Shown here: positions 1 through 42,209 of the stretch, piece after piece
Numbering within the stretch: position 1 is the stretch's first letter
Layout: each line of letters starts with the position of its first letter
DNA from: Dehalococcoidia bacterium
GTDB lineage: Bacteria; Chloroflexota; Dehalococcoidia; DSTF01; RBG-16-68-14
Direction of reading: 5' to 3'
NCBI GenBank assembly: GCA_040882355.1
Contig: JBBEBM010000010.1
Coordinates: forward strand, 1-42,209
Length of the DNA: 42,209 bases
The notes under the pieces: model-generated
Databases searched by the model: none
Seen by the model: only the letters and a program-made list of their open reading frames with translations
Told to the model about the DNA's origin: nothing
Translations under genes and position numbers: made by a program

Positions 1-83
1 CTGAGCTGTACGCGGCGGTCGGAATGAAGTCCAACGGGTGTTGTTATTCCGGCGAGGCAGCAAGCTCAGAAAGCGACTGACCG

Positions 84-1184
84 ATGGCTGTACCAAGGGA
101 AACCATCTGGCCAATAGAACCGCACACAGAAGCTAAGCACGCGATCTTGCGAAAGTACCTGGGCGCCTGGCTGCCCATCATGACTAGTATCAGCAGCCGC
201 GTGCTGTACGTCGACGGCTTCGCCGGTCCAGGAAGATACACGGGAGGAGAGGAGGGCTCTCCGCTAATCGCGCTCCGGGCAGCTCTCGAACACCCGAAGC
301 GCATCACCACAGAGGTCGTTTTCGTCTTCATCGAGAAGGATGAAAGTCGGGCCGCGCATTTGCAGGGAGAGATCCAGCAGTTCTCGAATATTCCATCGAA
401 CTTCGTTATCCAGAGTGCGTGCTCGCCGTTTGATGACACTCTGACAGATGTCCTTGACTCGATCGATGAGCAGGGGAGCAGACTCGCCCCCTGCTTCGCA
501 TTCATAGACCCATTTGGCTTTGCTCAGACGCCATTCTCGGTCGTCAAGCGGATCATGGCTCATCCGAGGTGCGAGGTACTGATCACGTTCATGTATGAGT
601 TCATAAACCGGTTTCTCACCCACCCGGACCTTGGTGAGACATTCGACCGACTCTTCGGCACCGGCACCTGGCGGGTTGCTCGCACACTTGAGGGCGCAGC
701 AGAGAGGCGAGCCTTCCTACACAACCTCTACATCGATCAGCTCCGTCGGGAGGCTGCCATCCAATACGTTCGTTCGTTTGAGATGATCGATGATGGAAAC
801 CGGACTGAGTACTTCCTCTTCTTCGGCACAAATCACATCACGGGGCTGAAGAAGATGAAGGACACCATGTGGAGAGTAGACAAGTCGGGGCGTTTCCAGT
901 TTTCGGACTTTACCAATCCGACCCAGCCGGTCTTGTTCGAAGCCGAGCCCGATTTCGATCACCTGGAACGCCTATTGCGAGGGCGCTTCGGAGGTAACCA
1001 AGCTAGCGTCGAGCGAATCGAGCAGTTCATCGTCGTAGACACACCTTTCACGGACAGTCACTACAAGAGGGGCGTACTGCGGAAACTCGAGTATGCGAAT
1101 CCACCAGGGTTGGAAATCGTAGCTGCGCGGGACAAGCGTAGGCGGGGAACGTATCCTCCTGGCACTATCATTCGCTTCCTCTGA
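84..1184 (+). CDS. tcmP: Three-Cys-motif partner protein (TcmP family, SAM-methyltransferase-like fold with C-terminal wHTH)
   Basis: Characteristic motifs HTEAKHAILRKYL, YVDGFAGPG..EGSP, FIDPFG, YFLFFGTNH..GLKKMKD.MW; visibly more A/T-rich codon usage than its neighbours. Confidence 0.8.
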   Translation: MAVPRETIWPIEPHTEAKHAILRKYLGAWLPIMTSISSRVLYVDGFAGPGRYTGGEEGSPLIALRAALEHPKRITTEVVFVFIEKDESRAAHLQGEIQQFSNIPSNFVIQSACSPFDDTLTDVLDSIDEQGSRLAPCFAFIDPFGFAQTPFSVVKRIMAHPRCEVLITFMYEFINRFLTHPDLGETFDRLFGTGTWRVARTLEGAAERRAFLHNLYIDQLRREAAIQYVRSFEMIDDGNRTEYFLFFGTNHITGLKKMKDTMWRVDKSGRFQFSDFTNPTQPVLFEAEPDFDHLERLLRGRFGGNQASVERIEQFIVVDTPFTDSHYKRGVLRKLEYANPPGLEIVAARDKRRRGTYPPGTIIRFL

Positions 1185-1218
1185 CTCCCGCCTTCCGCCT
1201 CTCGTACCTTCCCGCCGC

Positions 1219-2625
1219 CTACCCACCCCTACCCACCGCCGCGCGGCCGTTCGCGCTCGGGGCGCCCGCAGGCGGCACGAGGCGCTCCTGCTCCTCCAGC
1301 CAGCGCGAGAACTCCGACTCCGGGTCCGCCACGCCGAGCTCGTCGGCGGCGCGACGGCGGCTGTGGATGCCCGACGCCACGAGCACCCGTTCGTCTTCGA
1401 CCAGCCGGCTGCGGTCCTCCGGCACCAGCGGCCCCCAGACGATGCGCGTCCGATAAGGAGCGAAGCTTTGCCCCGTCTGCTGCTCCAGGATGCGCAGCAC
1501 CAGCTCGTTGCGCCGTTGGTACGCCGCCGAACGAATCAGCCGCTTGCGCTGCACCTTCTTCAGCAGCGGGTCCAGCTCCAGCGTCAACGCCACACCCGAG
1601 AGGTTCGCCCGGTTTTCGCCGAACGCCGTCCGCGGCGCCTCGCCCAGGTCGTGCAGGGTGCGGTAGATGAGGTTCACGTAGTCGACGTGGAGCTGCACGC
1701 CGCCGCCCTGCAACAGATCCAGCAGGTAGGCGCGGGCGCGCTCCGGCAGCTCCCACACTGCGCCCGGCTGCACCGCGATGTCTTGCGACTCGTTCACGTT
1801 CTCCAGGACAGCGATCGGGTTGCCCGACAGCTCCAGAATCATCGAGAGCTGCGAGAGCGCCCGGTTCAGCTCGCGCGCCGACTCGCGGATGGGCGGCACG
1901 TCGGAGCAGCCCCAGAACTGCTTCGGCTCGCGCAGGTTCGGGTAGACGACGAACGGCACGAAGCCGTACGGGTTCGCCTTTTCCTCGAAGAGCGCCCCGT
2001 CCACCCACAGCTCGAACGTCTCCGCCGTCCACGACTCCACGACCTCGATGCGCCGCTCGCCCGCGACGACGCTGCGAGCGGACCGCGTCGCGCGTGGCCG
2101 GAAGCCGAGCAGCAGCTCCGCCTCCTCGGCCGACAGGTGGTAGCGGCTCGCGACGCGCCATATCCGGCTCGCGTCGTCGCCCAGCCACCAGACGAACAGC
2201 CCCTGCACGTCCGGCGCCGACACGCGCACCCGGCGTTCGACGGCGTCCCACGTCACCTTGAACGCGCCGTCGCCCAGCACCGCCGCGTCGATCTCCGTGT
2301 CGAAGTCGAGCTGGGCCAGGTTGTTCTGCTCGTAGACGTCCTGGAGCGCGCGCTCCGTCCGCCGCGCCCGCTCGGTCGCCTCAGGGGAGCCGTCCTCCGG
2401 GTCGACGACGCTGTGCATGCCCGACATAAGGTAGGCCGTCGTCTTCTCGATGAGCGTCTTCGCGTAGTTGAACGTCAGCCTCCGCTCCCGGCGACGCGCG
2501 GGCGCCGGCCACTGGTCGCCCTGATAGAACGCGAGCGCTTCGCCGTAGCGGCGCAGCCGCGACAGGTCCCGCCGCGCGAGCTGCTGCGGCAGCGTCAGCG
2601 GACTGATTCGGGCGTCTCGGGCCAT
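1219..2625 (-). CDS. Phage portal protein (SPP1 gp6-like)
   Basis: 468 aa; FYQGDQW, LTFNYAKTLIEKTTAYL, AAVLGDG.FKV.WD, NPYGFVPFV.YPN, ANLSGVAL motifs typical of SPP1-type portals; strong RBS GGAGGTG upstream of the ATG. Confidence 0.85.
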   Translation of the reverse strand: MARDARISPLTLPQQLARRDLSRLRRYGEALAFYQGDQWPAPARRRERRLTFNYAKTLIEKTTAYLMSGMHSVVDPEDGSPEATERARRTERALQDVYEQNNLAQLDFDTEIDAAVLGDGAFKVTWDAVERRVRVSAPDVQGLFVWWLGDDASRIWRVASRYHLSAEEAELLLGFRPRATRSARSVVAGERRIEVVESWTAETFELWVDGALFEEKANPYGFVPFVVYPNLREPKQFWGCSDVPPIRESARELNRALSQLSMILELSGNPIAVLENVNESQDIAVQPGAVWELPERARAYLLDLLQGGGVQLHVDYVNLIYRTLHDLGEAPRTAFGENRANLSGVALTLELDPLLKKVQRKRLIRSAAYQRRNELVLRILEQQTGQSFAPYRTRIVWGPLVPEDRSRLVEDERVLVASGIHSRRRAADELGVADPESEFSRWLEEQERLVPPAGAPSANGRAAVGRGG

Positions 2626-2648
2626 GGTGTCGTCACCTCCGTAACCTG

Positions 2649-2696
2649 GTCATCCTGAGCGCTCCTTTATGTCATTCCGAGCGGAGCGAAGAATCT
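2649..2696. repeat. Two REP-like short repeats (GTCATCCTGAGCG / GTCATTCCGAGCGGAGCGAAGAATCT)
   Basis: Resembles the widespread GTCATTCTGAGCG.AGCGAAGAATCT intergenic repeat family; one partial and one full-length copy in tandem. Confidence 0.6.
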
Positions 2697-2888
2697 CGTT
2701 TGTCCGGGGCCTACGCTACAATCGCCCGCCACCGATCGCGAAGGCGCCCCTGACACCGCCCTACGTCCGCCAACGGCTCCCGCGCGTAGATACGAATGGA
2801 GGCGCGGGCCGCTTGTCTGGTGGTGGCCGCCTACCTATACTGTGCCAAGCTCGCGAACGCGCGTCCTAACTCGAAAGGGGGCTCCCTC

Positions 2889-3905
2889 GTGGCAATCAGA
2901 AGCACATCCGGACGAAGCATCCCGGCGGCCTTCTGGCTCGCCCTCACCCTGTTCGCCTCGATCGCGCTCGTCGCGGGCGCGTGCGGCGGCGGTGGCGGCA
3001 GCGACCCGACGCCCACCGCCGAAGAAGAAGCGCCCACAGACGAACCCACCAGCGACGCCACGGAGGACACCGTCCAGATCGACGAGTCGTTCTGGCACTC
3101 GGGCTGGATGGTCACGCTGGGTGAGGCCACCGTCACCACGGACGACCTCGGCGCCCGCAGCGTCGCCATCGAAGCCACATTCGAGAACCTCGGCACCGAC
3201 ACTGCCACGTTCGACTCGCAGCTCGTGCTTACGTCCGGCGGCAACTCTTACACCGAGACCGGCACCGAGCAGGAGCTGCCTGAGGTGCCCGGCGAGCTCT
3301 CCGGCAGCGGCGTCCTCGCCATCCGCGTCGACGACGAGTTCACCTTCGACGATGCGACGCTCACCATCGGCAACCCGGCGAACAACCAGGCCGTCGTGCC
3401 GCTGGGCCCCGACGGCGACGACCTCGTCACGCTCGAGCCGCGCGAGATCGCGGTCAGCGGCGACGTGACGGCGGGCGCCGTCAGGGTGACCGTCGAGCGC
3501 GCCGAGCTGCGCGCCGACCTCCCCGACGCCCACAGCATCATGGAAGAGGGCAAGCTGGCGCTCACGGTGTACTTCTCCGTCACGCCCAGCGCCGGCATCC
3601 AGATCGGCCAGGGGGTGTTCCAGGACCCGAACGTCGCGCTCAAGCTGCCCGACGGCACGGCGGTCGCCGTGCGCAGCGACGGCGTCAGCGGCGTGAACGA
3701 GCTGCTCCAGGGCAAGGAGGGCACGACGATCTCTGGCCTCTCCGTGCGCTTCGAGGTGAACGAGCCGGCCGAAGGTCAGTACGCCTTCGTCGTACGCGGC
3801 GCCTATGGCCCGGGCGGCGCCCAGGCGGAGGGCGAGCTCCCGTTCACGATCGTTGCCGTCGCAGCAGGAGCGTCGCCCACCGCCGGCCCGACCCCGACGC
3901 CGTAA
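2889..3905 (+). CDS. Putative lipoprotein with two beta-sandwich-like domains
   Basis: GTG start at 2889, basic N-region, hydrophobic stretch, lipobox-like AGA-C, Gly/Pro/Thr/acidic linker, then two beta-rich halves. Confidence 0.65.
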   Translation: MAIRSTSGRSIPAAFWLALTLFASIALVAGACGGGGGSDPTPTAEEEAPTDEPTSDATEDTVQIDESFWHSGWMVTLGEATVTTDDLGARSVAIEATFENLGTDTATFDSQLVLTSGGNSYTETGTEQELPEVPGELSGSGVLAIRVDDEFTFDDATLTIGNPANNQAVVPLGPDGDDLVTLEPREIAVSGDVTAGAVRVTVERAELRADLPDAHSIMEEGKLALTVYFSVTPSAGIQIGQGVFQDPNVALKLPDGTAVAVRSDGVSGVNELLQGKEGTTISGLSVRFEVNEPAEGQYAFVVRGAYGPGGAQAEGELPFTIVAVAAGASPTAGPTPTP

Positions 3906-3906
3906 G

Positions 3907-4815
3907 CTAGGCCTTCTCCCACGCGAGCACCACGCACGGCGTGCCCTTGCGGTCGATCGGCGCATCGTGGAAGGCGCGCAGCCCGAACGACGCTGACCGC
4001 GTCCGAAGCGCGCCGACCTGTCGGTCGGCGAGCAGCAGCGCGATCCGCCCGCCCGGCCTGAGCACGCGCGCCATCTCGCCGAGCGCCGTGACCACCGCTT
4101 CGTCCGCCTCCGGCTCGTACGGCGGTTCGGTCGCGATGGCATCGACGCTGCTCGACTCGAACGGCAGCGATTGCGCGTCGGCGACGCAGTGCGCCGCACC
4201 CAGCGCGCGCAGGCCGTGGCGCAGCGACGGGTCGACGTCGCAGCTCAGGACTCGATAGCCGCTCGTCAGCCCTTCCAGCACGACGCCACCGGCGCCAGCG
4301 AACGGGTCGAGGAGCGTAGCCCCAGGCAGCGTCGCGACGAGGTTCACGAGCATGCGCGCATCAATCACCGGCAGCCCGCGCCTGCTCAGGGGCCCGCTGC
4401 CGCCTCGATAGCCGCGCACCGGCCGCGCCTCGCCGCCGCTCTCGAGCACGAAGGTGCGCCGGTCGGGCGCCGCCTCGCGTAGCTCGCCGGCGTCCTCCTC
4501 GTGGAGACGCGCCAGCCGATACGAGCGCCCCCGCCAGCGCACGTCGCCTTCGTCCTCCGTCGGCTCGACCAGGTCGACCGCGTAGCTATAGCCGAGGCGC
4601 GGCAGGCGGTCGCGCGCGCGCTCTAGCGCGTCAGCGGGCAGCGTCAGCCAGAAGACGCCGCCCTGCTCGGACAGCGGCCCGCCGGGCGCGACCGCAGCGC
4701 CGAGGTCGCGCAGCAGGCACGTCGCCTCCGCCGTCGCCGTCGACAGCGCTCGGCGCCGGGCCGGGCGGACGTGGAAGATGAGGAGGGCGGGGTCCATGCA
4801 AACGCGCGGCGTCAT
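3907..4815 (-). CDS. SAM-dependent amino-methyltransferase (Trm11/RNA methylase-like)
   Basis: Motif I LLDPFAGAGG, ARMLVNL, motif IV variant IATEPPY, RVLRPGG. Confidence 0.7.
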   Translation of the reverse strand: MTPRVCMDPALLIFHVRPARRRALSTATAEATCLLRDLGAAVAPGGPLSEQGGVFWLTLPADALERARDRLPRLGYSYAVDLVEPTEDEGDVRWRGRSYRLARLHEEDAGELREAAPDRRTFVLESGGEARPVRGYRGGSGPLSRRGLPVIDARMLVNLVATLPGATLLDPFAGAGGVVLEGLTSGYRVLSCDVDPSLRHGLRALGAAHCVADAQSLPFESSSVDAIATEPPYEPEADEAVVTALGEMARVLRPGGRIALLLADRQVGALRTRSASFGLRAFHDAPIDRKGTPCVVLAWEKA

Positions 4816-4825
4816 CGCGCCGCGA

Positions 4826-5731
4826 TCACGCCGTGCCAGGCGCTGCCGAGGACTTCAGCACCTCGAACACCTTATGTCGACCCGCCTTGCCGCGCAGGTC
4901 GGCTTCGAAGTCCCTGCCGACCTGGAAGGCGGGCGCCACCCGCTCGACAACCGGCTCGGTCACCAGCAGATTAACGCCGCTCTCCTTCGTCAGGGTCTGC
5001 ACCCGCGACGCCGTGTTCACGACGTCGCCGATGGCGCTGAGCTGCGTGTTCCGATAGTACCCGACCTGGCCCACCACTGCCCTGCCGAAGTCGATGCCGA
5101 TGCCCATGCGCATCTCGAACCCGAAGTGCTCCGTCGAGTAAACGCTCAGCGCCCGGCTCGCATCGATCATATCGATGCCGCAATGGACGGCCGCCAGCGC
5201 CGCCCGGTCACCGCCGGCCAGGAAGAGCGCCATCATGCCGTCGCCCTGAAACGAGACCACGTGGCCGTGGTGCGCTTCGACGAGCGTGCCCATCCTGTCG
5301 AAGTAGCGATTGAGCAGGTGCAGGACATCGAAGGGCAAGTGCTGTTCCGAGAAGGTCGTGTAGTCGCGGATGTCCGAGAAGAGGACCGCGACCTCGCGCT
5401 CCAGCGCCAGTCCTTCAGCCAGGGAGGGCGCCGCCGGCCGGTCGCTCTCGTGCAGGAGCACCCGAACCGTGATGTCGCCCTGGGGGTGGAGCTGGCAGGC
5501 CAGACGAATCGGCGACTCGAGGCGGTTCAGGGCCAGGACGACCTGCTCGTCGTCGGACGGCGCGCCGCAGTGTTCCAGGCCTGCGATCACCTCGACGCGA
5601 CACGTGCTGCAGCGGCACTTTCCGTCGCAGGCATGCCGGTGGTCGATGCCGGCGCGGTTCGACGCCTCGAGGACATCCTCCCCGGGCTCGAGCTCGATGG
5701 TCGGCCCATCAACAAAACTGACGCGCGGCAC
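4826..5731 (-). CDS. 2Fe-2S ferredoxin-fused class III adenylate/guanylate cyclase
   Basis: N-terminal HACDGKCRCSTC...RLACQ (2Fe-2S ligands); cyclase motifs VLFSDIRDYT, GDGMMALF, IGDVVNTASR, LRGK. Confidence 0.85.
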   Translation of the reverse strand: MPRVSFVDGPTIELEPGEDVLEASNRAGIDHRHACDGKCRCSTCRVEVIAGLEHCGAPSDDEQVVLALNRLESPIRLACQLHPQGDITVRVLLHESDRPAAPSLAEGLALEREVAVLFSDIRDYTTFSEQHLPFDVLHLLNRYFDRMGTLVEAHHGHVVSFQGDGMMALFLAGGDRAALAAVHCGIDMIDASRALSVYSTEHFGFEMRMGIGIDFGRAVVGQVGYYRNTQLSAIGDVVNTASRVQTLTKESGVNLLVTEPVVERVAPAFQVGRDFEADLRGKAGRHKVFEVLKSSAAPGTA

Positions 5732-5906
5732 AGTCGGTCTGAACGCTCCTTCACACTGCTGAATCGCAACCTACTGTAGCTTGGCCCTGTACACCCCGGC
5801 AACCGGATTCGATGTCAGTTCGCTCCTATGTGAGCCCCTTCATAGAGCCGGCGGCCCCTTCGGGCGTAGTGTATGCGTAACAAGGGGCTTACACAGGGAG
5901 GCTATC

Positions 5907-6281
5907 ATGGTACAGGTCCGCGGGGTGTATGAAGTCGCCATCCGGGTGAGGGATCTCGCCCGGTCAGAGCAGTTTTACCGGGGTCTCCTGGGCCTGGGCT
6001 TGGGCCTGCGCGACGAGGAGCATCACTTGGTCTTCCTGCGCGTGGGCGATCAGACCGCCATGATCGTGCTCCAGGAGGACAAGGGTGATTGGTCGAAGCA
6101 GCATTTCGCCTTCACGGTCGACGAAGGCGAAATCGACGGCGCCGCGACCCTCCTGCGGGAGCGAGGCATCGAGGTGCGCGGGCCGGTCGTCCACGACAGG
6201 ATGCCGGCGAAGTCGCTTTACTTCGACGACCCGGACGGGCACTCGCTGGAGTTGTGCGCGCCGATCAACGGCAAGAGCTAG
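5907..6281 (+). CDS. VOC/glyoxalase family protein
   Basis: RBS GGAGG then ATG at 5907; VRDLARSEQFY, HFAFTV, SLYFDDPDGHSLEL. Confidence 0.85.
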   Translation: MVQVRGVYEVAIRVRDLARSEQFYRGLLGLGLGLRDEEHHLVFLRVGDQTAMIVLQEDKGDWSKQHFAFTVDEGEIDGAATLLRERGIEVRGPVVHDRMPAKSLYFDDPDGHSLELCAPINGKS

Positions 6282-6643
6282 GCGGACCGCCGCAGGGTCC
6301 CCTTCTCCTCCCTGCCCGCCGCCAGGATGCGAAACACGCTCCGCCGAGAGAGACCGAACTCGCTCGCCACCACATCGATGGCGGCTCCCTCAGCTCGTCG
6401 CTGGCAGACAGCACCGTCCCTCGAGCCCTGGAGCAGCTTACGAGCGCCGCCCGGCTCGTCATAGCGACAGTGCTCTAACGGGCAGCGCAGACAGGTCGGC
6501 GAAAGGTCGCAGCCGGCGTCTCGAAACGCCAAGTACTCCGGCAGCGCGTCCACGCGAACTCTTCGGCCGTTGGGGTGGCGGAAGTGGTCGGCGCGGATGG
6601 CATCGAGCCCTCTCCGGGCGAGCAGGTCTTGGTCGGTCGTCAT
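6278..6643 (-). CDS. Small DNA-binding protein: Cys4 motif plus C-terminal helix-turn-helix
   Basis: C-x5-C-x2-C-x4-C (CDLSPTCLRCPLEHC) followed by IDVVASEFGLSRRSVFRIL HTH; RBS GAGGAGG; 36 nt downstream of the terminase stop on the same strand. Confidence 0.75.
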   Translation of the reverse strand: MTTDQDLLARRGLDAIRADHFRHPNGRRVRVDALPEYLAFRDAGCDLSPTCLRCPLEHCRYDEPGGARKLLQGSRDGAVCQRRAEGAAIDVVASEFGLSRRSVFRILAAGREEKGTLRRSA

Positions 6644-6679
6644 CGGTCTATTCCTCCTCGCTTCTCGCTACAGCAAGCG

Positions 6680-8122
6680 TTACAGCGCTTCCCGCACACG
6701 GCCTCGCGCCATGCGGGGCGCCGCGTCGGCTCCCGCCTCCGCGAGCAGCGCCAGGCTCATCAGATAGTCGTCGTGTCCGTCGGACTGCTCGACGAAGAAG
6801 TTCATCGTCCGGTTTGCCCGGTAGGCGACGCGGGCGCGCTCCAGCTCGTGCCGGCAGTGCCGGTACTCCTGCGAGTTGTCGCCGGCGTAGAGCTTCAGCC
6901 GGCCGGCGTTCACCGCCGCCAGCAGCCCGTAGCCCAGCCGCGACTTCGCCTCCTGAGTGAAGCGCACCGGGTGCACGACCAGCGAGCCGAGCGTCGCCGT
7001 CAACAGCCGCGCGATCGTCTCGCCGAGGCCCGTCGCGTCGACGGCAAGCCGGCGCACCTGCCAGACCTCGCGCAGCAAGTCGACGAGGCGCTGAATGAGC
7101 GCGTCGTGCGGCTCGCCCGTCCAGACGTAGTGCTCCACCACATCCAGCTGCGGATCGTGCACGACCGCGCCCCGGCCGGGATACGCCGCGCGCGCGATCG
7201 TGAGCACCGTCGAGTCGCGCCGCGCGTTCGGCGTGGAGGGCGGCGTCCCAACGTCGCCCTCCAGCTCGCCGCCCGCCAGATCGAGCCCAGCCACGTACGT
7301 CTCGCCGGTGCGAGGCGCTCGCTGGCGCTCATGACGCCCCTCCAACTGCGCGAGCTGGCCTGCGTTGAACAGCCGCCCGCCGCCCGCGATCGGCTTCAGA
7401 CAGTACTGCGTCAGGAACAGCGGGTGCTGCTCGCCGAGACGCTGCCGCTCCGCCTCCACGTAGCGACCGTAGGCCGGGTTGTGCCGCGCAACCGCCTGCC
7501 AGTCGTGCTCGAAGTGACGCTGGACGCCGTCGCGACGCTCCAGCTCCAGATGGCGCTGCTTCGCCCGCTCCAGCAGCGTCGAGTCGTCCCAGGCGGTGCC
7601 GTAGAAGACGGTTGTCGCGTTGGACGTCGCCGCCATCGGCCGGAACTCGCGGTCGAACTTCTCCTCCGCCACGTCCTGCGCCTCATCGACCTCGAGCAGG
7701 ATCTGGGCGGTGTGGCCGACCACGTTCGCGCCCGGCTCCGCCGAGAGGAAGACCTGGCGCGCCCTCCCCACCCGCACGATGGGGCCGGCCTCGCGCGAGG
7801 CCAGCGGCGCCAGCCCCGCCTCCAGCAGGCGCGACCAGAGCCGGCGCATGCTGATCCGCCCTTGCGGGTCGAAGGTCGGCGCGCACTTCACAGCGTCGGC
7901 GTCGCGCGAGACGTGGAGCGAGAGCAGCAGCGCCTCGAGCTGGGCCGACAGCTCGTTCTTGCCGCCCTGCCGCGCGATCTCCACCGAGAAGCTCAGGCCC
8001 CGCTCTTGCACGATGCTATCGAGGATCGCGCGGCCCGCCTCCACCTGGTACGGGCGGAGCCGCTGCTTCCAGGGGCCGGCGCCGAGCGCCACGGCGCATG
8101 GAATGATGGCAGCCATCATCAC
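6680..8122 (-). CDS. terL: Phage terminase large subunit
   Basis: Adenine-binding LRPYQ, Walker A IARQGGKNE, Walker B LLEVDEAQD, coupling motif YGTAW, RNase H-like nuclease residues VAGLDLAG, AVDATGLG and GHDDYLMSLAL. Confidence 0.88.
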   Translation of the reverse strand: MMMAAIIPCAVALGAGPWKQRLRPYQVEAGRAILDSIVQERGLSFSVEIARQGGKNELSAQLEALLLSLHVSRDADAVKCAPTFDPQGRISMRRLWSRLLEAGLAPLASREAGPIVRVGRARQVFLSAEPGANVVGHTAQILLEVDEAQDVAEEKFDREFRPMAATSNATTVFYGTAWDDSTLLERAKQRHLELERRDGVQRHFEHDWQAVARHNPAYGRYVEAERQRLGEQHPLFLTQYCLKPIAGGGRLFNAGQLAQLEGRHERQRAPRTGETYVAGLDLAGGELEGDVGTPPSTPNARRDSTVLTIARAAYPGRGAVVHDPQLDVVEHYVWTGEPHDALIQRLVDLLREVWQVRRLAVDATGLGETIARLLTATLGSLVVHPVRFTQEAKSRLGYGLLAAVNAGRLKLYAGDNSQEYRHCRHELERARVAYRANRTMNFFVEQSDGHDDYLMSLALLAEAGADAAPRMARGRVREAL

Positions 8123-8352
8123 CCCAGCAGACGCAGCACGAGCTGCGCGGCGACCGTGCCCGCGAGCAAGAAGATCAGCCCGTTCACGCGCCCCTTCACC
8201 TCCTGTAGCTCGCGCTCCAGGCCGCGCAGCCGCTCGTCCACCACCGCCCGAAAGCCTTCGGCCGACAGCGACGCCAGCGGCTCATCGCGCGTGATTCGTC
8301 GCTGGCGCCGCAGTCTGGCCAGCGTCCGTTCAAGAACGGGCGGCTCACTCAT
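8119..8352 (-). CDS. Small coiled-coil protein with C-terminal transmembrane helix (XhlA/holin-associated-like architecture)
   Basis: VDERLRGLERELQEVKGRVN coiled coil followed by GLIFLLAGTVAAQLVLRLLG; overlaps both neighbours (ATGA overlap with terL). Confidence 0.6.
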   Translation of the reverse strand: MSEPPVLERTLARLRRQRRITRDEPLASLSAEGFRAVVDERLRGLERELQEVKGRVNGLIFLLAGTVAAQLVLRLLG

Positions 8353-8719
8353 CGCGAAACGCCTCCGGCATGAGCTGTCCGCCCACCCCCCGCACGACGC
8401 TCGCCAGGCTTGCCGCCAGGTCCTCCTCCGCCTGCTTCGACAGCCGGTAGCGCGCCGACACCGCCTTCACCAGCATGTCGATACCACGCAGCATCAGCGG
8501 GATGTCCTCTCGTTTCTCGTCGACCACTTTGCGCAGCCTTACGCGGAGGAGTGCGATCTCATCATCGAGCCGTTCGATGTCCGACGCCTCGTCCAGCTCT
8601 ATCTGCTCCGCCGCTTCGAGAGCGCTGCGATAGAAGTTCTTGGCCAGCGCTGCGCGGCCGCCACCCGTCGAGCGCCGCCGCGGCGCCTTGCGCTCCACTT
8701 CAGCGCTTTCGGCGGTCAC
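8345..8719 (-). CDS. Putative terminase small subunit-like protein
   Basis: 124 aa, basic N-terminus, KNFY..AL then LDDEIALLRVRL helix, all-helical; position just upstream of terL; assignment by position and size, not by search. Confidence 0.55.
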   Translation of the reverse strand: MTAESAEVERKAPRRRSTGGGRAALAKNFYRSALEAAEQIELDEASDIERLDDEIALLRVRLRKVVDEKREDIPLMLRGIDMLVKAVSARYRLSKQAEEDLAASLASVVRGVGGQLMPEAFRDE

Positions 8720-8867
8720 CGGGCACGCCTTCCAGCAGCTCCAGCAGGCTCTCCAACGTCTCAGGCGGCACCCGCGATGCGGCGTCCGCGACGCCGGCCA
8801 GCAGGCAGAGCGCTGCCAGCGACCAGTCGCGCCGTTCTATCGCCAGCGTGAGGGCAGATACGGCCAT
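8700..8867 (-). CDS. Small hypothetical protein (55 aa) with hydrophobic core
   Basis: MAVSALTLAIERRDWSLAALCLLAGV...; ATG 2 nt after the previous stop and overlapping the next gene, consistent with translational coupling. Confidence 0.55.
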   Translation of the reverse strand: MAVSALTLAIERRDWSLAALCLLAGVADAASRVPPETLESLLELLEGVPGDRRKR

Positions 8868-8869
8868 CG

Positions 8870-9196
8870 CTACGAGCGCGACCCCCGCAGGATGAGAATC
8901 GAGATGAACAGCGTCGCCAGTAGCAGCGGCAGCCGCGCGACCGCCCACGCCTCAGGCGAAAGCTGGCCGGGCAGGACGCCTCGTTGCCACCAGAAAAGCC
9001 CCTGCGAGAAGACCGCCTCGATCACCGCCGCGGCGCTGACAAGTACGAGGGCCAGCGCGCCCACGCGCCGCCCGCGCGACCCGTTCCGCCGCCACCAGTA
9101 CCCTGCGAAGTACGCTGCGTTCAGCAACCCGCAGCCCGCAGTCGCCAGGTCCTGCGCCACCACCAGCCCCGTTCCGTTCACGCTGTTGCCTCTCAT
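8870..9196 (-). CDS. Small membrane protein with three predicted TM helices; first gene of the terminase operon
   Basis: Hydrophobic segments GCGLLNAAYFAGYWW, VGALALVLVSAAAVIEAVF, LPLLLATLFISILIL; start ATG 9196 or GTG 9181 (GAGAGG RBS); the ORF-track TTG at 9256 is the -35 hexamer. Confidence 0.65.
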   Translation of the reverse strand: MRGNSVNGTGLVVAQDLATAGCGLLNAAYFAGYWWRRNGSRGRRVGALALVLVSAAAVIEAVFSQGLFWWQRGVLPGQLSPEAWAVARLPLLLATLFISILILRGSRS

Positions 9197-9227
9197 CGCG
9201 CGCTGTCCGCTCAGGTCTTTCTCGTGC

Positions 9228-9256
9228 AGAGTAGTACATATGTTCGCCTCCGTCAA
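9228..9256 (-). promoter_or_regulatory. Sigma70-type promoter with LexA-type SOS box for the terminase operon
   Basis: Minus strand: TTGACG (9256-9251), 17-nt spacer, TACTCT (9233-9228); the spacer contains CGAAC-ATAT-GTAC (9246-9234), close to GAAC-N4-GTTC. Confidence 0.75.
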
Positions 9257-9348
9257 GACCGCCTAGGCATACCCGCCGAATTGTTGCCAAGATGGGCATT
9301 GCCCTACGTAGATCGCCCTCGCCCTGCCGATGCTACAGGTGGAGGTTC

Positions 9349-9540
9349 ATGAGAGACATGGCTACCGCATCCCGCAAGCACACTCGCATAGACCAGCTCG
9401 ACGAAGGGGAGTGGCTCCACCGCCTGCTCGCGCCCACCCACGAGCGCGTCGCGACGCACCCCAGTCCGCAGGCCATCGAACGCATTCGCGCCCGCCTGCT
9501 TCGCGAGATCGTCAAGACGCCCGCGCGCAAGGCTGCGTAG
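9349..9540 (+). CDS. Small hypothetical protein (63 aa), divergent from the terminase operon
   Basis: GGAGG RBS at 9341-9345 before ATG 9349 (alternative ATG 9358); host-like codon usage; followed by a hairpin. Confidence 0.55.
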   Translation: MRDMATASRKHTRIDQLDEGEWLHRLLAPTHERVATHPSPQAIERIRARLLREIVKTPARKAA

Positions 9541-9561
9541 CGACCAAACGAGCGCACACAT

Positions 9562-9595
9562 CGAATGGGCGTGGCACGAGAGCCTCGCCCTTTCG
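9562..9595. terminator. Imperfect hairpin between convergent genes
   Basis: CGAATGGGCGTGGC-ACGAGA-GCCTCGCCCTTTCG, two mismatches. Confidence 0.4.
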
Positions 9596-9620
9596 CTATT
9601 CCCGTGCTGTCGGCCAGGTA

Positions 9621-9833
9621 CTATTCGCTAAGCAGCCCCTGCTCGCTCAGGAAGGCACGCAGCTCATCCGGCGTGCCGAACACGCGCGAGCCGATCGCGT
9701 CCAGGACGTCGACTACGTCATCCGGAGCATCGCTGTCGAACGCGCGGTCCACCACGTCGCCGCGCTCCACTCGCCCGCTCGCGCCGTAGGCGGCGCTCAC
9801 GTACTCCTCAATCTGCTCCCACGATACTGCCAT
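9621..9833 (-). CDS. Small acidic protein, DUF2795-like
   Basis: 70 aa; DAPDDVVDVLDAI..RVFGTPDEL pattern; AAGGAGAGG RBS. Confidence 0.6.
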   Translation of the reverse strand: MAVSWEQIEEYVSAAYGASGRVERGDVVDRAFDSDAPDDVVDVLDAIGSRVFGTPDELRAFLSEQGLLSE

Positions 9834-9870
9834 GCCTCTCCCTTCTCCCGTTCGTTCTCGGTTCCAGGTT

Positions 9871-10455
9871 CTACGTTCGCTGCGAAATCACCAGCTCGTT
9901 GCGCGCCGCCACCGTGTCCGGATGGAGCGGCCAGCCCCGCTCCACCGCCCGCTCGACCTGTCGGTCCAGGATGCGCAGCATCGCCGCCTCCAGGCTCTCA
10001 TCCGCTAGCCGGCGAGCCTCAGCCAGCGCCGGGTCATCGCGCGCCTTCTCCGGCTCGATCTTGTCCGCGACGAAGATCAGCCGCTCCAGCGCGCTCATGC
10101 CGGCGCGGCCTGTCGTGTGATAGCTCGCTGCCGCCAGCACCTCCTCGTCGGCGACGCCGTAGCGCTCGGCCATGATCCGGGCGCTGAGCCTGCCGTGGAG
10201 CAGGACCGGCTCCGAACGCTCAACCTCCGAAGGCGCCAGGCCCGCCGCCTCCGCGTCCCGCACTAGATCGGCTGGCCGATGCCCGCGCGTCAGGTCGTGA
10301 CCCAGCGCCGCGATGACCGCCCGTTGCTCATCGATGCCGTGCCGGTCGGCCAGACGCTTCGCCTCGGTAACCACGCGCTGCACGTGCTCGCGCAGGCCGC
10401 GCGGCAGCTCCGCCACGGCTTGCTCCAACGCCGCGCGCGCGTCAGTCGTCGTCAT
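9871..10455 (-). CDS. yqeK: HD-domain symmetrical Ap4A hydrolase (YqeK family)
   Basis: EHVQRV, ALGHD, LLHG.LSA, YHTTG..GMS.LERLIFVADKIEP; ATGA overlap with the upstream gene. Confidence 0.85.
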   Translation of the reverse strand: MTTTDARAALEQAVAELPRGLREHVQRVVTEAKRLADRHGIDEQRAVIAALGHDLTRGHRPADLVRDAEAAGLAPSEVERSEPVLLHGRLSARIMAERYGVADEEVLAAASYHTTGRAGMSALERLIFVADKIEPEKARDDPALAEARRLADESLEAAMLRILDRQVERAVERGWPLHPDTVAARNELVISQRT

Positions 10456-11609
10456 CGTTCGAACCACAGCTCGTAGACGTGCTCACCGCGGCGAAGCACG
10501 TAGCGCCCATCGACAGCCTGCGGCAGCGCCCCAAGGGCCTCGCCGGCCGCGGGCCGGACGCGCACGCGCAGGTCGCGCACATCCGGCCGCCCCTCAACAC
10601 GCCAGCGTTCGAGGGCGTCCTTCAGGAAATCGAGCGCTTCGCCTGTACCGAACAGAGGCACGTTGCCGCGCTTCGGGCGTTCCCAGCCCAGCGCGACCGC
10701 CGACTCCGGCGAGACGAGCATCAGGAAGGCCGATTCTGCTCCGATCGGCCGGCGCAGAAGCTGGAGCATCGGCCGGCCCTGCAGGGCCAGGTAGTAGAGC
10801 GGGCCGGTGCGCCGGTCCCGGCGGCGCGGAAACCGGAAGCGCACGTGCCGCTCTTGCACCAGGAGACGCGCCACGGCGGCCTTCATCGACTCGTCCACTT
10901 CGCAGTCCGCCCAGACCCCGAGGTCGGGCCCGACCCTGCCGGCGTGCAGCCGGCCGAATTCGCCGCGCATCGGCATGAAGCCGCACTCGCACGTTCGCTC
11001 GCTCACGAGGCACTCGCCCTGTTTTCGAAGCGCGAGAGCGACGTGGACGCCGTTCAGCCGGAAGGGCATGACGAGCACTCCGCCCTCGACAAGCTGGTCG
11101 AGCCACGGCTGCGGGATCTGCCAGCAGCTCGCCGTGGCGATGATCCGGTCATAGGGCGCGTTCTGCCCGTAGGCGAAGCCGCCGTCGCCCGTCACGACCT
11201 GAACGCCCTCGTAGCCCGCCGAGCGCAGGTGCTCCTCGGCGCCCTTCGCCGTCTCGTCGTCGATGTCGATGGTGGTGACGTGGCCGTCTGACCCCACGAG
11301 CTGCGAAAGCAACGCTGCGTTGTATCCCGTGCCCGCGCCGATCTCCAGCACGCGCTGGCCGCGCTTCAGCTCGAGCTGCTCCAGCATGACCGCCATGATC
11401 GAGGGCTGGCTGGACGAGCTCACGCCGATGCCGTCGATCTGCTTCGTGACCAGAGCCCGGTCCGCGTAGACGTCGGGAAGCGGCTGCTCGGGCACAAAGA
11501 TGTGGCGCGGCACCGTCGCGAACGCCTCGCAGACCTGCTCGCTGCGCACAACCCCACGCCGGCGCAGGTCGTCGACAAGCTGTTTGCGGAGAGCTTCGGC
11601 TTCGGTCAT
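10452..11609 (-). CDS. Protein-L-isoaspartate O-methyltransferase-like protein, long form with C-terminal extension
   Basis: AFATVPRHIFV, SSSSQPSIMAVMLEQL, VLEIGAGTGYNAALL, APYDRIIATA, WLDQLVEGGVLVMP, CGFMPMRG. Confidence 0.8.
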   Translation of the reverse strand: MTEAEALRKQLVDDLRRRGVVRSEQVCEAFATVPRHIFVPEQPLPDVYADRALVTKQIDGIGVSSSSQPSIMAVMLEQLELKRGQRVLEIGAGTGYNAALLSQLVGSDGHVTTIDIDDETAKGAEEHLRSAGYEGVQVVTGDGGFAYGQNAPYDRIIATASCWQIPQPWLDQLVEGGVLVMPFRLNGVHVALALRKQGECLVSERTCECGFMPMRGEFGRLHAGRVGPDLGVWADCEVDESMKAAVARLLVQERHVRFRFPRRRDRRTGPLYYLALQGRPMLQLLRRPIGAESAFLMLVSPESAVALGWERPKRGNVPLFGTGEALDFLKDALERWRVEGRPDVRDLRVRVRPAAGEALGALPQAVDGRYVLRRGEHVYELWFER

Positions 11610-11627
11610 CGCTCCAGGCATGATACA

Positions 11628-11652
11628 ACGGCCCCTCTCCGCGAGGGGCCGT
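11628..11652 (-). terminator. Hairpin after htpX
   Basis: ACGGCCCCTC-TCCGC-GAGGGGCCGT, 10-bp stem. Confidence 0.55.
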
Positions 11653-11679
11653 ATGACAGTAGCGTCCGTGGGTTCGATC

Positions 11680-12537
11680 TTACGCGCGGCCGTACGCCAT
11701 CGCGCGCAAGCGCCGCACGCGCTCCTCGATCGGCGGGTGAGTGCTGAACAGGTTCGCCAGGCCGCCGGCATTGAACGGATGGACAATGTACAGGTGCGCC
11801 GTGGACTCCGCCATCGGCGTCGGCGCCATCGGCCGCGCCTGCACGCCCGCGTGGAGCTTCTCGAGCGCGCTCGCCAGCGCTTCCGGGTCGTGCGTGTACT
11901 CCGCGCCCGAAGCGTCGGCCTGAAGCTCGCGTGTGCGCGAGATGCCCGCCTGGATCAGCCCCGCCGCGAGCGGCGCCAGCAGAAACGCAAGCAGCGCGAT
12001 CAGACCGCCGTACGGGTTGTCGCGGTCGCGCCCACCGAACGCTCCCCCGAACCACAGGCTCATCCACGCCAGCATGCTGATCGCGCCAGCCAGCGTCGCG
12101 ACGATCGAGCTCGTGAGAATATCGCGGTTCTTCACGTGGCCAAGCTCGTGGCCCAGCACTCCCCGCAGCTCACGCTCGTCCAGCAGGCGGAGGATGCCGG
12201 TCGTGGCGGCCACCGCCGCGTGCTCCGGGTTGCGCCCGGTCGCGAAGGCATTCGGCGTGTCGTTCTCGACAATGTAGACGCGCGGCTTCGGCACGTTCGC
12301 CAGCGACGCGACCTCGTCGACGATCGCGTGGAGCTTGGGCGCCTCCTCCACGGAGACCTCTCGCGCCCCCGCCATCCGCAGCGCCAGCTTGTCCGACGAC
12401 CAGTAGGCGAAGAAGTTCATCCCTGCCGCCAGCACAAACGCGATAACCACTCCTGTCGGGCCGCCCAGCACATAGCCGATTACCAGGAAGAGCCCCGTCA
12501 GCGCGCCGAGCAGCAATGCTGTTCTCAAGGCGTTCAT
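11680..12537 (-). CDS. htpX: Zinc metalloprotease HtpX
   Basis: PNAFATGRNPEHAAVA, GVLGHELGHVKNRDIL (HExxH), SRTRE..ADA.GA, LFSTHPP.EERV. Confidence 0.93.
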   Translation of the reverse strand: MNALRTALLLGALTGLFLVIGYVLGGPTGVVIAFVLAAGMNFFAYWSSDKLALRMAGAREVSVEEAPKLHAIVDEVASLANVPKPRVYIVENDTPNAFATGRNPEHAAVAATTGILRLLDERELRGVLGHELGHVKNRDILTSSIVATLAGAISMLAWMSLWFGGAFGGRDRDNPYGGLIALLAFLLAPLAAGLIQAGISRTRELQADASGAEYTHDPEALASALEKLHAGVQARPMAPTPMAESTAHLYIVHPFNAGGLANLFSTHPPIEERVRRLRAMAYGRA

Positions 12538-12611
12538 CTCGTCTGTTCACTACCTCCTTAGGGCCAGCAGGCCTCCCTTGCAGGATACCACAGCTCTCAG
12601 ACTGCGGTCGC

Positions 12612-12953
12612 CTAGCCCTCCGCGCCAAGGCGGCGCCCCCCCAGTACGTGCAGGTGGATGTGGTAGACCGTCTGACCGCCGTCGTCGCCGCAGTTGAACG
12701 CCAATCGGTAGCCGCGCTCGCCAATCCCCTCGGCGTCCGCCACGCGATTCGCAACTGTGAACAACCTGCCCAGCAGCGCCCCGTGGCCCTCGGAGAGCTC
12801 CCGAACGGTTGGGACATGTTCGTGGGGGATCACCATAAAATGGATGGGCGCGCGCGGGTTGATATCGCGAATGGCGAAGCACAGGTCGTCCTGGTGCAGC
12901 TTCTCCGCCGCCATCTCCCCTGCGGACATGCGGCAGAAGAGGCAATCCTGCAT
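12612..12953 (-). CDS. Histidine triad (HIT/Hint) nucleotide-binding protein
   Basis: MQDCLFC, DINPRAPIHF.VIP, GQTVYHIHLHVLGGR; AAGGAG RBS. Confidence 0.92.
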   Translation of the reverse strand: MQDCLFCRMSAGEMAAEKLHQDDLCFAIRDINPRAPIHFMVIPHEHVPTVRELSEGHGALLGRLFTVANRVADAEGIGERGYRLAFNCGDDGGQTVYHIHLHVLGGRRLGAEG

Positions 12954-13058
12954 CGTGCTTCTCCTTCCTTCACGATCCGCGCTCAGGCACGCGGCGCCGG
13001 CCTGGCGGCGCTTCCGGGCCGCCGTTCCGGTTCGTTCTGATTTTACTCTGTATTGGTC

Positions 13059-13088
13059 TTGACAAGTGTGAAAACGTTCGTTCATGAT
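13059..13088 (+). promoter_or_regulatory. Sigma70-type promoter with an overlapping palindromic operator
   Basis: TTGACA (13059-64), 18 nt, CATGAT (13083-88); imperfect palindrome TGAAAACGTTCGTTCA (13069-13084). Confidence 0.5.
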
Positions 13089-13137
13089 CGCTGTAACGAG
13101 AAGTTCGCTCTGGATGCCAGTGGAGGGGAGGGATCCC

Positions 13138-13488
13138 ATGGCACCGGATGCACAAGAGGGTGTTGGGCTTCCCTTTGTCGTGCATGGGGTAGCGCGCCTC
13201 CCCAAGTCCATCTGTGGCGAGTCGCCTGCCTGCCTATTGGTGGAGTTGGTATTAGACGCCGAAGACCAGCGCGTGTTAGATGTTGCCGCGATGCCTTCTT
13301 TGCCCGGATACGCCGCGCTGCTGAAGCGGGTCCTCGCCGGCTGTTCGCTCGACCGGCTGGAACAGGCTGGGGAGTCGTTCGCCGAGCGTTATCGCGGCCC
13401 GCTGCTGCGCCCCACGCTCGCCGCTGTGGCGAACGCGGCGCTCAACTGGAGGAATCAAAGGGACCAGACTACGCACGAGCTGGACTAG
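13138..13488 (+). CDS. DUF3870-like protein
   Basis: V.GVARLPK, LLVELVLD...VLD, RYRGP...TLAAV.NA pattern; GGAGG RBS before ATG 13138. Confidence 0.6.
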   Translation: MAPDAQEGVGLPFVVHGVARLPKSICGESPACLLVELVLDAEDQRVLDVAAMPSLPGYAALLKRVLAGCSLDRLEQAGESFAERYRGPLLRPTLAAVANAALNWRNQRDQTTHELD

Positions 13489-13589
13489 GGCGCTGCGACT
13501 GTTGAGCAGCCCGGGAGGGGGCGCACATCTCGAACGAAGTAGTAACCGCTGGTGAGCTCAAGCGAACAAAGCTTGAGGCGAACGGAGGC

Positions 13590-16445
13590 GTGACGCCCTG
13601 CACGTTCGCGGAGTTCTTCGAGCGCGCGCCTCTCGGCTTCGCGGTGTGGCGCCTGGATAGCCCCGACGACGCCGCGTCATTTCGCCTGCTGGCGTGCAAC
13701 GCCGCGGCCGCCCAGCTCACCGGCCTCACATCGGAGCGGCTTCATGGCAAGACCATGGGCGAGCTGCACGGGGTCATTCAGCCCGGCATCTCGAGCCTGT
13801 ACCTGGACGTCCTCCGGTCGGGCGGCGCCCGGGACCTAGGCGAGTTCGCGTCCGACGACGGATCGCGCATCTTCCTGGTAAGGGCCTTCGCACTGCCCGA
13901 CAACTGCCTGGGTGTCGCTTTCGAGGACGTCGCCGAGCGCAGACGAAGCGAGCTCGCCCTGCGCGCCAGCGAATCGATGAAGGCGGCGCTGCTGGACGCG
14001 ATCCCCGACCTCACAGTCCGCTTCCGCAAGGATGGCGAGATACTCGACGCCAGGCATGGCAGAGAGTCGCTCGGCTTCCTTCCCGCCTCCAGTCTTGTCG
14101 GGAGCAACGGCTTCGAGCTCGCGCCTCCCGGCGCCGCTGAGACGATGAAGCGGCACGTGCAGGCCGCGCTCGAAAGCGGCAACGTCCAGACGTACGAGTA
14201 CGCCGTATCGGTGGACGGACGCACCCTCTATCGAGAGGTCCGCGTGGCGCCGGCCGGCCCGGACGAGGTCCTGGCGATCTTTCGGGATATTACGGGGCGC
14301 AAGCGATCTGAAGAGGCGCTCCGCGCGAGCGAGGAGCGCTTTCGCATGCTCGCCGAGAATGCTCAGGACATCGTCTTCCGATTTCGGCTGACGGAACCCC
14401 GGGGCTACGAGTACGTCAGCCCTGCCGTTACCGCGATGAGCGGTTACGCGCCTGAGCAGTATTATGCCGATCCCGAGTTCGCCGTAAAGCACATCCACGC
14501 TGACGACCTGCCGCGTTTTCGCGACATGGTCGAACATGGCCACACAGGCTCCATGGAGCTGCGCTGGGTCCGGAGCGATGGCAGTGTGATCTGGACCGAA
14601 CAGCGCAACACACCGATCTACGACGATACCGGCGCCGCGATCGCTGTCGAGGGCATCGTCCGCGATGTCACAGAGCGCAAGCGCGCGGAGGAGGAACTCC
14701 GTCAAAGCGAGGAGCGCTTCCGGTTGCTCGCCGAGAACGCCCAGGACATCATCTTCCGGCTCCGCCTGGTCGAACCGATCGGGTTTGAGTACGTAAGCCC
14801 GGCCATGGCCACCCTGACCGGCTACAGCCCTGAGGAGTGCTATCGCGACCCAAACTTCGCCGCGACCATCGTCCACCCGGACGATCAGGCCGCCTACCGG
14901 CGCATGATCTGGGAACGACAGACGGGCAGGATTGAGCTTCGTTGGGTCCGCAAGGACGGCTCCGTCATCTATATCGAGCAACGCAGCACGCCGGTCTATG
15001 ACAGCCGCGGCCGCACCGTCGCCATCGAGGGCGTCGTGCGCAACATTACGGACCGCGTCAGGGCCGAGGAGACGCTCCGAGAGAGCGAAGAGCGCTTCCG
15101 CCTGCTGGCGGAGAACGCGCAGGACATGATCTTCCGCTACCGGATCGCGGAACCTCGCGGCTACGAGTACGTCGGCCCGGTGGTCACCGCGATGGCCGGA
15201 TACACCCCCGACCAGTATTACGCGGACCCCGACTTCGCATCCAAAGTCATCCATCCAGACGACAGGGAGACGCTCGACAGAATGCTGGCGGAGCTGCAGG
15301 AGGCTCCGATTGAGCTGCGCTGGATCTGTAAGGACGGCTCGACGATCTGGACGGAGCAGCGCAACACCCTCATTTACGACGACGCCGGCACCCTCGTCGC
15401 GGTCGAGGGCATCCTCCGAGACGTCACCAAGCGCAAGCGGGCCGAGGAGGCCCTGCGCGCCAGCGAAGAGAGGTACCGCTTGCTGGCGGAGAACGCCCAG
15501 GACCTGATCTATCGGTACCGCGTCGCGCCCGACAGGGCATTCGACTATGTCAGTCCTTCGATCACGACACTGCTGGGGTACACGCCATCAGAGTGCTATG
15601 CCGATCCTGAGCTCTTCCGAAAGCTGGTCCACGACGAGGACCAGCCGCTGGTCCGGCAGCTCATCCTAGAAGGGCAAAGCCCGGTCATCGCTGCCCGGGC
15701 CGTGAGGAAGGACGGCAGCATCGTCTGGACCGAGCAGCGCAACGTCCCGATCTATGATGAGGAAGGCACGCTCATCGCCGTCGAAGGCATCGCCCGCGAC
15801 ATCAGCGAGCGGAAGCGCGAGGAGGAAGAGCTCCTCTACCAGGCCGGCGTTCTTGCGAATGTCCGGGACGCTGTGGTCTCTGTGGACGCCCGGTTCACGG
15901 TCCGGACCTGGAACCCGGCCGCCGAAGAACTCTACGGGTGGCAGGCGGAAGAAGTCATCGGCCAGTCAGCCGGGGAGATCTTTGGTGAACAGCTCGGTGT
16001 GCGCGATGGCGTGAACGCGCTCGGCGAGAGTGGGTCCTTTCAGGGGGAGCTCGCGGTACGTCGCAAGGACGGCGCCGTAATCGTCGTCGACGTCATCGCC
16101 GTTACCCTCCGCGACTCAGCAAGCCAGGTTACCGGGTATGTCAGCGTCGCCCGCGACATCACCGACCGCAAACGCGCCGAGGAGCAGCGCCAGGTTGCGC
16201 GCGAAGAGCTTGAGGCGAAAGTCGAAGCGCAGATCGCGCCCAGCAGTCTGTACGGACTCACGTTCCGCGAGCTCACCGTCCTGAACCTCGTCGCCGCAGG
16301 CAAGGCAGACAAGGAGATCGCCGCGGAGCTGGGCATCAGTCCGCTCACAGTGCACAAGCACCTGACCAACATCCTGAGCAAGATGAACGCGTCCTCTCGC
16401 ACGGAGGCAGGCGTGCGGGCGATTCGCGAAGGCCTCGTCGCTTAG
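13590..16445 (+). CDS. Multi-PAS (seven PAS/PAC) LuxR-family transcriptional regulator
   Basis: Repeated SEERFRLLAENAQD...RKDGS.IW.EQR...EGI.RD.T.RKR modules; C-terminal LTFRELTVLNLVAAGKADKEIAAELGISPLTVHKHLTNILSKM LuxR HTH; exact start uncertain. Confidence 0.9.
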   Translation: MTPCTFAEFFERAPLGFAVWRLDSPDDAASFRLLACNAAAAQLTGLTSERLHGKTMGELHGVIQPGISSLYLDVLRSGGARDLGEFASDDGSRIFLVRAFALPDNCLGVAFEDVAERRRSELALRASESMKAALLDAIPDLTVRFRKDGEILDARHGRESLGFLPASSLVGSNGFELAPPGAAETMKRHVQAALESGNVQTYEYAVSVDGRTLYREVRVAPAGPDEVLAIFRDITGRKRSEEALRASEERFRMLAENAQDIVFRFRLTEPRGYEYVSPAVTAMSGYAPEQYYADPEFAVKHIHADDLPRFRDMVEHGHTGSMELRWVRSDGSVIWTEQRNTPIYDDTGAAIAVEGIVRDVTERKRAEEELRQSEERFRLLAENAQDIIFRLRLVEPIGFEYVSPAMATLTGYSPEECYRDPNFAATIVHPDDQAAYRRMIWERQTGRIELRWVRKDGSVIYIEQRSTPVYDSRGRTVAIEGVVRNITDRVRAEETLRESEERFRLLAENAQDMIFRYRIAEPRGYEYVGPVVTAMAGYTPDQYYADPDFASKVIHPDDRETLDRMLAELQEAPIELRWICKDGSTIWTEQRNTLIYDDAGTLVAVEGILRDVTKRKRAEEALRASEERYRLLAENAQDLIYRYRVAPDRAFDYVSPSITTLLGYTPSECYADPELFRKLVHDEDQPLVRQLILEGQSPVIAARAVRKDGSIVWTEQRNVPIYDEEGTLIAVEGIARDISERKREEEELLYQAGVLANVRDAVVSVDARFTVRTWNPAAEELYGWQAEEVIGQSAGEIFGEQLGVRDGVNALGESGSFQGELAVRRKDGAVIVVDVIAVTLRDSASQVTGYVSVARDITDRKRAEEQRQVAREELEAKVEAQIAPSSLYGLTFRELTVLNLVAAGKADKEIAAELGISPLTVHKHLTNILSKMNASSRTEAGVRAIREGLVA

Positions 16446-16734
16446 GCGAGAAGTCATCCACGCCAAACAACAGCCCGCAAGCAGCACCTGTGCTAGCTGC
16501 GCTATTCCATTTCTTGAATAAACGCTTTCCTAGCTACTCAACAATCAGTATGGACAACGTACCCACCGAGGCGCACACTGGGGCCAGAACGGGGAGAGCA
16601 CGACGGCCAGCACCAGACGTTCAGCCACGAGGGGGGTCATGGGCTCTCATGGCCAATCCAGTACGCATCGTGCTCGTCGCCTACATTAACACTTGGCGAT
16701 CCAACCGTCAACCACCTATTCCGCTATCCGCGAC

Positions 16735-16766
16735 AGAAAGGGCCGGCATCTGTGCCAGCCCTTTCT
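16735..16766. terminator. Bidirectional-type intrinsic terminator after the acyl-CoA dehydrogenase operon
   Basis: AGAAAGGGC-C-GGCA-TCTG-TGCC-A-GCCCTTTCT, A/T-flanked on both sides. Confidence 0.65.
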
Positions 16767-16789
16767 TGGCGCTCCGAGCGCGCTCTCAG

Positions 16790-17926
16790 CTAGATCTTGA
16801 GGCCCTGCGCTACTAGCTCGCGGTGGTAGTCAGCGTCGCCCCAGGCCAGCTCGCCGGCCTTCTGCCGGCGGAAGTAGAGCTGGATTACGTACTCCTTCGT
16901 GAACCCGATGCCGCCGTGGATCTGCTGGCCGTGGGCAACCACCCGCCGGGTCGCCTCGCTGCACCATGCCTTGGCCATGTGGACGTCCAGGTCAGCCTCA
17001 GCCGTGTCCTCCGCCACTGACCAGGCAGCCTTGTACATGATAAAGCGCGCCCCATCCACGTCTGTCACCATGTCGGCCGCCTTGTGTTGGATCGCCTGGA
17101 AGCTGCCGATCGGACGGCCGAACTGAATGCGGTCCTTCGCGTACTGCACGCTGATCTCGAAGTCCTTCTGCGCTAGCCCGACCAGGTACGCGCATTCGAT
17201 CACCGTACCCTTGCGGGCGATGCGCTCGAACAGCGCCCAGCCCTTGCCGGCCTCGCCGACCACGTTCGCCTTCGGAACGCGCACGTTCTCGAACTTCACC
17301 TCGCCCTGCTTGTCCGCGGCTATCGTCTTGAGCTGCGTGTGCGAGATGCCCGGGCTCTTGCTGTCGACGATCAGCAGCGTAACGCCGTCCTCCGGGTTCG
17401 CCCCCTTCGACGTGCGCGCGACGACCGTCATGTAGTCGCTCACGTGCGCGTCGCGGATGAACAGCTTCGTCCCGTTGAGGACGTAGCTGTCGCCGTCTTC
17501 TTTCGCCTCCAGCTCGACACCCTCCGCGTCGAAGCGCGCCGAAGGCTCCGTGAACGCCAGCGTCCAGATCTGCTCGCCGGAAGCGATCTTCGGCAGGTAC
17601 TGCTGCTTCTGCGCGTCCGACCCGCCTTCCTGCAGCGCGATCGCGCCGCCGACGACGGTCGGGATGAACGGGCCCGGTACCAGCGCGCGCCCGAACTCCT
17701 CCATCAGGATCACCAGGTCGACGAAGCCCATCCCAGTGCCGCCTTGGCCCTCCGGTACGATGAGCCCCTGCCAGCCCTGCTCCGCCATCTTCTTCCACAG
17801 CTCCGGCGAGTAGCCTTGCTCGTCCTCCTCCATGTCTCGCACGTGCTTCTCCGGACACTCCTTCTCCAGGAAGTCCCGCGCGAAGTTCTTGAGCAGCTCT
17901 TGCTCCTCACTCAGTCCTAGGTCCAC
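16790..17926 (-). CDS. Acyl-CoA dehydrogenase, non-catalytic partner-type subunit (FadE27/FadE28-like)
   Basis: GTG start 17926 after AAGGAGAG; EEFGRALVPGP, LNGTKLF, R.QFGRPIGSFQAIQHK, QIHGGIGFTKEY, AWGDADYHR; lacks the TLDFER catalytic Glu. Confidence 0.88.
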   Translation of the reverse strand: MDLGLSEEQELLKNFARDFLEKECPEKHVRDMEEDEQGYSPELWKKMAEQGWQGLIVPEGQGGTGMGFVDLVILMEEFGRALVPGPFIPTVVGGAIALQEGGSDAQKQQYLPKIASGEQIWTLAFTEPSARFDAEGVELEAKEDGDSYVLNGTKLFIRDAHVSDYMTVVARTSKGANPEDGVTLLIVDSKSPGISHTQLKTIAADKQGEVKFENVRVPKANVVGEAGKGWALFERIARKGTVIECAYLVGLAQKDFEISVQYAKDRIQFGRPIGSFQAIQHKAADMVTDVDGARFIMYKAAWSVAEDTAEADLDVHMAKAWCSEATRRVVAHGQQIHGGIGFTKEYVIQLYFRRQKAGELAWGDADYHRELVAQGLKI

Positions 17927-17996
17927 GTTACTCTCTCCTTTCGTGTTGTTCGCAAGTAGTCGTTCCACAGGCCTGCCGGCCCGAGAATGCCCTCTC

Positions 17997-18332
17997 TCAA
18001 TCGAGCTCGTTGATCTTCGCCGCCAGGATGAAGTCGTTCTCCGAAAGGCCGCCGATCGCGTGCGTCACCAGCTCCAGCGTCACGCGGTTCCACGAGACGC
18101 AGATGTCCGGATGATGCCCTTCGGCTTCGGCCACCTCCGCAACGCGGTTGATGAACGCCATCGCCTGCGCGAAGTTCTTGAAACGCAGCTCGCGCTTGAT
18201 CCTTAGCGGCTCGCCTGCCACCAGCGCCCAGCCCGACACGTGCGCCAGGTACGCCTCGGCTTCGGCCGCCGTCATCGGCTTCGTGCCGCCCTCGCAAGGA
18301 GCGCAGTGCTTCGCGGAGAGTGCCGTTCCCAT
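17997..18332 (-). CDS. Pterin-4-alpha-carbinolamine dehydratase
   Basis: CAPCEGG, FKNF..AMAF.N.VA..AEAEGHHPDI, THAIGGLSENDFILAAKI. Confidence 0.92.
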   Translation of the reverse strand: MGTALSAKHCAPCEGGTKPMTAAEAEAYLAHVSGWALVAGEPLRIKRELRFKNFAQAMAFINRVAEVAEAEGHHPDICVSWNRVTLELVTHAIGGLSENDFILAAKINELD

Positions 18333-18334
18333 AA

Positions 18335-19507
18335 TCACTCTCGTGGTAGCCCCAAGCCGCGCTGCGCGATAATCGTGCGCTGGATCTCGCTCGTGCCGCC
18401 GGCGAGCGTCGAGCCGACCTGGATGCGGTACATGTGCTCGATGCGTCCCAGCAACGGCGCGTGCGGCGAACCCGGGCCGAGCTGCCCGTGCAGGCCCGCC
18501 AGGCGGATGCCGGTTCGCGCGATGCGCTGCGCCAGCTCCGAACCGTACAGCTTCGTGATCGAGGCCTCCTGGTTCGGGATCAGCCCCTGCGCCTGCATGC
18601 TGGCGACACGATACGAGAACAAGATCGAGATCTGCGTCTCGATCGCCCGCTCGGCGAGCTCGTGGCGAGCGGCAGCGCCGCCGCGCTTCCGCCAGTACGG
18701 ACTCGTTGCCTCGGAGATCTCGCCCAGGAGCTGCTGGAGGCTGATCGCATTGATGATGCCCGAGCGCTCGAAATCGAGCGTCGTCGTCGCCACGTACCAG
18801 CCGCGGTTCAGCTCGCCGATCAGGTCCTTCTTGGGCACGCGCACATTGTCGAAGAACACTTCATTGAAGCTGTCCGTCTCTGCCATATTGGTAAGCGGGC
18901 GTACCGTCACGCCCGGCGCGTGCATGTCGACGACAAACGCCGAGATGCCCTTGTGCTTCGGCGCGTCCTGGTCCGTGCGCGCCAGGATCATCATTCGCTC
19001 CGCCCGGTGCGCGCCCGACGTCCAGATCTTCTGCCCGTTAATCACAAAGTCATCGCCATCCACCTCGGCGCGCGTCTGAAGCGACGCCAGGTCCGAACCC
19101 GATCCGGGTTCGCTGAAGCCCTGGCACCAGTAGACCTCGCCCGACAGGATACCTGAGAGGTGCTCCCGCTTCTGCTCCTCCGTCCCGTGGACGATGATCG
19201 TCGGCCCGATGAGCCCGATGGCGAGGAAGTTCGGCCGGGGCGCCCGCGCCCGCGCGAGCTCTTCATTGAAGATGAACTGGTGCATCACCGACAGGTCGGC
19301 GCCGCCGTACTCCTTCGGCCAGGTCGGCGCGACCCAGCCACGCTTCGCCAGCGTCTTCAGCCATTCCATGTCGCGCGGGTTCTCGCCCGTGCCCACGCCC
19401 AGCACCGCATCGTCCGGCTGCCGCATGTCCGGCGGCAGCTCCTGCTGAAGGAACTCGCGCACCTCGGTGCGAAACTTGGCGTCGCTAGGCGAGTCTCGAA
19501 AGTCCAT
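18335..19507 (-). CDS. Acyl-CoA dehydrogenase, catalytic-type subunit (FadE26/FadE29-like), copy 5
   Basis: WCQGFSEPGSGSDLASL, NGQKIWTS, PKHKGIS, FNEVFFDNVRVP, TLDFERS, GGTSEIQR. Confidence 0.92.
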   Translation of the reverse strand: MDFRDSPSDAKFRTEVREFLQQELPPDMRQPDDAVLGVGTGENPRDMEWLKTLAKRGWVAPTWPKEYGGADLSVMHQFIFNEELARARAPRPNFLAIGLIGPTIIVHGTEEQKREHLSGILSGEVYWCQGFSEPGSGSDLASLQTRAEVDGDDFVINGQKIWTSGAHRAERMMILARTDQDAPKHKGISAFVVDMHAPGVTVRPLTNMAETDSFNEVFFDNVRVPKKDLIGELNRGWYVATTTLDFERSGIINAISLQQLLGEISEATSPYWRKRGGAAARHELAERAIETQISILFSYRVASMQAQGLIPNQEASITKLYGSELAQRIARTGIRLAGLHGQLGPGSPHAPLLGRIEHMYRIQVGSTLAGGTSEIQRTIIAQRGLGLPRE

Positions 19508-19509
19508 GA

Positions 19510-20685
19510 CTAGCCTCTCGCTAACCCCAGCCCTCGGGTAGCAATAATATTCCGCTGGATCTCGCTCGTGCCGGCGGCGATGGTGGAGCCGACGGACTGC
19601 AGATACGAGCGCTCGAAGCGCCCGTGCAGCCGCGCGTACGGCGACGCCGGTGCGAGCTGACCGTACAGCCCCAGCGTGTGCAGGCCGGCCCGCGCCAGCC
19701 GCTGGTTGTACTCCGAGTTGAAGATCTTCACGATCGACGCCTCGTAGTTGGGCACGACCTTCTGCACTTGCAGCGTCACCACCCGATACGAGAGGTAACG
19801 CGCGATGTTGTACTCAAGCCACAGCTCGGCGAGCTGGCGGCGCACGAGCGGTAGATCGAAGACGAGCTTCCCGTTCGCGTTCGTTTGCTTCGCGAAGCCG
19901 GTCAGCTCTTCGAGCGTGCGCCGGTAGCCGGCGGACGTCGCCACCGACGAGCGCTCGAAGTCGAGCGTCGTCGTCGCGATGTACCAGCCTCGGTTCAGCT
20001 CGCCAAGCAGGCCGGAGCGTGGCACGCGCACGTCTTCGAAGAACACCTCGTTGAAGCCGGATGAGCCGCCCATGTTGATCAGCGGCCGCACCGTCACGCC
20101 CGGCGCCTTCATGTCCATGAGGAAGTAGCTGATGCCCCTGTGTTTGGGCGCCTCCGGGTCCGTGCGGGCGAGCAGGAACATCCAGTCGGCGTAGTGGGCC
20201 TGGCTCGTCCAGATCTTCTGGCCGTTGATGATGAAGTCGTCGCCGTCCTGCACAGCGCGCGTCTGCAACGACGCGAGGTCCGACCCCGAGCCTGGCTCGC
20301 TGTAGCCCTGGCACCAGATCACCTCACCGGACGTGATGCCGGGCAGATGCTGCCGCTTTTGCTCCTCGGTGCCGTACATCATGATCGTCGGGCCCAGGTA
20401 GCCGACAGCGGCCAGGTTGAGCAGCGGCGCGCGATGATAGGCCATCTCCTCGTTGAAGACGACCTGCTCCCAGAGACTGAGCCCCAGCCCGCCGTACTCC
20501 TCCGGCCAGGCCGGCGCGATCCAGTTCTTCGGCGCCAGCTTGCGAAGGAACTCGCGGCCGAAGCCGAACATCTCCTCGTCGATCGCGCTGTCGGAGCCGA
20601 CCCAATCCGGCGGCAGCACCTCCTTCAGGAAGGCGCGCACCTCACCACGGAACGACTCCTGCTCGGGCGTGAAACGAAAATCCAA
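19510..20685 (-). CDS. Acyl-CoA dehydrogenase, catalytic-type subunit, copy 4
   Basis: Same motif set (WCQGYSEPGSGSDLASL, TLDFERS, AGTSEIQRNIIA); TTG start. Confidence 0.92.
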   Translation of the reverse strand: MDFRFTPEQESFRGEVRAFLKEVLPPDWVGSDSAIDEEMFGFGREFLRKLAPKNWIAPAWPEEYGGLGLSLWEQVVFNEEMAYHRAPLLNLAAVGYLGPTIMMYGTEEQKRQHLPGITSGEVIWCQGYSEPGSGSDLASLQTRAVQDGDDFIINGQKIWTSQAHYADWMFLLARTDPEAPKHRGISYFLMDMKAPGVTVRPLINMGGSSGFNEVFFEDVRVPRSGLLGELNRGWYIATTTLDFERSSVATSAGYRRTLEELTGFAKQTNANGKLVFDLPLVRRQLAELWLEYNIARYLSYRVVTLQVQKVVPNYEASIVKIFNSEYNQRLARAGLHTLGLYGQLAPASPYARLHGRFERSYLQSVGSTIAAGTSEIQRNIIATRGLGLARG

Positions 20686-20769
20686 TCGTCCGATTCCTCA
20701 GCCGCCAGGCTAGTGCCCGGCGGTCATTCGCCTATCGTGTACCAGCTACAAGCAACCAGCTACCGACAA

Positions 20770-21957
20770 CTAGTCCCGCGGCATACCGAGGCCGCGCTGC
20801 GCGACGATGTTGCGCTGGATCTCGCTCGTGCCGCCTTCGATCGTGTAGGCCACCGAGCGAAGGAACGTGTAGCCGTTGCGGCCGCCGTTGGGCGCCAGCG
20901 GCGAACCCCGGCCGAGCTGGCCGTACAGACCCAGGATGTTCACACCCGTCATCGCGATGCGTTGGTTCAGCTCAGTCGTGTACAGCTTCAGCAGCGACGC
21001 CTCGTAGTTCGGGATCAGGCCGCGGTTCTGCATGCTGGCCACTCTATAGGACAGCATCCGGCCCACCTCTACCTCCACCATCCGGTCGGACAACTCGTAG
21101 CGGAGCATGGCGTTTGTCGCCAGGGCGCTCGTGTTGTCGTCGAGGTGGTTGCGCGCGTAGTCGACGATCTCTTCCACCGACTGCTTCATGCCGATCGCGC
21201 TACCGATGGCCGATCGCTCGAAGTCGAGCGTGGTGACGGCCGTGTACCAGCCGCGGTTCTCTTCGCCGATAATGTTGTCTTTGGGTACCCGCACGTTGTC
21301 GAAGTACACCTCGTTGAACTCGTGGCTGTCGGCCATGTTCACCAGCGGCCGCACCGTCACGCCAGGCGCCTTCATGTCCACGATGAAGTAGGTGATCCCT
21401 TTGTGCTTCGGCGCGTCCGGCTCCGTGCGAGCCAGCAGGATCATCCACTTCGCCATGTGCGCGAGCGTCGTCCAGATCTTCTGGCCGTTGATCACGTAGT
21501 CATCGCCGTCTCGGACCGCGCGCGTCTGCAGCGAAGCCAGGTCGGAGCCGGCCCCTGGCTCGCTGTAACCCTGGCACCAAACGTCCTGGCCCGCCAGGAT
21601 ACCTGGCAAGTAGTCCTTCTTCTGCTCCTCCGTCCCGTGAACGATGATCGTCGGGCCGGCCATCCCCAGGCCGATGATCAGGTGCAGCGGTCGCGGCGCC
21701 CGGTGGAGCGCCATCTCTTCGTTCAGGATGAACTGCTCCATGGTGGTGAGGCTGGCGCCGCCGTACTCCTTCGGCCAGGCCGGCGCGATCCAGCCCTTCT
21801 CCGCCAGCTTCTTGAACCAGACCTGGTTGCGCTCCCAGTTCGAGACCAGCGCCTCCTCTCGGCTGGCGCCCTTCGCTACCTCGGGCGCCTCTGCCTTGAT
21901 GAAGGCCTGGACCTCCGTGCGGAAGCCCGCCTCATCTGATGAATCGCGAAAGTCCAT
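20770..21957 (-). CDS. Acyl-CoA dehydrogenase, catalytic-type subunit, copy 3
   Basis: Same motif set; AGGAGGAG RBS. Confidence 0.92.
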   Translation of the reverse strand: MDFRDSSDEAGFRTEVQAFIKAEAPEVAKGASREEALVSNWERNQVWFKKLAEKGWIAPAWPKEYGGASLTTMEQFILNEEMALHRAPRPLHLIIGLGMAGPTIIVHGTEEQKKDYLPGILAGQDVWCQGYSEPGAGSDLASLQTRAVRDGDDYVINGQKIWTTLAHMAKWMILLARTEPDAPKHKGITYFIVDMKAPGVTVRPLVNMADSHEFNEVYFDNVRVPKDNIIGEENRGWYTAVTTLDFERSAIGSAIGMKQSVEEIVDYARNHLDDNTSALATNAMLRYELSDRMVEVEVGRMLSYRVASMQNRGLIPNYEASLLKLYTTELNQRIAMTGVNILGLYGQLGRGSPLAPNGGRNGYTFLRSVAYTIEGGTSEIQRNIVAQRGLGMPRD

Positions 21958-21977
21958 ACGATACTCCTCCTGTCCTG

Positions 21978-23165
21978 CTAGTCGCGCGGCAGCCCGAGGC
22001 CCCGCGTTGCGATGATGTTGCGCTGCACCTCACTCGTGCCGCCCGCGATCGTCGATGCGAGCGTCTGGATGTACATCTGGCCGTAGCGGCCTCGCCGGGG
22101 CGACCGCTCGCCATCGCCGAGGAGCTGGCCGTACAGCCCGGTCACCTTCAGCGCCGTCCTGGCGATGCGCTGGCCCAGCTCCGACGCGTAGAGCTTCGTC
22201 ATCGAAGCCTCGTAGTTGGGCACCAGGCCCTTCGCCTGCATAGTGATCACGCGATACGAGAGGAGCCGCGCCACCTTCGCCTCGATTAGCCGGTCGGCCA
22301 GATCGTTCCGCAAGGTGGACGAATGCCCCAGCACCGACTGGTGGTCGCTGACGTGCTCCGTCGCGAAGCGGATCATGTCCTCCACCTGGAGCTGCTGCGC
22401 CACAGACGACCCGATGCTGGAGCGCTCGAAGTCGAGCGTCGTCGTGCCGATGTACCAGCCGCGATTCTCCTCACCCACCAGGTTCCTCGCCGGCACGCGC
22501 ACGTTGTCGAAGAAGACCTCGTTGAAGGCGGCGTTGCCGCCCATGTTCACCAGCGGCTGCACCGACACCCCCGGCGACTTCATGTCGAGCAGGAAGTAGC
22601 TGATGCCCTTGTGCTTCGGCGCGTCCGAGTCCGTCCGCGCGAGCATGAACATCCAGTGCGCGTACTGCGCGCCTGACGTCCAGATCTTCTGACCATTGAT
22701 CACGTAGTCGTCGCCATCACGGACCGCCTTCGTTTGTAGCGACGCGAGGTCCGAGCCGGAGCCGGGCTCGCTGAAGCCCTGGCACCACTGCACCTCGCCC
22801 GCGAGGATCTTGCCGAGGTGCTCCTTCTTCTGCTCCTCGGAGCCGTGGATGATCAGCGTTGGGCCGATCATCGCGACGCCCATGCCTCCCACCGGCGTCG
22901 CGCGCGCCTGCGCGAACTCCTCGTTCATGATGAACTGCTGCATCACTGAGAAGCCGGCGCCGCCGTACTCCTTCGGCCAGGCCGGAGCGATCCAGCCCTT
23001 GTCCGCGAGCTTCGTCCGCCACTCCTTCAGCTCCGCGAAGCGTGAGCGGTCAAAGGCCGCCGCCATCACGTCCGCCGTCCTCTCGCGCGACGGCAGCTCT
23101 TTATCGAGGAACGCCCGCACCTCCTGGCGAAAGTCTGCTTCTTCCGGCGTGTCTCGAAAGTCCAT
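21978..23165 (-). CDS. Acyl-CoA dehydrogenase, catalytic-type subunit, copy 2
   Basis: Same motif set; GGGAGG RBS. Confidence 0.92.
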   Translation of the reverse strand: MDFRDTPEEADFRQEVRAFLDKELPSRERTADVMAAAFDRSRFAELKEWRTKLADKGWIAPAWPKEYGGAGFSVMQQFIMNEEFAQARATPVGGMGVAMIGPTLIIHGSEEQKKEHLGKILAGEVQWCQGFSEPGSGSDLASLQTKAVRDGDDYVINGQKIWTSGAQYAHWMFMLARTDSDAPKHKGISYFLLDMKSPGVSVQPLVNMGGNAAFNEVFFDNVRVPARNLVGEENRGWYIGTTTLDFERSSIGSSVAQQLQVEDMIRFATEHVSDHQSVLGHSSTLRNDLADRLIEAKVARLLSYRVITMQAKGLVPNYEASMTKLYASELGQRIARTALKVTGLYGQLLGDGERSPRRGRYGQMYIQTLASTIAGGTSEVQRNIIATRGLGLPRD

Positions 23166-23199
23166 CGTTTCCTCCCTCTCTCGAAGCTCTAGCTTCGAG

Positions 23200-24414
23200 T
23201 CAGTCTCGAGGCATTCCCAAGCCGCGCTGGGCGATGATGTTGCGCTGGATCTCGCTCGTGCCGCCGCCGACGGTGCTCGTCGTCGCGTACATGTACATGT
23301 TGGGCATGCGGCCGTTCATCTGGCTGTGCGGGCTATCGCGCAGCACCTGGCCGTACAGCCCCAGCAGCTTCAGCCCCGTCGCCGAGATGCGCTGGTCCAG
23401 CTCCGTGGAGTACAGCTTCGCGACCGAGGCCTCCTTGTTCGGCACCTGCCCGCGCGACTGGATCCCGATCACCTGGTAGTTGAGCATCAGCTCCACCTGC
23501 GCCTCGACGGCGCGGTCGGCGAGCTCGTAGCGCACCAGCGGGTCGCGCGCGATCGCGCAGGTCGCGTCGTCGCGGTGCTCGCGCGCGTATCGGACGTAGT
23601 CGTCGACGGTCAGCGCGTGGCTGACGCCCGTCGCGATGCCTGAGCGCTCGAAGTCGAGGGTCGTCGTGCCGATGTACCAGCCGCGGTTCTCTTCGCCGAC
23701 CAGGTTTTCCTTCGGCACGCGCACGTTGTCGAAGAAGACCTCGTTGAAGTCGTGGCTGCCCACCATGTTCACGAGCGGCCGCACCGTGATGCCGGGCGAT
23801 TTCATGTCGAGCAGGAAGTAACTGATCCCCTTGTGCTTCGGCGCGTCCGGGTCGGTGCGCGTCAGCAGGATCATCCATTGCGCCGCGTGCGCCCCCGACG
23901 TCCAGATCTTCTGCCCGTTCACCACGTAGTCGTCACCGTCGCGCACCGCCCGCGTCTGGATCGACGCGAGGTCGGAGCCGGCGCCCGGCTCGCTGAACCC
24001 CTGGCACCAGAACGCCTCGCCGTTCAGGATCGGCGACAGGTGTCGCTTCTTCTGTTCCTCCGTGCCGTAGAGGATCAACGTGGCGCCCACCCAGCCCAGG
24101 CCGATGATGTTCGGGCTGCGAGGCGCGCCCTCCTGCGCCATCTCGTGGTTCAGGATGAACTGCTCCATCACGCCCAGGCCGCCGCCGCCGTACTCCTTCG
24201 GCCACGCCGGCGCGACCCAGCCTTTCGCCTGCAGCTTCTTCAGCCAGGCCTGCAGCGTCTTCCAGTAGTCGGCCTGGCCGAAGCGGCCGCTGCCGCCGCC
24301 GAAGATCGCGCCCCCGGCGCCGCGACGCGCCAGCCCAGTTGGCAGCTCGTTTGCGATGAAGTCGCGCACCTCCTGGCGAAACGCGGCTTCTTCCGGGCTG
24401 TCGTGAAAGTCCAT
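23200..24414 (-). CDS. Acyl-CoA dehydrogenase, catalytic-type subunit, copy 1
   Basis: Same motif set, with a Gly-rich N-terminal insertion. Confidence 0.92.
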   Translation of the reverse strand: MDFHDSPEEAAFRQEVRDFIANELPTGLARRGAGGAIFGGGSGRFGQADYWKTLQAWLKKLQAKGWVAPAWPKEYGGGGLGVMEQFILNHEMAQEGAPRSPNIIGLGWVGATLILYGTEEQKKRHLSPILNGEAFWCQGFSEPGAGSDLASIQTRAVRDGDDYVVNGQKIWTSGAHAAQWMILLTRTDPDAPKHKGISYFLLDMKSPGITVRPLVNMVGSHDFNEVFFDNVRVPKENLVGEENRGWYIGTTTLDFERSGIATGVSHALTVDDYVRYAREHRDDATCAIARDPLVRYELADRAVEAQVELMLNYQVIGIQSRGQVPNKEASVAKLYSTELDQRISATGLKLLGLYGQVLRDSPHSQMNGRMPNMYMYATTSTVGGGTSEIQRNIIAQRGLGMPRD

Positions 24415-24423
24415 GGAACGCTC

Positions 24424-25104
24424 CTATCCTTCCAGCGGCCAGCTCTGGGGAGCTACCAGCTCCGATACGGCGCGCACACCCGGCCCAACGCCCTGGCGAC
24501 GTGGAGGGGCGCGCAGGGTCTCCTGATAGAGCCGGCCCCAGCGCTCCACCTTCGTCCGGTCCAGCTCCGAGCTGAAGCCGAGCAGGTGCATCAGGTCCAG
24601 CGTCAGGCCGATGCCCAGGAACTGCCACGCGACAAGCCGCGAGTCCAGATCGCGACGCACGACGCCGCGACGCTGCCCTTCCTCGATCGTCTCGGCGACG
24701 AAGTCGACGAAACTCGCGAAGTTCTCGTGCAGCGCCTGCCGGATCTCCGGGTCGTCGGCCTCGGAGACGGCCTGGAACTGCGCCTTCATGTTCGATGAGT
24801 GGCTCTGCAGATGGTCGTAGTAGTGAACGCCAATCGACCAGATCGTCTCGAGCGGGTCCTCCACGTCGTAGGCGATCGCCTGCCAGATCTCGAGCAGCCG
24901 CGGCCCGGTGGACCGCAGCGTCGCGAGAAACAGCTCCTTCTTGCTGGAGAAGTAGCGGTACAGCGCCGGCTCGGAAACGCCGGCGGCCTTCGCCAGATCG
25001 GCGGTACCCACCTTGGCATAGCTCTGTGCAGCGAAGACCTCGCGCGCCGATTCGATGATCTGGCGGCGCCGGTCCTGGGCGGGTAGTCTCTTCGCTCGTG
25101 CCAT
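24424..25104 (-). CDS. TetR/AcrR family transcriptional regulator
   Basis: RRRQIIESAREVFA..SY...GTADLAKAAGVSEPALYRYFSSKKELF. Confidence 0.93.
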   Translation of the reverse strand: MARAKRLPAQDRRRQIIESAREVFAAQSYAKVGTADLAKAAGVSEPALYRYFSSKKELFLATLRSTGPRLLEIWQAIAYDVEDPLETIWSIGVHYYDHLQSHSSNMKAQFQAVSEADDPEIRQALHENFASFVDFVAETIEEGQRRGVVRRDLDSRLVAWQFLGIGLTLDLMHLLGFSSELDRTKVERWGRLYQETLRAPPRRQGVGPGVRAVSELVAPQSWPLEG

Positions 25105-25111
25105 CGCTAGT

Positions 25112-25173
25112 TAGTGGCGACTCACTATCGTCTGAGCCGCCTCTACCCTACCACCGCGATGGGGCGCTGTCAA
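25112..25173 (-). promoter_or_regulatory. Promoter and palindromic operator of the tetR-ACAD operon
   Basis: Minus strand TTGACA (25173-68), 17 nt, TAGGGT (25150-45); palindrome TAGTG-GCGACT-CACTA at 25112-25127 just upstream of the ATG. Confidence 0.7.
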
Positions 25174-25201
25174 CCCCTGAAATGTGGCTATGGAAGCTGG
25201 T

Positions 25202-26305
25202 CTACTCCACCAGCTCTTCTTCGCGCTCGTCGCTTGGCGCGGGTGTTGCCGCAGGCTGTGCGCCGCTGGCCGCCGCCCGCACCTCGCGCTCGATCTCATC
25301 CGCCAGCGTCGGGTTTTCGCGCAGATAGCCCTTCGCGTTCTCGCGGCCCTGGCCCAGGCGCAAGTCGCCGTAGCTCAGGAACGCGCCCAGCTTCTTCACC
25401 ACGCCCAGCTCGACGCCCAGGTCGAGCAGGTCGCCCTCCCGGCTGATGCCGGCGTGAGGGCCAAGGAACATGATGTCGAACTCAGCGTTTCGGAAGGGGG
25501 CGGCCACCTTGTTCTTCACCACCTTCGTCCGCACGCGGCTGCCGATGATCTGCGTTCCGTGCTTCAGCGTTTCGATCCGCCGGATGTCGATGCGCACCGA
25601 GCTGTAGAACTTCAGCGCCCGCCCGCCCGGCGTCACCTCCGGGTTGCCGAAGACAACGCCGATCTTCTCGCGAAGCTGATTGATGAAGATGACCGCCGTG
25701 CGGGAGCGCGCGATGGCGCCGGTCAGCTTCCGCAGCGCCTGCGACATGAGCCGCGCCTGCAGACCGGGCAGCGAGTCGCCCATCTCACCTTCGATCTCCG
25801 CCCGCGGCACGAGGGCGGCGACGCTATCGATGACGATGATGTCGACGGCGTTGCTCCGCACCAGCGCCTCGGTGATCTCCAGCGCCTGTTCGCCCGTGTC
25901 CGGCTGCGACACGAGCAGATCGTCTACTTTGACGCCAATTCCCGACGCGTACGTCGGCTCCAGCGCGTGCTCGACATCGATGTAGGCCGCCATGCCGCCT
26001 GCCGCCTGCGCCTGGGCGATGATGTGCTGGGCCAGCGTCGACTTGCCGGCCGATTCCGGCCCGAAGATCTCCGTGATCCGCCCTCGCGGCACGCCGCCCA
26101 CACCCAGCGCGATGTCCAGGGCGATCGAACCGGTCGGAATCGATTCGATATGAAGGTTGGCGGATGCCTCACCCAGGCGCATGATCGCGCCCCGGCCGAA
26201 CTGCTTCTCGATCTGGCTCAGCGCCAGGTCCAGCGCCTCGCCTTTGGCCTTCGAGCTGCCCTCGCCCTTCGAGTTGTTCTCCGTACCATTGTTGTTGTTC
26301 GCCAT
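25202..26305 (-). CDS. recA: Recombinase A
   Basis: [62 protein letters not shown]. Confidence 0.99.
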
Positions 26306-26352
26306 CGCGTAGCCTCCTTGCGATCATGCTACCGTAGACTCACTCGGCGCCT

Positions 26353-26381
26353 AATATAGCATAAGTGTTCGATATTTGCAA
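26353..26381 (-). promoter_or_regulatory. recA promoter with LexA-type SOS box
   Basis: Minus strand TTGCAA (26381-76), 17-nt spacer, TATATT (26358-53); the spacer holds CGAAC-ACTT-ATGC abutting the -10. Confidence 0.75.
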
Positions 26382-26445
26382 GCGCCTCCTCCTCTGTATA
26401 CTACCCCCAAGCTGGCCCCAATCGGCTGGGTCGCTACTGGAGGAG

Positions 26446-26730
26446 CTGCCCGCCATCGAAGCCCGAATCAGCGTTCGTCTCACACCCCGCGCCGCCCGCG
26501 ACGAAATCGCCGGCTGGCAGGGCGACGTGCTGCGCGCGAAGGTAACGGCGCCGCCCGCCGAGGGCCGGGCCAACGCCGCGCTCGAGCGACTCCTCGCCGG
26601 TGCGCTGGGCGTCCCGAAGACCGCGGTCCGCGTGGCCTCCGGCGCGCGGGGGCGCGAGAAGCTGGTCGCCATCGAGGGCCTCGAGCAGGACGAGGCCATG
26701 CGCCGCCTCGGCGCAGCCACCCTCTTATAA
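26446..26730 (+). CDS. yggU: DUF167 / YggU family protein
   Basis: VRLTPRAARDEI.GW....LRAKVTAPP.EGRAN.AL...LA.ALGVPK..V....G..GREK; start codon uncertain. Confidence 0.85.
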   Translation: MPAIEARISVRLTPRAARDEIAGWQGDVLRAKVTAPPAEGRANAALERLLAGALGVPKTAVRVASGARGREKLVAIEGLEQDEAMRRLGAATLL

Positions 26731-26736
26731 CCAGCG

Positions 26737-28572
26737 ATGCAGCGGCTGACCGACATCCACGACGCCTTCCGCTCGAGCCGGGTTGGGGGGTTCATCGTCA
26801 GCCAATCGGGGCTGTTCGGCGGAGTCGCCGTCCTGCTGATCGCGGCTTACGCCTACGCGCCCCTCTTTGGCGGCGGCATGATCCTCACGGGCGACACGAT
26901 CCACATCATGCGCATCCTCGAAATGCATCGCTGCCTGAGCGACGGACAGGTGCCCTGCCGCTGGGTGCCCGACATGGGCAACGGCTACGGCTACCCGCTC
27001 TTCAACTACTACCCGCCTCTGCCCTACTACGCCGGCGACCTGCTCCACCGCCTGGGCCTCTCCTACTTGAAGACGGTCGATATGCTCTACGTGATCGGCC
27101 TGGCCGGAGCCGGCCTTTCGATGTACACGTTGGGCCGGCGGCTCTGGGGCACGCTGGGCGGCATGGTCTCGGCAATCGCTTACGTCTACGCCCCTTATCT
27201 GGCGCTGGACGTCTACTTGCGTGGCGCGCTTGCCGAGCTCTGGGCGCTCGCGATCGTGCCCGCCCTCCTCTGGGCTGTGCTTGAGCTGATCGCGACAGGC
27301 CGCCCGCGTTACGTACCCGTGATCGCGCTGCTGCTCGCAGCGTTACTTCTGTCGCACAACCTGGTCGCCGTCATCGTTGCGCCGGCGCTCGCGCTCTGGG
27401 TCGTGGTCCTCCTCCTGCTGCAAGGACGGCGGCTCTGGCGGCCTGCGCTGCTGGGCACCGTTGCCGCGCTCTGGGGGTTCGGCCTCGCCGCGTTCTTCAC
27501 GCTGCCGGTCCTGCTCGAAGGCGACCTCGTGCAGGTCGACAACATCACGCTCGGCGCCTTCGAGTACACGAACCACTTCGCCAGCGTCAGCGACCTCTTC
27601 TTCCAACGCACCGGCGACTACAGCTACATCCTGAACCGGCAGGGCGGCACGCCGCTCCAGATCGGCTGGTTCCATTGGGGGCTTGCCGCGTTGGCGGTGC
27701 CGGCCGGCCTCGCCATGATCTGGACGCGTCGCCGGGCGTCGGGCCTGGCCGTCCTCATGCTCGTCGTGTTCTTCGGCGTCGGCGTCTTCATGGCCACTTC
27801 GACGTCGAAGTTCATCTGGGACACGTTCGGCTCGCTCCGTTTCCTCCAGTTTCCCTGGCGCTACCTGGGTCTCGTCAGCATCGCCGCGGCGGGGCTGGCC
27901 GGCGCCTGGCTCGCGCTGTTGCAGGGGCGTTCGCTCTTGCTCCAGCTCGTCGTCGCGGGGCTGCTCATCGGTGTCCTGGTCGGCAGCGGGCGAACGTTCT
28001 TCCACCCTCCGATCCGCTTCGACCTCACCGACGCCGACCTGCTGTCCGGCCCCCGGTACGAACTGAGGCAGCGAGGCGCGATCCGCGACTACCTGCCGAA
28101 GGCCGTCGAGACCGTTCCGGCTCGCGCCACCACGGCCGCTCGCGTCATCGATGGCGACGCGCAGGTGTCGAACACCCGCGCCGGCAGCGACTGGCTGGAG
28201 ATGGAGGTGGCGGCGGGCACTCTCGCGCAGGTGGAGGCGTCGATCTACTACTTCGAGCACTGGCGCATCAGCATCGACGGGCAGCCGCGACCGCCGATCG
28301 TGAGCCAGCCGCATGGGTTGATCGTGGTCGCGGTGCCGCCGGGCGACCACCACGTCGAGCTATGGCTGGAGAACACCGGAGTGAGGACGCTGGGCAACCG
28401 CCTCTCGCTCGCCGCGTGGTCGGCGATGGCGCTCGCCGTGCCCGTGTGGCTGTCAGCGCCCTACCTGCGGCGGTTCGCGCCGAAGCTGCCCGGCCTGCGC
28501 CGGCCTAGATATCCGAGGCGCGAACCAGCGCTATCAGGACCTGAAGGAGGATCAACGCCACCAGCGGCGTGA
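26737..28572 (+). CDS. Polytopic membrane protein of the '6-pyruvoyl-tetrahydropterin synthase-related' family (GT-C glycosyltransferase-like)
   Basis: RWVPDMGNGYGYPLFNYYPPLPYY, YAPYLALDVYLRGALAELWA, LLSHN, LQFPWRYLG, C-terminal periplasmic beta domain. Confidence 0.8.
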   Translation: MQRLTDIHDAFRSSRVGGFIVSQSGLFGGVAVLLIAAYAYAPLFGGGMILTGDTIHIMRILEMHRCLSDGQVPCRWVPDMGNGYGYPLFNYYPPLPYYAGDLLHRLGLSYLKTVDMLYVIGLAGAGLSMYTLGRRLWGTLGGMVSAIAYVYAPYLALDVYLRGALAELWALAIVPALLWAVLELIATGRPRYVPVIALLLAALLLSHNLVAVIVAPALALWVVVLLLLQGRRLWRPALLGTVAALWGFGLAAFFTLPVLLEGDLVQVDNITLGAFEYTNHFASVSDLFFQRTGDYSYILNRQGGTPLQIGWFHWGLAALAVPAGLAMIWTRRRASGLAVLMLVVFFGVGVFMATSTSKFIWDTFGSLRFLQFPWRYLGLVSIAAAGLAGAWLALLQGRSLLLQLVVAGLLIGVLVGSGRTFFHPPIRFDLTDADLLSGPRYELRQRGAIRDYLPKAVETVPARATTAARVIDGDAQVSNTRAGSDWLEMEVAAGTLAQVEASIYYFEHWRISIDGQPRPPIVSQPHGLIVVAVPPGDHHVELWLENTGVRTLGNRLSLAAWSAMALAVPVWLSAPYLRRFAPKLPGLRRPRYPRREPALSGPEGGSTPPAA

Positions 28573-28777
28573 AGTCGATCATGCCCGTGCGCGGCATGAT
28601 CTGGCGCAGCGGCTGCAGGACCGGGTCCGTGATCGCGTTCAAGGCCTGGACGATCGGGTTGTGCGGGTCGGGAGAGACCCACGACATGATCGCCCGGATC
28701 AGGATGGCCAGCCACAGCAGTTGCAGCAGCAGCGCGATCAAGTCTCCGATGCTGCTGATGCTGCCGAACCCGAGCAT
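28505..28777 (-). CDS. yggT: YggT family membrane protein
   Basis: RAIMSWV.PDP.NP....L..ITDP.L.PLR..MP..GMIDFTPLVA. Confidence 0.9.
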   Translation of the reverse strand: MLGFGSISSIGDLIALLLQLLWLAILIRAIMSWVSPDPHNPIVQALNAITDPVLQPLRQIMPRTGMIDFTPLVALILLQVLIALVRASDI

Positions 28778-29583
28778 CAGCCACCAAGCTCCTTCGCTCG
28801 CTCGTACGCCGCCTCAACGGCATCGATGACGGCGGCGCGCAAGCCGGCTTCCTCCAGCACCTGCAGGCCAGCGGCCGTCGTCCCGGCCGGCGACGTCACC
28901 ATATTGCGCAGCTCCGCCGGGTGCTGCTTGGTCTCGCGCGCGAGAGACATCGCGCCGAACACCGTCTGCTTCGCCAGCTCCTCCGCCACGTCGCGACGGA
29001 AGCCGATGTGCACGCCAGCATCGATCAGCGCTTCCAGGAAGAGGAAGACGAAGCCCGGCCCGCTGCCCGAGAGCGCCGTCGCCATGTCGAGATACTTCTC
29101 GTCACTCACCTCGATCTCGCGGCCGAGCGAGCGCAGCAGTCGCGCCACCGTCTCGCGCGAGTCGCCCGAAACGGCGTCCGTCGCCATCCAGAGGCTCATC
29201 GCCTGCCCGACGAAGGCCGCGGTGTTCGGCATCGCCCGCGCGACGGCGTGGTGCCCGAGCCCTTCGACGACGCGGGCGATCGGCACGCCGGCCATGATCG
29301 ACACGACGGTCTGGCTGGCCGTGAGACGTCCCTTCAGCCCGCTGGCGACGCCCTCGAACTCCTGCGGCTTCACCGCGAAGACGACGATCTCGCCGCCCTG
29401 CGCGGCCTGGACGTTGTCGCTCGTCACGTTGACGCCGTACTGCGACGCCAGCGCCTCCCGACGCGGCTCGGCGACGTCGCTCACCGTGACGTCGCCCGGC
29501 GATGCGAGGCTCTCGCGCAGCAGCGCGCTCACGACCGCCTCGCCCATGAACCCGCCGCCGATCAGTCCGACGCGCACGCTCAC
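28777..29583 (-). CDS. proC: Pyrroline-5-carboxylate reductase
   Basis: GTG start overlapping the yggS stop; IGGGFMGEA, FAVKPQ, RAMPNTA, TALSGSGPGF, VTSPAGTT. Confidence 0.95.
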   Translation of the reverse strand: MSVRVGLIGGGFMGEAVVSALLRESLASPGDVTVSDVAEPRREALASQYGVNVTSDNVQAAQGGEIVVFAVKPQEFEGVASGLKGRLTASQTVVSIMAGVPIARVVEGLGHHAVARAMPNTAAFVGQAMSLWMATDAVSGDSRETVARLLRSLGREIEVSDEKYLDMATALSGSGPGFVFLFLEALIDAGVHIGFRRDVAEELAKQTVFGAMSLARETKQHPAELRNMVTSPAGTTAAGLQVLEEAGLRAAVIDAVEAAYERAKELGG

Positions 29584-30248
29584 GCCTCCTGCCGCGGGCC
29601 GAAGATCGCCCGCCCGACGCGCACCATCGTCGCGCCCTCCTCGATCGCCACCTCGAAGTCGTCGGTCATGCCCATCGAGAGCTCGCGCAGGCCGAGATCG
29701 TCGCGCAGCTCGCGCAGGCGACGGAAGACCGGCCGCACCGACTCCCGGTCCTCGACCAGCGGCGCGACGGTCATGAGGCCGCGCCCGTCCAGGTTCGGCA
29801 GCGCGGCGATCTCGCGCAGGGCCGGCGCGACCTCGTCCGGCGCGAAGCCGTACTTGCTCGCTTCCTGGGCGACATTCACTTCGAGGGGGATGGGGAGGGG
29901 CGCGTGCGAGCGAAGGCTCAAGGCGTGTCCTAACCGCACCGAGTCCACGCTGTGGAGTATAGCAAAGAGCCCCGTTACGGTCTTTGCCTTGTTGGTCTGC
30001 AGATGGCCGATCAGGTGCCAGCGCGGCCGCAGCCCCATCGACGCAAGCGCCTCGATCTTGGGAAGCGCCTCCTGCACGCGGTTCTCCCCCAGGTCGGCCA
30101 GCCCAGCTCGATACGCCTCCGCCGCGACCGCCGCCGGGTGGCCTTTCGTCACGCCGATCAGCGTTACCCCGTCCGGCGAGCGCCCCGCCCGCTCGGACGC
30201 CGCTTCGATGCGCTCCCGCACTCGTGCCAGGTTCTCCTCGATATCCAT
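29580..30248 (-). CDS. yggS: PLP homeostasis protein (YggS family)
   Basis: LIGVTK, GENRVQEA, WHLIGHLQTNK, LSMGMTDDFEVAIEEGATMVRVGRAIFG. Confidence 0.95.
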   Translation of the reverse strand: MDIEENLARVRERIEAASERAGRSPDGVTLIGVTKGHPAAVAAEAYRAGLADLGENRVQEALPKIEALASMGLRPRWHLIGHLQTNKAKTVTGLFAILHSVDSVRLGHALSLRSHAPLPIPLEVNVAQEASKYGFAPDEVAPALREIAALPNLDGRGLMTVAPLVEDRESVRPVFRRLRELRDDLGLRELSMGMTDDFEVAIEEGATMVRVGRAIFGPRQEA

Positions 30249-30376
30249 CACTTCGAGCATAGCGCCGCGCCATCCCATCCGCGAACTCCGTCCTGGTTCT
30301 GGGCCCGCCCTCGAGCGAAGTTCTAGGTTCTGGGTTCTGGCCCCTGCTACAATGCGCCTCCGGAGGCACAGATCAG

Positions 30377-30736
30377 ATGATCGTCTCGTTGCTGCAGCGT
30401 AAGACCGCCATCGCCGACGCCGGCGAGTGGCAGCAGCGCGCCGACCGCCTGCTCGACCGCCTGCGACCCCTCCTCGAGCGCCAGCCCGGCTTTCAGGGCA
30501 TCGAGCTCTGGCGCGGCGAGGACGGCCGGCTGGCCGAGCTGACGCGCTGGGCCTCGCACGACGACTGCCGTCGCTACGTTCGAGGCGGCGCCGCCGCGAC
30601 CGCCGCCACCATCTCGGATGCCATCCTCCCCACAGCCCCCTACCCCGACGGCGGCTGGGAGCGCGACACGTACGAGACGCCCCCGGCACCCGCGGGTCAG
30701 GCCGAAGGTCAGGCCAAAGGTCAGGCTTCAGCCTGA
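30377..30736 (+). CDS. Antibiotic biosynthesis monooxygenase (ABM)-like dimeric alpha/beta-barrel protein
   Basis: LERQPGFQGIELWR...ELTRWASHDD; GGAGG RBS; C-terminal 12-bp triplication (GQAE-GQAK-GQAS). Confidence 0.6.
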   Translation: MIVSLLQRKTAIADAGEWQQRADRLLDRLRPLLERQPGFQGIELWRGEDGRLAELTRWASHDDCRRYVRGGAAATAATISDAILPTAPYPDGGWERDTYETPPAPAGQAEGQAKGQASA

Positions 30737-30751
30737 CGGAGACCAACGCTG

Positions 30752-31279
30752 CTACCCGATCTTCGCTTCCTCGGCCCGCCGCACGATCTCATCCACCGTC
30801 TCTTCCGCCGTCATCTCCGACGTGTCCAGCCACAACCCTTTCCGGGCTGTCTCCGCTCGCATGACTTCGTCCAGGTGGCCCCACGTGTCGAACACGTGCT
30901 TCTCGTCGCGCGCTGCATCGCGCCCACGCACTACCTCCGCGCGGGGCGCCAGCATCACGAACAGCAGCGGCCGGTTCCGCGCGTCCGACCTGAATTCGTC
31001 GAGCCGCGAACCGATCACGACGTCGTCGACGACTGGCGTGAAGCCCGCGTCGAAGAACGAGTCGGCCAGCATGCAGACGTGGCGGCCGCGCAGACGGAGC
31101 TGTCGCATCGCCTCCTCGCGCGGCTCGCCGTCCGGCCACAGCCCGCCTGTCACGATCATCTCCTGCAGCCGGTCGGACTCCAAATGCACGCCGCGCTCGA
31201 AGCGCTGCGCCAGCAAGCGCGAGACCCTCGTCTTCCCTGCGCCCGGAATGCCCGAGACGATGTAGATCGCGCGCTCCAT
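30752..31279 (-). CDS. P-loop small-molecule kinase / AAA_33-like phosphotransferase
   Basis: IVSGIPGAGKT Walker A, VVDDV Walker B-like, GLWLDTS.MT.EETVD. Confidence 0.8.
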   Translation of the reverse strand: MERAIYIVSGIPGAGKTRVSRLLAQRFERGVHLESDRLQEMIVTGGLWPDGEPREEAMRQLRLRGRHVCMLADSFFDAGFTPVVDDVVIGSRLDEFRSDARNRPLLFVMLAPRAEVVRGRDAARDEKHVFDTWGHLDEVMRAETARKGLWLDTSEMTAEETVDEIVRRAEEAKIG

Positions 31280-31324
31280 GCGCCCATTCTAGCGCCCGAC
31301 GCGAACAGCAGCGTGGTGGTGCGA

Positions 31325-31921
31325 TTAGCTTGTAGGTGAGGGGTGCGAGGCCAACGCGGGACTGGCGAGAGACGCATCGTCGCCCAGCCCGCAGGCTTGT
31401 CTGATCGCTGCGGCCAATACGCGCGCCTCCGCCTCATCAACGGCGAACCCGAAACGATAGGTCTTCGCACCGTACTCGAACGCGATCGTGCCGATCCCGA
31501 GCGCTCCCGCATGCGGGTCACGCGTGGGCGGCGTGGCGCGAAGGTGTTGGATCTGACGGGCGTCGAACGGAAATGCGCGCTTCATTCCGGCCACGTGCAG
31601 CGAGACGGCCAGGGTGTCTGAGGAGGCTCGGACGCTCTCTTTGCCAACCACGCGCCAGAGGAACACGTAGCCGAGGAAGGCTGCTAACATTCCCATCAGG
31701 ACCGAGAACGCCAATCCCAGAAGGACGCTCTTCGTCTCCCCTGCCAGCAGATCAACGAACAACCGGTACGCAAGGGAAACGGTCGAGAACACAAAGAAGG
31801 CCACACAAAGGCCAAGGAGAACGTCGACAGGACGGGGCCTGGGTGGAATCGTGAGCACGAGCGCATGTTCGCTCGCAGTAATCGTCGAGCGTTGCTTCGC
31901 CGGCTCAACCTTCTGGGCCAT
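31325..31921 (-). CDS. Hypothetical membrane protein (two TM helices plus PH-like beta domain)
   Basis: Two hydrophobic helices; WRVVGKE, IAFEYGAKTYRFG...DEAEA; more A/T-rich codons. Confidence 0.6.
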   Translation of the reverse strand: MAQKVEPAKQRSTITASEHALVLTIPPRPRPVDVLLGLCVAFFVFSTVSLAYRLFVDLLAGETKSVLLGLAFSVLMGMLAAFLGYVFLWRVVGKESVRASSDTLAVSLHVAGMKRAFPFDARQIQHLRATPPTRDPHAGALGIGTIAFEYGAKTYRFGFAVDEAEARVLAAAIRQACGLGDDASLASPALASHPSPTS

Positions 31922-31975
31922 GTCTCCGACCTCCGCCATAAGCATCGGCCCGCCACCGGGTTCTCTGGACTCGCC

Positions 31976-33355
31976 CTACTCCGGCCCGCCCAGCGCTCGC
32001 CGCACGGCCTCGATCAGGGCGCGGTCCTCGCGCGGGTGCACGGTGCGCGGGTCGAGCAGCACCGTGTCGCGCTCGATGCGCGCAACGACGGGCGGCTCGC
32101 CGTTGCGCAGCCTGCGAGCGAGCGCCTCGGCCGGGCGATCGGCCGTGGACGCCAGCGCGAGCAGCTTCGTCGGCAGGCTCTCCTCCGGCAGGCTGCCGCC
32201 GCCCACCATCGAGCGCCCATCGATCACGCTCGCCCCTTCGCCCACCGCCCGCGCCCAGCGGCGCGCTCGCTTCGCGACCTCGCCCGCCGGCAGCGCTATC
32301 ATGCGCCACACCGGCACCTGCTCCAGCGCTTCGTCCTTCAGGTAGTGCGTCAGCGTCGCTGCTAGACCCGCGATACTCGACTTGTCCAGGCGCAGTGCCC
32401 GCGCCAGCGGGTGGCCTCGCAGGCGCTCGACAAGCTCCCGTTTGCCGGCGACGATGCCCGCCTGCGGCCCGCCCAGCAGCTTATCGCCGGAGAAGAGCAC
32501 CAGGTCCGCCCCCGCCGCCAGGCTCCCCTGCGGCGTAGGCTCCTGCGCGAGCCCGAAGCGCGTCGTGTCGAGCAAGCAGCCGCTGCCCAGGTCATCGATG
32601 AGAATCAGGCCCCGCTCGTGTGTGAGCCGCGCCAGCTCCCCGACATCGACTGACGCCGTAAAGCCAACGACCTTGAAGTTGCTCGCGTGCACACGCAGCA
32701 GCGCCGCCGTCTCCTCGCCGATCGCGCCCTCGTAATCGCGCAGGTACGTGCGATTCGTCGTACCGACCTCCACCAGGCGGGCGCCGCTCTGCGCCATCAC
32801 GTCCGGGATGCGGAACCCGCCGCCGATCTCGACAAGCTGTCCGCGCGAGATGACCACGTCGCGTCCCGCCGCGAGCGCTGACAGCGCGAGCAGCACCGCC
32901 GACGCGTTGTTGTTCACGGCCAGCGCCGCCTCTGCGCCTGTCAGGCGTCGGAGCAGCTCCTCCAGGTGCGTGTGTCGGGAGCCGCGCTCGCCGGCCGCCA
33001 GGTCGAACTCCAGGTTCGAGTAGCCGCGACCTACCGCCTGCATCGCGGCCAGCGCCTCGTCTGAGAGCGGCGCGCGGCCCAGGTTCGTCTGGATGATCAC
33101 GCCCGTCGCGTTGATCACAGGCCGCAGCGAAGACCGCAGCGCCAAGTCCGCCCGGCGCTCCACCGCCGAGACGACGCCGTCGAACGCCGGCGCCGCTGCG
33201 CCGCGGCCGACCGCATCGCGCGCGGTCGCCAGCACCTCTCGCACCAGCGCGACGACTGCGTCGCCGGTGTACCGCGCGGAGAGCGCGCGCACCCGCTCGT
33301 CGGCCAGCACGCGGTCGACGGATGGCAGGTCTCGATAGGGCTGCTTGGTCGCCAT
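31976..33355 (-). CDS. selA: L-seryl-tRNA(Sec) selenium transferase
   Basis: VINATGVIIQTNLGRAPL, YSNLEFDL..GERGSR, VNNNASAV, SRGQLVEIGGGFRIPDVM, FSGDKLLGGPQAG. Confidence 0.97.
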   Translation of the reverse strand: MATKQPYRDLPSVDRVLADERVRALSARYTGDAVVALVREVLATARDAVGRGAAAPAFDGVVSAVERRADLALRSSLRPVINATGVIIQTNLGRAPLSDEALAAMQAVGRGYSNLEFDLAAGERGSRHTHLEELLRRLTGAEAALAVNNNASAVLLALSALAAGRDVVISRGQLVEIGGGFRIPDVMAQSGARLVEVGTTNRTYLRDYEGAIGEETAALLRVHASNFKVVGFTASVDVGELARLTHERGLILIDDLGSGCLLDTTRFGLAQEPTPQGSLAAGADLVLFSGDKLLGGPQAGIVAGKRELVERLRGHPLARALRLDKSSIAGLAATLTHYLKDEALEQVPVWRMIALPAGEVAKRARRWARAVGEGASVIDGRSMVGGGSLPEESLPTKLLALASTADRPAEALARRLRNGEPPVVARIERDTVLLDPRTVHPREDRALIEAVRRALGGPE

Positions 33356-33425
33356 ACGCAACGTCCTCGTAGCAGTATCGTCCTCGAACGACGAGGCGCC
33401 TCATTGTAGCGCGCAGCGCGTGGAC

Positions 33426-33457
33426 AACAGGAGCGCCCCTTTCGGGGCGCTCCTGTT
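33426..33457 (-). terminator. Intrinsic terminator after the large surface protein gene
   Basis: Perfect 14-bp stem AACAGGAGCGCCCC-TTTC-GGGGCGCTCCTGTT (GAAA loop on the minus strand). Confidence 0.8.
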
Positions 33458-33482
33458 GGTACTACGGTCGCAAAGGCTCGCG

Positions 33483-36380
33483 TTACGTGGTGCAGCTATG
33501 ACCGAACTGCGCCACTGTCGAACCCACGTCGCCAATCGAGACGATCCCGTCCGCCCCCTTCAGGTTCCAGCCATTGGAACCTGGGATGGCGCCACTGCGG
33601 TCAGCCGATGAGTGGTAGCCAGCCGGGCTGCTCGGTGTCGCGCTCGGTGACCCGGGCGTGCCCGACGAGCCGAACCGGCCCACTACCGCGCCGATGTCGC
33701 CCACCGCCACGATGCGGTCCTTCGCCAGGGGCGCGCCGGTGTACTGGTCCATGAAGTCCCATTCGTTGTACGGGTCGCGCAGGCCACCTGTCGGGGAGCC
33801 GTTGCGCAGTTCCTGCTTGTCCGTACAGCCGTCCAGGTCGGAGTCCCACTGGTTCGGAGCGGTCGCTCCGGTCTTTGAGAATTGCTCCACCGCTTGCAGA
33901 GTGCCGACCAGCGGCGCCCCCACCGGCGTGCCCGCCTTGCAGTTAGCCGGCGTCTGCCCAATGAAGATGTCCGCGGTGCCCACGCCGGTGTGGACGCTGA
34001 AGGTGGCGCTGGTGTACACGGTGGGTCCCAGCACGCCGTCCACACCCTGGAAGCAACCTGAGATCGTAATCGTGTTCGGACCGGGGTTGTACGAGCCGTT
34101 GAGCTGGGTGTGGGTCGAATCCATGTCGGCGAACGCGTACGTGCTCGGCAGACCCGGCGGGTCAGCCGCGGTCAAGCCCGGAGGCGGCGCGCCAGCGAGA
34201 CCGTCACCGAAGCGGCCGGGGAAGCCGAGCGGGTTAATCTCGATCCCTGGGTTGTCCACGTAGCAGAACAACCGGGACGTGATCGCGTTCGTCATCTTGT
34301 TGTGCTGGTTCTCGGCCTTGCAGTGGAAGTACGCACCGGGGGTCACGGCGCCGTCGCACGTAGTCGCCAGGAGACGGCCCGGCGCGGTCGCGTCGGTCCC
34401 TGGGAGTCCAGCCAAGGAAGAGCAGTCCGGGTCCGCGCGCTCCATTACGATCTCGTCCGGGTCCGGAACCGTGTTGATGGAAACGATGTGCCATTCGCCC
34501 TTCTGCAGCTGGTCAGTTGTGTCCCAGTAGACATTCTGACCTACGACCAGCGGCACCTGCTGAATCACATTGATAGTGGCGGACAGGTGGTCGTAGCAGT
34601 CGGGATCAGCGGCATCCGCAAGCGTGTCGCCGCCGTCGTCCACTCCATTCGCGCACGTGCCCTTTACGCCCGGCGGGTCTTCCGTGTTCGCGGGGTCGTA
34701 GGGGCCACCGGCCGTCACCTTATTCTTGATGCTGACGACAGTCGCCTTCTTAGTGCCGACAGATCCGCCTACGTCCGCCTCGGCCACCGTGACGAGGACG
34801 TCGGAGATGCTGTTGTAATTGCTGTCCGAGTCCTCCGGGTTGTACGGGTCGTCGCCGCACTTACCCACGGGCAGTGGCAGGTTCAACTCGTCCGCGTCCG
34901 AACAGCCATCCTGGTCGTGGTCGAAGTCCGCCTTCTGGCGGGCGAGCTGGACGACACCAGCGATGTCTTCCGGCTTCGGTGGCTTCGCATACGGGTTCTG
35001 ACAGTCCTTCGCCGACAACCCGAGCCAGACCTGGAGCGTGCCCTTCAGGGTCGTCGCGTCCACCGTCACGTGCGCGTGAACATTCGGGCCCAGCGGCGCG
35101 CCGATGTTGCGGAAGCACACGTTGAGATCGAAGATCTCGTTCATGGAGTCGTAGCTGCCCGTCAGCGGGCCAGGCGAGGCGTTGGTGTACGGCGGCGGTG
35201 GCGGTGCGCCCGCCAGTCCGTCCTCGCGGCTCGGCACCGCGCTGATCGGCGGCAGCGCGGCGAGCGCCGGCGCGTCCGTGTAGCACTGCGCGGCGCCCGT
35301 CAGGTCGCTGCCGGCCTTGTCCACCTTGGCGATGCAGTGGAAGTAGATGCCGGGCAAGACGTTGCCCATGGCGTCCTTGCTTGCCGGAAGGACGGTAGCG
35401 AGTACGTTGTAGAGTCCTGCAGGGTTGTTGCTGCAGTCCGTCTGGTTGAACGGGTCGGCGCCGCCGCCCTTGCCGCCGTCGATCGGGCCCAGCTCGTCCC
35501 AGTCGGTGCAGCCGTCACCGTCCCAGTCGTCAGCGAGCGTGTCGCCGTCTGGCGGCTGCGGCTGCGGGATCGGCGGAGCACCGGAGGTACCGTCCGGGTC
35601 CAGCGGAATCTTTGGCGTCTGAGTGGTGTCGTCGGTCGTGGGGTTCCGCGAGCGGGTCTCGACGACAGCCTGGAACACGAGCGTGTCTCCCGTATCCAGG
35701 CAAGTGGTCGGATCCAGCGCGATGTTCGGCTTGCCAGGCACCGTGGCGGCTGGGGATGTCGTGCCAACGTGCAACTGTGCAAGGCCAAAGTTCGTCAGGT
35801 TCGGGCCGACGTTGGCGATCAGCACATCGGTGGCGGTGCGCGACCATTCGCCCGTCGCTTCGCTGAAGACACAACTGTCAGCAATCAGGTTGGTGTCGGG
35901 CCCCTTCAGTTCCCGCCGCAAGTGCGGCGGCGTGATCGGAAGGCGGTTGTTGTCGTGGATCTGGAACTTCACTGTGGGATTCAGCGAGTTGGCTTCTGGT
36001 CCCGCCTTGCCATCGATCGCCTTATCGATGCAGGTATCGGCGGAGACGACCTTGTTGCCGATGGGGTTCGTCGTGGAGATGCCGGGGTTCAGGTAGGTGA
36101 CGAGGTACAGCGCCTGGGGCTTCCCGGCGCCGTCCGTCTCCAGCCGGCTCATCGACTTGCCCACGCGGATGTCCGCCGGATCGTGTGGCGTGCCCTTGGT
36201 ATGGGTCTGATCGACATCCAGGTAGATGTCGGAGCATGTGACCGCGTTCTGGAGTGCGACGCCCACCTGGGCATGCGCGTACTCGTGCGCAAAGGGCGCG
36301 AGCGTGCTGCCGAGGTACAACGCCCCCACCACAGCGATGCCGAGCGCCACCAGGCGCAGACTCAGTCTTGAGATGTGCAT
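33483..36380 (-). CDS. Large secreted Cys-rich surface protein with C-terminal flexitail (dockerin-like) domain
   Basis: ATG 36380 after GAGGAGG; signal peptide ending AHA; three D.D.DGC.D..EL...DP.N..D motifs; C-terminal duplicated DRIVAVGDIGAVVGRFG / DGIVSIGDVGSTVAQFGHSC. Confidence 0.75.
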   Translation of the reverse strand: MHISRLSLRLVALGIAVVGALYLGSTLAPFAHEYAHAQVGVALQNAVTCSDIYLDVDQTHTKGTPHDPADIRVGKSMSRLETDGAGKPQALYLVTYLNPGISTTNPIGNKVVSADTCIDKAIDGKAGPEANSLNPTVKFQIHDNNRLPITPPHLRRELKGPDTNLIADSCVFSEATGEWSRTATDVLIANVGPNLTNFGLAQLHVGTTSPAATVPGKPNIALDPTTCLDTGDTLVFQAVVETRSRNPTTDDTTQTPKIPLDPDGTSGAPPIPQPQPPDGDTLADDWDGDGCTDWDELGPIDGGKGGGADPFNQTDCSNNPAGLYNVLATVLPASKDAMGNVLPGIYFHCIAKVDKAGSDLTGAAQCYTDAPALAALPPISAVPSREDGLAGAPPPPPYTNASPGPLTGSYDSMNEIFDLNVCFRNIGAPLGPNVHAHVTVDATTLKGTLQVWLGLSAKDCQNPYAKPPKPEDIAGVVQLARQKADFDHDQDGCSDADELNLPLPVGKCGDDPYNPEDSDSNYNSISDVLVTVAEADVGGSVGTKKATVVSIKNKVTAGGPYDPANTEDPPGVKGTCANGVDDGGDTLADAADPDCYDHLSATINVIQQVPLVVGQNVYWDTTDQLQKGEWHIVSINTVPDPDEIVMERADPDCSSLAGLPGTDATAPGRLLATTCDGAVTPGAYFHCKAENQHNKMTNAITSRLFCYVDNPGIEINPLGFPGRFGDGLAGAPPPGLTAADPPGLPSTYAFADMDSTHTQLNGSYNPGPNTITISGCFQGVDGVLGPTVYTSATFSVHTGVGTADIFIGQTPANCKAGTPVGAPLVGTLQAVEQFSKTGATAPNQWDSDLDGCTDKQELRNGSPTGGLRDPYNEWDFMDQYTGAPLAKDRIVAVGDIGAVVGRFGSSGTPGSPSATPSSPAGYHSSADRSGAIPGSNGWNLKGADGIVSIGDVGSTVAQFGHSCTT

Positions 36381-36907
36381 TTGTTTCCTCCTCAAGATGT
36401 CATGTGTGTGGATGAAGTGGGGTTCGTCGCTTCCTACGGCCGTCCCCTCCTTTCCTTGAACGGCCCCCGCACCAGGAACCAGAGACATACCCACATCGAG
36501 CCCCACGCCACTGCCAGGCCGTAAGCAGCTTTACGCCCTTGTTCCCGTTCACCACAGAAACAGGAGGAAACGCATGCCGTGGGGCTCGATCCGGGCATCT
36601 CCCCAGACCGTCCGATGAGTCTTGCGCCACCAGCGCAAACGCCAAGTCAAGCCTCTCCTTCGGCATCCCCGCCTACCCAGGCAGACTGGTTCTCGTCACT
36701 TTGTCGTTGTTGGGGTAACGTTCGATGACCCCGCCTGGACGTGAGCGCCAAGCCATCGTCGGTCCCCCTCCCGGAAACAGACGTACGGCTGCTATAGTGG
36801 CCTGGCGAAAACTATTATACACCCCTTGTCAAGCCCCCTGTTGGGGGTATTGCGGAAATTCGCCGCCCCGGCTTCCGGCCGGCCATCAAGAGGCGCTCCT
36901 GCCGTAG

Positions 36908-38095
36908 CTAGGGCGACACGACCCGCACCTCGCCCTGGGCGGTTCCCTGGTTGTTCGCGAGCGCACTCGGCGGTTCGCCGCCGCCGGCGTGCTCGATGCT
37001 CGCGACCAAGTCGACCCAGAACCTGTCGCCAACCAGCCGCGGAGTGTGACACTCGATCGTCACGGAGAACGCGATCGACGCCTTGTTTCCGCTCGCAACC
37101 GAGACCTCCCGTTCGCCCGCTGTATCGTCGGGCAGGCCATCGCGGTTGTTATCGATCCAGCATCCTTCTGGCAGACCGGACGCGCTGAGCCTGACCCGCA
37201 CGGTATCGCGGTGGTCGCTCCGATTCTGCACGACGACGCCAACTCGCCTCGTGCCGCCGTCCGCGTCGCCCAGCGGTGCGCGCAGGGCCCGCGTCCAGCC
37301 TCCGATCTGAATCCCGGCCTGCCGCCGGTTCTGGTCGACGATCGCGACGTCGTGGCCGGTCTCGGGAGCGGGTGTCGGGGTCGCCTTGGGTGGGCTCGTC
37401 GGCGTCGCCTTCGCAGTCGGCGGCGGTGTCACCTCGAACGGTCCCGGCGAGACGGCGGTGGCGGTCGGCTTCGGCGTGCTCGTTGCCTTGGGCGCCGCCG
37501 TCGGCGGTGGTGTGGCTGTCTGCCCGCAGACCACCGTGGCGTTTGCCCTGGCCGGGTCGATGGGCCGCAGCCCGGCGTCCAGGAAGTGCGTGCCTAGCTG
37601 GGCATCGCCCTCACGTGGTACGAACGCCAGCACGGACGCGCCGTCCTGGGCGCACTGAAAGCGGAACTGCAGGATGGCGCCCGTCATCGTCTCGCCTTGG
37701 GTCGGGAGAGGGAGCGGTACACAGCCGAAGAGGAGCGAAGCGTCGGGTGGCACCGCCGTGCGGTTGTCGACATGTCCCGACCATGCGCACAACGGCCAGA
37801 GGTTCTCCTCAGCCGACGTCTTCGCCGGCAGGTAGTGCACGCGCGCGTCGTCCCAGCGCACCTTCATCTGGTGCGCGAAGTAGCCTCCGCCAGGCGCGCT
37901 CGTCACGTGGACTTGCACGCTGAACGCCGTGCCTGATGGATAGCTGCAGCTACTCTGCGCACCGGCGGTCGATGCATCACAGTCCACAGCCACGCCTCCG
38001 TCGACGCTTGCCGACGTGCTCGCGAGCTGCCAGGCCAGGATGACCAGGAGGAATATGAAGCCTGTGATGATCGTCATCTGCCGGTCAGTTAACAT
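36908..38095 (-). CDS. Secreted protein: cohesin-like beta sandwich, Pro/Thr linker, second beta domain
   Basis: Signal peptide; GTAFSVQVHV...YFAHQMKVRWDD cohesin-like pattern; TATPPPTAAPKATSTPKPTAT linker; GAGAGGAG RBS. Confidence 0.6.
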   Translation of the reverse strand: MLTDRQMTIITGFIFLLVILAWQLASTSASVDGGVAVDCDASTAGAQSSCSYPSGTAFSVQVHVTSAPGGGYFAHQMKVRWDDARVHYLPAKTSAEENLWPLCAWSGHVDNRTAVPPDASLLFGCVPLPLPTQGETMTGAILQFRFQCAQDGASVLAFVPREGDAQLGTHFLDAGLRPIDPARANATVVCGQTATPPPTAAPKATSTPKPTATAVSPGPFEVTPPPTAKATPTSPPKATPTPAPETGHDVAIVDQNRRQAGIQIGGWTRALRAPLGDADGGTRRVGVVVQNRSDHRDTVRVRLSASGLPEGCWIDNNRDGLPDDTAGEREVSVASGNKASIAFSVTIECHTPRLVGDRFWVDLVASIEHAGGGEPPSALANNQGTAQGEVRVVSP

Positions 38096-38256
38096 CGGTC
38101 CTCCTCTCGGGCGAGGCCGCCCGAAGCGCGTGAGTCGCGCAGGCGAATGCGCGCCGGTGCCGGCGAGACGCTCGCGTGCGGGTTAGCAGTGGTTCCAGGA
38201 CGGGAGCCTTGGGGTGCGGAACGAGAGGCAGTGCGACGTAAGCGTGCACGGCAGCT

Positions 38257-38345
38257 CCGGCGACCCGGCCGTCATAGTCGCCCGCCTGCGACCTTAGACC
38301 CGTGGTTTTGCGTCCCCGGCTTTCGCCGGGTTTGCCTTTTTCGGA
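38257..38345 (-). ncRNA. Cyclic di-GMP-I (GEMM) riboswitch
   Basis: Minus strand reads AAAGGCAAACCCGGCGAAAGCCGGGGACGCAAAACCACGGGTCTAAGG...ATGACGGCCGGGTCGCCG: GGCAAAC, GAAA tetraloop, GACGCAAA and CTAA receptor all present. Confidence 0.92.
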
Positions 38346-38511
38346 GGTCTTCCTGGAGCAACGGCAGTGCGTTCCTGTTCGCGCTCCGTCTAGACCATCG
38401 ACCGCGCCGGCGAAATCTGAACGGCCAGTGATCGCCGAACACCCGACCGCTCATTGACCGCCACGTGCGCGCTTCCGTATTATGCCCGTAGCATCCCAAA
38501 GGAGTCGATCC

Positions 38512-39624
38512 GTGAACCTGCGCATCCCTGGACCCACGCCCTGCCCCGACGACGTCCTGGAGGCGATGGGCCGGCAGATGATCAATCATCGCGGCCCGGA
38601 GTTCGCCGAGATCCTCGCGCGCGTCACCGAGGGTCTGAAGTTCATACTTCAGACCCGCCAGGACGTGCTCGTCCTCTCGTGCTCCGGCACCGGCGCGATG
38701 GAAGCGATGGTGGTCAACACGCTTTCCCCCGGCGACCGCGCCCTCGTCGTCTCCATCGGCGCCTTCGGCGACCGCTTCGCGAACCTCATCGAGACGTACG
38801 GCGCCTCCGTCACGAAGCTCGATTTCGAGTGGGGCACCGCCGCCGATCCCGACGCGATCGGCCAGGCGCTGAAGGCCGACTCTTCGATCAGAGCGGTCTT
38901 CGTCACCCACAACGAGACCTCCACCGGCGTCACGAACGACCTCGGCGCGATCGCGCACGTCTGCCGCCGCGAACGGCCCGACGTGCTGATCTGCGTCGAC
39001 GCCATAAGCAGCCTCGGCTCCCTCAACTGCCCGGTCGATGCCTGGGACCTCGATGTCGTCGCCACGGGCTCGCAGAAAGGGTGGATGGTGCCGCCCGGTC
39101 TCGCCATGATCTCGGTCAGCCCGCGCGGCTGGCAGGCCTGGGAGCAGGCGAAGATGCCGCGCTTCTACTTCGACCTGGGCCGCGCGCGCGACATGGCGCT
39201 CAAGGGCCAGACGCCCTGGACGCCCGTCGTCTCCATCTTCTACGCGCTCGACGTCGCCCTCCAGAAGCTCGTTGCTGAGGGCGTCGAGGGCATCGTCGAG
39301 CGCCACCGACACCTGGGCGAGCTGACGCGCGCCGGCGTGAAGTCGCTCGGCCTGCAGCTCTTCGCGGACGAACGGTTCGCCTCCAACACGGTCACGGCAG
39401 TGCGTGTGCCGGACGGCGTCGAGGGCTCCGCCCTCAACAAGATGCTGCGCGAGGAGTACGACCTCGTCGTCGCGGGCGGGCAGGGCAAGCTGGCCGGCCA
39501 GATCTTCCGCATCGGCCACCTCGGCTGGGCGAGCGAGCAGGACCTCGAGGCGACGTTCGACGCCCTCCGCGCCGCGCTGCCACGCCTCGGCTACAAGCTC
39601 CCCGAAGGCGCGACGGCCGGATAG
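38512..39624 (+). CDS. Class V PLP aminotransferase (serine-glyoxylate/phosphoserine aminotransferase-like)
   Basis: LRIPGPTP, HRGPEF, SGTGAMEA, THNETSTGV, VDAISS, TGSQKGWM.PPG, FRIGHLG; upstream of serA. Confidence 0.92.
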   Translation: MNLRIPGPTPCPDDVLEAMGRQMINHRGPEFAEILARVTEGLKFILQTRQDVLVLSCSGTGAMEAMVVNTLSPGDRALVVSIGAFGDRFANLIETYGASVTKLDFEWGTAADPDAIGQALKADSSIRAVFVTHNETSTGVTNDLGAIAHVCRRERPDVLICVDAISSLGSLNCPVDAWDLDVVATGSQKGWMVPPGLAMISVSPRGWQAWEQAKMPRFYFDLGRARDMALKGQTPWTPVVSIFYALDVALQKLVAEGVEGIVERHRHLGELTRAGVKSLGLQLFADERFASNTVTAVRVPDGVEGSALNKMLREEYDLVVAGGQGKLAGQIFRIGHLGWASEQDLEATFDALRAALPRLGYKLPEGATAG

Positions 39625-39654
39625 CCTCGCGTCCATCGGGGTTCGCTGCCTGCC

Positions 39655-40446
39655 ATGACCCCCGACGTCGATCCCGTTGCTCATAACCGCGCCGCCTGGG
39701 ACAGGCAGGTGGAGCAGGACAACGAGTGGTCACGGCCCGTCGGCCCGGACGTGATCGCCCGCGCCCGGGAGGGCGACTGGTCCGTTGTCCTCATCGGCTA
39801 CGAACCGGTACCGCGCGACTGGTTCCCGCCCGACCTCCACGGCGTCGACATCCTCTGCCTCGCATCGGGCGGCGGTCAGCAGGGCCCGGTGCTCGCGGCC
39901 GCCGGCGCGAACGTCACCGTCTTCGATAACTCGCCCCGTCAGCTCGAACAGGACCGCACCGTCGCCAACCGCGACGGCCTCGCAATCGAGACCGTCCTCG
40001 GCGACATGCGCGACCTCAGCGCCTTCGCGGGCGAGAGCTTCGACCTCATCTTGCATCCCGTCTCCAACCTCTTCTGCCCGGAGCTCGCGCCGGTCTGGCG
40101 CGAGTGCTTCCGTGTGCTCCGGCCCGCCGGCGCGTTACTCGCGGGCTTCATGAACCCCGATCTCTTCATCTTCGATATGGAAGCGCAGGACCGGCGAGGC
40201 GAGCTCGTCGTCCGTCATCAGCTCCCGTATGCCGACCTCACGCACCTCTCCACGGAAGAGCGCGAGCGCCTGGTGGGGCCCGACGCGCCCCTCGAGTACA
40301 GCCATACGATGACCGAGCAGGTTGGCGGCCAGCTCGCGGCGGGGTTCGTGCTCACCGCGTTCGCGGAAGCGCCGCATCACGCCAGCATCACCGCGAAGTT
40401 CATGCCCGGCTACTTCGCGACGCGGGCGCTCAAGCCAACACTGTAA
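39655..40446 (+). CDS. Class I SAM-dependent methyltransferase
   Basis: ILCLASGGGQQGP, VFDNS..QL, GDMRDLS.F..ESFDLI.HPVSN, ECFRVLRP.G.L.AGF.NP. Confidence 0.88.
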   Translation: MTPDVDPVAHNRAAWDRQVEQDNEWSRPVGPDVIARAREGDWSVVLIGYEPVPRDWFPPDLHGVDILCLASGGGQQGPVLAAAGANVTVFDNSPRQLEQDRTVANRDGLAIETVLGDMRDLSAFAGESFDLILHPVSNLFCPELAPVWRECFRVLRPAGALLAGFMNPDLFIFDMEAQDRRGELVVRHQLPYADLTHLSTEERERLVGPDAPLEYSHTMTEQVGGQLAAGFVLTAFAEAPHHASITAKFMPGYFATRALKPTL

Positions 40447-40493
40447 GGGGCGGGCCTTCGACCCGCCCAGGGCGACCAGACGGTCGCCCCTAC
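40443..40493. repeat. GTAG-type REP doublet (two inverted hairpins)
   Basis: GTAAGGGGCGGGCC-TTCG-ACCCGCCC followed by GGGCGACC-AGAC-GGTCGCCCCTAC. Confidence 0.55.
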
Positions 40494-40556
40494 GACCGCG
40501 CCACCATCGGGGCGCTCGCACATCGCCCAGACGACACGTCCGCGCTAGAATGGGCC

Positions 40557-42141
40557 ATGCCCAAGGTCCTCGTCACCGACCCAATCGCTCAAGAGGGCAT
40601 CGACGTCCTCAAACGCGAGGCCGAGGTCGACGTGCGCCTGCGCCCTTCGCCCGATGAGCTTCTGCAGCTCGTCGCTGACTGCGACGCGCTCGTCGTGCGC
40701 TCCGAGACGAAGGTGACGCGCGACGTGATCGCCGCGGGCGCGCGCCTGCAAGTGATCGGCCGCGCGGGCTCCGGCGTCGACAACATCGATACCGACGCCG
40801 CGACAGAACGCGGCGTGCTCGTCGTCAATGCGCCCACCGGCAACATCATCTCCGCCGCCGAGCACACCATCGCGCTGATGCTCACGCTCGCACGCCACGT
40901 CCCCGAGGCGTTCGAATCGCTTCGCGCGGGCCGCTGGGAGCGCCAGCGCTTCGTCGGCGTCGAGCTGCGGGGCAAGACGCTGGGCGTCGTCGGCCTCGGC
41001 CAGGTGGGCACGGAGGTGGCACGGCGCGCGCGAGGCATGGAGATGCGCGTGATCGCCCACGACCCCTATATCATGACCGAGCGCGCCCAGAGTCTCGGCG
41101 TCGAGGCCGTCTCCTTCGACGAGCTACTCGCCCAGTCCGACTTCATCACCCTCCACACGCGCCTCACCGACGCCAACCGCGACATGATCGGCGACGAACA
41201 GCTACGCATGGTGAAGCCGAACCTGCGCATCGTCAACACCGCGCGCGGCGAGCTGATCGACGAAGCGGCGCTCATCGCCGCGCTCGACGAGGGCCGCGTC
41301 GCGGGCGCTGGCATCGATGTCTTCNNNNNNNNNNCGCGAGGAGCCGCCCGGCGAAAGCGCCCTGCTGACGCACGACAAGGTGATCGTCACGCCGCACCTC
41401 GGCGCGCTCACCGAAGAGGCGCAGGAGCGCGTCGCCGTCGACGTCGCCGAGGAGGTGCTCGCCGTGTTGCGCGGCGATCCCGCGCGCTACGCCGTCAACG
41501 CGCCCTTCGTCTCGCCAGAGGCGATGCAGGTGCTGCGGCCGTACCTCGCCGCCGCCGAGAAGACCGCCTCGCTGGCGACGCAGCTCTCCGACGGCCAGCT
41601 CCGCGCCGTCGAGCTCGTCTACGAAGGCGACATCGCCGACCTGGACGTGACGCCGCTCAAGGCCGCCGCGATCAAGGGCCTGCTCGCGCCCGTCAGCGGC
41701 GAGAACGTGACGATCGTAAACGCGAACCTCGTCGCCGAGCGACGCGGTCTGCGCATCACGCAGCGCACCGGCCCGGCGCAGGACTACCCGAACCTGATCA
41801 CCGTCCGCCTCACCACCGACGACACCACCACCACCGTATCGGGCACCGCCTTCCACGACGGCGTTCACATTGAGCGGGTGCGCGACTTCCTGGTCGACAT
41901 CCCGCCCGGCGACACCTACCTCCTCTTCTGCGAGAACCTGGACCGGCCGGGCATGGTCGCGGCCGTCGGCGGCGTGCTGGCCGAGAACGACATCAACATC
42001 AGCTCGATGCGGCTGGGCCGGGAGCACGTGCGCGGCCGCGCCCTGATGGTGCTCGGGCTCGATGACCCCGTGTCACCCGACCTCCTCCAGCAGCTCGAAG
42101 CGCTCCCCGACATCTACTCGGCCCGCGCCGCGAAGGTGTGA
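40557..42141 (+). CDS. serA: D-3-phosphoglycerate dehydrogenase with ASB and ACT domains; interrupted by an assembly gap
   Basis: VRSETKV, IGRAGSGVDNID, GLGQVG, NTARG, TPHLGA.T.EAQ, C-terminal DRPGM ACT domain; frames on either side of the N-run join as GIDVF/REEPP. Confidence 0.93.
41325..41334. other. Scaffold gap (10 N)
   Basis: Run of n characters. Confidence 0.99.
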
Positions 42142-42166
42142 CGCCTCCCCCACGCCCGGCCCCCCA

Positions 42167-42209
42167 GGGTCGCGGGTCGCGGGTCGCGGGTCGCGGGGGG
42201 GGGGGGGGG
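42167..42209. repeat. (GGGTCGC)x4 heptamer repeat followed by terminal poly-G
   Basis: Directly visible; the poly-G is probably a sequencing or contig-end artefact. Confidence 0.8.

Follow-up and report, generated by a model that had tools for sequence, protein, structure and literature searches.

LexA operators of the Cheo-box type, found in Firmicutes and Actinobacteria, are 12-bp inverted repeats of the form GAAC-N4-GTTC, and the history of this motif in Bacillus and Mycobacterium is set out in PMC3323433. In Cheo-box systems, lexA is autoregulated through the repeat, and the box is also found overlapping the promoters of recA, a translesion polymerase and an Rv2578c-family radical SAM gene. 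LexA boxes with one mismatch are commonly functional in Bacillus and Mycobacterium, and the LexA of Dehalococcoides reportedly uses the Gram-positive box as well, which is said to be described in a 2002 J. Bacteriol. paper.

Host LexA is also known to act on phage-type genes. In phage GIL01 of Bacillus thuringiensis it directly represses a phage promoter in a system with no CI-type repressor (PMC4551915). For the gene transfer agents (GTAs) of Alphaproteobacteria, PMC6473078 states that LexA of R. capsulatus acts at the cckA promoter and that in-silico LexA sites have been reported at the GTA cluster of Dinoroseobacter shibae.

Here, we analyzed a terminase operon of a Dehalococcoidia genome in which a predicted LexA-type operator lies within the promoter. 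The clade carries the same 12-bp repeat as the Cheo-box systems, through which its lexA would likewise be autoregulated, and the box overlaps promoters of the same translesion polymerase, recA and radical SAM genes. Unlike in those systems, one position of the half-site is unconstrained (G-N-A-C, or GT-N-C in the opposite half), an A usually precedes GAAC, and the proposed target is a phage-derived packaging operon. A host LexA box within the promoter of phage-type genes is shared with GIL01, but GIL01 is a replicating temperate phage that needs the small co-repressor gp7, whereas the genes studied here are chromosomal, vertically inherited and interrupted by cellular genes. In having a domesticated, vertically inherited head-gene cluster with a probable tie to LexA, the locus resembles the alphaproteobacterial GTAs (RcGTA and that of D. 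shibae). It differs from them in belonging to another phylum, in the epsilon15/SU10-like ancestry of its capsid and adaptor, and in having the box directly in the packaging-operon promoter and not acting via CtrA/CckA. Direct LexA control of phage promoters and links between SOS and GTAs are known, and no description of the putative Dehalococcoidia element or its operator was found in the literature on Dehalococcoides LexA, prophages and gene transfer agents.

A predicted LexA operator in the terminase promoter

The window is the whole of contig C10 (42,209 nt) from an 82-contig, 3.33-Mb assembly with 67% GC. The sequencing runs listed number seven, all of DNA from sediment or soil metagenomes, with none of RNA among them. 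On its minus strand, positions 9256-9228 read directly as TTGACG, gaggc, GAAC-ATAT-GTAC and TACTCT, with a 17-nt spacer. The -35 hexamer TTGACG (9251-9256) has a TTGAC core that is kept in orthologous promoters, and the -10 hexamer TACTCT (9228-9233) corresponds to TATTCT in most of the clade. The predicted operator GAAC-ATAT-GTAC (9234-9245) fills the promoter spacer and abuts the -10. It has one mismatch to GAAC-N4-GTTC, and it overlaps promoter elements at a place where LexA binding would block RNA polymerase. Judging from the promoter position, transcription of the operon would start near 9221.

The mismatch of the box sits at a half-site position that is also variable in orthologous terminase and polymerase IV operators. 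Left halves of the form GTAC, GCAC or GGAC, and the mirror right halves GTGC and GTAC, are seen in polymerase IV promoters and, for many genera, in terminase promoters as well, and the terminase promoter of G012, a genome of another genus, has an identical GAAC-ATAT-GTAC box. The site of this genome is nevertheless among the most degenerate of 27 aligned orthologous promoters, with GC before the box where most of the clade has TA, GTAC as the right half, and TACTCT in place of the usual -10. The output of a generic sigma-70 and terminator scan of positions 1-10000 contained neither this promoter nor any terminator; the promoter is missed because TACTCT shares only 3/6 positions with TATAAT.

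The promoter of recA (26353-26381, minus strand) has its box in the same position. It consists of TTGCAA (26381-26376), atatc, the degenerate box GAAC-ACTT-ATGC (26370-26359) and TATATT (26358-26353), again with a 17-nt spacer, and precedes the recA gene at 25202-26305 on the minus strand (ATG at 26305; RecA Pfam E 3.6e-130). An earlier note, made from the letters of the window, had described 17-nt spacers and a box abutting the -10 in both the terminase and the recA promoters, and re-reading of the two sites found this layout to be exact. Its statement that the terminase box is the nearer of the two to the consensus is correct by mismatch count (one against two for recA) but not under a matrix built from lexA operators, where the recA site scores higher. 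Among relatives, GAAC-N4-(A/G)TGC abuts the -10 of the recA promoter in 13/13 same-family loci, and many recA loci of two other families have GAAC-N4-TTTC.

The SOS motif of the clade

The genome has one lexA gene (C65:7746-8387), with a perfect GAAC-AGTC-GTTC box (C65:7709) located 37 nt before the start and just downstream of a TTGACA/-10-like pair. By eye, the protein retains an Ala-Gly site for cleavage as well as the Ser and Lys motifs of LexA. From relatives, 30 lexA loci were fetched and one with only 80 nt upstream was left out; a box with at most one mismatch is present upstream of lexA in all 29 loci with enough upstream sequence. Another perfect box lies upstream of a DNA polymerase IV-like gene (C64:5107), whose promoter has the arrangement TTGACA, box and TAT-type -10 in 27/30 loci of relatives. 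The Rv2578c-family radical SAM gene has a perfect box at C4:11235 and a second, one-mismatch box at 11203. The presence of the box in the lexA, polymerase IV, radical SAM and recA promoters points to this motif as the SOS operator of the clade, and to a position in the spacer abutting the -10 as its usual placement.

More intergenic boxes of the GAAC-N4-GTTC type, some of them paired, were observed at C66:4932-4975, C1:39903 and C56:57454-57482. They adjoin genes without an obvious SOS role or have no called gene nearby.

Within this genome alone, the terminase site is indistinguishable from chance (not significant). The genome contains 33 perfect boxes against about 30 expected, and 15 of the 33 are intergenic, compared with an intergenic fraction of 18% for the genome. 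One-mismatch boxes number 1078, of which 232 (21.5%) are intergenic; these box counts use gene calls from a crude codon-usage caller that covered 82% of the genome. A symmetrised matrix from 19 distinct lexA operators of relatives ranks the lexA site first and places the polymerase IV and radical SAM sites in the top 11, and with the 20-nt matrix the recA site is 25th among intergenic sites. The core-only matrix puts the terminase site at about the 282nd place among intergenic sites, and when flanks are included it drops below the cut-off. Scoring with a matrix from the lexA, recA and uvrA upstream regions of this genome had been proposed as a check on the operator, and the matrix from lexA operators did not single the terminase site out.

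Conservation of the terminase promoter

Orthologous promoters were compared at the level of the order using 30 fetched loci, 26 of which had at least 1100 nt upstream of terL. Sites were accepted with up to two mismatches, a following TAnnnT and a -35-like element. Exactly one promoter-plus-box was found in 24/26 upstream regions, 1109-1404 nt upstream of terL, and a stricter limit of at most one mismatch retained 22/26. The reverse complement of the same regions gave 0/26, and 200 shuffles gave a mean of 0.075/26. Of the two regions without such a site, that of G009 has a perfect box farther out, at about -1600, and that of G053 has no box in its available 1635 nt upstream. Three more distant loci (L059, L060 and L063, with 55-66% TerL identity) have the promoter-plus-box, and the box is absent from a Ktedonobacteraceae locus (L062, 45% TerL identity).

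At the level of the class, we used 20 loci from 19 other families of Dehalococcoidia with a GC content of 47-71%. GAAC-N4-GT(T/G)C abutting a TATnnT -10 is present in 18 of these loci, two lack the box, and two have three or four boxes each. Conservation upstream of orthologous operons, the other sequence check suggested earlier, was therefore borne out both within the order (24/26) and in other families of the class (18/20).

In the alignment of 27 promoters, the columns carry almost no information beyond the stretch from -11 to +17 around the box. Positions G1, A3, C4, T10, T11 and C12 of the box are nearly invariant, and the inner N4 is more variable than the half-sites. As these promoters were chosen by motif match, the alignment shows the sharpness of the footprint and not its existence, for which the 24/26 count is the unbiased test.

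A TGACA-like element is located about 13-14 nt upstream of the -35 in 16/23 terminase promoters of the order and in 9/18 from other families. It was found in 0/12 polymerase IV promoters, at 0/18 lexA sites and at 22/580 random positions, and in this genome it is absent from 9257-9290. In the relatives, the element may be a site for a second regulator of the terminase promoter.

The six-gene operon and its large terminase

The promoter precedes six intact open reading frames on the minus strand, which overlap or abut one another. The product of orf1 (8870-9196, with an alternative GTG start at 9181) has three hydrophobic stretches, giving it a membrane character by eye. The start of orf2 (8700-8867, 55 aa) adjoins the orf1 stop, and orf3 (8345-8719) encodes 124 aa. 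The next gene, orf4 (8119-8352), overlaps both orf3 and terL and encodes a coiled-coil-like protein of 77 aa with a hydrophobic C-terminus. It is followed by the gene for a 480-aa TerL-like protein (6680-8122), assigned by weak Pfam and PHROG matches and a fold search, and the last gene of the operon (6278-6643) encodes a 121-aa protein with four cysteines and a C-terminal HTH, a candidate regulator or DNA-recognition subunit. In tblastn searches of the related loci, orf1 was found in 31, orf2 in 37, orf3 in 54, orf4 in 46 and the HTH gene in 40, and the genes flanking the operon were found in none of them.

No Pfam, PHROG or NCBIfam family matched orf1-orf4 above threshold. In viral contigs, orf3 is located directly upstream of terL in 43/80 cases and is the sole small ORF so placed, which makes it the strongest candidate for a small terminase subunit, as its position in the operon also suggests. 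Its Atlas matches are Chloroflexota hypothetical proteins together with the T5 small terminase at 0.79, the latter serving as a lead only. The HTH protein gave HTH_7/HTH_23 matches below the Pfam cut-off, and its Atlas clusters are HTH_23/HTH_7, partly viral.

A 63-aa ORF (9349-9540, plus strand) with a GGAGG-type ribosome-binding site is divergent from the terminase promoter. It has tblastn matches with 36-54% identity in 11 same-family loci and no family match.

Pfam and PHROG matches of the TerL-like protein were sub-threshold, and a PDB sequence search produced no meaningful match, so a fold search was needed. An AlphaFold model from a 21-sequence alignment (pLDDT 82.8) gave full-length Foldseek matches to the large terminases of HK97, T4, D6E and Sf6 with E values of 1.8e-16 to 1e-12 (entries 6z6d, 3cpe, 5oeb and 4iei), as well as domain-level matches to the nuclease and ATPase domains of G20c and P74-26. 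At the level of the predicted model, the two-domain fold of a large terminase is confirmed, with an N-terminal ASCE ATPase and a C-terminal RNase H-like nuclease. The Walker A motif (residues 50-56) is ARQ(G/A)GKN in 21/21 aligned sequences and departs from the canonical GK[S/T], with N replacing S/T, which makes the ATPase chemistry of this protein uncertain. Other invariants of the alignment are LLE(V/I)DE, YGTAW, D281, D362, D451-D452 and GHDD, of which the acidic residues and the Walker B were assigned to catalytic roles by eye. Terminases of this order are full-length proteins that retain most of the motifs.

Relatives of this TerL were found on 157 IMG/VR contigs, 80 of which were kept (46-64% identity). 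These viral contigs have homologous orf3, TerL, portal and capsid genes in the same compact order, but differ in the other genes of the operon, with orf1 in 0/80, orf2 in 1/80, orf4 in 3/80 and the HTH gene in 6/80. Among the contigs with at least 1600 nt upstream, the box plus -10 was present in 4/51, against 2/51 on the control strand. Thus, the operator and the genes for the membrane proteins and the HTH protein belong to the chromosomal lineage and not to its free phage relatives.

Distribution of the phage-derived element

Pfam and PHROG searches identified an SPP1-type portal gene at 1219-2625 on the minus strand, which belongs to the same element as the terminase operon. It is separated from the HTH gene by four inserted genes (2626-6280), namely a glyoxalase-family gene (plus strand), a ferredoxin-adenylate/guanylate cyclase fusion (minus), a methyltransferase (minus) and a 369-aa secreted-looking ORF (plus). 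In two related genomes, G028 and G006, the portal is close to terL and the HTH gene. The remainder of the element is on another contig (C36:6828-16258) in the order HlyIII, scaffold-like protein, lipase, epsilon15/SU10-type major capsid, 883-aa ORF, SU10-type adaptor, three ORFs and ruvB; the ORFs without an assigned family in this part include, besides the 883-aa one, an ORF of 503 aa. The major capsid protein was recognized with E values of 3.7e-62 (NCBIfam) and 4.2e-76 (PHROG). The HlyIII and lipase genes are interspersed among the head genes, and ruvB follows directly after. No integrase, repressor or replication gene was detected among the scanned ORFs around both loci (the window and C36) in this fragmented assembly.

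Within the order, TerL is present in 55/61 genomes, mostly with one match each and with identity falling from 81% to 56% with kinship, and the capsid in 51/61. Across the class Dehalococcoidia, the TerL profile matched 204/301 evenly sampled genomes (157/223 of good quality) and the capsid 172/301 (134/223), and the same families are empty for TerL and capsid alike (for example 0/17 and 0/7). Several complete genomes are among the carriers. The unpublished genome G044 is included in these order- and class-level tallies, in that of the 29 lexA loci above and in that of the 29 capsid loci below. In the TerL tree, the family of this genome forms one clade with a support of 98/100. The labels of five families require 5 changes on the tree against a minimum of 4, compared with a mean of 11.8 after shuffling, and 0/200 shuffles were as low. 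As in GTAs, phage-derived structural genes are vertically inherited across a host clade. In several relatives, TerL or the portal is split or contains stop codons, which, like the multi-copy TerL and the two capsid variants described next, speaks against a domestication that is simple and uniform.

Several further variations were noted in the distribution. Genomes of one genus (g50, family f24) have two to five full-length TerL copies each and a single capsid gene, and several genomes of the g80 genus have TerL and are not among the capsid matches. Within the family of this genome the capsid occurs in two variants, with an identity of about 80% for G006 and G007 and of about 60% for 11 other genomes; as TerL stays 73-81% identical, this suggests module exchange.

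Of 29 relatives (capsid loci L261-L289), 12 have another promoter of this design in front of the scaffold-capsid genes; the 12 come mostly from one other family together with two genomes of this family. This second promoter comes before the scaffold gene, and its upstream distance to the capsid gene is 620-800 nt, with one case of 1321 nt; in G006 it lies between the HlyIII and scaffold-like genes. The homologous scaffold promoter of this genome (C36:7416-7510) has kept the -35-like and -10-like hexamers and lacks the box. A search upstream of the portal, scaffold and capsid genes of this genome found no LexA box. As the scaffold promoter has no box, it does not follow that SOS controls the whole particle in this genome.

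An ordinary inducible prophage with a CI-type repressor was considered as the carrier of these genes and rejected. The distribution is clade-wide and follows taxonomy, and neither an integrase nor a repressor is among the scanned ORFs.

Discussion

The earlier note had proposed that the packaging genes are repressed directly by host LexA. This part gains strong comparative support from the conserved promoter and from the motif shared with lexA and polymerase IV, but the carrier is not an ordinary prophage. The note also assumed that no phage repressor is involved; in relatives, the TGACA-like element specific to terminase promoters points to a second regulator. On the sequence comparisons presented here, we consider it probable that host LexA, acting at 9234-9245, represses a domesticated, class-wide, phage-derived packaging operon that is derepressed by DNA damage. 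In the unstressed cell, a LexA dimer bound at this site would block RNA polymerase. Upon DNA damage, RecA would stimulate LexA to cleave itself, and the promoter thus cleared would drive the six-gene minus-strand operon from about 9221 to 6278. The operon belongs to an ancient phage-derived head-gene set with terminase, portal, scaffold, epsilon15/SU10-like capsid and adaptor, and its products would assemble a packaging machine. The HTH protein and the upstream TGACA-like element could add a second layer of control. As the operator lies in the promoter of a class-wide, vertically inherited operon, DNA damage probably induces the expression of these virus-like genes. The head-gene set is vertical across Dehalococcoidia and interrupted by cellular genes, which suggests that SOS is wired to a domesticated packaging machine and not to an ordinary prophage.

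How far this extends to the genome studied depends on the state of its own site. The operator might be real in the clade and decayed here, leaving a promoter that is no longer LexA-repressed or is barely active. Such decay would fit a site that is among the most divergent of the aligned promoters, scores low with the lexA matrix, has no TGACA-like element and is not listed by a consensus scan, and it would also fit the homologous scaffold promoter, which has lost, or never had, its box. We nevertheless regard decay as unlikely, since all six ORFs are intact, a genome of another genus (G012) has the same box, the mismatch falls at a position that is variable among operators of lexA-regulon genes, and one-mismatch boxes often work in Bacillus and Mycobacterium. 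Since the GTAC half-site variant is tolerated elsewhere and recurs in an identical box, yet the copy in this genome is degenerate, we consider LexA control to be very likely at the level of the clade and likely, but weaker, for this genome's copy.

It is also conceivable, though improbable, that a regulator other than LexA, such as the four-cysteine HTH protein encoded by the operon, binds the palindrome, which would then resemble a LexA box in appearance only. Terminase promoters with TA flanks, an AT-rich N4 and a TGACA-like element are indeed unlike the lexA and polymerase IV promoters. However, their half-sites, spacing and tolerated variants match the lexA and polymerase IV sites in the same genomes, and the TGACA-like element is outside the box, where it is more readily explained by an additional regulator than by one that replaces LexA. 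That an ordinary promoter should contain a one-mismatch box by chance might be expected from the abundance of such matches in this genome, but this reading is effectively refuted by the position-specific conservation in the order and the class, for which the strand and shuffle controls were clean.

If the terminase operon is indeed repressed by LexA, we lean towards gene-transfer-agent-like or defective particles as the outcome, the alternative being an exapted function in the damage response. A more specific and rather doubtful possibility is that Dehalococcoidia, small-genome lineages included, have a class-wide GTA derived from an epsilon15/SU10-like podovirus, with the packaging operon (and in many lineages the scaffold-capsid genes) wired directly to LexA, so that DNA damage would lead to the packaging and export of host DNA. 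Should this GTA reading be true, it would give Chloroflexota their first GTA, and this would also be the first GTA whose own promoter contains a LexA operator.

If LexA controls the operon, the packaging machine would be among the most conserved members of the SOS regulon across the class, beside lexA, recA and the translesion polymerase. As the compact viral relatives are without the operator, this would also show clearly how a virus-derived module can be rewired to a stress regulator of the host. Dehalococcoidia include environmentally important and hard-to-culture organisms, for which such control would offer a testable way into the study of horizontal gene transfer or of a new damage response.
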